Shown here: in pieces, positions 1 to 64,000 of the stretch
Layout: every line of letters starts with the position of its first letter
How positions within the stretch are numbered: the stretch's first letter is position 1
Assembly: GCA_040218735.1 (NCBI GenBank)
Contig: JAVJQW010000050.1
Span: 288,001 to 352,000 of the forward strand
Length of the DNA: 64,000 nucleotides
Direction: 5' to 3'
Origin: Deltaproteobacteria bacterium
GTDB taxonomy: Bacteria > Myxococcota > Kuafuiibacteriia > Kuafuiibacteriales > Kuafuiibacteriaceae
The notes under the pieces: model-generated
The model's database searches: none
What the model was told of the DNA's origin: nothing
What the model saw: the letters and a program-made list of their open reading frames with translations, nothing else
Position numbers and translations under genes: made by a program

Positions 1-217
1 CGTCCCCGTCGGTATAGCGATAAAACCCCGGAGGGGCTTGGATTTCAGGCTTCGCCATATTTCGGGCCGAGACGGGGCCGAGCGCACCTCGACGTCAGCG
101 AGGGCGGCCCGCGGATCAGGCTGAAGCTAGCAGGCGCCCCGAGCGGCTTCAACACGCGGCGCACGGAAGGCGACAGGTGGGTCGGAGCCGGGTAGGATAC
201 TCGGCCGAAGCAGCCTC

Positions 218-3200
218 ATGGCGAGCGGATCCACCAGACCAGCGCAGCTCGGCGGCGACAACGTCATCCGCTTCCTCGACTGCGCACATTTCCTCCAGGA
301 GCTCGCCGGGAACCTCGGTCGAGGACGTGCCCTCGTGCGCACGCGCCGGAGCTTCGAGCTGGGCGAGCGCTTCACCGTGGACGTCGAGGCGCCGGGGGTG
401 GCGTGGCGCGTCGAGGTCGACGTGCGCGTCGTCTTCTCCCGCAGCGGGTTCGTCGGTCTGGAGCTCGAGCGCTTCGACGAGGCGCTCTCCGCGCTGGATC
501 GGCTCGGGGAGGCCGCAGAGCGCGCGGACGACGACGTCGAGGACGAACGACCGCCCGTACCTACCGCGCCCGGGCCGGCCGTGCTCAGCGCCGAGAAGAC
601 CCTCGTCGCCCCCAACCCGGTGATGAACCTCGGCGATGCGTTCACGCCGCTGGGCGATCCACCGCGGACCGGCGAGGCGCAGATCCACATCCGCGAGGAG
701 GACGAAGCCGAGACCGGTGAGTTCCCCATCCTCCCCGGTGATCCCGTCCCGGATCCCGCGGAGACCGGATCCGTGCGGGTGCCCAACCGCGCGGCGACGA
801 TCGTCGAGACCGACCTCGTCGCCGCACCGCCGACGAACCGGCGACGACGCCCGCGGGTCTCGACACCCCCGGAGCGCGGCCTCTCGGATCCCGCGCCCGG
901 CGGTCGGCCGCGCCCCCGGGATCGGATCGACACTTCGACGCAGGACTCGGTCGACATCCCGACCGGTGACGTCCCGGATCCCGCGGAGCACGCGACGCGT
1001 TCGTTGCCGGCCGCGCGACCGGACGCGCCGGCGGCGCCGTCGTCTCGACCCGACGTCCCCATGGCGCCCTCGCTCGCGCTCGACACGAGCGTGCCCATCG
1101 CCCCGTCGCGCAGCGCGCCGCCGCCGGACAGCACCACGGTCGCGTCGGAGAGCTCACGTCCTCGCGCCGCGACCGTGCAGGCGCGGACGGAGTCGCTGTC
1201 GAACTACGAGATCCCTCCGCCGGAGCTCGGCGGATCGGCGATCGTGATGAACCCGCTGCTCGAGGCCGCGCCGGCGGAGGCCACCGCCGACGACGTCGAC
1301 GCGCGCATCATGGAGCCGCCATCGGCGGACGCGGACGTCACGTCCGACGACGTCGACGCTCAAGCCCCGACCCCTGAGGCGACGCCGACGCCCGCGCCGA
1401 GCCTCTCGGACGACCTCGACCTCGACGTGCCGAGCCTCCCCGCGCCCGACGCGGTCCCCGTCGACAACCTCGAAGCGCTCGAGGACGACGACGTGCGGCT
1501 CCCGCGGGTGACCGAGGATGGCCGGGTCGATCTCGCGGACCCCGCGGACCTGCTCGCGCTCTACCTCGGCCAGATTCGGCACGGCACGCTGACGCTCTAC
1601 GGGTCGCTGACCAAGGACGCCGGCGACACGGTGCGGCTCACCATCGAGGGCCCCAACGCGGTCGAGATCGAGGCCCTCGTGATGGCGCGCGTGGGGCCGT
1701 GGTTCACGTTCGCCGTGCCGGACCCTCGCCCGGTCGAGGCCGTGTTGAGCGCGAACGTCGTCCATTGGAAAGAATCCATTGAAGCGCTCGCCGAGAACTA
1801 CCTCGAGGAGAGCGACGAACGGCGCCGCGAAATCGCCGAGCCGGAGCCCGAGCCGTCGCTCGAGGAGAGCGCGACGGCGGACGACTCCGCGCCGCCCCCG
1901 CCCGAGGACCCGATCGTCCCGCCGCCGCCGATCGAGGTGACCGCGGACGACGTCGAGGAGGAGGAGCCGGTGGTCCTCGTTCCGGCGGCGCCCCCGGAGC
2001 CGGAGCCGGAGCCCGAGCCCGAACCCGAGCCGGAGCCCGAGCCCGAGCCGGAACCGGAGCCCGAGCCCGAGGGGGATCCGGATCGCGCGCCGCGCGTGCC
2101 GAAGCTCGACGGGACGAACGTGCGCTTCGATCACACGATCGATCTCGAGCACGAGCTGAAGGTGAACCTCGCGAACGGCGGGCTGTTCGTCGAGGCGGCC
2201 CCCATCCCGATCCGCGAGCGGCGGCGCCTGAAGATCCACATCGGCGACAAACCCACCGGCGTCACCATCGAAGCCGACGTCGTGTTCGCGAGCGGCGGCA
2301 AGGTCGGCTTCTCCGTCCCCGCGTCGGCCGAGGCGCAGACCCAGCTGGAGGAGTACCTCCGCACCGGGACCGCGCAGCCCAGCTCCACGCCGCTGCCGAG
2401 TGAGTCCCCGGTGCCCACCTCCGGGACCCCCGAGCCGCTCCCGCCCGAGCGCGAGGCCTCGGTCGGTGGCGCCTTCGGTGGTGACCTCCTCGCGCCGCTG
2501 TCGATCTCCCAGATCCTCGGGCTGGAGCAGAAACGCGCGTCGTCGACCGCGGACCTCGAGAAGACCTCGGCGGTGCAGCTGATCGAGTACCTCGTCCGTC
2601 AGGGCGAAAAGGGTGTGCTCATGATCCGCGGCCCGCAGCGCACCCAGACGATCTGGTTCCACGGCGGCAGCGTCGCGTACATCCTCGACGAGCCCTTCGA
2701 CGAGGCCACGAGCCTCGGCCGCGTCCTCATCACCCAAAAGAAGCTCAACGACGCCGCGCTGCGCGAGGGCCTCGAGAAGGCGAAGGCGAGCAAGAAGCCC
2801 CTCGGCCGCACGCTCGTCCTCCTCGGCACGATTCGAAAAGCGGAGCTCACCGCGGCGCTCCGCGAGCAGGCGCGCCTCAAGATGGACTACACGTTCGCGA
2901 CGAAGTCCGGGCACTTCGAGTTCGGCCCCTGGCAGGAGCCGCCCGGCAACGCCGACCTCGTCGTGACCAAGGGCCTCGGTCTCCTCGCGCGGTACCTCCG
3001 CAGCCGCTACGACGAGTACAACTACCAAGAGCTCGAAGCGATCTTCGGCGCCAACATGAACCGGCGCGTCGAGCACGAGACCGACTTCGAGAGCATCGCG
3101 ACGAGCCTTCAACTCCAACCCAAGGAGCTTCGATTCCTCGAGCTGTCCCTCGACGGCCACCGTACGATCCACGACGCGGTCCTCGGCAGCCCCGCCGGTC

Positions 3201-3760
3201 GCCTCGGCTCACTCCGCCTGGTCGGCATGTGCCTCAGCATGGCGCTGATCCGCTTCTCGGACGGCAACGCCGTTCGGCGCGAGAAGACGCAGGTCGGCCG
3301 CGAGCCGAGCGCCTTCGTCCGCGTGAAGAACGAGCTGGACGAACGCCTCACGCTGCTCGAGGGCATGAACCACTTCGAGGTGCTCGGCGTGCACTGGTCC
3401 GCGCACCACCGCAACTACCGCGAGGCCTACGACAACGCGAAGCGCGAGTTCAACCTGCGCCGCTCGCCCTACAAGGACGCGCCGGACGACGTGAAGAAGA
3501 AGGTCCAGCGCATCGTGCAGATCCTCGACCAGAGCTACACGACCCTCAACGACGCCACCCAGCGCGTCTCCTACCGCAAGCAGCTCTTCGACAAGACCGA
3601 ACGCCAGTACGCCGCCGAGATGCTCGTGAAGCAGGGCGAGGTCGCGCTCATGCGCGGCGACCGCGTCGGCGCCATCGAAGCCCTGGAGACCGCGGTCGAG
3701 CTCGACCCCTCGACCCGCAACCGCAACCTCCTCATGAGCGCCCGCGAAGGCCGCCGGTAG
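218..3760 (+). CDS. Multidomain protein: PilZ-like domains, Pro/acidic linkers, DUF4388/MshEN-like region, J-like domain lacking HPD, C-terminal TPR-like helix
   Basis: PilZ-like segments (NLGRGRALV..VVFSRSGFVGLE; NLANGGLFV..VVFASGGKVGFS); DUF4388-like GVLMIRG..TIWFHGGSVAYI..SLGRVL; J-like NHFEVLGV..YREAY..SYTTLND..R..Y. Confidence 0.75.
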   Translation: MASGSTRPAQLGGDNVIRFLDCAHFLQELAGNLGRGRALVRTRRSFELGERFTVDVEAPGVAWRVEVDVRVVFSRSGFVGLELERFDEALSALDRLGEAAERADDDVEDERPPVPTAPGPAVLSAEKTLVAPNPVMNLGDAFTPLGDPPRTGEAQIHIREEDEAETGEFPILPGDPVPDPAETGSVRVPNRAATIVETDLVAAPPTNRRRRPRVSTPPERGLSDPAPGGRPRPRDRIDTSTQDSVDIPTGDVPDPAEHATRSLPAARPDAPAAPSSRPDVPMAPSLALDTSVPIAPSRSAPPPDSTTVASESSRPRAATVQARTESLSNYEIPPPELGGSAIVMNPLLEAAPAEATADDVDARIMEPPSADADVTSDDVDAQAPTPEATPTPAPSLSDDLDLDVPSLPAPDAVPVDNLEALEDDDVRLPRVTEDGRVDLADPADLLALYLGQIRHGTLTLYGSLTKDAGDTVRLTIEGPNAVEIEALVMARVGPWFTFAVPDPRPVEAVLSANVVHWKESIEALAENYLEESDERRREIAEPEPEPSLEESATADDSAPPPPEDPIVPPPPIEVTADDVEEEEPVVLVPAAPPEPEPEPEPEPEPEPEPEPEPEPEPEGDPDRAPRVPKLDGTNVRFDHTIDLEHELKVNLANGGLFVEAAPIPIRERRRLKIHIGDKPTGVTIEADVVFASGGKVGFSVPASAEAQTQLEEYLRTGTAQPSSTPLPSESPVPTSGTPEPLPPEREASVGGAFGGDLLAPLSISQILGLEQKRASSTADLEKTSAVQLIEYLVRQGEKGVLMIRGPQRTQTIWFHGGSVAYILDEPFDEATSLGRVLITQKKLNDAALREGLEKAKASKKPLGRTLVLLGTIRKAELTAALREQARLKMDYTFATKSGHFEFGPWQEPPGNADLVVTKGLGLLARYLRSRYDEYNYQELEAIFGANMNRRVEHETDFESIATSLQLQPKELRFLELSLDGHRTIHDAVLGSPAGRLGSLRLVGMCLSMALIRFSDGNAVRREKTQVGREPSAFVRVKNELDERLTLLEGMNHFEVLGVHWSAHHRNYREAYDNAKREFNLRRSPYKDAPDDVKKKVQRIVQILDQSYTTLNDATQRVSYRKQLFDKTERQYAAEMLVKQGEVALMRGDRVGAIEALETAVELDPSTRNRNLLMSAREGRR
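1994..2071 (+). repeat. (CCS GAR)x13 coding repeat encoding a (Pro-Glu)13 spacer
   Basis: ccggag/cccgag/cccgaa/ccggaa units read directly. Confidence 0.9.
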
Positions 3761-3785
3761 CCCACGGCGCCCGACATTCCCTCCG

Positions 3786-5420
3786 CTACAGCTGCGCGAG
3801 CAGGGACGTCTCGAACCACCCGCTCGTGTCGCCCTTCACGGCGTCCTGCAGCGACTCGCCGTACATCGCCTCGTAGGCCTTGGCCGTGGCCGCCAGCTGG
3901 CCCTTGCTCCGCTTCCCGAGGATCCGGATCAACGCCGCCTCGTCCGTGCCCCACCCGTCGATCGCCTGGTGCAGCGCGACGGCGTCGCGCGTCGCCTGGG
4001 CCTGGTCCACGGTGCCGCTCTCGTCGCGGTTCCCGCTCGCGAGCGTGAGGAGCATCGTCTCGAGGTCGCCGCTCGTGTCGCCCTTGATCGCGTCGTCGAG
4101 CGACTCCCCGAACATCTCCTGGTACGCCGAGCGAATCGCGCGGATCTCCCGGTTCGTCCGGTTCGAGAGCACGTCGATCAGCTTCTGCTCGTCCGTGCCC
4201 AGCCCGTCGATCGCCTCGTGCAGCGCAACCGCATCGCGCGTCGCCTTGCCCTTGTCGACCCGCGGCGCACCGCCGGCCGTCATCTGCCCCTGCAGTCGCC
4301 CGTTCGAGCGGCGCGCCGCGAGCTCGGCGCGCAGGTCGACGCGCTTCGGCGCCGCCTTCTTCGGCGCGGTGTCCGCGCGCTTGAGCTGCGCCAGCAGCGA
4401 GTCCTCGAAGTCACCGCTGGTGTCGCCCTTGATCGCGTCCTCCAGCGACTCGCCGTACATCTCCTGGTACGCCTTCGCGATCGCCTTCAGCTGCGGGCCG
4501 CTCCGTCCGCTGATGATGCGGTTGAGCGTCGCCTCGTCGGTGCCCCACCCGTCCATCGCCTCGTGCAGCGCCGCCGCGTCGCGCGTGGCCGCGTTCTCGT
4601 CGACCTTCCCCGACTCGTCCCGGTTTCCGCGGAGCATCGACAAGAGTGAGTCCTCGAAGTCACCGCTGGTGTCGCCCTTGATCGCGTCCTCCAGCGACTC
4701 GCCGTACATCTCCTGGTACGCCGCCTTGATCGCGTTGATCTGCGTGTTGCTGCGGCCGCTGAGGATGCGCGTCAGCGCGGCCTCGTCCGTGCCCCACCCG
4801 TCCATCGCCTGGTGCAGCGCGACGGCGTCGCGGGTCGCCTGCGCCTGGTCCGCCTTCTGCGCGACCTTCGCTTGCTGCGCCTGCGCGGCGACGGGGATCG
4901 GCGCCGCGCGCACCGCGGGGCGCTGCGCCGGCGCGCGGCTCGGCGCCTGACGCTGGTACAGCTGCGCGAGGCGATCGAAGTCGACCGCGCCCTGCCCGCC
5001 GATCGACTGGTAGAACGGTTGGTAGAACTGCGCCGCGGTGATCAGCTGCGTCAGCATCTCGGCCGCCGCCTGCGCCGTGCGCGGGTCGACGCCGAACGCG
5101 ATGAAGAACCGCGCGAAGTCGGTGGTGTCGAGCGCGCCGAGGCGCGGGTCGTAGAACGGGATCTGCTGATTCGGACGCGGCGCTCGACCGCGGAGGTCGC
5201 GCGCGATGGCGTCGCCGAGCGGGGCCGCCTCGATCTGATCGAAGCCGGACTGCGTGAGGATTACGACGTAGTGCTGGCGCTCGGCTTCGGAGCCACCCAT
5301 GCGAATGCGCAGGTCGTCGGCGCGCGCGGGGGAGCCGGCCAGGCGCGCGTTCGCGGCGGAGTGGCTGGAGCGGGCGTGGACGCTGCGAGGGTTGAGTGCG
5401 GTGTGCGTTTCGATGGCCAT
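3786..5420 (-). CDS. Annexin-family protein with four annexin repeats and a ~195-aa N-terminal region
   Basis: Four G[WL]GTDE..Y..M[YF]GESL.DA[IV]KGDTSG repeats; GxGT-X38-D spacing counted in repeat 1; AGGAGG RBS 4 nt upstream of ATG. Confidence 0.92.
   Translation of the reverse strand: MAIETHTALNPRSVHARSSHSAANARLAGSPARADDLRIRMGGSEAERQHYVVILTQSGFDQIEAAPLGDAIARDLRGRAPRPNQQIPFYDPRLGALDTTDFARFFIAFGVDPRTAQAAAEMLTQLITAAQFYQPFYQSIGGQGAVDFDRLAQLYQRQAPSRAPAQRPAVRAAPIPVAAQAQQAKVAQKADQAQATRDAVALHQAMDGWGTDEAALTRILSGRSNTQINAIKAAYQEMYGESLEDAIKGDTSGDFEDSLLSMLRGNRDESGKVDENAATRDAAALHEAMDGWGTDEATLNRIISGRSGPQLKAIAKAYQEMYGESLEDAIKGDTSGDFEDSLLAQLKRADTAPKKAAPKRVDLRAELAARRSNGRLQGQMTAGGAPRVDKGKATRDAVALHEAIDGLGTDEQKLIDVLSNRTNREIRAIRSAYQEMFGESLDDAIKGDTSGDLETMLLTLASGNRDESGTVDQAQATRDAVALHQAIDGWGTDEAALIRILGKRSKGQLAATAKAYEAMYGESLQDAVKGDTSGWFETSLLAQL
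4399..4722 (-). repeat. 75-bp identical direct repeat (4399-4473 and 4648-4722) between annexin repeats 2 and 1
   Basis: gagtcctcgaagtcaccgctgg...ctcctggtacgcc occurs twice, period 249 bp (83 aa). Confidence 0.85.
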
Positions 5421-5451
5421 GAATCCTCCTGGATGGTGTGCCCGATGCCTT

Positions 5452-5467
5452 TACAAGGTCCGGGCCA
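5452..5467 (-). promoter_or_regulatory. Putative sigma54 (-24/-12) promoter of the annexin gene
   Basis: Minus strand TGGCCCG-GACC-TTGTA vs consensus TGGCACG-N4-TTGCW (GT rather than GC at -12); adjacent to a sigma54 activator gene. Confidence 0.6.
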
Positions 5468-5630
5468 AGCCGCAGGAGGACGCGCGGCGACGCTCGAGAT
5501 CCCCGGTCGGGAGCCCTCTAGGGATCGCGGGGGCTCCCGAATTGGGAACCCCTGCGCGACAGCGTGGTCGGCGTGGGCGGCACCCCTCCACCGCCGGTCC
5601 ACAGCGCGCGGCGAGGTGCCATCGCCTGCT

Positions 5631-7367
5631 ATGTTAGTGCCGTTGAGCTTCGAGACGTTACCGCCGACCGAGCGCGCGCCGGTGTCGGCCGAGCGCAAGA
5701 CGGACGCTCCGCTCTCCCTGCTCGTCATCGTCGAGGAGGGCGTGTCGACGCACCCGCTGACGGTGGGAATGCAGCTGTCGATCGGGCGTGAGCCCACCGT
5801 CGACGTCCACGTCGACGATCCGCTCGTCTCCCGCGAGCACGCGCGCCTGTACGTGCGCGACATCGTCGAGCTCGAAGATCTGGGGAGCGCCAACGGCACG
5901 AAGATCCGCGGGCAGCGCGTCGTCGCGCACGAGAAGACGCCGATAGGCGCCGGGCAGGTCGTGGAGATCGGCTCGGCGATCCTCGTGCTGCAGGAGCAGA
6001 GCACGGTCGCCCGGAGACGCCGCCTGTGGTCCCACGGCTACTTCGAGGTTCGCCTCGAAGAGGAGTGCGCGCGCAACGCACGCGGGCGTCGTTCGCCGTT
6101 CGCCGTGCTGCGCGTGCGCGTCGACGCCGCGGACGACGAGACGCTCGTGCAAGACACGTTGACGAAGGCGCTCCGCTCCTCGGACGTCGTCGCGAGCTAC
6201 GCCCCCGGTGAGTACGAGCTGCTCCTCGTCGACACCGCCGCGTCGCGCGCGGAGCGCATCGCCGATCGCATCTCGGACCGCTTCGTCGAGGCCGGCCACC
6301 GCATCGAGATCGGCATCGCGTCGTTCCCCCGCGATGGCCTCACCGCGGACGCGCTGATCGCCCACGCGGGGATCGACCTCGCGCTCGACGAAGACACGGC
6401 GCCCTCCTCGGCCGCGGTCGTCGAGGACCCGGCGATGGTCGATCTGTACCGCGTCGTCGATCGCGTCGCGCAGGGGACGATCAGCGTCCTGCTCGTCGGC
6501 GAGACCGGCGTCGGCAAGGAGGTCGTCGCCGAGGCGCTGCACCGCCGCTCACCGCGCGTCGACGCCCCGTTCGTGCGCCTCAACTGCGCCGCGCTCACGC
6601 AGACCCTCGTGGAGTCGGAGCTGTTCGGCCACGTCCGCGGCGCGTTCACCGGCGCCGAACAAGACAAACGCGGCCTGATCGAAGCCGCCGACGGCGGCAC
6701 GGTGTTCCTCGACGAGGTCGGCGAGCTCCCGCTGCCCACGCAAGCTACCTTGCTCCGCGTCCTCGAGCGCCGCGAGGTCCAGCGCGTGGGGAGCCTGGAG
6801 CCGCGCCCGGTCGACGTGCGCTTTGTCTCCGCCACGAACCGCGACCTCGAGGAGGAGATCGCGCGCGGGCGTTTCCGCGAGGATCTCTTCTACCGCCTCA
6901 ACGGCGTCACCATCGCGATCCCTCCGCTCCGCGATCGCCCCGGGGAGATCACATTGCTCGCGAGGATGTTCGTGGATCGCGTCAGCCACGAGCTCGGCGT
7001 GGAGGCCCCCGCGCTCTCCACGCGCGCCGAAGCGCTCCTCGGCGGCTACCACTGGCCGGGCAACATCCGCGAGCTCCGCAACATGATCGAGCGCGCGGTC
7101 CTGCTCTGCACGGGAGACGTCCTCGACGCTGAGCACCTCCCCGTCGACAAACTCTCCGCGACCTGGTCGAGCACTCCCGCGCGCCCTCGCCGACCGCGTG
7201 CGACGTCGGCGAGCCCGGAGCACGACGAGCGCAAACAGCGCATCCTCGACGCGCTGGACGCCTGCGCCGGCAACCAGACCCGCGCCGCCGAACACCTCGG
7301 CGTCTCCCGACGCACGCTCACGAAGTGGCTCGGCCGCTACGACATCCCCCGGCCCCGCAAACGCTGA
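5631..7367 (+). CDS. Sigma54-dependent transcriptional activator: FHA + degenerate GGDEF-like + AAA+ + Fis-type HTH
   Basis: FHA GR..SREH..GSANGT; GETGVGKE, ESELFGH..GAFTGA, FLDEVGE, FREDLFYRL, WPGNIRELRN; GNQTRAAEHLG. Start is a best guess inside ORF 4812..7367. Confidence 0.93.
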   Translation: MLVPLSFETLPPTERAPVSAERKTDAPLSLLVIVEEGVSTHPLTVGMQLSIGREPTVDVHVDDPLVSREHARLYVRDIVELEDLGSANGTKIRGQRVVAHEKTPIGAGQVVEIGSAILVLQEQSTVARRRRLWSHGYFEVRLEEECARNARGRRSPFAVLRVRVDAADDETLVQDTLTKALRSSDVVASYAPGEYELLLVDTAASRAERIADRISDRFVEAGHRIEIGIASFPRDGLTADALIAHAGIDLALDEDTAPSSAAVVEDPAMVDLYRVVDRVAQGTISVLLVGETGVGKEVVAEALHRRSPRVDAPFVRLNCAALTQTLVESELFGHVRGAFTGAEQDKRGLIEAADGGTVFLDEVGELPLPTQATLLRVLERREVQRVGSLEPRPVDVRFVSATNRDLEEEIARGRFREDLFYRLNGVTIAIPPLRDRPGEITLLARMFVDRVSHELGVEAPALSTRAEALLGGYHWPGNIRELRNMIERAVLLCTGDVLDAEHLPVDKLSATWSSTPARPRRPRATSASPEHDERKQRILDALDACAGNQTRAAEHLGVSRRTLTKWLGRYDIPRPRKR

Positions 7368-7383
7368 GGTATGATCGCCGCGC

Positions 7384-8715
7384 GTGCGGCGCTTCGGTGA
7401 GTTCGCGCTGCTCGAGCGCCTCGAGCAGGGATCGGGCGGGACGGTCCACCTCGCCCGTCGCATCGGCGCGCCCCAGGACCACGACCCGCTCCTCGTGGTG
7501 AAGCGCCTCCACTCGGACCTCATGGAGCACGACACCTTCGTGCGCCGCTTCTCCCACGAAGCGCTGATCGCGGTGTCGGTGAAGAGCCCGAACGTCGTGG
7601 TCGTCGAGGACGTCGGGCGCGTGGGCGACGAGCCGTACATCGCGATGCACTTCGTGGAGGGGCTGTCGCTGTACGAAGTGCTCGAGCGCGTCACCGCCGC
7701 GGGCTACGGCATCCCGCTCGACGTCACCGTCGCGATCGTCGCGGGGTGCCTGGGCGGCCTCCGCGCGCTGCACGACGCCATCCACCCGGACACCCTCGAA
7801 CCCCTCGGCGTGGTCCACCGCGACATCTCCCCGAAGAACATCGTGCTCGCGTTCGACGGGCACCCCGTGCTGATCGATCTGGGCCTCGGGAAGTCGAATG
7901 TCGCCGACTGGCAGACCGCGGCCGGCGACGTCCTCGGGTCCCTCGGCTACATGGCGCCCGAGCAGGTCCTCGGCGACCGCGTCGATCACCGCGCGGATCT
8001 GTTCTCGCTGAGCGCCGTGTTCTACGAGCTGCTCACGCTCGAGCCGTACGTCCCGCGCGGCGCGCGGCGCGACATGCTGCGGCGGATGGAGTCGCCGCCC
8101 CCGGCCCGCCTCGACCGCGAAGACGTGCCGATGCCGATCCGCGCCCTCCTCGAGTCGGGCCTGTCCTACGACCCGAACCAGCGCCCGGCGAGCGCCGCGG
8201 AGATGTACGATCGGCTCACCTCGGTCATCGCCCCCGCGACACCGAAGCTCGTGGCCGCGTTCGTCCGTGACCTCGTCGGCGAAGACCTGCGCTCGACCGC
8301 GAAGAACGTCGACGACCTGAAGTCGCAGCCGATCGCGTTCCCCGACGACACCCCCTACGAAGGCACGGTGGTGATCGCGCGACGCGAGTCCGCGGTGAAC
8401 ACCATCGACGACCTCGAACCCGAGAGCGACGACCCGACCGCGCTCGTCGTCGCCCACGATCGCCCCAAGATCGCGGACGCCACGCTGCGTGCGCCGCCCG
8501 ACACCGTCCTCGGAGACGACACCGACAGCCTCCTGCAGGCGCAGACCCGTATCACGGCACGGCCGCGAGCGACCGGAGTACCGTGGGCGGTCGTGCTGCT
8601 GTTGATGGTGCTCGTGGCGGCCGCGACGGTGTTCGTGGATCGCTTCGTCATCGGCGTCGAAGCGCCGGCGCCGACCGCCGAGCCTCCGCCCACCGTCTCC
8701 GCGACGCCGCGGTGA
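7384..8715 (+). CDS. Hanks-type Ser/Thr protein kinase with C-terminal TM helix
   Basis: VVKRL, HRDISPKN, DLG, GSLGYMAPE, DLFSL; TM WAVVLLLMVLVAAATVFV. Confidence 0.92.
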   Translation: MRRFGEFALLERLEQGSGGTVHLARRIGAPQDHDPLLVVKRLHSDLMEHDTFVRRFSHEALIAVSVKSPNVVVVEDVGRVGDEPYIAMHFVEGLSLYEVLERVTAAGYGIPLDVTVAIVAGCLGGLRALHDAIHPDTLEPLGVVHRDISPKNIVLAFDGHPVLIDLGLGKSNVADWQTAAGDVLGSLGYMAPEQVLGDRVDHRADLFSLSAVFYELLTLEPYVPRGARRDMLRRMESPPPARLDREDVPMPIRALLESGLSYDPNQRPASAAEMYDRLTSVIAPATPKLVAAFVRDLVGEDLRSTAKNVDDLKSQPIAFPDDTPYEGTVVIARRESAVNTIDDLEPESDDPTALVVAHDRPKIADATLRAPPDTVLGDDTDSLLQAQTRITARPRATGVPWAVVLLLMVLVAAATVFVDRFVIGVEAPAPTAEPPPTVSATPR

Positions 8716-8719
8716 AGCG

Positions 8720-9481
8720 TCACATCCCGGACTCGCCGGACTTCTTCATGGTGTTGGTCTGCACCATCTCGCTCTCGAGCTCGGCGACGCGCTGCTTGGC
8801 CTTCTTCGCCTGGTCGGGCGACGGGCGCCCGGCGAGCACGTCGTTCCACGCTTCGAGCTTCGTCTGACGATCGATGCGCGCGATTTTGTCGACGGACATC
8901 GCCTCCGTGTAGAGCTGCTTCTGGAGGTCGTTGATCCGCTTCAGCGCCGCGCGAGCCTCCGGCCCCTTCGCGACCCAAGTCAGCACCTGCTCCCACGCGC
9001 GGATGCGATCCACCTTGGGTTTGCGAGCGCGCTCGACGCCCTCCGCCTCGGCGACGAGCCGCTTGGTCTCCATCGAGGTCCAGTGCGCGACGCGCTGCTT
9101 CGCCTTCCGTGCTTCCTTGCTCTTCGGGTAGAGGTCCCTAACCTCCGTCCACTTCGTGATCTTGTCGCGCGGTGACAGGTCGTCGTCGGAGTCGGCGCGT
9201 GTCGCGGCGTCGACGACGCGCAGGCGCGCCGCGTTCTTCCAGCGATCCATCGCGCGCTTCGCGTAGCCGATCTGCTCCTGCGCGCGATCGATGAAGGCCT
9301 TCCACTCGCGGAGCTTCTCTTCGTCGGAGACCTCCGGATCCTGTTCGAGCTTGCGCAGCCCGTAGAAGGTCAGGACGGTGCCCGGCTTCTTGACGACCTT
9401 CTTGGCGTCGCCGTCTTCGCCGGCGGCCAGCGCCGGCGTGGCGATCGCGAGGCTCAGCGCGATGACGAGCGTTCGATTCAT
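8720..9481 (-). CDS. Secreted helical-repeat hypothetical protein
   Basis: Signal peptide ending PALA; AAGGAG RBS; four K[LI]xxW-type repeats. Confidence 0.75.
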   Translation of the reverse strand: MNRTLVIALSLAIATPALAAGEDGDAKKVVKKPGTVLTFYGLRKLEQDPEVSDEEKLREWKAFIDRAQEQIGYAKRAMDRWKNAARLRVVDAATRADSDDDLSPRDKITKWTEVRDLYPKSKEARKAKQRVAHWTSMETKRLVAEAEGVERARKPKVDRIRAWEQVLTWVAKGPEARAALKRINDLQKQLYTEAMSVDKIARIDRQTKLEAWNDVLAGRPSPDQAKKAKQRVAELESEMVQTNTMKKSGESGM

Positions 9482-9483
9482 GT

Positions 9484-9957
9484 TCACTCCTTGGGGCCGC
9501 GGAACGAGAAGTTCGGCTGGAACATGATGAACCCGTCCGGCTTCTTGGCCTGGGGTTCCTTCGGCTTCTCATTCGGCCCGGGGATGTAGAACTTGCCTTC
9601 GACCCCGACGGGGATCTTCAGCGAGAACTCCTGGTCGACCTTGTTGGGCCGCGGGAACTTCCAGCGCTTCGCGACGCTCTCCAGACACAGCCGGAGGTGA
9701 CGCGCGCCCTCCAGCGAGGTGTCGATGCGTGTCTTGGTGACCGCGCCCGACTCGCCCACCTTCACGACCACCGTGGCGACACCCTGCGTCTTCGGGTTTT
9801 CGTTGTGGTAGCGCGCGTTGCACGCGTCGATCGCCGGCCCGGTGGCGTTGAGCGTGCTGCGCACCTTCTCCATGGCCTGCTCCTTGGTCATGACCTCTTC
9901 GGCCGGAGGTTCGGCCGCGACGAGCGCGAGCGTGACGAGCAAGGCGGAAGCGTTCAC
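9484..9957 (-). CDS. AgmX/PglI C-terminal (TonB-C-like) domain protein
   Basis: AIDACNARY..NPKTQGVATVVVKVGESGAV..LRLCLESVAKRWKFPRP; GTGA overlap with upstream gene. Confidence 0.75.
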   Translation of the reverse strand: MNASALLVTLALVAAEPPAEEVMTKEQAMEKVRSTLNATGPAIDACNARYHNENPKTQGVATVVVKVGESGAVTKTRIDTSLEGARHLRLCLESVAKRWKFPRPNKVDQEFSLKIPVGVEGKFYIPGPNEKPKEPQAKKPDGFIMFQPNFSFRGPKE

Positions 9958-10838
9958 GCCGAAGAGGCTAACCCCGCGGTGTCCGGAAACAAAAGCCCCG
10001 CGGGCCCGAGGGCCTCCAGATCCGCCGGGAGGGGCGCGTCGAAGGTCCGGCCTTCGGGGAGTATCAGGCGCGCCGCGTGGAGGAGGGGCCGAGAGAAGTC
10101 CACGATCGTCCCGCCGAGGCTCCCCGCCGCGTGGCCGCCGTAGAGCACGTCCCCCGCGATCGGGGTCCCGACGTGGCTCAGGTGGACGCGAATCTGGTGC
10201 GTCCGGCCCGTACGCGGGCGCGCGACCACCGCCGCCAGCCCGTCGACGGTCGCCACCACCTCCAGGTCGGTCTGCGACGGCTTGCCCTTGGGGCTGACCG
10301 CCTTCGCGCGCGGGCGGCGCCGATCCGCGCCGATCGGGGCGTCCACCGTCCCCGGCGGGGGCGCACCTTCGGTCACGGCGAAGTAGACCTTGTGGACGCG
10401 CTGCTCCGCGAACGCCCGCGACAGGTCCGCCGCGGCCTTCTTCGTCTTGGCGAACGCCAGGGCGCCCGTGGTGTCGACGTCCAGGCGGTGCACCACGTGG
10501 ACCTTTCGCTCCGATAGAATCCATTCGAGTGAACGACGGGGGCTCGTCTCCGTCTCGTTGACGTGGACGCCGGCCGGTTTGTTCACCACGACGATCGTGT
10601 CGTCCTCGAAGAGGATGGGCACCTCGACGGGCGCCTCGGGCTCCGCACCTTCGTGGACCACGACGCGCGAGCCGGCCCTGAGGCTCCTGCCCGCGACGCG
10701 ACAGCGCTTTCCGTCGACGAACACCGCGCCGTCGCCGATCAACACACGGGCGCGGCGGCGCGAGATGCCCTCCACGGCGGCAGCGATCGCTTTGTCGAGG
10801 CGGTCCGTGTCCGCCTCGACGCCGAAGACGTGTTTCAC
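9954..10838 (-). CDS. RluA-family RNA pseudouridine synthase
   Basis: S4-like N-terminus, VNKPAG, HRLDVDTTG, TGRTHQIRVH, GDVLYG. Confidence 0.95.
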   Translation of the reverse strand: MKHVFGVEADTDRLDKAIAAAVEGISRRRARVLIGDGAVFVDGKRCRVAGRSLRAGSRVVVHEGAEPEAPVEVPILFEDDTIVVVNKPAGVHVNETETSPRRSLEWILSERKVHVVHRLDVDTTGALAFAKTKKAAADLSRAFAEQRVHKVYFAVTEGAPPPGTVDAPIGADRRRPRAKAVSPKGKPSQTDLEVVATVDGLAAVVARPRTGRTHQIRVHLSHVGTPIAGDVLYGGHAAGSLGGTIVDFSRPLLHAARLILPEGRTFDAPLPADLEALGPAGLLFPDTAGLASSA

Positions 10839-11563
10839 TCCTCGGTGGTGCTCTTCTTCACGAGCACGCCCTTCTTGCCGAGCATGTACTCGTCCTTCAG
10901 CTCCGGCGGGAAGTCGCCGAAGTACGGCTTCACGTTCCAGCCGAGGTCCACGAGCGCCTGCGCGGCGCGGCGCTGCACGCGACCGGAGTGCTCGTCGCTG
11001 GTGCAGACCTTCGCGAGCGCCTCGGTGGAGTCCGGGTTCTCGAGCTTCTGGAGCGCCTCGATGGTCTGGAACTGCACGTCGTCCGCGTGGTCGCCGAGGT
11101 AGGGCGCGAGTTTGTCGGCGTCCTCGGGCGCGGCGACCTCGGCGATCGAGAAGATCAGCGTGGTCTTCGCCTGCGTGGTCCGGTGATCGAGCGGCTCGTA
11201 CGCGAGGAGCGTCTCGAGCAGGAAGTCGAACGAGTCCTGGCGCCCAAGGATCTTCTGCAGCGCCCGAATCGGGAACGCGATCGTCTTCTCGGAGCGGATG
11301 AACTGCTTGAGCGGCTCCACGACCGGGTCCCCGAGCGACACGAGCTGGTCGACGAGCTCACGCTTCTCGGACTCGTCGGCGATCTGCCCGTTTGCGTTGA
11401 TCGTGAACCGCCCGAGCAGCGCGGTGTACGCCTCCGGCGTCGCGATCTCGAAGAGCTTGTCCATCGCGGCTCGCCGGTAGTCCGGCTGCGCGTAGACCTC
11501 CTTCACCTGCTTGGCCGCCTTCTCGAGCGGGGATTTGGGCTTGAGCTTGTCGAAGAGGCCCAT
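10835..11563 (-). CDS. HEAT-repeat protein
   Basis: HEAT-like LGDHADDVQFQTIEALQKL, VQRRAAQALVDL; overlaps next gene by 4 nt. Confidence 0.75.
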   Translation of the reverse strand: MGLFDKLKPKSPLEKAAKQVKEVYAQPDYRRAAMDKLFEIATPEAYTALLGRFTINANGQIADESEKRELVDQLVSLGDPVVEPLKQFIRSEKTIAFPIRALQKILGRQDSFDFLLETLLAYEPLDHRTTQAKTTLIFSIAEVAAPEDADKLAPYLGDHADDVQFQTIEALQKLENPDSTEALAKVCTSDEHSGRVQRRAAQALVDLGWNVKPYFGDFPPELKDEYMLGKKGVLVKKSTTEE

Positions 11564-11622
11564 GAGGGGCCCTTCGATAAGACCTCGACACGGGCGCGTC
11601 AACGAGAACGAGGAACGAGTTC

Positions 11623-11806
11623 CCCTTGAACTTGAACTTGCCCGTTCCCTTGCCCGCGAGCACTGCCGAATTCATGGCGGTGCGAGACGGACCGGGGCAA
11701 CGAATCGGTCCGGGCAAGGGTTCGTCATTGCCCAGGGCTCGTGAGCGATGCGCCAGGAACCCTCGTCCATTGAGGGCAAGGGAACGGGCAAGTTCAAGTT
11801 CAAGGG
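11623..11806. repeat. 184-bp intergenic element with perfect 33-bp terminal inverted repeats (REP/MITE-like)
   Basis: 11623-11655 cccttgaacttgaacttgcccgttcccttgccc is the reverse complement of 11774-11806. Confidence 0.85.
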
Positions 11807-11851
11807 AACGCCTTCTGCGGTGCGGACGCTTTGATATCCTCCACCACCACA

Positions 11852-13147
11852 ATGCCTCCCCGACGCCCTCCGGGCCCCGTCGACGACGGCGCCTCGCTCC
11901 TCACCTCGATCCGCTTCTACCGCGACATGACCCGCGACTCCCTCGGCACGATGCGCCGACGGTTCGAGCGGTACGGGGACCTGTACTTCAACGTCAGCCG
12001 GGGGGATCCGCTGTTCGTCACGCGGCACCCCGATCACGCGTACCAAGTGCTCGTCGCCGGGGCGAAGGCGTTCGGGAAGCGGAGCGACCTCGAGCCGTTC
12101 CTCGGGCAGGGGCTCCTCGAGGCGAACGGCGCGGTGTGGCGGCGGCAGCGGCGGCTGATGCAGCCGTCGTTCTCCGCGCAGCGGATCGCCGCGTACCGCG
12201 ACATGATGATCGAGGAGACCGAGAAGCGCATCGCGACGTGGGCGGACGGCGAGACGCGCGACATCGACGCAGACATGATGGCGCTGACGCTCGCGATCGT
12301 GTCGCGCGCCCTCTTCTCGCACGAGGCCGACGACGCCGAGACGGTGTCGAAGGTGATGACCGTGTTCCAGGAGGCCGCGACCGGGCTCGACCTGTTCCCG
12401 TCCTGGCTCCCCACGCCGCTGCACCGCCGTCAGGCTGCCGCGCTGAAGGCGATGGACGACCTCGTGTACGGCGTCATCGACGGGCGCGACATCGACCAGG
12501 ACCACGAAGACCTGCTGCAAGATCTCTTGCACGCGAGTGACGCCGAAGGCGGCATGTCGCGGAAGCAGGTGCGCGACGAGCTCGTCACGATGTTCCTCGC
12601 AGGACACGAGACGACCTCGCTCACGCTGATGTGGACGTTCTACCTGCTCGCGAAGCACCCCGAGATCGAGGCGCGCGTCTACGAGGAGGTCGCGGCGGCG
12701 GAGTCGTTCGACCGCCTCCCCTTCACCGCGAACGTCCTGAAGGAGTCGATGCGTCTGTACCCGCCCGCGTACGTCGTGCCGCGCGTCGCGATCGAGGACA
12801 CCGAGCTCGGCGGCTACACCCTCGAGCGCGGGGCGGAGGTCGTGGTGTGGATCTACTTCTGCCACCACGACGAACGCTGGTTCACGGAGCCGGAGCGCTT
12901 CGACCCGGATCGGTTCGCAGAGGGGAGCGACCGCGTGAAGCACCCGCACGCCTACCTCCCGTTCGGCGCCGGGAGCCGGACGTGCATCGGGCGGCACTTC
13001 GCGTCGTTCGAAGCCCAGCTCCTCCTCGCCACGATCGTGAAGCACTTCTCGCTGTCGCTGGCGCCCGACGCCAACGTGGCGATGAATCCGCGCATCACAC
13101 TCGGCGCGAAACACGGGATGAAGATGGTCGTGCGCGATCGGGGTTGA
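11852..13147 (+). CDS. Cytochrome P450
   Basis: FLAGHETT, ESMR (ExxR), PERFDPDRF, PFGAGSRTCIG heme motif. Confidence 0.97.
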   Translation: MPPRRPPGPVDDGASLLTSIRFYRDMTRDSLGTMRRRFERYGDLYFNVSRGDPLFVTRHPDHAYQVLVAGAKAFGKRSDLEPFLGQGLLEANGAVWRRQRRLMQPSFSAQRIAAYRDMMIEETEKRIATWADGETRDIDADMMALTLAIVSRALFSHEADDAETVSKVMTVFQEAATGLDLFPSWLPTPLHRRQAAALKAMDDLVYGVIDGRDIDQDHEDLLQDLLHASDAEGGMSRKQVRDELVTMFLAGHETTSLTLMWTFYLLAKHPEIEARVYEEVAAAESFDRLPFTANVLKESMRLYPPAYVVPRVAIEDTELGGYTLERGAEVVVWIYFCHHDERWFTEPERFDPDRFAEGSDRVKHPHAYLPFGAGSRTCIGRHFASFEAQLLLATIVKHFSLSLAPDANVAMNPRITLGAKHGMKMVVRDRG

Positions 13148-13169
13148 CGCCCCGGGCGGAGATCGATTA

Positions 13170-13183
13170 GTTGCTATAGCAAC
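13170..13183. promoter_or_regulatory. Palindromic operator GTTGCTATAGCAAC (probable MarR site 1)
   Basis: Perfect 14-bp palindrome just upstream of the MarR start; near-copy at 13660. Confidence 0.8.
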
Positions 13184-13186
13184 AAA

Positions 13187-13630
13187 GTGCGGAAGGTTCG
13201 GATCACCGACTCGCTCGCGTACCACGTGTACCGGAGCGCCCGGCTGCTACGGCGGCACTTCCTGTCGATGGCGACGAGCCTCGACATGGAGCTGACACAG
13301 GAGCAGTGGTTCGTGCTCAACAAACTCGTGCTGGAGGACGGGCGGAGTCAGGTGGATCTGGGCGAAGAGATCTTCGCGGATCGCCCCAACCTCACCCGCA
13401 TCCTGACCACGATGGAGCGGCGCGGGCTGGTGCGGCGGCGGCCGGACGAGGAGGACGGGCGGCGAATCCGTGTGTTCCTCACGGCCGACGGGCGACGGCA
13501 CCACGACGAGTTCGCGGCTATCGTGCCCAAGGCGCGCAGCCAGCTGTTCGCGGGCATCACGAAGGAAGACCTCGAGACGGCGATTCGAGTCCTGGCTCGG
13601 CTCGAATCCAACCTGGTGAAGGACGACTGA
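13187..13630 (+). CDS. MarR-family transcriptional regulator
   Basis: LTQEQWFVL..SQVDL..LTRILTTMERRGLVRR..DGRRIRVFLT.DG. Confidence 0.95.
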   Translation: MRKVRITDSLAYHVYRSARLLRRHFLSMATSLDMELTQEQWFVLNKLVLEDGRSQVDLGEEIFADRPNLTRILTTMERRGLVRRRPDEEDGRRIRVFLTADGRRHHDEFAAIVPKARSQLFAGITKEDLETAIRVLARLESNLVKDD

Positions 13631-13659
13631 GCCCCGTCCCAAAAAAATTTGCAGCATTA

Positions 13660-13673
13660 GTTGCTATAACAAC
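13660..13673. promoter_or_regulatory. Operator copy GTTGCTATAACAAC (probable MarR site 2)
   Basis: ATTAGTTGCTATA[G/A]CAACAAA shared with site 1; directly upstream of the RBS of 13692. Confidence 0.8.
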
Positions 13674-13691
13674 AAAAGGAATCGAACGAAG

Positions 13692-14138
13692 ATGAAGACC
13701 TCGAAAGCACAGTTCCTCGTGACCACGATGATGGCTGGCGCCTGCGTCAGCTCGACCACCCCGGCGACCGCGGGTGCGCCGGACGACGCCATCACGGCGG
13801 CCGTTCGCGCCTACGTGAAAGGCGGCGACGCGCAGGATCGCGCGCAGGTCGAGAAGATCACCCACGCCTCCTTCCGCGTCATCGCGTCGATGGGCGGCGC
13901 GGGCGACGCCTCGTTCATGTCGCGCGACGACTACCTCGGTCTCCTCGACGCCAAGAAGATCGGAGGCACCCCGCGCACCGTGAAGGTCGAGTGGACCAAG
14001 TCGCTGGGCAACGTCGCCAACGTGAAGGTGCAGCTCGAATCGAAGGCGGCGCGCTTCGACTCACTCTTCACGCTGGTGAAGAAGGACGGCCGCTGGGTCG
14101 TCGTCGAAGACGTCGTCCGCCTCGACAAGAAGGGCTAG
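13692..14138 (+). CDS. Exported NTF2-like (lumazine-binding/SnoaL-like) protein
   Basis: Signal/lipoprotein-like N-terminus; AVRAYVKG..D; FDSLFTLVKKDGRWVVV. Confidence 0.8.
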   Translation: MKTSKAQFLVTTMMAGACVSSTTPATAGAPDDAITAAVRAYVKGGDAQDRAQVEKITHASFRVIASMGGAGDASFMSRDDYLGLLDAKKIGGTPRTVKVEWTKSLGNVANVKVQLESKAARFDSLFTLVKKDGRWVVVEDVVRLDKKG

Positions 14139-14382
14139 CGAGGCTGCGCCTCGAACCCTCCAGGCTCCGCCGAAACGCAGTGCGGCGCATCCTCGCGCTG
14201 GCAGCCAACCGCGGGCAGCCGACAGCTTGGGTGCCACGATCGTTGCGCCGGCTCATTGGCGGGCTCGATGCGCCGACGGAACGTGTAGAGCATCCGGCTG
14301 CCGGCTGCGACCTGCAGGCCCCCGCGGTCGATCTGCGCACCGAGAGTCGGCCTCTTCGCCACGGTTCTCTTAGAGCAGACTC

Positions 14383-15084
14383 CTAGAAGACCAACTGCAT
14401 CGTCGCGGTGGTCGCGAACATCGTGACGTCCGGTCCGTGGTGCATCGACTTCGGCGACACCATCGCGCGGAGGCCGAAGCCGATGCCGTTCAGGTCGAAG
14501 CCCATCGCGAGGCTCGGCGCCCAGCCCGAGTAGCCCTTGTTGTCCGCGGGGTCGAAGAAGATCACGTGGCCGAAGCCGCTGTCGCCGTGGAGCGTCAGCC
14601 CGCCGACCTGGTGGCGGTACCCGCCGGAGACGCCGGTGTGGATCGTGGTGATCGAGCCGAGCGGGCTGCCGAGGTAGAGCACGCCCGAGATGAACAGCGT
14701 CAGCGTCAGGAACGTGTACGCGAAGATGCTCACGAGGGCGCGCGCGACCGTCGTGCCGTTTTCGTTGCCGCGCCCGACCCACGACGTGACGTCCTTGAAG
14801 CCGTTCACGCTGAACTCACCGACGTCGTAGCCGGCCTTCGCCCACTCCGTCGTGCGCTCGAAGTCGGTGAGCGTGACGTCGCCGACGAAGCGAAGCGTGA
14901 AGCCAGACTCGTGGTGCACGTGCACCTCGCCCGCGACGCCGACGCCGGGTTGCACGACGTCGCCGAGCACGTACATCGCGGCGCCCGCGCCGAACGCGCC
15001 GCCGCCCCGGAAGCGCGTCTGGCCGAACGCCGTGCCCGAGTAACAGAGGATCAGGAGGCCGGCGATCGAGGGGGCGACGCGCAT
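14383..15084 (-). CDS. Hypothetical outer-membrane protein
   Basis: Signal peptide, Gly/aromatic beta-strands, terminal Phe (MQLVF). Confidence 0.6.
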   Translation of the reverse strand: MRVAPSIAGLLILCYSGTAFGQTRFRGGGAFGAGAAMYVLGDVVQPGVGVAGEVHVHHESGFTLRFVGDVTLTDFERTTEWAKAGYDVGEFSVNGFKDVTSWVGRGNENGTTVARALVSIFAYTFLTLTLFISGVLYLGSPLGSITTIHTGVSGGYRHQVGGLTLHGDSGFGHVIFFDPADNKGYSGWAPSLAMGFDLNGIGFGLRAMVSPKSMHHGPDVTMFATTATMQLVF

Positions 15085-15135
15085 CGCCCGCCATCATACG
15101 GCGGGTTCGGTGCGGCCGCCGATTTGTGATCGCAG

Positions 15136-15513
15136 TCAGTCGGTCTTCATCGTGACCTTGGCGACGTGCGTCGCACCGAGGATGACGGTCTCGCCGCCCG
15201 TCGGACGGAGCCGCGCCTGCATCGAGAAGTCGCGCTGGTCGGAAGCGCCGTGACGCTGCGCGGTGACGTTCACGGAGAGGAGCCCCCTCGCCTCGCGGCA
15301 GACGTCGAGCTCGTAGCGGTCGTTGGGCGTGCCTTGTTTCATGCGGCTGCACTCACCTTCGACGCGCACCGTGAGTGGGACGTCGTCGACCGTAACGGTC
15401 ACCGCGAGTGGTCCGCCGATGCGCGGGCCTTCCGTGGACGCGTCGCAGAGGGTGGCCGCCGCGGCGGCCGTCGCGCCGAGCGCGATGAATGCAGAGAGGA
15501 TGAGGTACTTCAT
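15136..15513 (-). CDS. Small secreted hypothetical protein
   Basis: MKYLILSAFIALGATAAAA signal peptide; three Cys. Confidence 0.7.
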   Translation of the reverse strand: MKYLILSAFIALGATAAAAATLCDASTEGPRIGGPLAVTVTVDDVPLTVRVEGECSRMKQGTPNDRYELDVCREARGLLSVNVTAQRHGASDQRDFSMQARLRPTGGETVILGATHVAKVTMKTD

Positions 15514-15527
15514 GGCGCGCGTCGAAG

Positions 15528-15543
15528 AGCAACGCGCGTGCCA
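15528..15543 (-). promoter_or_regulatory. Consensus sigma54 promoter
   Basis: TGGCACG-CGCG-TTGCT, a perfect match, 14 nt upstream of ATG 15513. Confidence 0.8.
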
Positions 15544-15616
15544 CGAACCCCCGCAGAGCTCTCCTCGGGCCGCGCGACAGAATGTCCGAGCGGAAGACGC
15601 CGCGCCTGTCACGCCG

Positions 15617-16657
15617 TCACGGCGTGTGCTGCGACCAGTCGACGATCACGCCGTGGTAGTGCTCCTTGTCGTCGAGCATCCCGCGGTAGGCGGAGAGCAG
15701 CGCCTCGGGCTGGATGACGTGACTGACGAGCCCTTCGGTCTTCAGCGCGCCGCTGCGGATCCAGTCGTGCACGCGCTCCAGGTTCTCTTCCACGCTCGGG
15801 CCGCCGCCCGGCACGCGGTACGGTGGCAGACGCCACTCAAGCGCGCCGCGCACGGTGAGCCACTGCATGTGGATGCGGTTGAAGACCGCGGTGAGGTTCG
15901 TCTCGAACGGCGGGCGCGGCGACCCGAGCAAGACGACTTGCCCGTACGGGGCGCAGGCTTCGACGCACATCGCGCAGACCGGCCCGAGCCCCGCGGCGTC
16001 GACCGCGATGTCCACGCCGCGGCCGTCCGTCGCGTCGCGCACCGCCTGGATCGGGTCGTCGCCTTCGAGCACCTCGAGGCCCACGCCGCGCGCGACGTCA
16101 CGGCGCCCCGCGACCGGGTCGTGCACGAACACCCGCGCGCCCGCGATGCGGTACAGCTGCGCCGCGAAGTTTCCGACGAGCCCCATGCCGAGCACGAGCA
16201 CCGTGTGGCCCGGCCGCACCTCGCTCATCTGGAGCGCCGTCATCGACACCAACGCGAGCCGCGCGACCACGGCGGCCTCCGCGTCGAGGTCCTCGCCGAT
16301 CCGAAACGCGGCGCGGAACGGCTTGGGGCTGTCGAGGTCGTAGATCTGAAGCGACGCGTGTTTGCCGAAGCAGAAGATCCGATCGCCCGCCTCGAGCCCG
16401 CGCGTGCGCTCCGGCGCCGCCGCGACGACGCGCCCGACGAGCCCGTAACCCGGACGCCACGGGTACGCGTTCCAGCCGTCCTTCTTGTAGACGCTCTTCG
16501 ACAGCGCGGTGAACGCCGCGAGCTCGGTCCCGCCGCTCATCACGGTGCGCTCGGCCTGCACGAGGATCTGCCCCGGCGCGAGCATGGATGCGTCGAGCTC
16601 TTCGGTGTCGAGCGTGGCCTGCGCCTTGTCGGGGATCAGCGCGAACGTCGCCTTCAT
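15617..16657 (-). CDS. MDR-family (zinc-binding alcohol dehydrogenase-like) oxidoreductase
   Basis: SGGTELA..YPWRPGYGLVGRV, GMGLVG Rossmann motif, GRGVDIAVDAAG. Confidence 0.9.
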   Translation of the reverse strand: MKATFALIPDKAQATLDTEELDASMLAPGQILVQAERTVMSGGTELAAFTALSKSVYKKDGWNAYPWRPGYGLVGRVVAAAPERTRGLEAGDRIFCFGKHASLQIYDLDSPKPFRAAFRIGEDLDAEAAVVARLALVSMTALQMSEVRPGHTVLVLGMGLVGNFAAQLYRIAGARVFVHDPVAGRRDVARGVGLEVLEGDDPIQAVRDATDGRGVDIAVDAAGLGPVCAMCVEACAPYGQVVLLGSPRPPFETNLTAVFNRIHMQWLTVRGALEWRLPPYRVPGGGPSVEENLERVHDWIRSGALKTEGLVSHVIQPEALLSAYRGMLDDKEHYHGVIVDWSQHTP

Positions 16658-17697
16658 GTCGTCGCCTCTACCATCGGCACGAATGCGTTCGAAGCTTCCG
16701 ACGCGATCGCCGCCTCCAGGATCTCGAGCTGCAGCACCACGTCGTACGGATCGATCGGGCTGGGCCCACCGTCCACGATCGCGTCGCGCACCGCCGCGTA
16801 GAACCGTCGGTAGTCGCCGCGCTCGGTCGGAACGACGACCTCCCCCTCGGGGCCGATGCGCTTGCCGTACGCTTCGGGCGTCTCCACGCCCCAGTCCGGC
16901 GTCTCGTGCGGGAGCGCCCCCGATCGAATCTGCGCCTCCTGCGCTTCCACACCGTACTTCACGAAGCTCGCGGCGTCTCCGCACACGAAGAAGCGCGGGC
17001 GCTCGACCGGGTCGAGGTGATCCGCACCGACGCGCACCGTGAGCTCGCCGTAGCGCAGCTCGATGACAAACGCGTCCGTCACCGGTGAACCCGGGCGGCG
17101 CGTCTGAACCCGCGCCGCGACGTGCGTGGGCCGCCCGAAACACACGATCGCCTGGTCGACGAGGTGCGGGCCGAGATCGAACATCAACCCGTGCATCGGA
17201 TCCGACTCGGCCTTCCACGCCGAGCGCTGCGCCAGCGAGGGACGGTACGCCGGCCACATCGATTCGAAGCGGTGGATCCTGCCGAGGTGCCCCCCTTCGA
17301 TCTGCGCGCGGGCCGTCGCGAAGTCTCCGTCGTAGCGCCGGTTCTGGAACGGCACGAGCAGTCGACCCGCGCGCTGCGCAGCGGACGCGAGCTGTCGCAT
17401 CGACGCCGCGTCGGGCGCCACGGGTTTTTCGACCACGACGTGTTTGCCCGCCGCGAGCGCAGCCTTCGCGTGCTCGACGTGCAGCCGATTCGGCGACGCG
17501 ACGACGACGAGATCCACGTCGTCCCGCGCGATGAGCGCCGCCGCGTCCGCGACCACCGCGACGTCCCCGAAGCGCCCCGCGTCCACCTCGCGCGAGGTCG
17601 CCACGGCGCGCAGCGCCAGCCCGTCGACCCCGAGCACGAAACCTCCGTGGAACCCGCGCCCGGCGAGCCCCCAACCGATGATCCCTACGCCCACCAT
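16654..17697 (-). CDS. Gfo/Idh/MocA-family oxidoreductase
   Basis: GWGLAGRGFH, GKHVVVEKP, FQNRRYDGDF, DLGPHLVDQ. Confidence 0.93.
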   Translation of the reverse strand: MVGVGIIGWGLAGRGFHGGFVLGVDGLALRAVATSREVDAGRFGDVAVVADAAALIARDDVDLVVVASPNRLHVEHAKAALAAGKHVVVEKPVAPDAASMRQLASAAQRAGRLLVPFQNRRYDGDFATARAQIEGGHLGRIHRFESMWPAYRPSLAQRSAWKAESDPMHGLMFDLGPHLVDQAIVCFGRPTHVAARVQTRRPGSPVTDAFVIELRYGELTVRVGADHLDPVERPRFFVCGDAASFVKYGVEAQEAQIRSGALPHETPDWGVETPEAYGKRIGPEGEVVVPTERGDYRRFYAAVRDAIVDGGPSPIDPYDVVLQLEILEAAIASEASNAFVPMVEATT

Positions 17698-17762
17698 CGG
17701 CCCTCGATAACACCAAAACTCCGCGCTGGCAGGTTGGGGCTCGGCGTAATAGGTTCGGCTCC

Positions 17763-18968
17763 GTGCAAGACGTCTACATCCTCGACGCGGTCCGCACCCC
17801 CATCGGGCGCCACCGCGGGATGCTCTCCGCGGTCCGCCCCGACGACCTCCTCGCCACCGTCATCCGCGCCGCGCTCGAGCGCACGGGCATCGCCGGCGCG
17901 TCCGTCGACGAAGTCATCATGGGCTGCGCGAACCAGGCCGGCGAAGACAACCGCAACGTCGCGCGCATGTCGCTGCTGCTCGCCGGGATGCCCAACAGCG
18001 TCCCCGGCTTCACGGTCAACCGACTCTGCGCGTCGGGCCTCACCGCGGTGAACCAGGGCGCGCGCCTGATCGCGACCGGCGAGGCGGACATCGTGCTCGC
18101 CGGCGGCGTCGAGTCGATGACGCGCGCGCCGCTCGTCACGCACAAGGGCGACGACGGCTTCGCGACGGGCAACCGCACGATGTACGACACCACGCTCGGG
18201 TGGCGCTTCGGCAACAAACGCATGGAGGACCTCTTCCCGCTCGAAGGCATGGGCGAGACGGCGGAGAACCTCGCCGAGCAGATGGCGATCTCGCGCGAAG
18301 ACCAGGATCAGTTCGCGCTCGACTCCCACAAGAAGGCGCTCGCCGCCGAGGCCGCGGGGCGCTTCGAGGACGAGCGCATCCCCGTCACGATCCCGCAGAA
18401 GAAGGGTGACCCGCTGATCGCCGACCGCGACGAGGGCCCGCGCCCCGACTCGTCGATCGAGAAGCTCGGCAAGCTGCGCACGGTGTTCCGCAAGAACGGA
18501 ACCGTCACGGCCGGCAACTCCAGCCCGCTCAACGACGGCGCAGCGTGTGTCGTGCTCACGAACGAAGCGATCGCGAAGAGCGCGAAGAAGCGCCCCCTCG
18601 CGCGCTGGCTCGGCGCACAGTCGGTCGGCGTGAACCCGCGCATCATGGGCATCGGTCCGGTGCCGGCGGTGGAGCGGTTGATCAAACGCTTCAACCTCAA
18701 GCTCGACGACATCGATCTGTTCGAGCTCAACGAAGCGTTCGCCGCGCAGTCCCTCGCCGTGCTGCGCCGCCTCGACATGGAAGACCTCCACGATCGCGTC
18801 AACGTGAACGGCGGCGCGATCGCGCTCGGGCACCCGCTCGGCGCGTCCGGCGCGCGCATCCTCACGACGCTCGTCCACGAGATGTGGCGGCGCGGGAGCC
18901 GGCGCGGGATCGCGACGTTGTGTGTCGGCGTCGGCCAGGGTGTGGCGACGCTCGTCGAGGGGATCTAG
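17763..18968 (+). CDS. Acetyl-CoA C-acyltransferase (thiolase, PcaF/PaaJ-like)
   Basis: GEDNRNVARM, NRLCASG, NEAFA, GHPLGASG, CVGVGQG. Confidence 0.95.
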   Translation: MQDVYILDAVRTPIGRHRGMLSAVRPDDLLATVIRAALERTGIAGASVDEVIMGCANQAGEDNRNVARMSLLLAGMPNSVPGFTVNRLCASGLTAVNQGARLIATGEADIVLAGGVESMTRAPLVTHKGDDGFATGNRTMYDTTLGWRFGNKRMEDLFPLEGMGETAENLAEQMAISREDQDQFALDSHKKALAAEAAGRFEDERIPVTIPQKKGDPLIADRDEGPRPDSSIEKLGKLRTVFRKNGTVTAGNSSPLNDGAACVVLTNEAIAKSAKKRPLARWLGAQSVGVNPRIMGIGPVPAVERLIKRFNLKLDDIDLFELNEAFAAQSLAVLRRLDMEDLHDRVNVNGGAIALGHPLGASGARILTTLVHEMWRRGSRRGIATLCVGVGQGVATLVEGI

Positions 18969-20462
18969 ATGCGGGACCGCCGAAATCGCGCCGAGACGCT
19001 GATTCGGATCCAGCAAGAACGCATCCCGCACCTGTTCGTCGGCGGCCTCGACGTCGAGTCCGAGAGCAACGCGACGATGCCGGTCATCAACCCGGCGACC
19101 GGCGAGCCCATCGGGCGTGTGCCGGCCGCCAACGTCCGCGACGTCGAGAAGGCGGTGGAGAGCGCGCGTCGGGCGCACGAAGACTTCGCCGACACCACCC
19201 CGCAGGAGCGCGCGCGCCTGTTGATGAGCCTCGCGGAGGTCATGCAGAACGAGGAGGCGGACCTCGCGATCCTCGAGACGCTACAGACCGGGAAGACGTT
19301 CCGCGACGTGCTCGACAACGACGTGCACGAAGCGATCGACGTCGTCCGTTACTTCGCCGGGTGGACCGACAAACGCGCGGGGGAGCTGTACGACCTCGGC
19401 GACCGGACGATCGGGATGTTGCAGTGGGAGCCGTACCCGGTGCTCGGCGCGATCCTCCCCTGGTCGGCGCCGTTCGCGGTGGCGATGCGCAAGGTCGCGA
19501 TGGCGATCGCGCTGGGTTCGACGCTGGTGATGAAGGCGCCGGAGCAAGCGCCCCTCACCGTGCTTCGCGTCGGGGAGATGCTGCGCGACGTCGGGCTGTC
19601 GCCCGGCGTGGTGAACATCGTGACGGGGCACGGCAACCAGGCCGGAGAGGCGCTCGCGTTGTCGCCGCACGTGTCGGTGCTCTCGTACTCGGGCCCGACG
19701 GAGGGCGCGCGTCACGTGCTCGTCGGCGCCGCGAAGAGCAACCTCAAGACGGTGCACTTCGAGCTCGGCGGGAAGGCGGCGTCGATCATCTTCGAGGACA
19801 CCGACCTGTCGCGCGCGGTCGACGCCGCGGTGCGTGCGATCTTCTCCGCGCGCTGCGTCGAGCCGACGGCGTGCTCACGCGTGCTGGTGCACGCGTCGAT
19901 CTACGAGAAGGTCGCGCAGTCCCTCGCCGCGCGCGCGCGGGAGATCGTGCTCGGCGACCCGCTCGACGAACACACGGAGCTCGGTCCGATGATCACCGAG
20001 GACCACATGCGACGCGTGCTCAAGTACATCGAGCTGGGGCGCCGCGAGGGGGCCAAACTCGTCGCGGGCGGATCCCGCGAGACGGAGGGCACGCGCAGCC
20101 TCGGCTTCTACGTGCGCCCCACCCTCTTCGTGGAGGTGAAGCCGTCGATGCGGATCGCACAGGAGGAGATCGCCGGCCCGGTGCTGTGTGTGATGCCGTT
20201 CAAGAACGAGGACGACGCCGTGCGCATCGCGAACGAGACCGACTACGGGCGCCTCGCGTCGGTGTGGACGCGCGACCTCGCGCGCGCGCACCGGCTCGCG
20301 CGGAAGCTCACGGCGGGCGTCGTGCAGATCAATCGCTACCAGGGCTCGAGCGTGCAAGTGAGCCAGGGCGGCGCCCGCTTCTCCGGTCAGGGCCGTGATC
20401 TCGGCCGCCTCGCGCTCGACCAATACTCCCGGACGAAATCCGTCTTCCTCCCCACCCGCTGA
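18969..20462 (+). CDS. Aldehyde dehydrogenase-fold protein, catalytic motifs degenerate
   Basis: INPATGE, ELGGK and EEIAGP retained; PWSAP replaces PWNFP; FSARCVEPTACSR replaces FxNxGQxCxAxSR. Confidence 0.9.
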   Translation: MRDRRNRAETLIRIQQERIPHLFVGGLDVESESNATMPVINPATGEPIGRVPAANVRDVEKAVESARRAHEDFADTTPQERARLLMSLAEVMQNEEADLAILETLQTGKTFRDVLDNDVHEAIDVVRYFAGWTDKRAGELYDLGDRTIGMLQWEPYPVLGAILPWSAPFAVAMRKVAMAIALGSTLVMKAPEQAPLTVLRVGEMLRDVGLSPGVVNIVTGHGNQAGEALALSPHVSVLSYSGPTEGARHVLVGAAKSNLKTVHFELGGKAASIIFEDTDLSRAVDAAVRAIFSARCVEPTACSRVLVHASIYEKVAQSLAARAREIVLGDPLDEHTELGPMITEDHMRRVLKYIELGRREGAKLVAGGSRETEGTRSLGFYVRPTLFVEVKPSMRIAQEEIAGPVLCVMPFKNEDDAVRIANETDYGRLASVWTRDLARAHRLARKLTAGVVQINRYQGSSVQVSQGGARFSGQGRDLGRLALDQYSRTKSVFLPTR

Positions 20463-20645
20463 CGGGCCGCCCAATTCGACCACCCGCGCGCCACGTTCTG
20501 GCGGCGGGGTGCATCCGTTCGGGCGTTTCGGTCGAAATGTCGAAGGCGGGTCCGTCCGGCGCCGATCGATGCTACGAACGAGGGCGACGGAGGCGTCCAA
20601 GTGGGCCGATTCGGCCCCGCGGACGTACGAGGTTCGAGAGAAACG

Positions 20646-22214
20646 ATGCGAATCCTACTGGTGCAACCCACGCCGTTCGAAGAGGGCCGCCTCGGCCTGG
20701 AGAACATCATGTGGCTCTCAGAGCCCGTCGCACTGACGGCGGTGGCCGGCGCGGTGCCGGAGCACGAGATCGAAATCCTCGACCTGCGCCTCGAACCCGA
20801 GAACGCCCTCGCCCACACCATCAACCGATTCCGGCCGGACATCGTCGGCACCACCTCGATGACCACCGACGCGTATCAGGCGAAGGCCGTGCTGCGCACC
20901 GCGAAGCGGATGCGGCCCAACGTGCTGACCCTCATCGGCGGACACCACCCGACGCTTTCCCCTGAGGAGTTCCGCGAGCCGTACATCGACATCATCGTGA
21001 AGGGTGAAGGTGAACTGACGTTCGCCGAGATCTGCACCGTGCGACAGGCGGCGATCGACAACACACGGGCGGAAGTCGTGGACGCGGAGGCGCTCGCGAA
21101 CCAAACCGCCGAGGGGCTGTCTGGCGTCGACGGCATCGAGTTCTCGGCCGGCGATCGTGGCTGGCTCAGCACCGAGAAGCGCAACCAGCAGAAGGCGCTC
21201 GACGACCTCCCCCGCCCGCGGCGCGACCTCGTGCACAAGTACTACGGTCGCTACTTCTTCACGGTCGCGCAGCCGATGGCGTCGATCTTCACGAGCCGCG
21301 GCTGCAGCTTCGACTGTAACTTCTGTGCGATCTGGGAGTTCTACGACCGGCGCGTCCGCTACCTCTCGGCGGAGGGGATCGCGGACCAGATGGCGGCGTG
21401 TGAGGAGCCGTTCATCTTCCTCCTCGACGACAACTTCCTCACCGACCACAAACGCCTGCGCCGCCTCGTCGAGGTCCTGCGCGAGCGCAAGATCGAGAAA
21501 CACTGGATGACGCAGGGGCGCACCGACTTCATCGCGAGCCACCCCGAGCTGATGGCGGACCTCGCGAGCGTCGGGCTCATGTCCGTGCTCTCCGGGTTCG
21601 AGTCGAACGACGAGGACGCGCTCGCCGCGCTCAACAAGAGCAACACCGTCGAGAACAACCGGCGCGCGATGCAGATCCTCCGCGACAACGGCATCCAGTC
21701 GACCGGCATCTTCATGGCGCGCACGGACTTCGAGAAGGAGGACTTCGACGCGCTGTACGACTATATCAACGACCTCGGCGTGGTCGCGCCGATCGTCACG
21801 ATCCACACGCCGCTGCCGGGCACGCAGCTCGAGCGCAAGATGAAGCAAGACCTCCTCACCGAGGACCGCCGCTTCTTCGATCTGCTGCACGCCGTGACGC
21901 CGACGAAGCTCCCGCGCGAGCAGTTCTACGAGCAGTTCGCGCGACAGCTCTGGGCGACGATGCCGAGCACGATGAAGGCGCTGTCACCGTCGCAGCTGTG
22001 GAAGCGCAAGGCGTTCTGGATGCGCGCGCTGCCGAACGTCCCGCGCTTCGTCTACAACGCGCGACGCAACCGCATCGTGCACAGCGATCCGAAGTCGTAC
22101 CTGAACGACGAGGTCGGCGTGCTCGACGGCAAGGCGCGCACGAACTTCGCCGACAAGGCGAAGGTCACCGCCATCCCGAGCGGCAGCAAGAAGCTGCCGA
22201 TCCTCGCGAGCTGA
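20646..22214 (+). CDS. Cobalamin-dependent radical SAM protein (HpnR-like by resemblance)
   Basis: B12-binding N-domain (PDIVGTT..IGGHHPT..GEGE); SRGCSFDCNFC; DDNF; TPLPGT; FDLLHAV.PTKLP. Confidence 0.9.
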   Translation: MRILLVQPTPFEEGRLGLENIMWLSEPVALTAVAGAVPEHEIEILDLRLEPENALAHTINRFRPDIVGTTSMTTDAYQAKAVLRTAKRMRPNVLTLIGGHHPTLSPEEFREPYIDIIVKGEGELTFAEICTVRQAAIDNTRAEVVDAEALANQTAEGLSGVDGIEFSAGDRGWLSTEKRNQQKALDDLPRPRRDLVHKYYGRYFFTVAQPMASIFTSRGCSFDCNFCAIWEFYDRRVRYLSAEGIADQMAACEEPFIFLLDDNFLTDHKRLRRLVEVLRERKIEKHWMTQGRTDFIASHPELMADLASVGLMSVLSGFESNDEDALAALNKSNTVENNRRAMQILRDNGIQSTGIFMARTDFEKEDFDALYDYINDLGVVAPIVTIHTPLPGTQLERKMKQDLLTEDRRFFDLLHAVTPTKLPREQFYEQFARQLWATMPSTMKALSPSQLWKRKAFWMRALPNVPRFVYNARRNRIVHSDPKSYLNDEVGVLDGKARTNFADKAKVTAIPSGSKKLPILAS

Positions 22215-22222
22215 GGACCACC

Positions 22223-23143
22223 ATGGTTGCTACGCCGATCGAACGACCGCACGCGGTCAACACCGACACCACGCTGGGCGCGCGGCGCTTCCTCAAGGAC
22301 CTCCGCGAAGAGATCCGTTGCCACCCGGGCGTGAACCACATCTTCCTCAACCGCCTCGCGACGATGCCGTTCACGCGCGAGGACTACCTGGTGTTCGGAC
22401 TGCAGCACTACCCGCTGATCAACTGCTTCACGCACTACATGGAGAACCTGTTGATCCGCGCGCCGGGCAGCGACGCCAAGCTGTGGATCGCGAAGGTACT
22501 CGTCGACGAGTACGGCGAAGGCAGTGACGGCGACGATCACTCGACGCTCTACCTGAAGTTCCTGCGCGCCGCGGGCGTCCGCGAGAACCAACTCTCCCGC
22601 ACGCACCTCAACCCGTTCACGATCGACTTCGTCCGGACGCACGTCCACCTCACGACGCAGCGCCCGTTCCTGGAAGGGCTCGGTGCGATCGGCCCCGGTC
22701 ACGAGTGGGCCATCCCGGCGATGTTCGAGTCGATCGTCCCCGGCCTGCGTCGCGCGGGGTTCGCGGAGGACGAGATCCTCTACTTCTGGTTGCACCAGGA
22801 TCAGGACGAGGACCACGGCGCGTGGCTCGAGGAGGCGCTGGTCGACCTCGCCGTCACCACCGAGGCCCGCGATCAGATCCGGCGCGGCGCTCTCGCCTCG
22901 CTCGACGCACGCGAGCGGTTCTGGACCGGCGCGCAGCGCGAGGTCGTCCGGTGGCGCCAGCCGCTGTCCGCCAAGAACGCGCTGCGCAAGCTCCAGCGCG
23001 GCGCGCACACGATCCTCTCTGAGGCCGAAGACCGCTCGCGGGTCTCACTCGGCAAACGCGGCCTCGCCCGGCTCCGTCGGCGCCTGACGCCCATCTACCT
23101 CGACGACGTCCTCCCGCGCCCCGAGCTCGCCCCGCACAAGTAG
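22223..23143 (+). CDS. Heme-oxygenase-like diiron oxidase (TenA/PqqC/CADD fold)
   Basis: DEYGEG..DDH, GHEW, YFWLHQDQDEDH ligand pattern; 8 nt after the radical SAM gene. Confidence 0.85.
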   Translation: MVATPIERPHAVNTDTTLGARRFLKDLREEIRCHPGVNHIFLNRLATMPFTREDYLVFGLQHYPLINCFTHYMENLLIRAPGSDAKLWIAKVLVDEYGEGSDGDDHSTLYLKFLRAAGVRENQLSRTHLNPFTIDFVRTHVHLTTQRPFLEGLGAIGPGHEWAIPAMFESIVPGLRRAGFAEDEILYFWLHQDQDEDHGAWLEEALVDLAVTTEARDQIRRGALASLDARERFWTGAQREVVRWRQPLSAKNALRKLQRGAHTILSEAEDRSRVSLGKRGLARLRRRLTPIYLDDVLPRPELAPHK

Positions 23144-23178
23144 CCGCCCGCCCGGCGCGTTTGTACGATGCGGCGCAC

Positions 23179-24510
23179 GTGATCACGCTGGTCATCGGTG
23201 GCGTCGTCGCCGTTTGGGTCGTCGTCGGCGGCGTCGCCCTCGTCAAGCTGCGCGGCGGCGGGAAGCTCCAGCTCGAAGCCGACGGCTGGGCGTCGGCGGC
23301 GCGCGCGCTCCAGCTCGAACAGCGTCGCGCCTTCTTCGCGCCCGGGCTCGTGCTGGTCGGTCACCACGGCGAGCACGAGGTCAAGGTCACGCGCATCGCG
23401 TCTCAGAGCGGCACCGGTTTCTCGGCGGCGATCCGCATCGGCGGCGTGCGCGGCGACGTCACCGTGAGCCCGACGTGCGACCCGTTCGCCTTCGAGCTGT
23501 CCGGCGTCATCCAGACCGGCGACCCCGACTTCGATCGCACGTTCGAGATCGCCGGGCCCGAGGAGCTCGTGCGCGCGACGTTCGACGACAAGACGCGCCG
23601 GACCGCGTTGGAGCGAACGCCGCGCATGGCGATCAGCAAGGGGCAGATCGAGCTCCCCCTCCGCGACGCTCCGGACGGTGCGACGCTCGAGATCCTCACC
23701 CGCGCCCTCCTCGTCCTCGCGCGCCGCCTCTCCATCCGTGGCGACGACTTCGACGGTCCGATCTGCCGCGTCGCCGCGACGGATCCCTGCGCGGGCGTCC
23801 GGCGCCGCTGCCTCGCGTGGCTCGTGGCCTGCGGCGCACCCGACGCGGCCCACGTCGAGGCGCTGAAGCCCCTCCTCGACGACGAGGATCCCGAGATTCG
23901 TCTCTTCGCCTCGCAGGTGATCGGCGAACAGGCCTGCGCCACGCTCGAAGCGCTCGCGCGCGACGCGACCTGCGCCGACCGCATCCGCGCCGCAGCCTTC
24001 GACGGGGCCGTGGACTTCCTCGCGAGCGCGCGGCGCGTCGCGCTGATCGCCGACCTCGTCGCATCCTCGCCGCCCGCCGCACTGGCGACCGAGCTGCTCC
24101 GCGCGATCGAACGCGACCACCTGAAGCGGCACGCGCCGTTCGTGCGTGCGCACCTCGCCCACGCAGACCTGCACGTCCGCATCGCCGCGGCCGGCGCCGC
24201 GGGCCTCGTCGCCGACGCGAGCTGGGTGGCCGACCTCATCGATCGCCTCGACGACCAGGAGAGCGTGGTCGTCGAAGTGTGCGCCGCGCTCGGCTGCGTC
24301 GGCACGGCCGAAGCCGTGAACGCGCTGCGCGCCGCAGCCGACGCGAGCTCTCGCCGCGCGACTCGGGAGGCGGCGCTCCAAGCGATCGCGTCGATTCAAT
24401 CCCGCGCGGGAGAGCCGGGGCGGCTGTCGGTCGTGGGCGAGGACGACGCCGGCGCGGTGAGCTTCGCGGGCGACGACGGCGCGCTGTCCCTCGAACGTCC
24501 GGAGGACTGA
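23179..24510 (+). CDS. Membrane-anchored HEAT-repeat protein (paralog A)
   Basis: N-terminal TM; LLDDEDPEIRLFA; CAALGCVGT; tail GRLSV..GAVSF..GALS. Confidence 0.7.
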   Translation: MITLVIGGVVAVWVVVGGVALVKLRGGGKLQLEADGWASAARALQLEQRRAFFAPGLVLVGHHGEHEVKVTRIASQSGTGFSAAIRIGGVRGDVTVSPTCDPFAFELSGVIQTGDPDFDRTFEIAGPEELVRATFDDKTRRTALERTPRMAISKGQIELPLRDAPDGATLEILTRALLVLARRLSIRGDDFDGPICRVAATDPCAGVRRRCLAWLVACGAPDAAHVEALKPLLDDEDPEIRLFASQVIGEQACATLEALARDATCADRIRAAAFDGAVDFLASARRVALIADLVASSPPAALATELLRAIERDHLKRHAPFVRAHLAHADLHVRIAAAGAAGLVADASWVADLIDRLDDQESVVVEVCAALGCVGTAEAVNALRAAADASSRRATREAALQAIASIQSRAGEPGRLSVVGEDDAGAVSFAGDDGALSLERPED

Positions 24511-24560
24511 GGGACGGTTTCTTCCTCTACGAACCGACTTCTGCGGTTACAACCAAGGAT

Positions 24561-25673
24561 GTGTTCGAGCTCGTCGTAGGGGCCCTCGCATTGACGACCA
24601 TCGGCCTGTGCGCGAAGCGGCTCCTCCGCGCCCCACTCTTGCTCGCCGCAGCGACCGACCCGCGAATCCTCGCCATCGAAGCGCTCGGACTCCAGCGGCG
24701 CACGGCATTGTTCGACCTCTGCTTCGAAGGAACGTTCGACGGACAGTGGATCCGTCTGGTCGTTCACCACAGCAGCGCGACGCAGTTCGTCTATCGGTTG
24801 CGCGTCCGCAACGTCCGAGGGGACGTCAACGTTCGCGGCGTCCACAACTTCGGCGTCATGGTCATCGGCCGTGAACCTCGAACCGGTGACCCGGTGTTCG
24901 ACGCGGAGTGTCGAGTGTCTGGCCCCGAGCCTCTCCTTCGTGCCGCGCTCTCGGCCGACGTCCGAGAGACCATCGCGCGCTACGCGCAGAGCCTGACGGT
25001 CTATCGCGGACGCCTCGAGCTACACGCGACGACGGACCAGGACGCGACGCAAGTGGTCGCCGAGATCCGCAGGCTCGTGCGGTTCGTCAGCCACCTGCGG
25101 ATGCCGAAGGACGCGATCGCCGCGCACCTCCGCGAGAACGCGACGGACGATCCCTGCTTCGGCGTTCGCCTCGCCTGCGTTCGAGCCTTGTCCAAGCTCG
25201 GACACCCGACGACCGCGTCGGCGATCGAATTGTGCAACGTCATCGAACGCGATCGTCTCGTCGCGCACGCCGACTTCGTCCGTTTGTGCCTCGATGACGA
25301 GGGCGCCGAGGTCCGTCACGCGGCGCTGACCGCGAGCGTCGTCGTCGGGGACGAGACGTGGACACCCACGATCGTCGCGCGGCTCGGAACCGACGAGTCG
25401 GAGGAGGTCCTCCTCGCCGCCTGTCGCGCGCTCGCGCGCTTCGGGAGCGCAAAGGCCATCACGCCCCTCGCGAACCTCGAACGACGCGGGCCGAGCCGCG
25501 CCGTCCGCGAAGCCGTTTCGGGCGCGGTCGCCGAGATTCGCTCCCGCGTCGAGGGTGTCGAGCGCGGCCGTCTATCGGTCGCCGCGGACGAGGGCGGCCA
25601 CCTAGCGATCGCGACGTCGCCCGGGGCGCTCAGCACGTCCAGCACGACCGGGTCCTCGGACGCCGACGAGTGA
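24561..25673 (+). CDS. Membrane-anchored HEAT-repeat protein (paralog B)
   Basis: Shares VRGDV, TGDP.FD..GPE.L.RA, DPC.GVR, IERD.L and GRLSV..GALS with paralog A. Confidence 0.7.
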   Translation: MFELVVGALALTTIGLCAKRLLRAPLLLAAATDPRILAIEALGLQRRTALFDLCFEGTFDGQWIRLVVHHSSATQFVYRLRVRNVRGDVNVRGVHNFGVMVIGREPRTGDPVFDAECRVSGPEPLLRAALSADVRETIARYAQSLTVYRGRLELHATTDQDATQVVAEIRRLVRFVSHLRMPKDAIAAHLRENATDDPCFGVRLACVRALSKLGHPTTASAIELCNVIERDRLVAHADFVRLCLDDEGAEVRHAALTASVVVGDETWTPTIVARLGTDESEEVLLAACRALARFGSAKAITPLANLERRGPSRAVREAVSGAVAEIRSRVEGVERGRLSVAADEGGHLAIATSPGALSTSSTTGSSDADE

Positions 25674-25680
25674 GCACGCG

Positions 25681-26949
25681 TCAGCCGAGCCGCGGCCCCT
25701 CGGCCGTGAACTCGAGCGGCGCCACGACGAGGCGTCGCGCGCCGCCGACGTCGTAACCCGGCCGGTCGGGGTGCCAGGCGTGAAACGCCATCCACGTGCG
25801 GCCGTCCTCCGTGCTGAAGATCTCCTGACCGCCGGGGCCGGCCCGATCGCCGTGCGATCTAAGCCACGGTCCAGGCGCTCGGGTGAACGGGCCGTGCAGA
25901 TCGTCGCTGGTCGCGTAGTTGATGCCGTAGTGCTCCGAGTGCCAGTCGTTCGCGGAGTAGAACAGGTAGTAGGTGTCGCCGTGTTTCGTGAGCGTCGGGC
26001 CTTCGATCAGCGGGCGCGGCGCCGTGTAGCTCGCGACCTCCCACGCCTCGTGGCCGGCTTCGCCGAGGAGCGCGACCGGGTCGCCTTCGAGCGCGCGGCC
26101 GTCGGGTGACAGGCGCTGCATCCAGATGTTGGTCGCGCCGCCGCCGGAGTTGCCGTCGTTCTTCCACACGAGGTGCACGACGCCGCCCTCCGTGAACGTC
26201 GCCGCGTCGATCGCGCCGCCCGCGGCCGTCGCGCCGTTGGCGCCGACGGAGACGAGCGGCCCTCCCGTGTCGACGAAGGGTCCGCGGGGATCGTCGGCCT
26301 TCGCGACGCCGACCGCCATGAGGCCGGTGGAGCGCTCCTCGGCGCTGTAGAACAGCGCGTACTGCCCGTCGCCGGTCTTCGCGACCGCGGGGGCCCAGAC
26401 GCGGTGCACCCCGGGGCGCGCCCACGCGCCGAGCTCGGGGAGCGCGTCGACGAGCTCGGCGCCCGGCTCGAACACCGGCACGTTCATGCCGTGGGCGTTG
26501 GTCGCGTACGCGAGCCAGGTGTCGCCCTCCGCGAGGACGAACGGATCCGGGAAGTCGCGGTCGAGGACGGTGCCGCCGTGGCGGTCGGCGATCACTTCGA
26601 ACGCCGGGGGCGCGACGACCTCCGGCTCGGGCGTGGCGGTCGGCGGAGGCGGAGGCACGGGCGTCGAAGGAGGCGCGGGCGTCGAAGGCGGCGCGGGGAT
26701 CGAGGCCTCGACGGTGGCGACCGGGGCGCCCGCCTGCGGGGTCACACCCGTCTCCGGCGCCGCGCACGCGGCGAGCACGGCGAGCGGGAGCGTCCCGGCC
26801 GCGAGCGCGAGGCGCGCGCGCGTGAATCGTCGCCCGCGCGCCGCGGGCACGGCGGCGGGCGCCGCGGGCACGACCGCGGACGGCGCCTCATCGCGCCGCG
26901 ACGATCGGCTCGCCAGGCACCTCAGCCGATAAGTCGAGGCGATCTTCAC
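25681..26949 (-). CDS. Glycoside hydrolase family 43 lipoprotein (start uncertain; 26871 is an alternative)
   Basis: LAAC lipobox, Pro-rich linker, DFPDPFVL, WAPAV, GAIDA, IEGP, GPGG. Confidence 0.9.
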   Translation of the reverse strand: MKIASTYRLRCLASRSSRRDEAPSAVVPAAPAAVPAARGRRFTRARLALAAGTLPLAVLAACAAPETGVTPQAGAPVATVEASIPAPPSTPAPPSTPVPPPPPTATPEPEVVAPPAFEVIADRHGGTVLDRDFPDPFVLAEGDTWLAYATNAHGMNVPVFEPGAELVDALPELGAWARPGVHRVWAPAVAKTGDGQYALFYSAEERSTGLMAVGVAKADDPRGPFVDTGGPLVSVGANGATAAGGAIDAATFTEGGVVHLVWKNDGNSGGGATNIWMQRLSPDGRALEGDPVALLGEAGHEAWEVASYTAPRPLIEGPTLTKHGDTYYLFYSANDWHSEHYGINYATSDDLHGPFTRAPGPWLRSHGDRAGPGGQEIFSTEDGRTWMAFHAWHPDRPGYDVGGARRLVVAPLEFTAEGPRLG

Positions 26950-27793
26950 GAAGAGCAGCGTGCCGCGTCGCGCGCGACGGCGCACTTACCGCGCCGACGT
27001 AAGCGCGCGTCCGCCACACGCCGACGGCGCCGAGCAGCACGATGCCGGACAGCGTGCACGCGAGATCGCCGAGGTCGAAGGTGCGCGCGGGCGAGAGGGA
27101 CTGCGTCCACTCCTCGATCGCCGCGAGCACGAACAGCGCGCCGAGCACCTGAACCTTGTGCCGCGTGATGAACGCGGAGAGCAGGAACGCGAGCAGACCG
27201 TACAGGCCAAAGTGCATCACCTTGTCGACGCCCAGGGACGCGAGCCAGTCGAACTTCAACAGGCGCAGGTAGGCCGCGAACGTCGCGAACACCACGACGG
27301 ACAGCTGCGGCCACAGCCACCACGCCCACCGCGGGCGACGCGTCGCATCCGCGTAGAACGCACCGTAAGCGAGGAGCCCGGTGGCCGCGCCGACGGTGAG
27401 CCCGACGACGACGTCGGAGAGGAAGTGGTGCGCCAGCCCCAGGCGCGACGCGGCGATCAAAAGCGCCCAGACCGCGAAGCCCCAGCGTCGCGTCCGCAGC
27501 GTCTCGAGCGCGGCGACCGCGGCGACGATGACGGCGTGCCCGCTCGGGAACGACGGTGTGCTCGGGGCCGCCCAGAACACCTCGGCGACCTCGGGGCGCG
27601 CGCGCATGAGCGTGAACTGCAGGAGCACGCCGAGCAGCCCCGAAAGCACCGCGGTGAGCAGCACCACGCCGCGACGGGGGCTGCGCCAGGCGGCGAGCAG
27701 CACAAACGGTACGAGCGACCAGGTCAGCGTGCCGCAGACGAAGCCGAAGAGCGGGTGGTCGGCGGGGGTGAGCGCGAGGAGCAGCGAATCCAC
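26888..27793 (-). CDS. PAP2 phosphatase / VanZ-like fusion membrane protein
   Basis: RARP, SFPSGH, SRLGLAHHFLSDV; then DKVMHF.LY.LL..EEWTQ...P.RTFDLGD. Confidence 0.8.
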   Translation of the reverse strand: MDSLLLALTPADHPLFGFVCGTLTWSLVPFVLLAAWRSPRRGVVLLTAVLSGLLGVLLQFTLMRARPEVAEVFWAAPSTPSFPSGHAVIVAAVAALETLRTRRWGFAVWALLIAASRLGLAHHFLSDVVVGLTVGAATGLLAYGAFYADATRRPRWAWWLWPQLSVVVFATFAAYLRLLKFDWLASLGVDKVMHFGLYGLLAFLLSAFITRHKVQVLGALFVLAAIEEWTQSLSPARTFDLGDLACTLSGIVLLGAVGVWRTRAYVGAVSAPSRATRHAALREDRLDLSAEVPGEPIVAAR

Positions 27794-27868
27794 GAGAACA
27801 CGGTACGTGCGACGCGCGGACGCGGGGTGTTGCGCCGAAGGAGAGGTTGTGGCGATTTCGTGGCGCCG

Positions 27869-28381
27869 ATGCGGGCGCCGTTTTCATGGGCCGAGCTGCC
27901 CGGTCCGGGCCGAATCACGATTCGCCCTCGCCCGCCCGGCGGCGACCAGCTCGACGACGCGATGCGCGCCCTCGCCGGACAGGGCGCCACCGTCCTCGGC
28001 TCGATGCTGACGGACGAGGAGGTCACCATCCTCGGGCTCACCGACGAGGGCGCGGCCGCCGAACGCCAGGGCATTCGGTTCGTCCGCTTCCCGATCGTCG
28101 ACCACCGCACGCCGACCTCCCTCGAAGACGCGATCGTCTTCGCGGACGAGCTCGCCACCGCGTACCGCGGCGGCGGGTCGATCGTGTTGCACTGCTTCGC
28201 GGGGATCGGGCGCTCGGCGCTAATGGCGATCGCGACGCTCGTGCGCGCCGGGGTCCCGCTGGAGGACGCGACGCTCGCGCTGAGCGCGGCGCGTGGGCTG
28301 CGGGTCCCGGAGACGCCGCAGCAGTGGGCGTTCGTGCAGGCGATCGAGGCGGCTACTTCGAAGCCGCCGTCGTCTCCATGA
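27869..28381 (+). CDS. Protein tyrosine / dual-specificity phosphatase
   Basis: FPIVDH, HCFAGIGRS (CX5R), VPETPQQ. Confidence 0.92.
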   Translation: MRAPFSWAELPGPGRITIRPRPPGGDQLDDAMRALAGQGATVLGSMLTDEEVTILGLTDEGAAAERQGIRFVRFPIVDHRTPTSLEDAIVFADELATAYRGGGSIVLHCFAGIGRSALMAIATLVRAGVPLEDATLALSAARGLRVPETPQQWAFVQAIEAATSKPPSSP

Positions 28382-29291
28382 AGCGCTCCTCGAGCCGCTT
28401 CCCACGCTCGACGCCCTTCACCGACGCGCCGCTCGTGATGAGCGCCTGCAGCACCGCGTTGGTGACGTCGTCGACCTTCTCGGCGTCCGTGCACTCCACC
28501 GCGAAGCGATCCTTCTCCGGCGACGGCGTCACCTTGCCCACGGTCTCGATCGCCGCGAGCGCCGCCGCGAGCTCGTCCGCGTCGTCCACGGGCTTCGCGA
28601 GGTTCACGAACAAGAGCTGCCCGGTCCCCTTGATCTCGTCCATGGTGCCGGCGGCGACGAGGCGCCCCTTGTCGAGGATCGCCGCGTGGGTGCAGAGCGA
28701 CTCCACCTCCGCGAGGTTGTGACTCGACAGCACGATCGTCCGCTCCGCGTGCAGCGACTTGATGAGCTGCCCGAGCTCCAGCGCGGTGCGCGGGTCGAGC
28801 CCGGCCGTCGGCTCGTCGAAGAGGATGACCTCGTTGTTGCCGATCAGCGTCTGCGCGATCCCCACGCGGCGACGCTGGCCGTGCGAGAGCGCGCGGACCT
28901 TGCGCTCGCTGAGCTCCGCGAGGCCGACCTTCCCGAGCGCGTCGCGCGCCTTCGCCGTGGCCTCGTCGGTCGACATGCCCTGCAGCCGCGCGAGGTGCAC
29001 GAGCACCGCGATGACCTTCTTGTTGTCCGGCAGCTGCGCGTCCTGCGGGAGCGCGAGCACGTGCCCCACGGGCGGGCGCGTCGTCGTCAGCAGGTGGCCG
29101 CGGACCCGCACCTCGCCGGTGGTCGGGCGCAGGAAACCGGAGAGCATCCCGAACGTCGTCGTCTTGCCCGCCCCGTTCGGACCGATGAGCCCGTAGAGCG
29201 AGCCCTCGGGGATCTCGAGGTCGAGCTGCTGGACCGCCTGCACCGAGCCGTAGCTCTTGCTGACGCCTTGGAGCTGAATCGCAGCGCTCAC
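28353..29291 (-). CDS. ABC transporter ATP-binding protein
   Basis: GPNGAGKTT, LSHGQ, DEPTAGLDP, SSHNL. Confidence 0.95.
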   Translation of the reverse strand: MSAAIQLQGVSKSYGSVQAVQQLDLEIPEGSLYGLIGPNGAGKTTTFGMLSGFLRPTTGEVRVRGHLLTTTRPPVGHVLALPQDAQLPDNKKVIAVLVHLARLQGMSTDEATAKARDALGKVGLAELSERKVRALSHGQRRRVGIAQTLIGNNEVILFDEPTAGLDPRTALELGQLIKSLHAERTIVLSSHNLAEVESLCTHAAILDKGRLVAAGTMDEIKGTGQLLFVNLAKPVDDADELAAALAAIETVGKVTPSPEKDRFAVECTDAEKVDDVTNAVLQALITSGASVKGVERGKRLEERFMETTAASK

Positions 29292-30154
29292 AGGTCCCGC
29301 CTCCGTAGCACGAGGTGCGCGAGCGCGATGAACACCGCCGCGTACCCGAGATAGATCCCGACGGCGATCGGGTCGAGCGCGTACAGCTCCACGTCCCAGC
29401 TCCCCATCCACACCTTGCCGAGCGGCTCGTACATGAGGCCGAGGAAGAACTGCACCACGCGGATGCCCATCAGGAAGATGACCCCGAGGAGCAGCACGAG
29501 GATCGGCGGGTTGAGCGTCGCCGAGACGAGCGTCGTGTACGCGGAGTAACCGAGCACCAGCAGCAGCAACGCGAACCAGATGCGGGGCATCGCGGCGATC
29601 GTCGACTCCATGTCGTACAGGTCGTTGATCTTCGCGTAGGAGAGCAGCGCGATGTGCACGATCACGATCGCCACGAAGCTCACCAGCCAGTGCCCGATGA
29701 GCTTCCCTGCGAGGTAACTCCCGCGGTGTACACGCTGCAGGAGGTAACGTGTGTAGCGCGTCGAGACGTCCTCGCTGATGCGGTTGAACCCGACGAGGAG
29801 CATCAACAGCGGGATGGAGAACGTGGAGAAGAACAGGACGCCGAACACCATCGGCGGCAGGTCGCCGTTCAGGATCGCCTCCGCGAGGTACGTGCTCATG
29901 CCCTGGTCGGCGAGCCCCTCGACGATGGCGGTGCGCTCCGCCTCCCCGAGCCCGGCAGCCCCCATGAGGAGCTTGCCCTCCATCTTCTCGTTCACCCACA
30001 GGAGCCCGGACCCGACGATGCCGGCGGCGAACGCGTAACTAATCACCAGGAACGCGAAGCGGATGCTCTTCACCATGTCGAAGATCTCCGCGCGCGCGAC
30101 GGCGAACGTCTCGGCGAGCACGCGGTCGAGCGCGTGCGCGTTGTCGGTACTCAT
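29288..30154 (-). CDS. ABC-2-type transporter permease
   Basis: About six TM segments; ISEDVSTRYTRYLL..RGSYLAGK; overlaps the ATPase gene. Confidence 0.85.
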   Translation of the reverse strand: MSTDNAHALDRVLAETFAVARAEIFDMVKSIRFAFLVISYAFAAGIVGSGLLWVNEKMEGKLLMGAAGLGEAERTAIVEGLADQGMSTYLAEAILNGDLPPMVFGVLFFSTFSIPLLMLLVGFNRISEDVSTRYTRYLLQRVHRGSYLAGKLIGHWLVSFVAIVIVHIALLSYAKINDLYDMESTIAAMPRIWFALLLLVLGYSAYTTLVSATLNPPILVLLLGVIFLMGIRVVQFFLGLMYEPLGKVWMGSWDVELYALDPIAVGIYLGYAAVFIALAHLVLRRRDL

Positions 30155-30195
30155 GGACGCGCGCACCGCTACCAGGCGCGTCGGGGATTCAGCAA

Positions 30196-32103
30196 CTACT
30201 CGAGGGCGGAGCGCTTCACGACGGATGGAATTGCCGTGCGGTACGTGCCTTCGACGTGGGCCATCAGCTCGAACAGGCTGTCCATGTACCGCGGGCCGTT
30301 CCCGTCGATGCCGGGGTGGTTCGTGTTGAAGTTTCCGTCCTCGCAGGCGTCGTTGCTGCAGGTGGAATCCGGGAACACGATGATGAACTTGGACCAGTCA
30401 CTCTGGCGGCGCGCGACCTTCTCCTCCTGGGTCGAGCTGGACTGATAGCCAAAGAACAGGATCGCGGAGGCCAGCAGCTGGTCCGACTCCATCCCCTGCC
30501 CGTGCATGAAGTACACGACGGGATAGCGGCGGTCGGCGTTGTCGGGGAGGTGGTAGCCGGGCGGCAGCACCACGCCGAACTCACGCTCCTCCTGCAGCGC
30601 CTCCGAGAAGAACGTCCCCGGGAGGATGAGGTCCCGGGTCTCACCGACGTTGTCGAGGTCGGTGACATCGCGGTCGAGGAAGCGGTTCTCGGCGAACGCG
30701 AGCGCGACGAGGAAGCGGTTGAGCACCTGCGAGACGGTCCCGACGTGGTGCCCGTCGCCGCGGTTGATCTCCCGCTCGGAGGCGTCCGGGTCGCCGTAAC
30801 GCACGTACGCGTGTTTGCCGATCCCCTCCTCGGAGTAGTCGACCTGCAAGAAGTCGAGCTTGCTCAGCTCGGGGGTCAGCGTCTTGAACGCCGTGTAGTC
30901 CGGCGCGAGCTCGGGGCCGACGCGGTGCTGCAGCGATCCCCACAGCCAGTTCGTCGCGGCGGCGCTCATCAGGAAGTCTCGGATGCCGGCGTCCGCGTAG
31001 ATGTTCATGCGGTCGAGGTGCCCCTCGGGGATGGTCTCGATCAGCGTGCGCGGGTTCTGCGCGAGGTAGTTCTCGATGTTCGGGTTGTAGTCGAACTTGC
31101 CGTTGCCCTCGCCGTAGTCACCGGTGCCATCGACGCCGTCGAGGCCGTAGTCGAGGAAGGGCTCGCCTTCGTCCCACTTCCAGTTGCCGGCCTGGCCGCC
31201 GGGGTTGTCGATCCAGTCGTAGGCGTCGTCCGGGCCGCGACCGACGTCCTCGTAGCGCTCGTGCATGAACTTCAGCACAGGCTCGGCGAAATCGCGGATG
31301 CCGTTGCCGTTGTAATCGACCGACAGACCGATCTCCATCGCGACCTCGCTCGGCCGCTCGGGGTCGAAGTCACCGCTGTTGGTGCGCGTGTCGCAGAAGA
31401 CGAGCACGTCGTGGGTGCCGTCCGGGTTGTACTCGTGGTGGTAGACACCTTCGAGCTTCATAGGCGTTTCGCACTTCTCCTGCGGCGTCCAGGTGCGGAA
31501 GTCCATCGGGACGCCCGGCGGGAAGTACGGGGAGTCGGGGTTGTAGGCGACCGGGTTGCCGAACGCGAGCGCGATGTCCTGGAACGACTTCCGGAGTTTG
31601 TCGCGCCCGAAGGAGCCGCCGCGGCCCTCGTCGATCCAGCGGTACCAGTGGTTGTAATCCTGCAGCGGCTCGAACATCCGGCCTTCGCGGTCGAGCTGCA
31701 CGACGGCCTCCGCCGGTCCGCAGAACGCGGGGCCGGTCGGATCGTCGACGGCGTCGAGGTTCGCGAGGATGGTCTCGCGATCGCAGAAGCCGCCGAGGTA
31801 GCTGCGGTCGATGTTCCGCAGCATGTAAACCCAGTCGACGATCGGCACGCCGAGCATGCCGATGCTGTCGAACAGATCGGGGCGCAGCAGGCCGAGCATC
31901 CCGGCGCCGCCGGCGCCCATCGACACCCCCATCACCGCGCGCTGCGTGAAGCAGGTCTCGTCGGCGTTGGCTTCGGAGCAGGTGATGAGGCCCCACTCGT
32001 CGGTCTCGGTGCGGAGCGTACGGTCTTCGGTCGCGACGTCGTCCTTCGGGCCGCAGGCCGCGAGTAAGAGGAAGGTCGTCAAGGTGGCGGCGAAGCGGGA
32101 CAT
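30196..32103 (-). CDS. Lipoprotein, alpha/beta-hydrolase (esterase-like), apparently circularly permuted
   Basis: LAAC lipobox; GVSMG near the N-terminus; LPPGY..RYPVVYFMHGQG near the C-terminus. Confidence 0.8.
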   Translation of the reverse strand: MSRFAATLTTFLLLAACGPKDDVATEDRTLRTETDEWGLITCSEANADETCFTQRAVMGVSMGAGGAGMLGLLRPDLFDSIGMLGVPIVDWVYMLRNIDRSYLGGFCDRETILANLDAVDDPTGPAFCGPAEAVVQLDREGRMFEPLQDYNHWYRWIDEGRGGSFGRDKLRKSFQDIALAFGNPVAYNPDSPYFPPGVPMDFRTWTPQEKCETPMKLEGVYHHEYNPDGTHDVLVFCDTRTNSGDFDPERPSEVAMEIGLSVDYNGNGIRDFAEPVLKFMHERYEDVGRGPDDAYDWIDNPGGQAGNWKWDEGEPFLDYGLDGVDGTGDYGEGNGKFDYNPNIENYLAQNPRTLIETIPEGHLDRMNIYADAGIRDFLMSAAATNWLWGSLQHRVGPELAPDYTAFKTLTPELSKLDFLQVDYSEEGIGKHAYVRYGDPDASEREINRGDGHHVGTVSQVLNRFLVALAFAENRFLDRDVTDLDNVGETRDLILPGTFFSEALQEEREFGVVLPPGYHLPDNADRRYPVVYFMHGQGMESDQLLASAILFFGYQSSSTQEEKVARRQSDWSKFIIVFPDSTCSNDACEDGNFNTNHPGIDGNGPRYMDSLFELMAHVEGTYRTAIPSVVKRSALE

Positions 32104-32198
32104 TCAGGCCACATCTGAAAAAACACCGGCACCTGTGTCAATCGGTCCACACCGCCGTAGGAGCGGCGGGGGCGGTGTCGCACCCCATCGAGGGGGTT

Positions 32199-32393
32199 TC
32201 AGCTGCGGTGGAAGAACAGCGTGATCGTCAGGCAGTGGAACTCGTTGTCGCTGGACTGCGTGACGATCTTGTCGACGATCTCCACGCCCGGGTTGGCCGC
32301 GAGCCAGGCGGTGATCGTCTCGCCGAGCTCTTCGCGCTCGCGGGCCTTCGTCGCCGAGAAGACCTTCACGCCGTTGAAGCTGTTCGTCGTCAT
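32199..32393 (-). CDS. Small hypothetical protein (64 aa)
   Basis: Typical codon usage; compact VKVFSAT..VTQSSDNEFHCLTITLFF pattern I recall from small myxobacterial proteins (unverified). Confidence 0.75.
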   Translation of the reverse strand: MTTNSFNGVKVFSATKAREREELGETITAWLAANPGVEIVDKIVTQSSDNEFHCLTITLFFHRS

Positions 32394-32533
32394 CCCCGTC
32401 TCCCCCGTTCCGTCCGCGCGCGCACCGACGCGATCCGCACGAGAATCATTCTACCGAGAAAACGCGCGGGTCGGAGGCATTAGTCCACGCGCCGCGACCG
32501 ACTGTCCCAAATCGGCGCGGTCGACCCCGCGCC

Positions 32534-33106
32534 TCACACCGTCTTGCGGACCGGGGGCGCAGCTTTGTCGTCGCTCGGCGGCGGACCCGGTGGCTCCTCG
32601 TCGATGATCTCGCGACTGACGAGCTTGTAACGACGGAAGGACGAGTCGAGGTAGACGCGGTTCGTGATCGCGGGCGGGCGATACGTGAACTCGATCTTCT
32701 GCGGCGTGAACGTCCCGAAGATCGCGCGGCTGTCCGCGGAGAGCGTCAGGCGCAGCTTCGCGGTCACCGTCCCGTCGATCTCCGGGACGAGCTCCTTCGG
32801 GAAGCCTTGCGAGACGATCAGCTCCTGACCGTGATCGCGTCGCGTCATGAAAATCGTGCGCCCGCGCAGGATGCCCGTGTACTCCTGGAAGCCGCCGCGC
32901 ATGAGGCGACGACCGCGCACGAACGGACCGAACTGCACGAGCGTGATGCGCTCCGGTTTGCCGCCGCCCAAACCTTCGTCCACGCGCGTCCAGGTCCCCG
33001 CGACACGTATCGTGAAGCCGCGAATGATCCACACGAGGATCGCCACGCCCACGCCGATCAGGAGCAGGTGCCAGAACGCGAGCTCGATCGGTCCTAGACG
33101 AAGCAT
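32534..33106 (-). CDS. Membrane-anchored hypothetical protein
   Basis: N-terminal TM then beta-rich domain. Confidence 0.7.
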
Positions 33107-33182
33107 TTCGAGGCTGGTCCGGGGGGTTTTAGGCGAGTTTGGGCTTTTCGGCCATCCCGCCGTCCTCTATGGTCCTCGGCCC

Positions 33183-35246
33183 ATGGCGCCGAAGGCTTCC
33201 AAGATGTCGAAGGTCCGCAACATCGGGATCGCGGCCCACATCGATGCCGGAAAGACCACGGTCTCCGAGCGCATCCTGTTCTACACCGGCCGCATCCACA
33301 AGACCGGTGAAGTCCACGACGGCGAAGCGACCATGGACTGGATGGAGCAGGAGCGCGCGCGCGGCATCACCATCACCGCGGCCGTCACCTCCTGCCCCTG
33401 GCGGGACCACGACATCCACCTGATCGACACCCCCGGCCACGTCGACTTCACGGTCGAGGTCGAGCGATCCTTGCGCGTCCTCGACGGCGCCGTCGCGGTG
33501 TTCTGCGCCGTGTCCGGGGTCGAGCCGCAGTCCGAGACGGTGTGGCGCCAGGCCGCGCGCTACGGCGTGCCGCGCCTGGCGTTCGTCAACAAGATGGACC
33601 GCATCGGCGCGGACTTCGCCCACGTCGTGGCGGACATCGAGAAGAAGCTCGGCGGCGCCAACCCCGTCCCGATCCAGATCCCGATCGGCGCCGAGTCGGC
33701 GTACGAGGGCATCATCGACCTCGTCGACATGCAGGCCGTGCGTTTCTCCGGGCAGCACGGTGAGGTCGCCGAGCGCGGGGACATCCCGGCCGAGCTCGCG
33801 GACGAGGCCGCCGCCGCGCGCGAGAACCTCCTCGAGAAGCTGTCGGACCTCGACGACGCGCTCGCCGAGAAGTACCTCGGCGGCGAAGAGATCACACGCG
33901 AGGAGATCGTCGAGGGCCTGCGCAAGGGCACCATCGCCAACGCCCTGCAACCCGTGTTGTGCGGGACGGCGCTGCGCGACAAGGGCGTGCTGCCGTTGCT
34001 CGACGCGATCGTCGACTACCTCCCCTCCCCGCTCGACGTGCCGCCCGTCGTGGGCATCGATCCCAAGACCGAGGAGAAGCTCACGCGACCGCCGGATCCG
34101 AAGGCGCCGCTGTCCGCGCTGTGTTTCAAGGTCGCGATGGAGGACGGGCGTCGGCACGTCTTCATGCGGATCTACTCCGGGAAGATGGAGGCCGGCGCGC
34201 CGGTGCTCAACACGACCAACGGCAAGACCGAGCGGGTGGCGCGCCTGTTCAAGACCCACTCACACAAGAAGGAGCGCCTCAAGGAAGCGGTCGCGGGCGA
34301 CATCGTCCTCGCGGCGGGCCTGCGATTTGCGCGCACCGGCGACACACTCTCGGACTCCAAACACCAGATCCGACTCGAGGAGATGAGCTTCCTCAAACCC
34401 GTCATCTCCATCGCGGTCGAGCCGAAGCAGAACAAGGACCTCGAAAAGCTCGGCGAGGCGCTCGGCAAGCTCGCGGACGAGGACCCCACGGTGATGCTGT
34501 CGGAAGACGAGAACACCGGGCAGACGCTGCTCGCGGGGATGGGCGAGCTGCACCTCGAGATCCTCTGCGACCGGCTCGAGAAGGAGTTCAACGTCCCGGT
34601 GAGCTCCGGCAACCCGAGCGTCGTGTACCGCGAGACGGTGCGGAAAGTGGCGCGCGCGGAGGAGCTGTTCGAGCGGATCATCGACGAGGAGAAGAAGGAG
34701 AAGGTCTTCGCCCGCGTCGTCATGGAGGTCGCACCGCGCGACCGCGAGAGCGGGACGCGTTACGTCGACCAGCGCACCGACGCGAACAAGGAAGCCAACT
34801 CGATCAACGACAAGGACTTCGCCGAGATGCGCGAGGGCACGCTCGAAGCACTGCAGGCCGGACCGATCGACGGTTACCCGGTGCAGGACATCGAGCTGCG
34901 GTTGATCGAGGTCGAGACGCGCCCCGGCGAGACGACGACGATCGCGTTGCGGGTCGCGGCGGCGAACGCCGTGCGCGCGGCGCTCGAGCAGGCGGACCCG
35001 GCGACGCTCGCGCCGCTGATGAGCCTGGAGGTCGTCGTGCCCGAGGCGATGACCGGCGCGGTGGTCGGCGACCTGTCGTCGCGCGGCGGGCGCATCGAGG
35101 GTGTGGACACCGAGGGCGACCGGGGCGTCGTACGCGCGACCGTCGCGATGACGTCGATGTTCGGGTACTCGACCGACCTGCGAAACCTCACCGAGGGCCG
35201 CGGCAACTTCTCGATGCGCTTCTCGAAGTTCGACACGCTGGATTGA
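33183..35246 (+). CDS. fusA: Elongation factor G paralog (stand-alone, EF-G2-like)
   Basis: [30 protein letters not shown]; divergent domain IV; no rpsL/rpsG/tuf neighbours. Confidence 0.9.
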
Positions 35247-35353
35247 CTCGGCGCGTCAGGCTGACGCCAGGACATGTCAGATATCATCGGACGTCAACCC
35301 ACAGGTTGTCCGTTGACCCCTTGGCCATCGATCCGGAGATTCGCTAACCGGAT

Positions 35354-38300
35354 ATGTCCCGTGTACGCGTATATCTCCCCTTCATCGCCTGCCTCGCGCC
35401 GGTCGTGAGCTGCGCGCAGTGTGCGCCCGGGAAGGTGGGCACCGGCGTGGCCCGGCTGTCGGTCCGGAACTTCGGCGCGATCGTCGAGCTGGTCAGCTCG
35501 GACACGAGCTGCGGCTTCGAAGCGCAGCACGTGAAGGACGCGGTGCTCCTCTCCGGTGAGCCGGGGTCGATGGGGACGGCGACGTACAACGTCCAGACCT
35601 GCACGATCGACATCCCCGCCTCCGAGCCGAAGACGTCGATGGACTGCAACGGGACGGTCTTCACGATCCACGGCAAGGTCACGGTCACCGCCAAGAAACA
35701 GATCGGCGGCATCCTCACCGGAGACGTCGGCACCCCCGTCATCCCGGCGGGCCCCGACGCCGCGACCATCTACGTCGAGGACGCGGTGTTCGAGAACTTC
35801 TTGGTCGAAAGCTCCATCAGCCCCAACAAACTCACGATGATCTCCGGCGGCATCTCCGGACAGCTCGCGCCCCGCCTCGGCGTCGACACGGCAAACGGCG
35901 CCTGCTCCATCCCAACGAAGAACGCGATGATCTCCGAGGTCATCTACACGCCGGGCTCGCGCGTGAACGTCGTGACCGACAGCCGCGACTTCGAAGTCCC
36001 GGTCGACGGCTCGCTCATCTGGGCGGTCAACGGCAAACACTCCGGCCACGAGAACGCGTTGTCCGGCACCGTCGTGGTGTGGGGCGGCGAGCAGGAGGTC
36101 CCGAACGACGACGACGGCCTCGACCCCGACTACGACCCCGCCCTCTTCGAGAGCTCGTTTGCGTGCAACGCCGAGCTCGCGCAGCCGACCTCCTTCGAGT
36201 GCCAAGGATTCCTCGGCCCGCGCCTCGCGCAGAACGCCGCACGTCTGACGGTGCGAACGTTGGGCCGCATCGCCTCCGCGCTGGAGGCCGACACCGCGTG
36301 CGGCTTCTCGAGCCCCACCGCGCAGGCCGCGGCGACGATCGACGGCGCGGTCGGCGGCATGGGCTCCGTGACCGTCACTGCGGAGGAGTGTGTGCTCGAC
36401 TTCGGCAAGTCGACGGTCCTGCAGACGAGCTGCCAGGGCTCGGAGACGATCGGGTCGGGGCGCGTCGTGGTGCGCGGTACGAAGCGCCTCACCGGGCGCA
36501 TCACCGGCGACGCCGCGACCCCCGTCGTTCCGACGACGTCCTCCCCCGCGGAGATCCAGGTGGAGATCCTCGCGTTCACGGACCTGCGCATCGCGGAGGG
36601 GGACTCGGCGCTGACGATCGAGACCGGCGCGCTGTCGGGCACCGTGCGGCCGATGGTCGTGGCCGACACGGCGCAGTCCGGGCTGTGCGCGTTCACGACG
36701 CCGATCGTTCGGTTCTCGGACATCCGCTACACCGCGCCGACGACGGCGAAGATCGAGTCCACGTCGGGCACGTTCGGCCTGACGATCGAGGACAGCAACC
36801 TGATGGCCGTGAACGGCAAGTGGGACTCGGACGAAAACCTCCTCGACGGGACGATCGTCGTCGACGGCGAGTCGTGGTCACTCCCCACCGACCCGGCCGA
36901 CGACGGCCTCGACCCCGCGTACGACGCCGCGAAGTTCGACGCCTCATGGCAGTGCGGGACGGTGCAGCTCCCGGTGAGCACGCAATGTGATCCGACACCG
37001 CCGCTCGCGCAGGGCGCAGCGCAGCTGTCCATTCAAACGCTCGGCACCCTCGCAAAGGTGCTGGAGGCCGACACGACGTGTGGCTTCTCGAGCCCGTCCG
37101 TGAACGAGGCTGCGGTGGTCACCGGCGACCTCGGCTACGACGGCGGCTCGGTCGTCTATTCCGTGGGCTCGCCGTGTGCGTTCGACTTCGGCGAGCGCAC
37201 GGTGGTGGCGACGGACTGCAACGGCAAGAACGTCTACGCGAGCGGGCGCGTTTCGCTCACGGGGACGAAGACCATCCTCGGCATCGTCTCGGGCGACCCG
37301 GCGCAGCCCGTGGTTCCGACCGACTGGGAGCCCGCGGAGCTCGACCTGCGCGCGACGTTCGAAGGCTTCGCGATGTGGGCGGATCCGGAGGCGAACATCC
37401 TCGAGATCCAGCAGGGCGCGTTGTCGGGTGTCGTGTCGCCGCGGGTCGCGATCGACACGGTGACCGGCGCGTGCAGCATCTCGACGCCGACGGCGCGGAT
37501 GCGCGACGTCGCGTACGAGGGCGCGTCGTTGACGATCGTGAAGGACGGGTTGCGCTTCGACCTGTCGGCGGAGCGGTCCGCGCTCGACGCGCAGAACGGC
37601 GTCGGCGAGGCGAACACGAACTACCTCGCGGGCTCGATCGTCGTGAACGGGACCTCGTTCACGGTGCCGGTCTCGGGGCAGCCCATCCTCGATCCGGAGT
37701 ACGACCAGGCGGTGTTCGACGCGAGCTACGCGTGCACGCCCGACATGGTGGTCCCGACGGACGTCGAGCAGTGCAACATGAAGCACGTCCTCGCGGAGGG
37801 CTTCGCGCGGCTGTTGGTGATGTCGACCGGACAGCTCGCGAGCCAGATCAACTCGGACGACGAGTGCGGCTTCGAGGACTTCTGGGTGAAGACGGATCCG
37901 ATTCGCGTCGAAGGCGACTCGGGCGACCAGGGGTTGTTGGAGTGGGAGATCGAGGACTGCCGTCACCAGAACAACGGCAGCAACCCGGTGTACGTGGACT
38001 GCTACGGGCGGCAGCGGTTCATCGACCTCGACGTCACCGTCGACGCCGGGCGCATCGTGACGGGCGAGCGCGAGACGATCCTGGTGTTCATCGACTCGAT
38101 CGTCCCGAACACGCACGACGCGGTGCAGATCATGTTCAACGACGTGGAGGTGCAGTCGTACGAGCTGTGGGAGCGCGAGGGGGACCTCGCGGATCCGTTC
38201 CGCGGCATCATCATGAACGGTGGGCGGTTGTCCGGGGTCGTGCAGCCGATCGTCGGTGAGCGCGCCGACGAGCCGGGGACGTTCGACGTCCCGACGCCGG

Positions 38301-38578
38301 TCATCCACGCGCAGAACGTGACGCTGAACGCGTCGGCGGTGACGCTCCACTCCGGGCCGAAGACGTTCAAGTTCAACGTCGACACCTCGGCGATCGAGGC
38401 GTTCAACGGCTCGTGGATCGGCAAGAACATGACGAACTTCCTCACGGGCTCGGTGACGATGAACGGTGAGGTGATCGAGCTCGGCGTGCTCCCGCTCGAC
38501 CCCGCGTTCGACCAGACGGAGTTCGACGCGCGTTACGCCTGCGTGAACCAGTTGGCGTACACGATCCAGCCCGAGTAG
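35354..38578 (+). CDS. Large exported Cys-containing protein with four ~260-aa repeats
   Basis: A[RQ]L..G..D..CGF at ~35450, ~36235, ~37015, ~37800; each unit ends LDP.[YF]D...F....C. Confidence 0.8.
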   Translation: MSRVRVYLPFIACLAPVVSCAQCAPGKVGTGVARLSVRNFGAIVELVSSDTSCGFEAQHVKDAVLLSGEPGSMGTATYNVQTCTIDIPASEPKTSMDCNGTVFTIHGKVTVTAKKQIGGILTGDVGTPVIPAGPDAATIYVEDAVFENFLVESSISPNKLTMISGGISGQLAPRLGVDTANGACSIPTKNAMISEVIYTPGSRVNVVTDSRDFEVPVDGSLIWAVNGKHSGHENALSGTVVVWGGEQEVPNDDDGLDPDYDPALFESSFACNAELAQPTSFECQGFLGPRLAQNAARLTVRTLGRIASALEADTACGFSSPTAQAAATIDGAVGGMGSVTVTAEECVLDFGKSTVLQTSCQGSETIGSGRVVVRGTKRLTGRITGDAATPVVPTTSSPAEIQVEILAFTDLRIAEGDSALTIETGALSGTVRPMVVADTAQSGLCAFTTPIVRFSDIRYTAPTTAKIESTSGTFGLTIEDSNLMAVNGKWDSDENLLDGTIVVDGESWSLPTDPADDGLDPAYDAAKFDASWQCGTVQLPVSTQCDPTPPLAQGAAQLSIQTLGTLAKVLEADTTCGFSSPSVNEAAVVTGDLGYDGGSVVYSVGSPCAFDFGERTVVATDCNGKNVYASGRVSLTGTKTILGIVSGDPAQPVVPTDWEPAELDLRATFEGFAMWADPEANILEIQQGALSGVVSPRVAIDTVTGACSISTPTARMRDVAYEGASLTIVKDGLRFDLSAERSALDAQNGVGEANTNYLAGSIVVNGTSFTVPVSGQPILDPEYDQAVFDASYACTPDMVVPTDVEQCNMKHVLAEGFARLLVMSTGQLASQINSDDECGFEDFWVKTDPIRVEGDSGDQGLLEWEIEDCRHQNNGSNPVYVDCYGRQRFIDLDVTVDAGRIVTGERETILVFIDSIVPNTHDAVQIMFNDVEVQSYELWEREGDLADPFRGIIMNGGRLSGVVQPIVGERADEPGTFDVPTPVIHAQNVTLNASAVTLHSGPKTFKFNVDTSAIEAFNGSWIGKNMTNFLTGSVTMNGEVIELGVLPLDPAFDQTEFDARYACVNQLAYTIQPE

Positions 38579-38590
38579 TAGTCCCTTCGC

Positions 38591-39493
38591 GTGGACATCG
38601 ACAAACTCGAGCTCGCCTTCGACCCGGAGTCGCTCCGGGTCCTGGAGATCATCCTCGGGCTCGTGATGTTCGGCGTCGCGCTGAACCTGCGCGTCGAAGA
38701 CTTCGTCCGGATCTTGCGTCGGCCCCGTGCGCCGCTCGTGGGCGTGCTCGCGCAGTTCGTGTTGCTCCCCGGCGTGACGTTCGGCGCGACGTTGCTCCTG
38801 GACGTCCCCGCGAGCATCGCGCTCGGGATGATCATGGTCGCGGCCTGCCCCGGCGGGAACGTGTCGAACTTCATCACGCACTACGGGCGCGGCGACACCG
38901 CGACGAGTGTGTCGATGACGGCGATCTCCACGACCGCGGCGATCGTGATGATGCCGCTGAACTTCGAGCTGTGGGGCGGCCTGCACCCGACCGGGTCGGC
39001 GCTGCTGTCCGAGATCGCGCTGTCACCGTGGACGATGTTGCGCGGCGTCTTCATCTTGCTCGGCGTCCCGCTCGTGACGGGGATGCTCGTCGCGCGGTTC
39101 TTCCCGCGGGTCGCGAAGAAGCTCGAGCGGCCGTTTTCGATCCTGTCGCTCGCGTTCTTCGCGGTGTTCGTGATCGTCGCGTTCATCAACAACCGCCACG
39201 TGTTCCTGGAGGCGATCGGCTACGTGCTCGTTCCGGTGTTCGTGATGAACGCGCTGGCGCTGTCCGTCGGCTACGGTATGGCGAAGCTCGCGCGGCTGTC
39301 GGTGCCGGAGTGCCGCGCGGTGAGCGTGGAGGTCGGCATCCAGAACTCCGGGCTCGCGCTGGTGCTGATCTTCGCGTTCTTCGGCGGGCGCGGCGGCCTC
39401 GCGGCGGTCGCGGCCTGGTGGGGCATCTGGCACATCCTCGCCGGCCTCACGGTCGCAACGGTATGGCGCCGACGCGATCGAGCGAGGGCGTGA
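38591..39493 (+). CDS. Bile acid:sodium symporter (BASS) family transporter
   Basis: MFGVAL, AQFVLLP, CPGGNVSN, EVGIQNSGLA. Confidence 0.93.
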   Translation: MDIDKLELAFDPESLRVLEIILGLVMFGVALNLRVEDFVRILRRPRAPLVGVLAQFVLLPGVTFGATLLLDVPASIALGMIMVAACPGGNVSNFITHYGRGDTATSVSMTAISTTAAIVMMPLNFELWGGLHPTGSALLSEIALSPWTMLRGVFILLGVPLVTGMLVARFFPRVAKKLERPFSILSLAFFAVFVIVAFINNRHVFLEAIGYVLVPVFVMNALALSVGYGMAKLARLSVPECRAVSVEVGIQNSGLALVLIFAFFGGRGGLAAVAAWWGIWHILAGLTVATVWRRRDRARA

Positions 39494-39972
39494 TGGAGAT
39501 TCGACCGGAGGAGCCGACCGACTTCGACGCGATCGACGCGGTGGTGGCGGCGGCGTTCGGCCAGCGCGACGAAGCCGACCTCGTGAAGCGGCTGCGCGCG
39601 CTCAACGCGTACCGGGCCTTCGTCGCGGTCGACGGTGACGTCGTCGGGCACATCGCATTCACGCAAGTCGCGCTCGACCCGGAGGTCGGCCTGGTGTTGA
39701 TGGGGCTCGCTCCGCTGTCGGTGCGCCCCGACGCGCAGCGACAAGGCGTCGGCACCGCGCTCACCCAGCACGGCCTCACGTCGCTACGCGGTGTGGCCGA
39801 CGCCTGCGTGGTGCTCGGGAGCCCGGCGTACTACCCGCGCTTCGGTTTCGCGGCGCGCGACGGCCTGACGTGTGTGTACGACGTGACGCCCGAGCACTTC
39901 ATGGCGGTGGAGCTTCGGCCCGGCGCGCTCGCGGGTGTGCGCGGCGTCGTTCAGTACGACCCGGTCTTCTGA
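39493..39972 (+). CDS. GNAT N-acetyltransferase (YhbS-like)
   Basis: IRPE, EADLVKRLR, LAPLSVRPDAQRQGVG, VLGSPAYYPRFGF. Confidence 0.92.
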   Translation: MEIRPEEPTDFDAIDAVVAAAFGQRDEADLVKRLRALNAYRAFVAVDGDVVGHIAFTQVALDPEVGLVLMGLAPLSVRPDAQRQGVGTALTQHGLTSLRGVADACVVLGSPAYYPRFGFAARDGLTCVYDVTPEHFMAVELRPGALAGVRGVVQYDPVF

Positions 39973-39973
39973 C

Positions 39974-40642
39974 TCAGAGCGCGTGCTCGAAGAGCAACGC
40001 GACGGGGAGCCCGAGGCCGGCGACGACACCCGCGACGGTCCCGACGAGGTGTGCCTTCCGATCCGTGTTGCCGTGCCCGGCGATGACGTGCAGGAGCGCG
40101 CCGCCGAGGAGCGCTTCGAACGCCGCGAGCGGGAGCGCGTCGATGGCGACGTGCGCCATGCCGAAGAAGCCGACGAGGGTGGCGATGGCCAGCGCGACGA
40201 GCGCCAGCGCTGCGCTGCGCGGACCGAAGCGCGGCTTCAAGAGCCACCACACGAGGACACTCGCGGGGATGCGGTGCAGGACGATGGCGACGGAGAGCGC
40301 CTCCTCGCCGTGGGCGATGCCGGCGCCGTCCATGGTCGCGTGCGCAGCGACGGCGAAGAGCCCGACGCCAACGACCCAGCCTTCGCTCCGCGAGTGGGCG
40401 AAGCGGTGGAGCGCGTACGGGAGCAGGAGGCCGACGAGGAACGCGACCACGGCCCAGACCCCGGCGGCAGGGAAGACCCGAGGCAGCACGTGGAGCACCA
40501 CGAGGCCCCCTACGCTGCCCAGGACGAAGCCGTCGAGGAGCGAGCGCGCCCGGGGGGAGCCGTCGAGGGCGCGGTACAGGAGCGGGCCGAGGGCGAGCGC
40601 GCCGACGCTCAGCGCCAACGCGAAGGCTTGCTCCTTCGGCAC
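39974..40642 (-). CDS. ZIP-like metal-transport membrane protein
   Basis: Multiple TMs; HVLP, HATMDG, IVLHRIP, G.LLHV. Confidence 0.65.
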   Translation of the reverse strand: MPKEQAFALALSVGALALGPLLYRALDGSPRARSLLDGFVLGSVGGLVVLHVLPRVFPAAGVWAVVAFLVGLLLPYALHRFAHSRSEGWVVGVGLFAVAAHATMDGAGIAHGEEALSVAIVLHRIPASVLVWWLLKPRFGPRSAALALVALAIATLVGFFGMAHVAIDALPLAAFEALLGGALLHVIAGHGNTDRKAHLVGTVAGVVAGLGLPVALLFEHAL

Positions 40643-40827
40643 GTCGTATCGAGTCCTACCGATGCAGCGGTTAGGCAACGACAATTCAGGGACTTGCGGC
40701 GCGCTGCGCCCAGGGTGGGACATCCGCGCTAAAAGTAAGTGATAGTGCGCAACCAGGATACCACGCGGTCGATAACGATCTTCGTACGGGGCGCCCGAGG
40801 GACGCGCCCCGCCAAGGGGAAATCAAG

Positions 40828-41229
40828 ATGACCAGTATCGATATTCGCGCGTTCGCGCAGCAGGCGCTCGAAGCGTCCAACCTCGACCACAACGACTACA
40901 AGGCGTTCTCGGGCTGGAACCCCAGCATCGCGCTCGGCCAGCAGTACACGTTCGGCGCGACCGAAGCGAAGGAGCTTCGCTACGAGATCGATCGCACGGG
41001 CTGGTTCCAGGACCCCATGCTGCCGGACTCACCGCCCTCCGACCTGCGCGGCGCCGTCCTCTCGACGTTCCAGAGACTGACCACGCCGGAGGCCGCGCGC
41101 GAGATGCCGAAGGGGTCGGTCCGGCTGACGAAGGCGGCCGCCGACATCCTGAACAACTACGCGAAGGACCTCGGCGCCGAAGTGCACTTCGAGGCGCATC
41201 AGCAGCGCCCGAACCACCCGGTGGGCTGA
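40828..41229 (+). CDS. Hypothetical protein
   Basis: AAGGGG RBS-like site, GC3-biased codons. Confidence 0.7.
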   Translation: MTSIDIRAFAQQALEASNLDHNDYKAFSGWNPSIALGQQYTFGATEAKELRYEIDRTGWFQDPMLPDSPPSDLRGAVLSTFQRLTTPEAAREMPKGSVRLTKAAADILNNYAKDLGAEVHFEAHQQRPNHPVG

Positions 41230-41232
41230 ACG

Positions 41233-41418
41233 ATGAACGATCGGGAGAAGAAGTTCGTCGACGAGGCGGTCAAGAACCTCCTCGCGAAGCTCGGCAAGGT
41301 CGAAGACGCACCGGCCGCGACGCCGGCACGACGCCCGGCTTCGTCGGACGGGTTCACGCGTTCGTCGGTCTCGTGGATGGAGCGGCTCAACGGTCGCTCG
41401 ACGCGGAAGGCCGGATGA
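41233..41418 (+). CDS. Small hypothetical protein (61 aa)
   Basis: 3 nt after upstream stop; ATGA overlap with downstream gene. Confidence 0.6.
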   Translation: MNDREKKFVDEAVKNLLAKLGKVEDAPAATPARRPASSDGFTRSSVSWMERLNGRSTRKAG

Positions 41419-42212
41419 AGACGCTGCCGCTCGGGTCGGGTGCGCCGGGGTTCTCGAAGCTCCGTCGTCGGCTCGAGGGGCAGCCGCTCGCGCCCGACGT
41501 CGGGGCAGAGGCGCTGCCTTCGTGTGAAGAAGCCCGGCGCTTCTGGAGCGAGCGCGCGTGGAGCGAAGCAGCGGCGGTGCCCGCGATCTCGCAGCTGTCG
41601 CTCGCGATGATGCGCGAGCGCTTCGAGCTCGACGTGTTGGGCGCGCTGACGCGCATCGCGAGCGACGAGGTCCGACACACCGAGCTGTCGCGCGACCTGG
41701 CGAACGGGCTCGGCGGCTACACCGAGGACATCCCGCCCGAGGTGCCGTACGAACCGGCGCGACTCGCGGAGATCGAGGCGTGCGGCGCGGCGAGCTGGGT
41801 GTTGTCGATCGCGGTGAGCGAGACGGTGTCGGCGGCGCTGATGCAAGCTCGCTTGCGCTACACGACGCACCCCGCGGTGCGTGACACGCTCCAACGCATC
41901 TACGACGACGAGAAGGCGCACGCCGCAACCGCGTGGCTGATCTGCCAGAACCTCGTGCCGCTCGTGGCGCAGTCGGAGCGCGACGCGCTCGCGGAGCAGG
42001 CGCTCGAGATCTTCGAGGCGATCGGCCAGACGTTCATCACCGCCGGCCTCCCGACGCTCGAGAGGGCGCAGGCGCGACGCGTCCGGAAGGTGACCGCGGA
42101 GCGCGGCCTCGGCGCGATGCCGCCGGACGAGGCGGACCAGCTGGTGATGCGCGTGGTGACACAGACTGTGGCGCCGCGACTTCGCCGCGCCCAGATTCCG
42201 GTCCAGATCTAG
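41415..42212 (+). CDS. Ferritin-like diiron-carboxylate protein
   Basis: E..DEVRH..E..DEKAH duplicated ExxH pattern. Confidence 0.8.
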   Translation: MKTLPLGSGAPGFSKLRRRLEGQPLAPDVGAEALPSCEEARRFWSERAWSEAAAVPAISQLSLAMMRERFELDVLGALTRIASDEVRHTELSRDLANGLGGYTEDIPPEVPYEPARLAEIEACGAASWVLSIAVSETVSAALMQARLRYTTHPAVRDTLQRIYDDEKAHAATAWLICQNLVPLVAQSERDALAEQALEIFEAIGQTFITAGLPTLERAQARRVRKVTAERGLGAMPPDEADQLVMRVVTQTVAPRLRRAQIPVQI

Positions 42213-42234
42213 TGACCGTCGATCGCGGGCGACG

Positions 42235-44520
42235 TCAGGCGTCCGCGACGACCTGATGGCTGGGCGGCAGCGGTCGACCGTCGGCGGCGATCCGCGTCAG
42301 CCCGAGCGACTTGCCCGCGACCCACGTACGCCGGAGGACGCGGTACGTCTCGCGCGGCATCCCCTCGGGGAGCTCGACCGTTGTGTACTGGTCGTGGATC
42401 CGGATCGCGCCGATCGTGTGGCCCGGGATGCCGGCCTCGTTGCTGATCGCGCCTACGATGTTCTTCGGCTGCACGCCGTCCTCGGCGCCGACGTCGAGGC
42501 GGTAGTTGTCCATGCCCGAGGCGGACACCTGCGGAGCGGCGCGTCGCTTCGGCGGCGCCCCCCCATCCATCGGCCGCGCGTTGTCGCGGCCCACCCGCGG
42601 CGCGTCGCCACGGTCGCGCCACGAAGCCCGGTGGTCGCCGTTGGCGCGGGCGTCGCCGCGGTCGCGCCGCGAGCGGTCGTCGCGGTGTTCCCCGTTCACG
42701 CGGGCGTCGCCGCGGTCGCGCCACGATCGGTCGTCGCGGTGTTCGGCGTCGCCGCGGTCGCGCCGCGAGCGGTCGTCGCGGTGTTCGCCGTTCACGCGGG
42801 CGTCGCCGCGGTCGCGCCACGATCGGTCGCTTCGGTGTTCGCCGTTCACGCGGGCGTCGCCGCGGTCGCGCCACGATCGGTCGCTTCGGTGTTCGCCGTT
42901 GGCCTGCGAAGCGCCGTTGCGATCGCGCCACGACTGGTGTTCGCCGTTGGTCTGCGACGCGCCGTCGCGATCGCGCCACGACCGGTTCGTGCGGTCGGCC
43001 CGCGGCTGCGACGCGTCGCCGCGGTCGCGCCAGGACCGCTGGTCGCCGTGCTGCCCGGCATCTTGCGCGCGCCCCGGACGGTCACGCCGCGCGCCGCGCG
43101 TGTCCTCGGCGCCGCCGTCACGGTCGCGCCGACGCCCCGGCATCTCGCCGTTCCGGTCGCGCCCTCGCGCGTCGCCGGCGGCGCGGGGTGCCCGCCCGTC
43201 GAGTGGTCGGTCGCCGAGGGCCATCTGCGCGAGCGCCGCCGCAACCTTGGCGAGCGGCGTGCCCGACGCCTCGGCGTACTGCGTGACGAGACACTCCACG
43301 GACGCGAGGTCCGCCCCGCGGACCCGGGCTTCGACCTGCTCGAGCAGGCGCGCCGTGCGCTTCGCCTCGACCTCGGCCGGGCTCGGCGGCGGCACCACTT
43401 CGATCGGCTGCCCCGTCGCGCGCTCGATGCGGCGCAGCCGCGAGCGCTGCGCCTTAGTGAGGAACAGGATCGCCTCTCCGGCGCGGCCCGCGCGGCCCGT
43501 GCGTCCGACGCGATGGATGTACGACTGCGTGTCGCGCGGCGCATCGAAGTTGAAGACGTGGCTGACACGCGCGACGTCGAGTCCGCGCGCCGCGACGTCC
43601 GTCGCGGTGAGCACGTCGAGCGCGCCCGACTTGAGCTTGTCGATGGTGCGTTCGCGTGCGCGCTGCGGCATGTCGCCGTTGAGCGCGGTCGCCGCGACGC
43701 CTTCACGACGGAGCGCCTCGGCGAGGTTCGCGGTGGCGTCCTTGGTACGCGTGAACACGATGACGCCGTCGGTGTCCTCGGTCTGGAGGAGACGCAGGAG
43801 GACGTCGGTCTTCGCACGCTCGTGGACGAACACCGCGCGCTGGCGAATCGAGTCCGCGGTCATCGTCTCCGCCTCGATGCGAATCTGCTCGGGCTCGTTC
43901 TGGTAGCGCTGCGCGATGCGGCGAATCGCGCCGGGCATCGTCGCCGAGAACAACGCGATCTGCCGCGGCTCCGGGACGCCGGCGAGCACGCGTTCGACGT
44001 CTTCGATGAACCCCATCGCCAACATCTCGTCGGCCTCGTCGAGCACGACGGTGGAGATCTGCGACAGGTCGAGCGCCTTGCGCTCGATGAGATCGATCAA
44101 GCGCCCCGGCGTACCGACGACGACGTGCACGCCGCGACGGAGCGCGTCGAGCTGCACACGGTAGTCCTGCCCGCCGTAGATCGTCGTGACGGCGAAGCCC
44201 GCGAGGTCGCGCCCGTAGGTCGCGAACGACTTCGACACCTGAATCGCGAGCTCCCGCGTCGGCGCCAGCACGAGGACCTGCGGCACCCGGCGCTCGAGGT
44301 CGAGCTTCGAGAGGATGGGCAACGCAAACGCGGCCGTCTTCCCCGTGCCGGTCTGCGACTGCGCGAGCACGTCGCGCCCCTCGGCGAGCAGCGGGATGAT
44401 CTGCGCCTGCACATCGGTGGGCGCGTCGTAGCCGGCGCGACGCACGGCCTTCAGGACTCGGGGATGGATCGGTAGGTCAGCGAACGCCGTGGGCGTTCGG
44501 GTGTCGGGCGCTTCGTTCAC
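42235..44520 (-). CDS. deaD: DEAD-box RNA helicase, DeaD/CsdA-like, with DbpA RNA-binding domain
   Basis: QTGTGKT, PTRELA, DEAD, SAT, ARGLD, HRVGRTGRAG; C-terminal YRLDVG..DGVQPKNIVGAI.NEAG. Confidence 0.92.
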   Translation of the reverse strand: MNEAPDTRTPTAFADLPIHPRVLKAVRRAGYDAPTDVQAQIIPLLAEGRDVLAQSQTGTGKTAAFALPILSKLDLERRVPQVLVLAPTRELAIQVSKSFATYGRDLAGFAVTTIYGGQDYRVQLDALRRGVHVVVGTPGRLIDLIERKALDLSQISTVVLDEADEMLAMGFIEDVERVLAGVPEPRQIALFSATMPGAIRRIAQRYQNEPEQIRIEAETMTADSIRQRAVFVHERAKTDVLLRLLQTEDTDGVIVFTRTKDATANLAEALRREGVAATALNGDMPQRARERTIDKLKSGALDVLTATDVAARGLDVARVSHVFNFDAPRDTQSYIHRVGRTGRAGRAGEAILFLTKAQRSRLRRIERATGQPIEVVPPPSPAEVEAKRTARLLEQVEARVRGADLASVECLVTQYAEASGTPLAKVAAALAQMALGDRPLDGRAPRAAGDARGRDRNGEMPGRRRDRDGGAEDTRGARRDRPGRAQDAGQHGDQRSWRDRGDASQPRADRTNRSWRDRDGASQTNGEHQSWRDRNGASQANGEHRSDRSWRDRGDARVNGEHRSDRSWRDRGDARVNGEHRDDRSRRDRGDAEHRDDRSWRDRGDARVNGEHRDDRSRRDRGDARANGDHRASWRDRGDAPRVGRDNARPMDGGAPPKRRAAPQVSASGMDNYRLDVGAEDGVQPKNIVGAISNEAGIPGHTIGAIRIHDQYTTVELPEGMPRETYRVLRRTWVAGKSLGLTRIAADGRPLPPSHQVVADA
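42595..43040 (-). repeat. Coding tandem repeat (~54-bp / 18-aa unit, ~9 degenerate copies) inside the helicase
   Basis: RS[WR]RDRGDARVNGEH units; exact 54-bp duplication at 42781-42888. Confidence 0.88.
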
Positions 44521-44576
44521 GTGTGGGGAAAGGGGTGAGGGATGCGGCCGGGCTTGTCGAGGAGAATCGGCGCCGG

Positions 44577-45506
44577 TCAGATCGGCGCGAGCCGCCCGAG
44601 GCGAAACACCGGCAGCTCGAGCTGGGCGCGCGCGACCTCGCGGCGGGCGCGGAACTCGTGGATCTCGTACGCGCGCGGCTGCTCGCGGAGCGCGGCGACG
44701 AGCTGCGTGTTGAGCGCGTGGCCGCCCTTGTACGCGACGTAGCGGCCGATGATGGGCAGCCCCAGGAGGGCCAGGTCGCCCACCGCGTCGAGCATCTTGT
44801 GACGCACGAACTCGTCGGGGAAACGCAGCCCCTCAGGGTTTTGGACGGAGTAGTCGTCGACGACCACCGCGTTGTCGAGCGAGCCGCCCCGGGCGAGGCC
44901 CGCGGCGTGCATCTTCTCGACGTCCTTCGCGAACCCGAAGGTGCGCGCCGGCGCGAGCTCGCGGAGGAATGCGGTGTCGGACATCGCCAGCTCGTAGGTC
45001 TGGCGGTTCACGATCGGGTGGTCGAAGTCGATCGTGGCGCGGAGCGAAAAGCAGGCCGCGGGCTCGAGGCGCGCGAACTTGTCGCCGTCGCCGACCATCA
45101 CGGTCTTGGTCACCACCAAAAAGCGCTTCGGCTTACGCTGGGCGACCGTCCCGCCGGCCTCGCGGATGAGGTCCACGAAGCGCGCCGCGGAACCGTCGAG
45201 GATCGGGATCTCGGGGCCGTCGACCTCGACGCGGGCGTTATCGATGCCGAGGCCGGAGAGCGCCGCGATCAGGTGCTCGACGGTCTGGACGGAGACCCCG
45301 TCCTTCCCGAGCGACGTCGCCAGGACCGTGTGGACCACGTGATCCGTGGTCGCGGGTATCTCGACCGGGGGATGAAGATCGCTCCGGACGAACACGAGGC
45401 CGGTGTCCGGGGCGGCGGGGAGGATTCGAAACGTCGCGAGCTCGCCGCTGTGGAGGCCTACACCTTCACCGCGGACCGTCGACCTGACCGTGCGCTGATA
45501 CAACAT
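44577..45506 (-). CDS. lpxC: UDP-3-O-acyl-N-acetylglucosamine deacetylase
   Basis: GVGLHSG, TVEHL, PILDGSA, APARTFGF, RHKMLDAVGDL, GGH. Confidence 0.97.
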   Translation of the reverse strand: MLYQRTVRSTVRGEGVGLHSGELATFRILPAAPDTGLVFVRSDLHPPVEIPATTDHVVHTVLATSLGKDGVSVQTVEHLIAALSGLGIDNARVEVDGPEIPILDGSAARFVDLIREAGGTVAQRKPKRFLVVTKTVMVGDGDKFARLEPAACFSLRATIDFDHPIVNRQTYELAMSDTAFLRELAPARTFGFAKDVEKMHAAGLARGGSLDNAVVVDDYSVQNPEGLRFPDEFVRHKMLDAVGDLALLGLPIIGRYVAYKGGHALNTQLVAALREQPRAYEIHEFRARREVARAQLELPVFRLGRLAPI

Positions 45507-45552
45507 GATGTGCGGTACGCCCTACGTGCCCTCGGACTCGGCTGTGGCGATG

Positions 45553-45568
45553 AGCAACAACCAAGCCA
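45553..45568 (-). promoter_or_regulatory. Putative sigma54 promoter of lpxC
   Basis: TGGCTTG-GTTG-TTGCT with GG/GC at the correct spacing, 46 nt upstream of ATG. Confidence 0.65.
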
Positions 45569-45764
45569 CGGTCGGGCAAGGTCCCGAAACGTCTGACCCC
45601 GCCACGTTACGCGGTGCGTAAGTGAATCACCTTCGGACACCCATGTCGCAAAAAGGATACGGTGTGCCGAAAGAACAACGGTCGGAGGCCCGAAACCGCG
45701 GTGTGGGTGCCATGAGACCGGTCGGCAGGCAACCCCTAACTATCGAAAATTCGAGACGCTTCGG

Positions 45765-46796
45765 TCAGAGGAGCTTGCGCTGGTTCAACGTCTTGCCGAG
45801 GTGGGTGTAGGCCCGCTCGGTCGCAACCCGACCCCGCGGCGTCCGCTTCAGGAACCCCTGTAGGATGAGGTACGGCTCGTAGACGTCCTCCAGGGTATCC
45901 CGCTCCTCACCCACGCTCGCCGCCAACGTATCGAGGCCGACGGGCCCCCCGTCGAAGCGGTCGATGATCGCCAGCAGCAGCCGCCGGTCCATCAGGTCGA
46001 ACCCCTTCTCGTCGATCTCCAGCGCGGCGAGCGCCTTGTCGGCGATGGGCTTCGTGATGCGCCCTTCGCCCAGCACCTCCGCGAAGTCGCGCAGGCGGCG
46101 CAACAGCCGGTTCGCGATACGCGGCGTCCCTCGGGAGCGACACGCGATCTCGTGGGCTCCTTCGGGCTCCAGCTCTACGCCGAGCCGCGCCGCGGAGCCG
46201 GTGACGATCTGCTCGAGCTCGTCGGGCGCGTAGAACTGCAGCTGCGCGACGTACCCAAAGCGGTCCCGCAGCGGGTTCGACAGCAACCCCGCGCGGGTCG
46301 TCGCCCCCGCGAGCGTGAAGCGCGGGAGCGGCAACGTCATCGTGCGGGCGTGCGGTCCGTCGCCGATCACGACGTCGAACCGGTACTCCTCCATCGCCGG
46401 ATAGAGGTTCTCCTCCACGGCCGGGGTGAGGCGGTGGATCTCGTCGATGAAGAGAACGTCGTGCGGCTCGAGGCTCGTCAATATGCCCGCGAGATCGCCC
46501 TTCTTCTCGAGCGCGGGGCCCGAGGTGACGTGCAGCTTCACGCCCATCTCGACCGCGATGATGTTCGCCAGCGACGTCTTCCCGAGGCCCGGCGGTCCCG
46601 CGAACAGGAGGTGATCGACCGGCTCGCTGCGCCCCTTGGCCGCCTCCACGAACACCTTCAGGTTCGCAGTGATCTTCTTCTGCCCGACGTACTCCTCGAA
46701 CGAACGCGGCCGCAGCGCGGCGTCGATCGGCGGATCGCCCGGACGCGCCTGCCCGCTGGTCTCGCGGCCTCGATCCTCGTCTTCCTTACGGCTCAT
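45765..46796 (-). CDS. ruvB: Holliday junction branch migration helicase RuvB
   Basis: [38 protein letters not shown]. Confidence 0.98.
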
Positions 46797-46870
46797 CTCG
46801 ACTCGAACCCGCGGTCACCCGAACGGATGCTCAGCGTTGTGGCACGCGACCTTTCGCGTCGGCAACCCCA

Positions 46871-47467
46871 TCAACGCCCCTTGCTCAGCGCGTCCTTCAG
46901 CAACACCTCGAGCGACGCGTCCTCGCCCTTGCGCCCGATCGCCGCCGCCGCCGTCTCCTCCGCCACCGCCTCGCGGTAGCCAAGGTTCACCAGGGCGCTG
47001 ACGAGGTCCTTGCCCACCGCGCTCGCGGGGAGGTTCGACGGGCTCGGGTCCGACGAAGGCGCGAGCGACGGCGAGAGCGCCTGCAGCTTGTCGTACAGGT
47101 CGATCAGGATCCGCTCCGCGGTCTTCTTCCCCACACCCGGCAGCTTCGACAGTCGCGCGGGCTCCCGCCGCAGGACGAGCTCGATGAAGTCCGCGACCGG
47201 CGTCTGCAGGATCGCCATCGCCTTCACCGGCCCGACGCTCTGCACGCCGATCAGGTAGTTGAACACCTCGCGCTCGATCGCGTCCGCGAAGCCGAAGAGC
47301 TGAATCGCGTCGTCGCGCACGTTTGTATGGATGAAGACGTCGACGCGCTCGCCGATTCGGTACGGGCACTGCGCCGTGACGTGGACCTGGTAGCCAACGC
47401 CGTTGACGTCCACGAGGATCGACGTCGCCGAGCGGTCGATCACCTCGCCACGCAGCCGCCCGATCAT
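46871..47467 (-). CDS. ruvA: Holliday junction branch migration protein RuvA
   Basis: MIGRLRG, VNGVGY, LFGF, PGVGKKTAERI, ALVNLGY. Confidence 0.96.
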   Translation of the reverse strand: MIGRLRGEVIDRSATSILVDVNGVGYQVHVTAQCPYRIGERVDVFIHTNVRDDAIQLFGFADAIEREVFNYLIGVQSVGPVKAMAILQTPVADFIELVLRREPARLSKLPGVGKKTAERILIDLYDKLQALSPSLAPSSDPSPSNLPASAVGKDLVSALVNLGYREAVAEETAAAAIGRKGEDASLEVLLKDALSKGR

Positions 47468-47958
47468 CGCGCCGCCCCCGTGGCGACCTTCCAGCGCAGC
47501 ACGGCCGTCCCCGCGATCGCGAGCGCCAACGCATCCGACGCATCCGACGGCGCCCGTGTCTTCAATCCGAGCAGCACCTTCACCATCTCCTGCACCTGCA
47601 ACTTCTCCGCGCGCCCGCTCCCGGTCACGGCCTTCTTCACCTCGGCGGGGGTGATCTCCACGATCGGGTAGCCGCCCTGCGCCGCCGCCAGCAGCGCGAC
47701 ACCACGGGCCTGCCCCAGCACCAACGCGCTCTTGGCGCTCTTCGAATGGAACACCGACTCGACGAACACATGGTCCGGCCGACGCTCCTGCAGCACCTCC
47801 TCCAACTCGCGGTGGATGGTGTGCAGCCGCAGCGGGAGCGCCTCGGACTCGGTCGCGCGGATCACGCCGGATCCGAGGTGGATCATCCGACTGCCCTCCG
47901 CCTGGACGACACCCCAACCGGTGCGTCGCGATCCCGGATCGATTCCGAAAGCGATCAT
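47464..47958 (-). CDS. ruvC: Crossover junction endodeoxyribonuclease RuvC
   Basis: GIDPG, LGQARG, VKKAVTGSG.A.K, DASDALA. Confidence 0.97.
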   Translation of the reverse strand: MIAFGIDPGSRRTGWGVVQAEGSRMIHLGSGVIRATESEALPLRLHTIHRELEEVLQERRPDHVFVESVFHSKSAKSALVLGQARGVALLAAAQGGYPIVEITPAEVKKAVTGSGRAEKLQVQEMVKVLLGLKTRAPSDASDALALAIAGTAVLRWKVATGAAR

Positions 47959-48707
47959 TCGCCGTCGAGCATATCCATGATCGCGTCCGGTATGTCGAAG
48001 TTGGACCAGACGTTCTGAATGTCGTCGTGGTCCTCGAGCCGCTCCAACAGCTTCAGCGTCGTGCGCGCGATCTCCTCGTCGCAGGTGACGCTCGTGGACG
48101 GAATCATCGTGATCTCGGCGACCGCTGGTTCGAGCCCTGCGGACTCGATCGCATCACGCACACTCAAGAAGTCGTTCGGCTCGGTGTAGACCACGATCTG
48201 ATCGTCCTCGATCTGGACGTCCTCGGCGCCGGCCTCGATCGCCGCATTCATGATCCGCTCTTCCTTGTACGTCTCGGCGTCGAAGCGAATCATCCCGCGA
48301 CGGTCGAACAGAAACGCCACCGTCCCGGTCTTGCCCAGGCCACCGCCGAGTTTGTCGAACAGGCTCCGGACCTCGGCGATCGTGCGTGTCTGATTGTCGG
48401 TCGCGACGTCCATGATGAAGGCCACGCCACCGGGCCCGTAGCCCTCGTAGACGAGCTCCTCCATCTGGCCGCCTTCGAGCTCGCCGGTCCCCTTGGCGAT
48501 CGCACGGTTGATGTTGTCGAGCGGCATCGACTGGGCCCGCGCGGCGTTGATCGCGAGCCGGAGTCGAGGGTTGCCGTCGGGATCCCCGCCCCCCAGCCGC
48601 GCGGAGACCATGATCTCCTTGGCGAGCTTGGTGAAGAGCTTGCCGCGCTTCGCGTCGACAGCCCCCTTTCTCCGCTTGATGTTGCTCCACTTGCTGTGTC
48701 CCGCCAT
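47955..48707 (-). CDS. yebC: YebC/PmpR-family protein
   Basis: MAGHSKWSNIKRRK, NPRLR, YEGYGPGG; canonical position before ruvC. Confidence 0.96.
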   Translation of the reverse strand: MAGHSKWSNIKRRKGAVDAKRGKLFTKLAKEIMVSARLGGGDPDGNPRLRLAINAARAQSMPLDNINRAIAKGTGELEGGQMEELVYEGYGPGGVAFIMDVATDNQTRTIAEVRSLFDKLGGGLGKTGTVAFLFDRRGMIRFDAETYKEERIMNAAIEAGAEDVQIEDDQIVVYTEPNDFLSVRDAIESAGLEPAVAEITMIPSTSVTCDEEIARTTLKLLERLEDHDDIQNVWSNFDIPDAIMDMLDGE

Positions 48708-48806
48708 GGAACGACGCCCTCGACCCGCGCGGATAACATACCGACCGAAAGACGAACAACGTCCGCGCGTCAGGAGGCCGGCGGTTGTGGTATCAGGGGC
48801 TTTCGA

Positions 48807-51254
48807 GTGGTTCGCAACGCGAGTGCATGGCTCTGCCTCCTCCTGGGCGTCGGTTCGTGCAAGTCGAACGACGAAGCACCCTCGACCCTCGCGCGCACCA
48901 TCGAAGGCCCGGCCGAGCTCCTCTGGGGCCCCGCAGCCACCGGCTCCGTCGGCGACATCTCGATGACCAACGGCGTCATCCTCGCCGTCATCACGCACGA
49001 CGCCGCCAGCAGCGGCTTCGCCGCGAGTGAAGGCAACCTCGTCGACCTCGCCCCGCTCCCCCACGGCCAAGACCACATCAACGAGCTGTTCCTCTACCTC
49101 GACAACGAGTTCCCCCGGCAAGCGAAGTACGACGACGTCCGCATCATCGCGCCCGGTGGCCCCGGCAAAGAGGCCCGCGTCCGCGCGACCGGCGTCGACA
49201 CCGGCAACCCGCTCATCAAGGTCGTCACGGACTACGTCCTCGAACCGGAGCAACACTGGATCACGCTCGAGACACGCTTCACCTCGACGGCCACGCACAC
49301 CATCGCGAGTTACGAGGTCGGCGACGCCGTCCAGTGGGGCCGCACCGAGCACATGGCGCCCGGTCACGGGTTCGACCTTCCCGGCAAACGCGTTCACGTC
49401 GACTGGATCTGCGGCATCGGGAGCGACACCTCCTACGCCCTCGTCCCGGACGGCAAACTCCGCTTCGATACATTCAATGGATCCATGTGGAGTGACCCAA
49501 TCGGCGCGACGGTCGAGTTGAAACCCAACGAGACCGTGACCTACGTCCGCCACGTCGTCGTCGGCCACGGCGACACCGCGTCGCTCGCGCGCGCCGTCGC
49601 CTCCCTGCGCGGTGACGTCACCGGCCGCATCGAAGGCCACGTCACCAGCAGCGGTGCGGCGGTCGCCGACGCGCGGGTGTGGTTCATGGACGACCAGGAC
49701 AAGATCGTCGGCCTCTCCAAGGTCGACGGCGCCGGGCGCTACACGCTCGACCTGTTGCCCGGGACCTACCGCGGCAAGGTCGACGCCCCCGGCCGAACGT
49801 CCGTCGGTTCCGAGGCGATGCAGGTCACCGCGGCGAAGACCACCACGGTCGACTTCGCGATGGGCCCGCCCGGCATCCTCGCCTGGCGCATCGCAGGCCA
49901 CGACGGTCGCGCGCCCGCCGTGAAGGTCGCGATCATCGGCGTCGACGGCACGCCGAACCCCCGCTTCGGCCCCTCGTTCTTCGCAGACGGCGCCGAGAAC
50001 TTCGTGCTGTCGAAGCGCGGTGTCGGCCAGGTCCCGATCGCCGCCGGCAACTACCGCGTCCTCGTCGCGCGCGGCCCGGAGTTCGAGCGCGTCGACCAGC
50101 GCGTGAAGGTCGAGCCCGGCAAACGCGTGGAGGTCACCGGGAAGCTCGAGCGGGCGTACGAGACCCCCGGTTTCATCGCGACGGATCTCCACCAGCACGC
50201 CGCGCCCAGCTTCGACTCCGGCGTGTCGCTGGAGGACCGCGCGCTCTCCAACGCCGCGGAGGGCGTCGAGGTGCTGGTGTCGACCGAGCACAACTTCATC
50301 GTCGACTTCGCACCGGTGGTCGCGGAGCAGGGCCTCGGGCGCGTCGTGTTCCCGATCTCCGGCACCGAGGCGACCACCCACACCGTGGGCCACTTCAACG
50401 CCCTGCCCCTGCGCATCGACCCCGCCCACCCGCGCGGCGGAATGATCGACGTCGAAGGCCAGAGCCCACGACAGATCTTCGACTTCGTGCGCACGCTCGC
50501 ATCGCCCGAAGTCGCGCCGTTCATTCAGGTCAACCATCCTCGCTCCGGATTCACGGGTTACTTCGACGTGATGAAACTGGACCCCGAGACGGGGCGCTCC
50601 GCGGACGCGCGCTTCATCGACGACTTCGACGGCATCGAGGTCGTCACGTTCGGCGTACCGAAGGAAACGACCAAGGCGATGCGCGACTGGTTCAACCTCG
50701 TGAAGAACGGACGCCGCTACACGGCGACCGGCACCAGCGACTCGCATACGATCACCCTCCGTCCCGTCGGCTGGCCGCGCACCTGGGTCTGCGTCGACCG
50801 TGACGATCCTCCGTTCCTCGACGTCGCCGCCTTCACCGAGTCCCTCCGCTCCGGCTGCGCCACCATCGGCGCCGGCCCGTTCGTCACCATCCGCTCCGGC
50901 GACACCAAGATGGGCCAGCTCAAACAGGCCGACCGCGGCAAGTTCGAGGTCACGGTCGACGTGAAGGCCGCGTCCTGGATCGGCACCGACACCCTCACCC
51001 TCTTCGTCGACGGCGACGTCGAGCGGAAGGTGGCGCTCACGAACAAGGGCGTCGACCGGCACCACGCAACGTACGCGCTGAAGTGCAGCTCCGACTGCTT
51101 CGTCGCCGCCTACGTGGAGTCCGAACAGACCCTCGCGCCGCTCATCACGCCGCGCCGCAAGCTCGACCCGCGCCCCGTCGCGCTCACCAACCCCATCTAC
51201 GTCGACGTCGATGGCGACGGCGTCTTCACCCCTCCCCCCGGAAGCTCCAAATGA
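48807..51254 (+). CDS. CehA/McbA-type PHP metallohydrolase lipoprotein with carboxypeptidase-regulatory-like domains
   Basis: VGSC lipobox; ARGPEF; DLHQH, STEHN, GHFN, NHPR, SDSH, TNPIYVD. Confidence 0.85.
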   Translation: MVRNASAWLCLLLGVGSCKSNDEAPSTLARTIEGPAELLWGPAATGSVGDISMTNGVILAVITHDAASSGFAASEGNLVDLAPLPHGQDHINELFLYLDNEFPRQAKYDDVRIIAPGGPGKEARVRATGVDTGNPLIKVVTDYVLEPEQHWITLETRFTSTATHTIASYEVGDAVQWGRTEHMAPGHGFDLPGKRVHVDWICGIGSDTSYALVPDGKLRFDTFNGSMWSDPIGATVELKPNETVTYVRHVVVGHGDTASLARAVASLRGDVTGRIEGHVTSSGAAVADARVWFMDDQDKIVGLSKVDGAGRYTLDLLPGTYRGKVDAPGRTSVGSEAMQVTAAKTTTVDFAMGPPGILAWRIAGHDGRAPAVKVAIIGVDGTPNPRFGPSFFADGAENFVLSKRGVGQVPIAAGNYRVLVARGPEFERVDQRVKVEPGKRVEVTGKLERAYETPGFIATDLHQHAAPSFDSGVSLEDRALSNAAEGVEVLVSTEHNFIVDFAPVVAEQGLGRVVFPISGTEATTHTVGHFNALPLRIDPAHPRGGMIDVEGQSPRQIFDFVRTLASPEVAPFIQVNHPRSGFTGYFDVMKLDPETGRSADARFIDDFDGIEVVTFGVPKETTKAMRDWFNLVKNGRRYTATGTSDSHTITLRPVGWPRTWVCVDRDDPPFLDVAAFTESLRSGCATIGAGPFVTIRSGDTKMGQLKQADRGKFEVTVDVKAASWIGTDTLTLFVDGDVERKVALTNKGVDRHHATYALKCSSDCFVAAYVESEQTLAPLITPRRKLDPRPVALTNPIYVDVDGDGVFTPPPGSSK

Positions 51255-51496
51255 TCCAGCTCGTCATCGGCGCCCTCATCCTCCTGCTCGGCCTCCCCTT
51301 CCTCATCCGCGGCTGGGTCTTCACCGTCAAACCGGAAGGCAAGACCAGCGAACGCGCCAAGGAGCGCAACCTCCGGATGGGTCTCGAGACCGACATGAAG
51401 AAGTGGGGCCGCAAGGTCCGCCGCTTCGGATTGCTCCTGGTCCTCTTCGGCGGCGGCCTCGTGGCCTGGGGCTACACCAGCGCGTTCGCCGGCTGA
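51251..51496 (+). CDS. Small two-TM membrane protein
   Basis: Two hydrophobic helices; ATGA overlap with upstream gene. Confidence 0.75.
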   Translation: MIQLVIGALILLLGLPFLIRGWVFTVKPEGKTSERAKERNLRMGLETDMKKWGRKVRRFGLLLVLFGGGLVAWGYTSAFAG

Positions 51497-51500
51497 CCGC

Positions 51501-52988
51501 TCATCGACACGTCGCGTTCGGCAACGGATCTCCCGGGGTCGGTACACACCACGCGAAGCGCCCGTCGGCGTCCCGCGCAATCGCTTCGTGCCAGACGTCC
51601 GGCGGCGACCCGCCCTCGTGGTCGCCCGATTCTCCCGCGCCGATCGTGACGCGATCGAGGAGCGTCGAGCCGCTCCACAGCTCCACCGTCAGATCGCGCT
51701 GCGACATGTCCCCGCGCGGACGCACGACGAGCGCCTCCCCCGGCCACCACGCACGGAGGTTGCCGCCGTCGCCGAAGTAGAGCGCCGGAGCGCCGTCGAC
51801 CTTCGTGATCGCGGGCGTGCGATCGATCGTCCTGAGCTCCAACCCTGCCGAGAGCAACGACACCGGTTCGGCGGAGTCGTTCACGATCTCGATCCACTCG
51901 TCCGTGCTCGTGATCGCGCCGTTCCCGGGGCGGGCGTCGAAGGGCACCGCGCCCCCCGCGCTGTCGCTCCAGTCGTGCAGCGCCGTCGAGACGACCTCCG
52001 TGATGTGCGCGCGCGTCGCCGCCGGGAACCCGACCTCGAACCGAATCGGAGGCGCGAGGTTCCCGGCGAGATCCGACACCACCACATGCACGGCGAGCTG
52101 CGCTCCACCGGCGATGTGCCCCTGCGATGTCAACCTGACTTGCCGACCCGCGACCGGGTGCGAAGCGAGCGGCGTCGACGTCCCGGCTGCGTCCACCGCG
52201 GTGCCGCTGACGACGACCGGTTCATCGGCATCCACGTCCACCAAGAGCGAGTCCCCGTCGATCGCCACGCGCGTCGAAGTGACGACGGGCGGGATCGAAT
52301 CCACGACCGTGGAGGTCTGCACGACCGACGTCGCCGGGTCACCGGGCGCCACGGCATCGTGGGTCAACGCGAGCCGATACGTCGTCGAGGGCGTCAACGC
52401 ACCTTGCACGTCGAACACCACGGCGCCCTCATGTTCACGCGACGCCACCAACGCGACCCGCTCTAGGGCGGGTCCTTCGAGGAACGCCGCGCCGATCGGG
52501 GACGGCAGCGGCGGCGACGAAGCCACCGCGACGTGGCGCAGGTTCACGGGCGCGGGCTCCGTCGGCGTCGGCTCGCGCACCACGGCGCGCGGATTGGGGA
52601 GCGTCCCCTCCGACGTGGTGAAACGGAACGGCTCCGTCGGCGGCGCGACGGTGCGTCCATCGTCGGTCACGAAGTCCGTCCCGAGCGAGACGAACAACGC
52701 CTCGCCGGCTGGCCAAGTCGTGTCCGGAGCGACCACGAGCTCGTCACCCGAGTCTGCCGGCGTCGCGACGAACCGAACCGGGCGTCCGTCGGCGCGAACG
52801 ATGGACAGCGTCCCCATGTTCACCGCCTCCGAGAAGCCGAGGCGAACCGACGCCTCCGGCGGGACGTCGGTGTCCGGCGCGACGCCGAGCGCAAACGGGA
52901 CGAACTCGGGGTCGGTGAGGGGCTGAGGGGCTTCGAGGCAACCGGCGACGACGAGCGCCGCCGAACAAATGAGGTTTCGATCGATCAT
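51501..52988 (-). CDS. Lipoprotein with Ig-like domains and C-terminal lamin-tail-like domain
   Basis: VAGC lipobox; LGFSEAV (Big_5-like); DLAGN; ITEVV..DEWIEIVN..PTPG. Confidence 0.7.
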   Translation of the reverse strand: MIDRNLICSAALVVAGCLEAPQPLTDPEFVPFALGVAPDTDVPPEASVRLGFSEAVNMGTLSIVRADGRPVRFVATPADSGDELVVAPDTTWPAGEALFVSLGTDFVTDDGRTVAPPTEPFRFTTSEGTLPNPRAVVREPTPTEPAPVNLRHVAVASSPPLPSPIGAAFLEGPALERVALVASREHEGAVVFDVQGALTPSTTYRLALTHDAVAPGDPATSVVQTSTVVDSIPPVVTSTRVAIDGDSLLVDVDADEPVVVSGTAVDAAGTSTPLASHPVAGRQVRLTSQGHIAGGAQLAVHVVVSDLAGNLAPPIRFEVGFPAATRAHITEVVSTALHDWSDSAGGAVPFDARPGNGAITSTDEWIEIVNDSAEPVSLLSAGLELRTIDRTPAITKVDGAPALYFGDGGNLRAWWPGEALVVRPRGDMSQRDLTVELWSGSTLLDRVTIGAGESGDHEGGSPPDVWHEAIARDADGRFAWCVPTPGDPLPNATCR

Positions 52989-53560
52989 GGCATGGGTTCC
53001 TTTCGATAGGAGTCGAGGCGACCACCCGTGAGGGCTCGGATGAGTCCGTCGAGCCGGGCCGCGTCGAGGCGAAGCTCGTGCGAGGGCTCGAGGCGGTACG
53101 CGATCCACACGTCCAGCCGCCGAAAATAGAGCTCGGTGATTCGCTCGCGCACGAGGCGTATCGCCGCCGAACGCGCGATACGTTCGCGGTTGGCGCGCAG
53201 CTCGAGGTCGGCGAACACGAGGTCGCCGAGCCCGAACTTCACCACCACGTCGAGGCCGAGGCCTCGACCGGTGTTCGTCCAGCTGCTCGCGGAGCCCGCG
53301 AGCGCGTCACGAACGGAGAGGTCCGTGTCCGTGCCGAAGCGTATGTCGACCTTCGGTACGGCGCCGCGCCAGCGCAGGCGCGACGTCCATTCTTCGATCT
53401 CGGCGTCATCGCCGAGTACCAGCGTGTCCTCCGCCGCAGACTGAACGGCGGCGAGTGAGGGGAGCGCGGTATTGCCTGCGACCGCGTCCTCGATCCAGGA
53501 CTCGACGGTCGTCGACGTCACCGTCGACGCCATCAACACCAGCGCGATCACGACGCACAC
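52985..53560 (-). CDS. Exported protein resembling a half TolC/outer-membrane-factor repeat
   Basis: Helix, then VPKVDI beta-hairpin, then long helix (RITELYF..LTGG); resemblance by eye only. Confidence 0.5.
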   Translation of the reverse strand: MCVVIALVLMASTVTSTTVESWIEDAVAGNTALPSLAAVQSAAEDTLVLGDDAEIEEWTSRLRWRGAVPKVDIRFGTDTDLSVRDALAGSASSWTNTGRGLGLDVVVKFGLGDLVFADLELRANRERIARSAAIRLVRERITELYFRRLDVWIAYRLEPSHELRLDAARLDGLIRALTGGRLDSYRKEPMP

Positions 53561-53940
53561 CCCAGCGCGAAGAGCCGTGCGTCGAGCTCATGACCGCGCG
53601 CGACGTTCACGAGCTGTGCGCAACGTCGACGCCGCAGGCGTTCGAGGCGGGGCGGCCCCACGGCGCGAGGCGACGGCACCAGCAGGGCATCGAACGCGAC
53701 GACGACACCGAGCGCGATCTGCCAGCGCACGCGTCGGACGGGCGGAGATTGACTCCAGACGACGGCGCCGAGCGCCGTCAACGCGATGGCGTCGGAGCGC
53801 CTCGGGAAGCGGACGATTCGATCCGCGAGGGGGAGATCGAAGGCGTCGACGAGGTCGGCCTCGGGGGCCTGACGATCGAAGTACGCTTCGACGTCGGGGG
53901 CCTGCGCGGTGAGCGCGGCGACGAACGCGAACGGCAACAT
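53548..53940 (-). CDS. Hypothetical exported protein
   Basis: Signal-like N-terminus; overlaps downstream gene; beta-hairpin plus helix. Confidence 0.45.
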   Translation of the reverse strand: MLPFAFVAALTAQAPDVEAYFDRQAPEADLVDAFDLPLADRIVRFPRRSDAIALTALGAVVWSQSPPVRRVRWQIALGVVVAFDALLVPSPRAVGPPRLERLRRRRCAQLVNVARGHELDARLFALGCAS

Positions 53941-54066
53941 CGCGCCGGCCCCATCGCAAGCGCAGGGCCAACTTCGACACGCGCCGCGCGCGACGAAAAA
54001 GTTCGATTATCGGACGACGTCCGAAATCGGTCCGAATACCTCAGGCTTTCGAACGAACCAGACGCC

Positions 54067-54669
54067 TCACATCCCGGCGTCGCGGGTACCTGGGCACGGC
54101 CCCGCCATTGCAAAGGGCTGTTGGATGCAGAAGGTCGCGCCCGTGAACGTGTTGCCGTTGCAGTCGCAGAACGTCCCGACGCCCGCGTCGCCGCTGCACG
54201 TCGACGGGTCGCGGCACGTCCCGAAGTCGCCGCAGCTGTTCGCTTCGAACTCGCAGATGAAGGTCGCCGGACAGTCGGCGTTGGTCATGCAGCGATGAAT
54301 GGCGCCGTCTCTGGGGCCGCTGTCACGATGGCCTGCGTCGCGTGGACCGCCATCGCGGTCGGCGCCGACCACCCCCTCGCAGGGCGTCGCGTCGGTCTGC
54401 ACGCGGGTGTAGGGATCCGTGGAGCACGTCTCGTCACCGAAGACCCGGTTTCCGTCGCACCCGCAAAAGACCATCGCGGTCGTGTCGTCATCGCAGGCGC
54501 TCGTCGAGCAGACGCCGTCCACGCGGCACCCGTCGTACGGGAACACACACTGCTCGTTGCTCGGGCAGTCGGAGTCGCGGCGGCAGGCGTCGCCGCTGCC
54601 CTCGAGGTCGTAGGTGTTGGTGGAGCAGGAAGCGATGACGACGGCGAATCCAAGTCGTATGCGGGTCAT
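54067..54669 (-). CDS. Cys-rich lipoprotein with two Kazal-like modules
   Basis: IASC lipobox; CxxxxDC motifs; FCGCDGN and FCDCNGN. Confidence 0.75.
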   Translation of the reverse strand: MTRIRLGFAVVIASCSTNTYDLEGSGDACRRDSDCPSNEQCVFPYDGCRVDGVCSTSACDDDTTAMVFCGCDGNRVFGDETCSTDPYTRVQTDATPCEGVVGADRDGGPRDAGHRDSGPRDGAIHRCMTNADCPATFICEFEANSCGDFGTCRDPSTCSGDAGVGTFCDCNGNTFTGATFCIQQPFAMAGPCPGTRDAGM

Positions 54670-54702
54670 GAATGCTCTACCCGCGAGCGCGTCGTTTCGG
54701 CG

Positions 54703-57360
54703 TCACCGACGACGGCGCCAGACGAACAGTGGCAAGAGAGCGAGCGCCCACCAAGCCCCTGCACGGCCGTTCACGCAGCGGCACCCGGTGGCCTCCTCGA
54801 TTCGCGCCGGCGCCGTCACCATCCCCGCTTCGCGCAGCACGAGCTCGGTCACGTGGCCGGCTTCGTCCGCGGCGCGCACGACGATGGCCGCCGTGTCGTT
54901 GACCTCGGGGGCGGGCACGAAGCCGGTGGTGTCCGGGGTGACCTCGGCGAACGCACCGTCCACGCCCAGCGTCACGACGAGCGCGTCTTCGCTGACGACG
55001 TCCCACGCGCGAATGACGACGCCGCCCCGCACGTAGTCCATCTTTGCGTTCAGGCGCGGCGGCTCCGCGTCGATCGTAAACGTGAGCCGCACCGGGCTCG
55101 GGTCGAGCGTGCGGTAGGCGCCGACCTCGCGCGCGCGGACGTCGACCCAGTGGTGGCCCTGCGCGAGGAACTCCGGACGGATGAGCTTCAGACGATCGGT
55201 CGTGAAGAACGGCGTCCAGAACCCACCGTCGACGCGGAGCTGGTACTCGAGCTCGCCGTCGCCGGGCGCCGTTCCGCCGAGGGCGATCTCGGCCTCCGGC
55301 CACACCGGCCCGCCGGGGTTCGACACCGAGAACTCCTGCGCGCTCGGGACGAACAAGGACGTCAGCTCGGCCGTCGTCTCGGCGGCGGCGCTGAGGTTGC
55401 CCACGAAGGACGGGTCGAACGCGAGGTCGGCGTACACCGCGACGTTGGCGTAGCGGCCGTTCGCCTCCACACCGCGGACGCCGAGGATCGACAGGTCGAA
55501 CCCGCCGAGGTCGGCCGGGCCCGGCAACGCAAACGGCGGCAAGGCACCGGTGAAGCCGGGGAGCGCGAGGTTGATGAGCCCGGGGATGGCGTCCTCGAGG
55601 TCCGCCGGGTCCTCGGCGAGCAGGTCGCTGTTCGTGACGCGCACGTTCGTGACCGCGTTCGAGACGTCCCCGACGACGAACTGCAGCTCGTTGTTCGCGG
55701 TGACGAACGCGCCCAGGCCGATCTCGACGTCGGCGGTGACGGTCATGAGGTGGACCCAGCGCTCCTCGATCAACGCCGAGAAGCCGATCTCGAAGTCGTC
55801 GAGGTCCAGCACCAGCAGCGGATCGGTGAGCGTCGGCTCCGTCATCCCCGGCATGACCTCACCCGAACCGATGAGGATCCGCGGCTCGGCGCGCGGGAAG
55901 ATCGACAAGCGCGCCGGGAAGATCGACTTCTCGAAGCGGTCGTCGTGGGTGAGCTGGCGCAGCGAGGAGATCAGCAGCCCCAGCGACCCGGTGTTGAGGA
56001 GGTCGATGTCGTAGGACGACACCGACGTGCACATCAGCCCGGTCGTGTAGACCGTCCACATGAACTGATCCAGGAGCGCCTGCGAGAAGCCGGCCGCGAC
56101 CATGTAGCCCGTCTCGTCGGTGCCGTCCCAGTCGAGGTCGGCCATCGAGGACGTGGGCAGCGGCGCCGGCGCGACGAAGCCAGGGCGGAGGCGGGGGCTG
56201 TCGAGGATCATCGCGCACGCGGGATCCGCGTCCACGACCTCGGCACCACCGAGCGCACCGATGTTGGCGCCCGCGGTGTCGGTCGTGGAGTCACCGCCGA
56301 CCATGAAGGACATGTCGCCGCGCCCGGGGCGCCCCGAGACGAAGCCGGAGAGGAGCTGTGCGAAGTCGAGGCGGCCCTCGATGCCGAGCGTCTGCGGGAC
56401 GATGTCGGCGGTGGCGTCCTCCTCGCAGAGATCGTCCGCGTTGCAGCTGGTCTGCGCCGGGCAGTCCGCGTTGGTCAGACAGGGGCGACCGAGCGCGGCG
56501 TCGACCTCGTCGCCGATGATCGTCGCGAGCTCGTCGGTGAGCTGGCTGACGATGAGCTGCTTGATGAAGCCGAGGTCCGCGATGGCGCACAGGAGCGGGC
56601 CGTCGGTGAAGCGTGGATCGGGGTCGGCGTCGACCTCGACGTAGCTGTTGGGGATCATCGCGGCGACGTCGAGGATCTCGACCTTCAGCTGACCGCCCGT
56701 CCCTACCGGCGGGGTGTAACGATCGAGCGCGGCGGTGATCTGGATGTCCTGCGTCCCCGGGACGCTCGACAGCGACATGACACAATCCATCCCGCCGAGG
56801 GAGTCGTAGCGGAACGGGATGTCGTTGGTTTCGATCTGGACGGTGACGTTGGCGAGGAATTGGTTCGGGCCCATCGGCTGGACCGTGAGCGCCTCGAAGC
56901 GAATCCACGCGAAGCAGCGGCGCGCGCCCGGCTGCGTCGGGTCATCACGGCAGATTGTCGCGTTGCCGCTCACCTGCCGGTCGATCTCGAAGCCCAGCAG
57001 AGGCCCCGCATCGCCCGACACCTGCTCGACGCAGCGCCCCACCTGACACGAAGCGGGATTCGGGGCCCCCGTGGACGTCACGAAGTTGGTGGGGCACGGG
57101 ACGTCGGCGGGCGCGCCGCACGACATCGACGCGTACGCGGACATCAGGTCCTGGAACTCCCGTCCGATCTGGTCGAAGCCGGACTGGGTCATGCGCACCT
57201 GCGCCGCCCGCTCGATCTGCGCCTCGGGCGGGAATCCTCCGGGGACCGGAGCGAGCGCACCGCCGAAGCAGCCGCCGCAGTTCAGCTGACCGGAGCACGC
57301 CCCGGCCATGAGGAGGAGCACCGTGGGAAGTGAGCGCACGGAGGGCGCAGAAAGACGCAT
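54703..57360 (-). CDS. Large surface protein, BPI/LBP (TULIP)-like, with MYXO-CTERM-like tail
   Basis: AGAC lipobox; VRMTQSGFDQI and MVAAGFSQALLDQFMWTVY.TG resemble BPI N/C-domain openings; tail GCRC..WWALALLPLFVWRRRR. Confidence 0.7.
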   Translation of the reverse strand: MRLSAPSVRSLPTVLLLMAGACSGQLNCGGCFGGALAPVPGGFPPEAQIERAAQVRMTQSGFDQIGREFQDLMSAYASMSCGAPADVPCPTNFVTSTGAPNPASCQVGRCVEQVSGDAGPLLGFEIDRQVSGNATICRDDPTQPGARRCFAWIRFEALTVQPMGPNQFLANVTVQIETNDIPFRYDSLGGMDCVMSLSSVPGTQDIQITAALDRYTPPVGTGGQLKVEILDVAAMIPNSYVEVDADPDPRFTDGPLLCAIADLGFIKQLIVSQLTDELATIIGDEVDAALGRPCLTNADCPAQTSCNADDLCEEDATADIVPQTLGIEGRLDFAQLLSGFVSGRPGRGDMSFMVGGDSTTDTAGANIGALGGAEVVDADPACAMILDSPRLRPGFVAPAPLPTSSMADLDWDGTDETGYMVAAGFSQALLDQFMWTVYTTGLMCTSVSSYDIDLLNTGSLGLLISSLRQLTHDDRFEKSIFPARLSIFPRAEPRILIGSGEVMPGMTEPTLTDPLLVLDLDDFEIGFSALIEERWVHLMTVTADVEIGLGAFVTANNELQFVVGDVSNAVTNVRVTNSDLLAEDPADLEDAIPGLINLALPGFTGALPPFALPGPADLGGFDLSILGVRGVEANGRYANVAVYADLAFDPSFVGNLSAAAETTAELTSLFVPSAQEFSVSNPGGPVWPEAEIALGGTAPGDGELEYQLRVDGGFWTPFFTTDRLKLIRPEFLAQGHHWVDVRAREVGAYRTLDPSPVRLTFTIDAEPPRLNAKMDYVRGGVVIRAWDVVSEDALVVTLGVDGAFAEVTPDTTGFVPAPEVNDTAAIVVRAADEAGHVTELVLREAGMVTAPARIEEATGCRCVNGRAGAWWALALLPLFVWRRRR

Positions 57361-57394
57361 CGGACCGAATCTTCGGGATGTCCCGGGCCCGAGG

Positions 57395-58258
57395 TCAATT
57401 GGTCTTCGGACGGACGCCGAGCTGGACGAGCCCCTCGTTGAGGCGGCCGGTGCGAAAGCCTTCGAGATCCAGCGTCACGAAGCCAAATCCCGCCGCTTGG
57501 GCGTCCGCGACGATCCGCGCGCGATGTCGGACGACCCCCTCGATCTCCGCCTCGCCGACCTCGATCCGCACCATATCGTCGTTGTCGCGGACCAGGCGGG
57601 CGCGGACGTCGAAGAAGCCCAGCTCCCGCAGGCACACCTCGACCCGCTCCACCCGGCCCAGACGCTCCTCGGTCACCGCCACGCCGTACGGGAGGCGGCT
57701 CGAGAGGCACGCGAGCTGCGGCTTGTCCCAAGTCGGCAGGCCGAGCCGCTTCGACAGCGCGCGGATCTCCGCCTTCGACAGGCCCACTTCGGCGAGCGGG
57801 TGCCGGACGTCGTGCTCCGCGGCCGCCCGGTGCCCCGGGCGAAAGTCCGCGAGGTCGTCCGTGTTGAAGCCGTCGACGACGACGGCGCCCTCGAACGTCT
57901 CGGCCGCGAGCTGGGTCGTGTCGAACAGCTCCGTCTTGCAGTAGTAGCAGCGCGACGTCTCGTTCTTCACGTAGTCCGGACGGTCGAGCTCGTGCGTCGT
58001 GACCACGCGGTGCTCGATCCCGATCGCGACGGCGAGCGCCTTCGCGTCCTCCAGCTCGACCTGCATCAACGACGGCGAGCGCGCCGTCAGCGCTATCGCC
58101 CGCTCACCCAGCGCATCGCAGGCGACCCGTGCGAGGAACGCGGAGTCCACACCGCCCGAGTAGGCGACGACCACGCGACCGTACGAGCGGAGCAGCTCGA
58201 CGAGCGCGCGGTGTTTGGCCTCGACCGCGTCCGAAAGCGTGGCGACGTCCACCGACAT
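57395..58258 (-). CDS. larE: LarE-like ATP-dependent sulfur transferase (PP-loop)
   Basis: SGGVDS, RCYYCK, DFRPG, WDKPQLACLSSR.PYG, GFRTG.LN. Confidence 0.9.
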   Translation of the reverse strand: MSVDVATLSDAVEAKHRALVELLRSYGRVVVAYSGGVDSAFLARVACDALGERAIALTARSPSLMQVELEDAKALAVAIGIEHRVVTTHELDRPDYVKNETSRCYYCKTELFDTTQLAAETFEGAVVVDGFNTDDLADFRPGHRAAAEHDVRHPLAEVGLSKAEIRALSKRLGLPTWDKPQLACLSSRLPYGVAVTEERLGRVERVEVCLRELGFFDVRARLVRDNDDMVRIEVGEAEIEGVVRHRARIVADAQAAGFGFVTLDLEGFRTGRLNEGLVQLGVRPKTN

Positions 58259-58270
58259 CGTGCGTTTCGT

Positions 58271-59326
58271 CTACACGATGCGGTGCGCGCTGGCACCCGC
58301 GGATTCACGCACGATCGGCCGCAGCATCGGCCCCGCGATCGCGCGAATCGCACGCGCGGCGTGTTGGTAGGTCGCGTCGAGCCCCGAGGCGGCCGTCGCG
58401 TCGGCGAGCGCTCCGGCCACCGCCTTCAGGTCCCGCGGGCGGTCCTGAGGCCGCGTCGCGAACAGCGGCGTGAGCACCTCCCCGAGGCGCCCGAGGTTCG
58501 AGTGCGGCGCGAGGAGACGGCGCGCGAGGACGCCGACCGCGTACGCGTCCGCGGCCAGCGAGGGCAACAACCCGTAGCGACGCTCGGGCGCGAGGAACGG
58601 ATCGAGCAGCGGTTCCGAGAGGTCGACGTCGGGCCCCGGCGACCACAACCGAACCGAGCCATCGAGCCCGAGGTGCAGCCGGCGGGGCTCGATGGCCCCG
58701 TGGGGACCGCGGCGGGCGTGGTGCTGCGCCACCCCCTCCGCGAGGTGACAGGCCAGGACCGCGGACACCTCCGCCGGCACCGTGAGGAGCCCGGCTTCGA
58801 GCGCGTCGAAGAGCGCGGTGGCGGGGATCTGAGGCCCTTCGGATTCCACGACCGCGATACGGCCATCGAAGAGCTCCAGCCCGTCATCGACGCTCCGCGG
58901 CTCGCGCCGGACGGTGATCCAACGCTCGTCCGCGAGGCGGAACGCCCGCACCGTCCTATCGGGCGTCGCGTGCTCGTGAGCGACGCGTGCGCCGTCGACC
59001 TGCGCACCGACCAGGCTCGGCCAATCGGGGTCCGCCAGGCTGAACGACAAACGAAGATCGTTGAGGCGCAACACCTCGTCCGGCGCCACGGTGATCGGCG
59101 CGCGGACGCGTTCGTCTTCTCGCGCGAGCCCGGCGCGCCCACGCCCGAGGTCCGTCACGAGGATGCGCCCGCGGCGCACCAGGACATGCACGTGGCGCTC
59201 GGCGAGTCGGTCGTCGTCGATGGTGAGGTCGGCGCGCGGTCCCCGCCCGAGGAAGAGGTCCGGCCCCGGGCGCTCGTGAACCTCCACGCGCCCGCGGCGC
59301 GCCACGACGAACCGCACCGAGGCCAT
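58271..59326 (-). CDS. Degenerate FHA + pseudokinase protein
   Basis: LGRG..D.RLAERH (FHA, Ser lost); HGAIEP, LAPE, DAYAVG, RP kinase C-lobe remnants without HRD/DFG. Confidence 0.65.
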   Translation of the reverse strand: MASVRFVVARRGRVEVHERPGPDLFLGRGPRADLTIDDDRLAERHVHVLVRRGRILVTDLGRGRAGLAREDERVRAPITVAPDEVLRLNDLRLSFSLADPDWPSLVGAQVDGARVAHEHATPDRTVRAFRLADERWITVRREPRSVDDGLELFDGRIAVVESEGPQIPATALFDALEAGLLTVPAEVSAVLACHLAEGVAQHHARRGPHGAIEPRRLHLGLDGSVRLWSPGPDVDLSEPLLDPFLAPERRYGLLPSLAADAYAVGVLARRLLAPHSNLGRLGEVLTPLFATRPQDRPRDLKAVAGALADATAASGLDATYQHAARAIRAIAGPMLRPIVRESAGASAHRIV

Positions 59327-59398
59327 GCCCGGACGATGGTACTCGCGACGCATGGTGTGCGGCCAGGCCTGCAAGCGCAGCGCCGGTCAGGCCGCCTC

Positions 59399-60625
59399 TC
59401 AGGGCCAGGGCTCGACTTCGAGGCTGTCCGCGACGAGCCGGCGGAGCGTGCCGTCCTCCGTCAACACGTGCGTCGCACCCTGGTTCTGCGCCATCGCAGC
59501 GAAGAGCCACGGAGAACGCTCCGTCGCCACGAGGGGAGCCTGATCGACCCCCGCGATGGGCTCCGGAGCCAGCACGAGATCGAAGGAAGAGAGGTCATGC
59601 CCCTCGGCGTCGGCCGCCTTGGCGACCGCCAGCACCCGCTTCGCCCCCGCGCGCAGGACACGCGCACGGGACTCCGCAGCGAGCTCTTCGCCGCCGACCA
59701 CGAAGACCGGGCCGCCGATGATGCGGCGTTGGTTCTGCGCGTACAGGTCACCGACCGCCATGTAGGCGAGCGCCTGGCCGTCCGCGACGAGGCGGACGAT
59801 CGCGCCGGGCTCGAGCCCACCGTCGACGAGCTGGCGCTCGTGGACGTCGAGCACGATCGGCACGCGCCACGGCGTCCCCGCGGGGAGTCGACCCAGGTCC
59901 TGTACGGAGCGAACCTCGGCGCGGCGCATGAAACCCGCGAGGGGCGAGTACAGGCCGCCTGCGAAGCACCGCAGGTCCTCGCGGACCTGGCGCTCCTCGA
60001 TCTCGATCGTGCGCGACTCCGCGAGGGCGTCGAGGCGCTCGGCTTCGGGGGCGTCGATCCGGCGGGGCGCCAACGCACCGGACACCGGGCGCAGCGGGCG
60101 CGCCGCCTCCTTGCCTTCCATCGTTCGGAGCGAGAGGTCGGGCAGCTGCGTCTTCGCCTCCCCGAGGCGACGCTCCACGAAGCGCTTCGCCTCCGCGTCG
60201 TACTGGTACGCCGCGAGGTCCGCGTAGACGCCCTCGCGGACGGACACGACCACGTACACGACGCCCGGCGTGAGCTCGATGCCCTCCTGCACGGCCATCG
60301 CGCGATCCTCCGGCGAGAAGTACGCGCCGGCGTCGCAGTGGGAGTGATAGATGATGCGCTCGTCGAGGCCGGCCTCGCTCGCCTCGTCGAGGACACGCAT
60401 CCGCTCCAGGTCGTTCATGCGGAACGCGTCGCGCCCCGTGCGCGGGAACGCCTCCGGATCCCGTGCGTGATACTTGTCCTGCACGTTCTCCATCGGGACG
60501 ACGCGCGTCAGCTTCGGCCCGTTGCCGAGCACGACGCCGCACGCCTCGACGGGATAGTCGCGGACCGCGTGCGCCTTCAGCGCCTCGACGATCGGATCCG
60601 TGAGCTCGAGCCCGAAGACCTTCAC
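59399..60625 (-). CDS. JAMM/Mov34 (Mec-like) metalloprotease fused to an ATP-sulfurylase PUA-like domain
   Basis: YPVEACG, YHSHCDAGAYFSPED; then GLYSPLAGFM..RLPAGTPWRVPIVLDV; no QxRN or HxGH motifs. Confidence 0.85.
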   Translation of the reverse strand: MKVFGLELTDPIVEALKAHAVRDYPVEACGVVLGNGPKLTRVVPMENVQDKYHARDPEAFPRTGRDAFRMNDLERMRVLDEASEAGLDERIIYHSHCDAGAYFSPEDRAMAVQEGIELTPGVVYVVVSVREGVYADLAAYQYDAEAKRFVERRLGEAKTQLPDLSLRTMEGKEAARPLRPVSGALAPRRIDAPEAERLDALAESRTIEIEERQVREDLRCFAGGLYSPLAGFMRRAEVRSVQDLGRLPAGTPWRVPIVLDVHERQLVDGGLEPGAIVRLVADGQALAYMAVGDLYAQNQRRIIGGPVFVVGGEELAAESRARVLRAGAKRVLAVAKAADAEGHDLSSFDLVLAPEPIAGVDQAPLVATERSPWLFAAMAQNQGATHVLTEDGTLRRLVADSLEVEPWP

Positions 60626-61545
60626 GACTCGCGGACCTCCACGTATCGCGACGCGTGGTCGGGCAGGACCGCCACCACGACCGGCTTCTTGCCGGCGGCG
60701 AGCGCCTCCTCGGCGATCGTCTTCGCGGCGTGAACCACGGCGCCCGCCGAGTGCCCGACGAGCAGGCCTTCGTCGCGGACGAGCGCCTCGGCGCTGTCCC
60801 AGCCCGCGTCCGTCGGGCAGAAGAAGGTCCGCGTCAGCACGGAGCGATCGTAGATCCCCGGGCGGATCGATGTCTCGATGTACTTGAGGCCTTCGAGCCC
60901 GTGGAACTCGTCGTCCGGCTCCACGCCGATGACCTCGATGTCGTCCCGAAAGGCGCGAAGCCGACGCCCCGTGCCCATGACGGTGCCGCTCGTCCCGATG
61001 CCCGCGACGAAGTGCGTGATGCGATCGCCGAGGGCCTCGATGATCTCCTCCGCCGTCCCGTCGTGGTGCGCACGCCAGTTCGCCTCGTTGTTGTACTGGT
61101 TCGTGTAGAAGTAGCGCCCGGGCTGCTCCTCCACGATCTTGCGCACGAGCTCGATCGCGCCGTCGGAGCCGTCCATCGGATCGCTGTAGATGATCTTCGC
61201 GCCGAACGTGCTCAGCATGCTCTTGCGCGCCGACGACACGTTCTCGGGCATCACCAGCGTGACTTCGTACCCGCGCGCCGCACCGTACAGCGCGAGCGCC
61301 ACGCCCGTGTTGCCGCTCGTGGAGTCGATGATCGACATCCCGGGCCGCAGCTCACCGGACTTCTCTGCGGCCTGGATCAGGTTCAACGCCGGGCGGTCCT
61401 TCACGCTGCCGCCCGGGTTCAAGAACTCGAGCTTCGCCCAAACCTCGGCGCCTTCGGGCTCGACCGAACGGAGCCGGGCCATCGGCGTACGACCGACGGC
61501 CTCGGCGATCGACCCGACGGTCCGGGCCCGCGATGGTGCGCTCAC
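60622..61545 (-). CDS. cysM: PLP-dependent cysteine synthase (CysM-type)
   Basis: AKLE.LNPGGSVKDR, TSGNTG, QYNN, GIGTSGT, EGLLVGHSAG. Confidence 0.9.
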   Translation of the reverse strand: MSAPSRARTVGSIAEAVGRTPMARLRSVEPEGAEVWAKLEFLNPGGSVKDRPALNLIQAAEKSGELRPGMSIIDSTSGNTGVALALYGAARGYEVTLVMPENVSSARKSMLSTFGAKIIYSDPMDGSDGAIELVRKIVEEQPGRYFYTNQYNNEANWRAHHDGTAEEIIEALGDRITHFVAGIGTSGTVMGTGRRLRAFRDDIEVIGVEPDDEFHGLEGLKYIETSIRPGIYDRSVLTRTFFCPTDAGWDSAEALVRDEGLLVGHSAGAVVHAAKTIAEEALAAGKKPVVVAVLPDHASRYVEVRES

Positions 61546-61820
61546 CTGCCGCCCGCGATCGCCGGAACGATGCTGACCTCCGTGCCGTCCTCGACCTTGG
61601 TGTCGACGTTGTCGAGGAACCGGATGTCCTCGTCCTTGTAGTAGACGTTCACGAAGCGCTTGGGCGCGCCGTTCTCGTCGCAGATGCGCTCGCCGATGCC
61701 GGGGTGCGCCGCGGTCAGGCTCGCGAGGACGGCCTTGATCGTCTCGCCCTGCACTTCGACCTTGTCATGCCCCTCCGTGAACTTCCTGAGGGGCGTCGGA
61801 ATTCGAACCGTGATTGCCAT
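61542..61820 (-). CDS. MoaD/ThiS/CysO-like ubiquitin-fold sulfur carrier
   Basis: VRIPTPLR, RFVNVY..DEDIRFL, IVPAIAGG-R-stop. Confidence 0.93.
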   Translation of the reverse strand: MAITVRIPTPLRKFTEGHDKVEVQGETIKAVLASLTAAHPGIGERICDENGAPKRFVNVYYKDEDIRFLDNVDTKVEDGTEVSIVPAIAGGR

Positions 61821-62661
61821 GATGTTCTCGAGAACCTCCAAATTTTCGATCGACTGAGAAGTAGCGGTCTCCCGCGTCCACGACGATGCTGATGACGCGT
61901 GCGCCCTCGCTCGCCTCGTCCCGCGCTACACGTGCTGCAGCAGCGGAACCCATCCCGACCAGGATCCCTTCCTTGCGCGCGAGCTCGATGCGCGTTTCGT
62001 AGGCCTCGGGATCGAGCACACACACCACGCGGGTCGCGCCCTTGGGCGCCGACGACCCGCGCACCACGCCGTCCTGCACCGAGACCTCCGCCTGCTCGCA
62101 CCGCACCGTTCCGACGGTCTCCACCGGCCGGCCCGCGGCGACGAACGCGTCCGCGACACCGAACAGCAGCTCACCACCGTTGAGCGGCGAGACGAGCACG
62201 GTCTTTTCGCCGTCGTCGTCGATCATCTCGACGAGCTCCGCACCGAGCGAGGATGAAAACGCCGCGCGCGCGAGCTCGGGCTTCTTCGGCGACACCAGGA
62301 GCGTCCCTTCGATCGTCGACGCGACCGCGTGGGTCTTCTCCAGCTCACCGGGCACCCGCACGACCTCGACCGCGTACCGCCCGAGCAGATCCAGGTGCTC
62401 CGGCAACGTCTTGTCCGGGACCACGACCGTGAGCTTCTTCTTCAACGGCGCAGCCGCCGCCGCAAACGCGAGCGCAGGACTCCCGCTCGCCGCGATGACG
62501 ACACGATCGTCGTCGCACGCGGCCAAAAGCGGACCGGCGATCCGATCGTACGCGCTACCGGACGGGAGCATCATCTCGACCTTCGCGTACAGTGCTGTTC
62601 CCGGCGCGAAACGTTGAAGACGCACGAGCGGCGTCCCGAAGCTGGTCGAGATGAATGACAC
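61765..62661 (-). CDS. Cysteine-synthase-fold protein lacking the PLP lysine
   Basis: GTPLVRL, AKVE..LPSGSAYDR (Tyr at the Lys position), EGILVG, DAGDRYFS. Confidence 0.8.
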   Translation of the reverse strand: MSFISTSFGTPLVRLQRFAPGTALYAKVEMMLPSGSAYDRIAGPLLAACDDDRVVIAASGSPALAFAAAAAPLKKKLTVVVPDKTLPEHLDLLGRYAVEVVRVPGELEKTHAVASTIEGTLLVSPKKPELARAAFSSSLGAELVEMIDDDGEKTVLVSPLNGGELLFGVADAFVAAGRPVETVGTVRCEQAEVSVQDGVVRGSSAPKGATRVVCVLDPEAYETRIELARKEGILVGMGSAAAARVARDEASEGARVISIVVDAGDRYFSVDRKFGGSREHHGNHGSNSDAPQEVHGGA

Positions 62662-62696
62662 TTCGTGTCAAATGAACGGACGAACGGCGGGTTTCG

Positions 62697-64000
62697 TCAA
62701 CCGTCGGAGAGGCCCGCGAGCCTCCGGAGCCGCTCGGTCTTCTCGGAGAGCTCCCGCGACACCCGCTCGAGCTGCCGCTCCCGGTCGTCGATCGTGGTCT
62801 CCAGCTCGGTGATCCTCCGCTCCGCCTGGACCTGCGCCTGCTCCGAGGCCTGAAGCTGCGCCCGCAGCCGGTGCGACTCGGATTCCATCGCCGTAGCCTC
62901 CGCCGTCAGCCGCGCAAGCTGCTGGTCGCGGGCCTCGACGTCCGTCCGCAGCCGGTCCACGTCACCCCGCTGCTCCAGCTTCCCGCGCAGGATGTCGCTG
63001 TCCGAGCGCGCCTGCGTGAGCTGCCGCCGCACGAACTCCAGGCCCTCGCGGCCCTGGCGGATCTCCGAGAGCTTCCGCCCGACCTCCGCGCGCGCCTCGT
63101 CCAGCTCACGCGCCGTCCGCTCCGCGAGCGCCTTGAGGCGTTTGACCTCGCCGTCGCGGTCCGCGAGGGCGCGCTCCAGGTTCTGGACCCGACCACGCAA
63201 CGCGTCCGAATTCGACGACGCCCCGGCCTCCAGCTCCACGATGCGCTCACGCGCCGCGGTGAGCGCGGTCTCCAAGTTCGACCGCGACGTGCTGCCGAGC
63301 TCCTGCTCGAGCTGCGAGAGCCGCGCCTCCACCTTGCCCTTCGCCGCCTCGACCTGCTGCCGCTGGTCCTCGACCGTGCGCAGGCGCCCCTCGACCTCTT
63401 CGAGCTTGGCCTGCCAACGCGTCTCCTTCTGCTGCACTTCGAGCTCGAGGTGACGCCGCTGGCGCTCGGCGTGCTCCGCGCGGCCCTCCGCTTCGAGGGA
63501 TCGCTGCTCGAGCGTCTTGCGCTTCTCCTCCAGCCGCTGCGCCCGCGCCTCGGACTCCTTCGAAAACGCCTCCGCGTGCCGCGCGCGATCCGCACTGCGC
63601 TCCGACTCCGCGCGCATCCGCTCGACGTCTGCCTCGGCCTTCGACAGCTTCGACTCCGCGTTGGACCGACGCTCCTCCAGCTGCGCGATCGTGAGCTTCG
63701 TTTCGTCGAGCTCCTTCGCGACGCGCGTCGCTTCCGCCTCGGCGCGCTCTGCGCGTATCCGCTGCTCCTCGGCCAACGCCGGGTTCGAGCCCGCGAGCGC
63801 GCGGTTCGCCTCCGCGAGGCGCGACTCCGTCTCTTCGCGCGCCTGCTGCTCGGCCTGCGCGGCGTCCCAGCCTTCCTTCGCACGCGCCGACTGCTCCGCG
63901 ACCTGATCGCGCAGCGCCGTGATCTCCGACTTCAGCCCGTCGCGTTCGCCGGCCGTCTGCGCGAGCCGCGCGACGCGTTCCTGCCCCGCCTTCCGCTCGG
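62697..64000 (-). CDS. Long coiled-coil protein (5'-partial; continues beyond the window)
   Basis: Heptad-rich E/R/A/L sequence; the frame stays open to the window edge. Confidence 0.8.
   Translation of the reverse strand, partial: ERKAGQERVARLAQTAGERDGLKSEITALRDQVAEQSARAKEGWDAAQAEQQAREETESRLAEANRALAGSNPALAEEQRIRAERAEAEATRVAKELDETKLTIAQLEERRSNAESKLSKAEADVERMRAESERSADRARHAEAFSKESEARAQRLEEKRKTLEQRSLEAEGRAEHAERQRRHLELEVQQKETRWQAKLEEVEGRLRTVEDQRQQVEAAKGKVEARLSQLEQELGSTSRSNLETALTAARERIVELEAGASSNSDALRGRVQNLERALADRDGEVKRLKALAERTARELDEARAEVGRKLSEIRQGREGLEFVRRQLTQARSDSDILRGKLEQRGDVDRLRTDVEARDQQLARLTAEATAMESESHRLRAQLQASEQAQVQAERRITELETTIDDRERQLERVSRELSEKTERLRRLAGLSDG

Follow-up and report, generated by a model that had tools for sequence, protein, structure and literature searches.

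We analysed a stretch of DNA of 64,000 nucleotides (the window), in which a minus-strand gene at 59399..60625, stop codon included, encodes from a GTG start a protein of 408 amino acids. From the ORF list and the Pfam matches, this protein is composed of a JAMM peptidase domain, a linker and a module resembling ATP sulfurylase (Sat). The GTG start overlaps the stop of a cysM gene (60622..61545, minus strand) by 4 nt. The encoded CysM-type cysteine synthase (307 aa, PALP E 5.6e-63) keeps the SVKDR lysine motif and matches the TIGR01138 cysM model with an E-value of 3.7e-93, below the cut-off of this model. Upstream, a gene at 61542..61841 (minus strand) encodes a ThiS/MoaD/CysO-like sulfur carrier ending in ...AIAGG-R (Pfam ThiS E 6.2e-13); the Pfam match runs as far as residue 98 of its 99, and the true start is probably Met8. 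The ThiS, CysM and fusion genes, with a 4-nt overlap at each junction, are translationally coupled. They are accompanied by a CysK/M paralogue at 61765..62661 (minus strand, PALP E 1e-31) in which the motif comparison gives SGSAYDR for SVKDR; this paralogue, having no PLP lysine, is likely a pseudoenzyme.

On the downstream side, 24 nt after the fusion gene, lies a gene for a protein with an FHA domain (E 6.6e-4) and a kinase-like fold (58271..59374, minus strand). In its AF2 model (pLDDT 74.5), residues ~123-333 gave Z scores of 15.6 and 14.6 to the kinase domains of B-Raf and PknA, respectively, and the HRD catalytic loop is absent (HGAIEP). One RNA run yielded mere fragments, too scant to demonstrate transcription: a 255-base piece fell over this FHA gene; the remaining pieces, of 20-35 bases, came from other contigs, and two apparent joints in the run had sides of 21-23 letters from unrelated contigs. 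The last gene of the same-strand cluster, at 57395..58258 (minus strand), encodes a LarE-family PP-loop sulfur transferase (TIGR00268, E 1e-91, 306.8 bits for a cut-off of 150). A reading of LarE as a carrier-linked enzyme working without a Lar pathway was rejected, because two LarA-like genes and LarC are present in the genome.

The AF2 model of the fusion protein is confident and compact, with a pLDDT of 90.8. The JAMM/MPN+ metallopeptidase domain, delimited by Pfam and by superposition, covers residues 1-155 (60161..60625, minus strand). The intact JAMM motif reported by the first-pass annotation is indeed present, with E27 followed by H94-S95-H96-x7-S104-x2-D107, and residues 11-129 match Prok-JAB (PF14464) with an E-value of 1.8e-16 and 60.5 bits for a cut-off of 25. 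None of these catalytic residues varies among the 26 aligned family members or across the 8 fusion loci. Residues 4-155 of the model superpose on JAMM1 of P. furiosus (5ld9_A) with a Z of 17.7 and an rmsd of 1.8 over 127 aligned residues, i.e. an MPN fold. The best NCBIfam JAB match is the desampylase model, below its cut-off, and some homologues carry the automatic JGI name '[CysO sulfur-carrier protein]-S-L-cysteine hydrolase'. The linker, residues 156-176 (60098..60160, minus strand), was placed from the alignment and the pLDDT; it holds a conserved LPDLxLRxME motif, with P162 and R167 invariant in the family alignment, and is modelled with lower confidence (pLDDT blocks of 72, 69 and 74).

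The remaining 232 residues (177-408) form two lobes. The N lobe, a PUA_2-type domain, covers residues 177-301 (59723..60097, minus strand), as placed by Pfam, hhalign and structural superposition, and the C lobe, a shrunken remnant of the catalytic domain placed by hhalign, HMMER and superposition, covers residues 302-408 (59402..59722, minus strand). A PUA-like N-terminal domain of Sat had been proposed from the letters, and the PUA_2 match to residues 179-301 is significant, with an E-value of 4.5e-20 and 72.3 bits for a Pfam cut-off of 27; it spans positions 2-123 of the 159 of the model, whose final ~36 positions are missing. The strings quoted at that time, GLYSPLAGFM, RLPAGTPWRVPIVLDV and AAMAQNQGATH, all occur in the ORF translation. 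The NCBIfam models of Sat match residues 180-301 only, i.e. positions ~2-126 of ~390, and the scores stay far below the whole-protein cut-offs (54.9 bits versus 322.95 for TIGR00339 and 67.4 versus 387 for NF003166), while Pfam gave no match of the fusion protein to the ATP-sulfurylase model PF01747 at E <= 1.

The homology of the C lobe appears at the level of profiles and structures. Using hhalign, residues 170-408 of the family were aligned to 14 canonical myxobacterial Sats, all with the QTRNPxHxxH and GRDHAG motifs, and the two were collinear over 236 columns (probability 99.8, E 2.4e-29), up to Sat position 335 of 430. In the same way, residues 177-408 of the AF2 model superpose on residues 2-315 of the solved Sat 8a8d_A with a Z of 21.5 and an rmsd of 2.5 over 228 aligned residues, and HMMER gave sub-threshold collinear pieces of the C lobe against 8a8d and 3cr8. 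The lobe retains 'xRAxLLRxGAxRVLAV' and 'PWLxAAMAQNQGATH'. In the profile alignment 'RVLAV' stands at the site of the Sat 'VVAFQTRNPxHRAH' and 'TED' at that of 'VGRDHAG'. QTRNPxHxxH, GRDHAG and the ~90 C-terminal residues of Sat are absent; compared with Sat, the module has undergone five deletions and lost ~160 residues. The missing PF01747 match, the hhalign collinearity and the 8a8d_A superposition together agree with the first-pass description of a shrunken catalytic remnant having neither QxRN nor HxxH.

A canonical Sat-CysC (L001:994-2694), with QTRNPMHRAH and GRDHAG, is encoded elsewhere in the genome. It is collinear with the fused module across both lobes, with 34% identity over the PUA_2 part. 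The canonical protein has QTRNPxHRAH, GRDHAG and the C-terminal region, whereas the fused module has none of the three. As an intact Sat-CysC is present, the fused copy would be a spare paralogue, and by its residues it is a catalytically dead one, having lost all recognisable catalytic motifs.

The combination of a JAMM peptidase with a dead Sat module is a real, conserved fusion and not an assembly artefact, since full-length homologues exist, half of the family genomes carry it and an independent metagenome contig crosses the junction without indels. At least 95% of the fusion protein was covered in 47 of 50 database homologues. Of 20 genomes from a single Myxococcota family, 10 carry the fusion, as against none of the 381 sampled from other families, which settles the earlier concern that it might be unique to this assembly. 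The longest homologue among the matches of 224-714 aa has 459 aa, and a search at 715-2040 aa for JAB with longer forms, e.g. JAB with an intact Sat and CysC, gave none, which is weak evidence. A literature search, whose coverage lay outside the subscription journals, did not turn up any paper on a fusion of JAB/JAMM with sulfurylase, and the terms 'jab domain' and 'sulfate adenylyltransferase' together returned 0 papers.

The loss of ~160 residues and of every catalytic motif, together with the stand-alone JAB present in three genomes of the fusion-bearing family, could suggest a module without function, left over from a gene fusion and heading for loss. This reading, already disfavoured, is very improbable. 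The dN/dS against the closest orthologue is 0.28 for the N lobe and 0.15 for the C lobe, compared to 0.14 for the JAB domain; the module is kept at full length in 10 genomes spanning 37-100% identity, with ~45 invariant residues common to 8 fusion loci at 37-54% identity, and its model is confident and compact. The dN/dS values indicate that it is under purifying selection and not decaying. A point against the reading favoured below is that the module changes more quickly than the JAB domain, their mean pairwise identities being 0.40-0.43 and 0.59, respectively. The first-pass annotation had treated the PUA domain as the functional unit; the PUA_2 domain is there, but it is not conserved alone, since the whole two-lobed module of 232 residues is.

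A few polar residues of the module, Q380-N381-x-G-A-T385-H and R320, are strongly conserved, and stand-alone proteins of ~240 aa share its shortened layout (P0068, P0102 and P0115), as might be expected if a new catalytic activity had arisen at a rebuilt site. However, the conserved residues fall where canonical Sats are conserved too (xRxNxGxTH, ELR) and look fold-keeping, and no new motif was found, so we regard such an activity as highly unlikely. A metagenome scan for the genomic context of these mini-Sats (~240 aa) returned one locus only, L055, which was rejected as a mini-Sat: its product joins a full-length Sat-like protein (QTRQ..HRPQ, GHNHAS) to an APS kinase. From Atlas came only leads, to short PUA_2 proteins of the Pseudomonadota and Actinomycetota.

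The ancestor of the module was a nucleotide- and sulfate-binding enzyme, and a conserved polar set (E194, R320, D349, Q380, N381 and T385) has been kept; the module might then be a sensor of APS, PAPS, sulfate or a nucleotide, gating the peptidase by sulfur status. In fungal ATP sulfurylase a dead APS-kinase-like domain binds PAPS. At L019 an APS kinase gene (TIGR00455, 159.9 bits for a cut-off of 138.7) lies after a stand-alone JAB gene, and in the type 4e ThiS-JAB-E1 neighbourhoods (Iyer, Burroughs and Aravind 2006, PMC1779556) genes for a JAB protein, a ThiS-like carrier and ATP sulfurylase/APS kinase are linked, according to the available part of that paper. In these neighbourhoods, however, the sulfurylase is a separate, presumably active gene, whereas the one in the fusion is inactive and forms part of the JAB protein, and the same part of PMC1779556 mentions no fusion. 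Against sensing, QTRN, HxxH, GRDHAG and the ~90 C-terminal residues are absent, thus the ancestral pocket is largely dismantled; the disappearance of all three recognisable Sat motifs argues against an ancestral nucleotide or sulfate ligand site, and we consider a sensor role unlikely. Nothing speaks for the RNA binding that had also been suggested for the module.

Concerning the peptidase, its gene is translationally coupled to those of a ThiS/CysO-like carrier and of CysM, therefore its most likely function is that of a CysO hydrolase of the Mec type that also trims the carrier, as far as gene order and motifs can tell. In 5 of 7 related loci a stand-alone orthologous JAB gene lies immediately 3' of cysM, which identifies the fused JAB domain with the cysM-linked, Mec-type one. 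A carrier and CysM also stand beside the fusion in L008, L011 and G040. The carriers of the window, L008 and L010 end in GGR, GGA and GGF, respectively, one residue past the GG, and that of L011 ends in GG; the extra residue calls for a trimming peptidase. To our knowledge, JAMM peptidases in sulfur-carrier pathways are normally single-domain.

The intact fusion is also present where no CysO or CysM orthologue adjoins it, in 4 of 10 fusion genomes (G083, G073, G098 and G063), three of which have no CysO/CysM orthologue genome-wide when the window proteins are used as queries. These four genomes hold only 1-2 ThiS-family genes, elsewhere in the genome, and their JAMM residues are intact; hence CysO-cysteine may not be the substrate of the fusion family overall, or not its only one. 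Across 8 related loci, LarE (downstream, 7/8) and the FHA/kinase-like protein (5/8) are steadier neighbours of the fusion than CysM (3/8). These observations could be accounted for by a peptidase of general de-conjugating or processing function, acting on one or several ubiquitin-like carriers, its target chosen by the Sat-like module, and not primarily by a cysteine-releasing Mec. Nevertheless, the fusion is contiguous with cysM in the window, L008, L009, L011 and G040 and follows ThiS with no intervening cysM in L010, the stand-alone orthologues are linked to cysM, and the linkage to LarE, seen also beside the stand-alone JAB of L019, may reflect inherited gene order. The FHA protein, too, follows a stand-alone JAB, in G068. 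A general peptidase is thus improbable. The idea that the FHA/kinase-like protein is a partner specific to the Sat-like module is weakened as well, since the same protein follows the stand-alone JAB in G068 and occurs in JAB-less genomes.

The reading that we favour, by a little on balance, is a Mec-type peptidase acting on the neighbouring carrier, with the Sat module as a non-catalytic assembly or docking module. The N-terminal 155 residues would be an active JAMM zinc peptidase working on the adjacent ThiS/CysO-like carrier, from which it would remove the extra C-terminal Arg and expose Gly-Gly. The rhodanese-MoeB protein encoded elsewhere in the source genome would adenylate and sulfurate the carrier in trans, CysM would join the O-phosphoserine-derived aminoacrylate to the carrier thiocarboxylate, and the carrier-cysteine adduct would be hydrolysed by the same peptidase to yield cysteine, like Mec in the mycobacterial CysO/CysM/Mec pathway. 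The Sat-like module would serve to anchor the peptidase within an oligomer or at a pathway partner. The substrate and both peptidase reactions are what we infer for the fusion protein, and the scaffold role, oligomerisation or docking, is our best guess for the module, made by analogy with inactive sulfurylase-like domains; prediction of the full protein as a homodimer (two copies) scored 0.00 in both runs, which has no weight for or against oligomerisation.

The closest precedent for the peptidase is the Mec (Rv1334-type) pathway, in which the genes of a ThiS-like carrier and a CysM-type synthase likewise accompany that of a JAMM peptidase. The fusion protein would be expected to catalyse the same reaction, the release of cysteine from the carrier-cysteine adduct, following the CysO/CysM/Mec/MoeZ mechanism of mycobacteria as given in the available part of PMC3227635. 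In contrast with the stand-alone JABs of the Mec kind (~130-180 aa), the fusion protein adds the 232-residue Sat-like module and contains a 30-residue insert (QDKYHARDPEAFPRT...), and the window carrier differs from that of the Mec pathway by its extra residue past the GG. Removal of residues past Gly-Gly is the activity of the carrier-trimming JAMM peptidases QbsD, with QbsE, and archaeal JAMM1, with SAMPs. These are single-domain, and they share with the fusion protein the JAMM peptidase type and, for PfJAMM1, the fold (Z 17.7); that the fusion protein would trim its carrier we infer only from the GG-R tail.

For the appended module, the nearest counterparts are the inactive sulfurylase-like domains (SLDs) in the APS kinases of Thiobacillus denitrificans (3cr8) and Entamoeba histolytica, which likewise have the Sat fold, have lost Sat activity and are fused to an enzyme of sulfur metabolism. 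Foldseek ranks 3cr8 first (E 1.8e-14), and the structural Z of 20.7 to 3cr8 ties with those to true Sats. The SLDs are nearly full length (~300+ residues aligned to Sat) and N-terminal to the APS kinase, whereas the fused module has 232 residues, is C-terminal to a JAMM peptidase and comes with no kinase domain. In the available part of a preprint (bioRxiv 10.64898/2026.04.02.716029), SLDs are proposed to stabilise a hexamer or to trans-activate their partner domain.

A bolder extension would make the dead module a coupling device, its Sat-type interface docking the peptidase onto the real Sat-CysC, or sensing APS/PAPS, so that sulfate activation would be linked physically or allosterically to protein-thiocarboxylate cysteine synthesis; the lysine-less CysK paralogue and the FHA/pseudokinase of the same operon would join it in a regulatory assembly largely of pseudoenzymes. 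We hold this scheme to be distinctly unlikely.

The fusion implies that one lineage recruited a sulfate-activating enzyme and pared it down as a permanent appendage to a carrier-pathway JAMM peptidase. A protein named 'Mov34/MPN/PAD-1 family protein' in the databases thereby receives a defined two-module architecture, and a minimal Sat-like fold of 232 residues, also found alone in the ~240-aa proteins, is defined. Should the appendage have a docking or sensing role, it would offer a rare handle on the coordination of carrier-based cysteine synthesis with sulfate assimilation and, beside the inactive SLDs of some APS kinases, add a compact natural case of pseudoenzyme recruitment.

The JAMM/ATP sulfurylase (Sat)-like fusion had been placed at 59399-60625 in the first-pass annotation, and the ORF listing returned exactly this frame on the reverse strand, 408 aa long with a GTG start. 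At E <= 1, Pfam recognised two domains only: residues 11-129 scored as Prok-JAB (E 1.8e-16) and residues 179-301 as PUA_2 (E 4.5e-20), each far over cut-off. The protein belongs to the JAMM family: its motif is complete (E27 ... H94-S95-H96-x7-S104-x2-D107), and residues 3-155 of its AF2 model superpose on P. furiosus JAMM1 with a Z of 17.7 (VIA-align). The NCBIfam sulfate adenylyltransferase models matched residues 180-301 only, corresponding to the first ~125 of ~390 model positions, with scores of 41-67 bits against family cut-offs of 323-669.

Four lines of evidence concur in identifying the C-terminal part of the fusion as a cut-down ATP sulfurylase. A profile built on 26 family members matched the PDB sulfurylases 8a8d (E 5.7e-21) and 3cr8 (E 6e-20); the 3cr8 alignment extends into 'aelRAellrrgakrvlav' against 'AELRALFVRRGWRRIIAWQARQ', and 'ldAvmaqNqGAThilved' is paired with 'HHAIMRKNFGCTHFIVGR' in a collinear sub-threshold piece. 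From the 26-member alignment AF2 gave a confident model (mean pLDDT 90.8, pTM 0.79). Among solved structures its top Foldseek match (E 1.8e-14) is 3cr8, an APS kinase of T. denitrificans that carries an inactive sulfurylase-like domain. VIA-align superposed model residues 177-408 on residues 2-315 of sulfurylase 8a8d_A (Z 21.5, rmsd 2.5, 228 aligned), with 3cr8 and yeast, fungal and bacterial sulfurylases tied at Z 19.6-20.7. In addition, family residues 170-408 were globally aligned with a canonical Sat profile drawn from myxobacterial genomes (14 sequences out of 21 loci examined, each with Q[TS]RN and GRD[HP]AG), giving a probability of 99.8, an E of 2.4e-29 and 236 collinear columns.

In this last alignment the Sat stretch VVAFQTRNPxHRAH is reduced to RVLAV, FDLVL lies at the LLIHPVVG strand, 'PWLFAAMAQNQGATHVL' stands opposite a 21-residue Sat stretch, and GRDHAG becomes TED; five deletions are present, and the last aligned Sat position is 335 of 430. 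The profile alignment, together with the domain and structure matches, bears out the earlier description of a kept PUA-like domain followed by a shrunken catalytic domain lacking QxRN and HxxH. The conserved unit is the whole two-lobed module of 232 residues, which is related to ATP sulfurylase but, since the defining catalytic features of that family are missing, is a sulfurylase-like domain and no sulfurylase. The same shortened layout occurs in stand-alone database proteins of 238-243 aa (P0068, P0102, P0115 and P0195-P0200), which are 29-32% identical to the module and keep PNDLRA, RVLA and ARNxGATHL. A Sat-CysC fusion of 563 aa from a metagenome (L055:5989-7680) has QTRQPIHRPQ for QTRNPxHRAH and GHNHAS for GRDHAG; as in T. 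denitrificans, this again seems to be an APS kinase joined to a full-length but inactive sulfurylase-like domain.

Fifty database proteins matched the fusion at E <= 0.001, 47 of them (389-459 aa) with a query coverage of 95% or more and 46 with both Pfam domains; the named homologues come from Myxococcota or 'Deltaproteobacteria' MAGs and are labelled 'Mov34/MPN/PAD-1 family protein'. The species-representative genomes yielded 15 loci, eight with the full fusion and seven with a stand-alone JAB only. A full-length match to the module was found in 10 of 401 genomes sampled across the phylum, namely the window's genome and 9 of the 19 others of its family, the Kuafuiibacteriaceae, and in none of the 381 sampled genomes of other families; in a further 38 of the 401 the match was confined to the PUA_2 part of an ordinary sulfurylase. 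A JAB orthologue is present in 13 of the 20 family genomes, fused in 10 and stand-alone in 3. The module alone, searched against 1.84 billion representatives, gave 559 matches at E <= 0.001 and only 18 at E <= 1e-10, 14 of which are of fusion length (390-438 aa), while of the other four P0058 and P0060 are fragments on contigs of ~1.1-1.3 kb. A search for longer proteins found no larger form of the fusion, which is weak evidence. An independent contig from a sponge metagenome (54,099 bases) covers window positions 59000-61000 unbroken, with 24 letter differences and no indels, and pieces from two further studies bridge the domain junction. With full-length homologues across the database and genomes, the fusion is therefore not an assembly artefact.

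The module is under selection. Compared with the closest orthologue (L009, 80% identity), dN/dS is 0.14 for the JAB domain, 0.28 for the PUA_2 lobe and 0.15 for the remnant lobe, and about 1.0 for the 21-codon linker. Pairwise identity among family members averages 0.59 in JAB and 0.40-0.43 in the module. Across eight loci with identity down to 37%, ~45 module residues are invariant, including S227-P228-L229, W253, R320-A321, W373, Q380-N381 and G383-A384-T385; most of these positions are conserved in true sulfurylases too by profile alignment, which suggests that they serve to keep the fold.

The fusion is the fourth gene of a reverse-strand cluster. The first (61765-62661) encodes a CysK/M paralogue with Tyr for the PLP lysine (SGSAYDR) and no TSGNTG loop, which is probably a pseudoenzyme; the gene shares 56-77 nt at its 3' end with the carrier ORF. 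Lysine and loop are likewise missing in L008 and L011 (SGSVYDR / SGSAYDR), and the paralogue upstream in the stand-alone-JAB loci L014 and L015 retains SVKDR and TSGNTG. A ThiS/SAMP1-like carrier ending in AIAGG-R (61542-61841) and a CysM with intact SVKDR follow, and the 4-nt overlaps at both the carrier/CysM and CysM/fusion junctions point to translational coupling of the three genes. Directly after the fusion, the gene at 58271-59374 encodes an FHA domain joined to a fold like that of protein kinases (VIA Z 15.6 with B-Raf and 14.6 with PknA), which is probably a pseudokinase because it has HGAIEP at the HRDxKPxN position and no Pfam Pkinase match at E <= 1; its homologues occur in 13 of the 20 family genomes, some without JAB. 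The last gene (57395-58258) encodes a LarE-family PP-loop sulfur transferase whose CYYCK and ACLSS cysteines may mark it as the Fe-S type, and two LarA-like genes and a LarC lie elsewhere in the genome. The cluster has no E1 gene; a rhodanese-MoeB (562.6 bits, cut-off 449) and a canonical Sat-CysC are encoded elsewhere in the genome. A second, unrelated JAB cluster on another contig of this genome (L024, contig C24, ~26.9-30.5 kb) encodes a 267-aa protein, a 125-aa JAB (HSHPGSG), a 128-aa ORF and a 245-aa E1-like protein, and resembles bacterial ubiquitin-like conjugation or defence operons.

Comparing the neighbourhoods of the eight fusion and seven stand-alone loci, JAB directly follows cysM in 3/8 against 5/7, a carrier gene is present in 3/8 against 4/7, LarE follows JAB in 7/8 against 1/7, and an FHA protein is found in 5/8 against 0/7. 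Carriers end in GGR (window), GGA, GGF and GG at fusion loci and in GG, GGR, GG and GGWR at stand-alone loci. Five of the eight carriers compared (window, L008, L010, L015 and L020) thus continue past GG by one or two residues (R, A, F, R, WR), which implies that C-terminal processing of these ThiS/CysO-like carriers would be obligatory. A small ORF after the carrier (L019:3713-4093, L010:4203-4946, L014:3689-4024, L020:4661-4981, L021:4507-4977) matches MoeB/ThiF over the N-terminal ~60 residues only (RYxRHxxLxExGxxGQ), an E1 N-terminal fragment that is missing from the window's cluster. The stand-alone locus L019 has the order carrier, E1 N-terminal fragment, CysM, JAB, APS kinase, LarE; its APS kinase (L019:5515-6354, TIGR00455 over cut-off) has a Lys-rich tail and an odd LDGGE motif where LDGD is usual. 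This order fits the linkage of JAB-type operons with sulfate-activation genes described by Iyer et al. 2006 (PMC1779556). The APS-kinase neighbour hints at how a sulfurylase-type gene arrived beside JAB.

In the mycobacterial pathway as outlined in PMC3227635, a MoeZ-type E1 converts the carrier to its thiocarboxylate, onto which CysM loads aminoacrylate derived from O-phosphoserine, and Mec, a JAMM hydrolase, then cleaves the carrier-cysteine adduct. The window fusion would work as Mec does, hydrolysing such an adduct. JAMM peptidases trim sulfur carriers of this kind, and the fusion may also remove the carrier's extra C-terminal Arg. Four of the ten fusion genomes (G083, G073, G098 and G063) have neither carrier nor CysM beside the fusion. 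For the carrier, searches with the window's proteins gave a 51%-identical match on another contig in G073, only a weak 33% match in G083, and none in G098 or G063; the best CysM-like genes of the four genomes, located elsewhere, are 37-42% identical, and each genome has one or two ThiS-family genes. The JAMM residues of these four fusions are intact, and a ~20-residue insert (QDRYHxxDPxxFPRT) present in cysM-linked fusions is missing from L013, L017 and L018, three of the four fusions lacking a cysM context. The family may therefore include members with a different substrate.

For the module, the best-supported reading, by analogy, is a non-catalytic assembly or docking role. A precedent is found in TdAPSK and EhAPSK, whose inactive sulfurylase-like domains are said to stabilise a hexamer or enhance the kinase in trans (bioRxiv 10.64898/2026.04.02.716029). 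The module might instead sense a ligand, a possible but disfavoured role because every recognisable ligand motif is gone; RNA binding, an option raised from the sequence, found no support.

The fusion proteins already have database entries with generic names, and no description of a JAMM domain paired with a sulfurylase-like domain was found in the literature outside subscription journals. The JAMM/sulfurylase-like fusion is lineage-restricted, and a bolder but unproven possibility is that it links sulfate activation with cysteine synthesis on the carrier.
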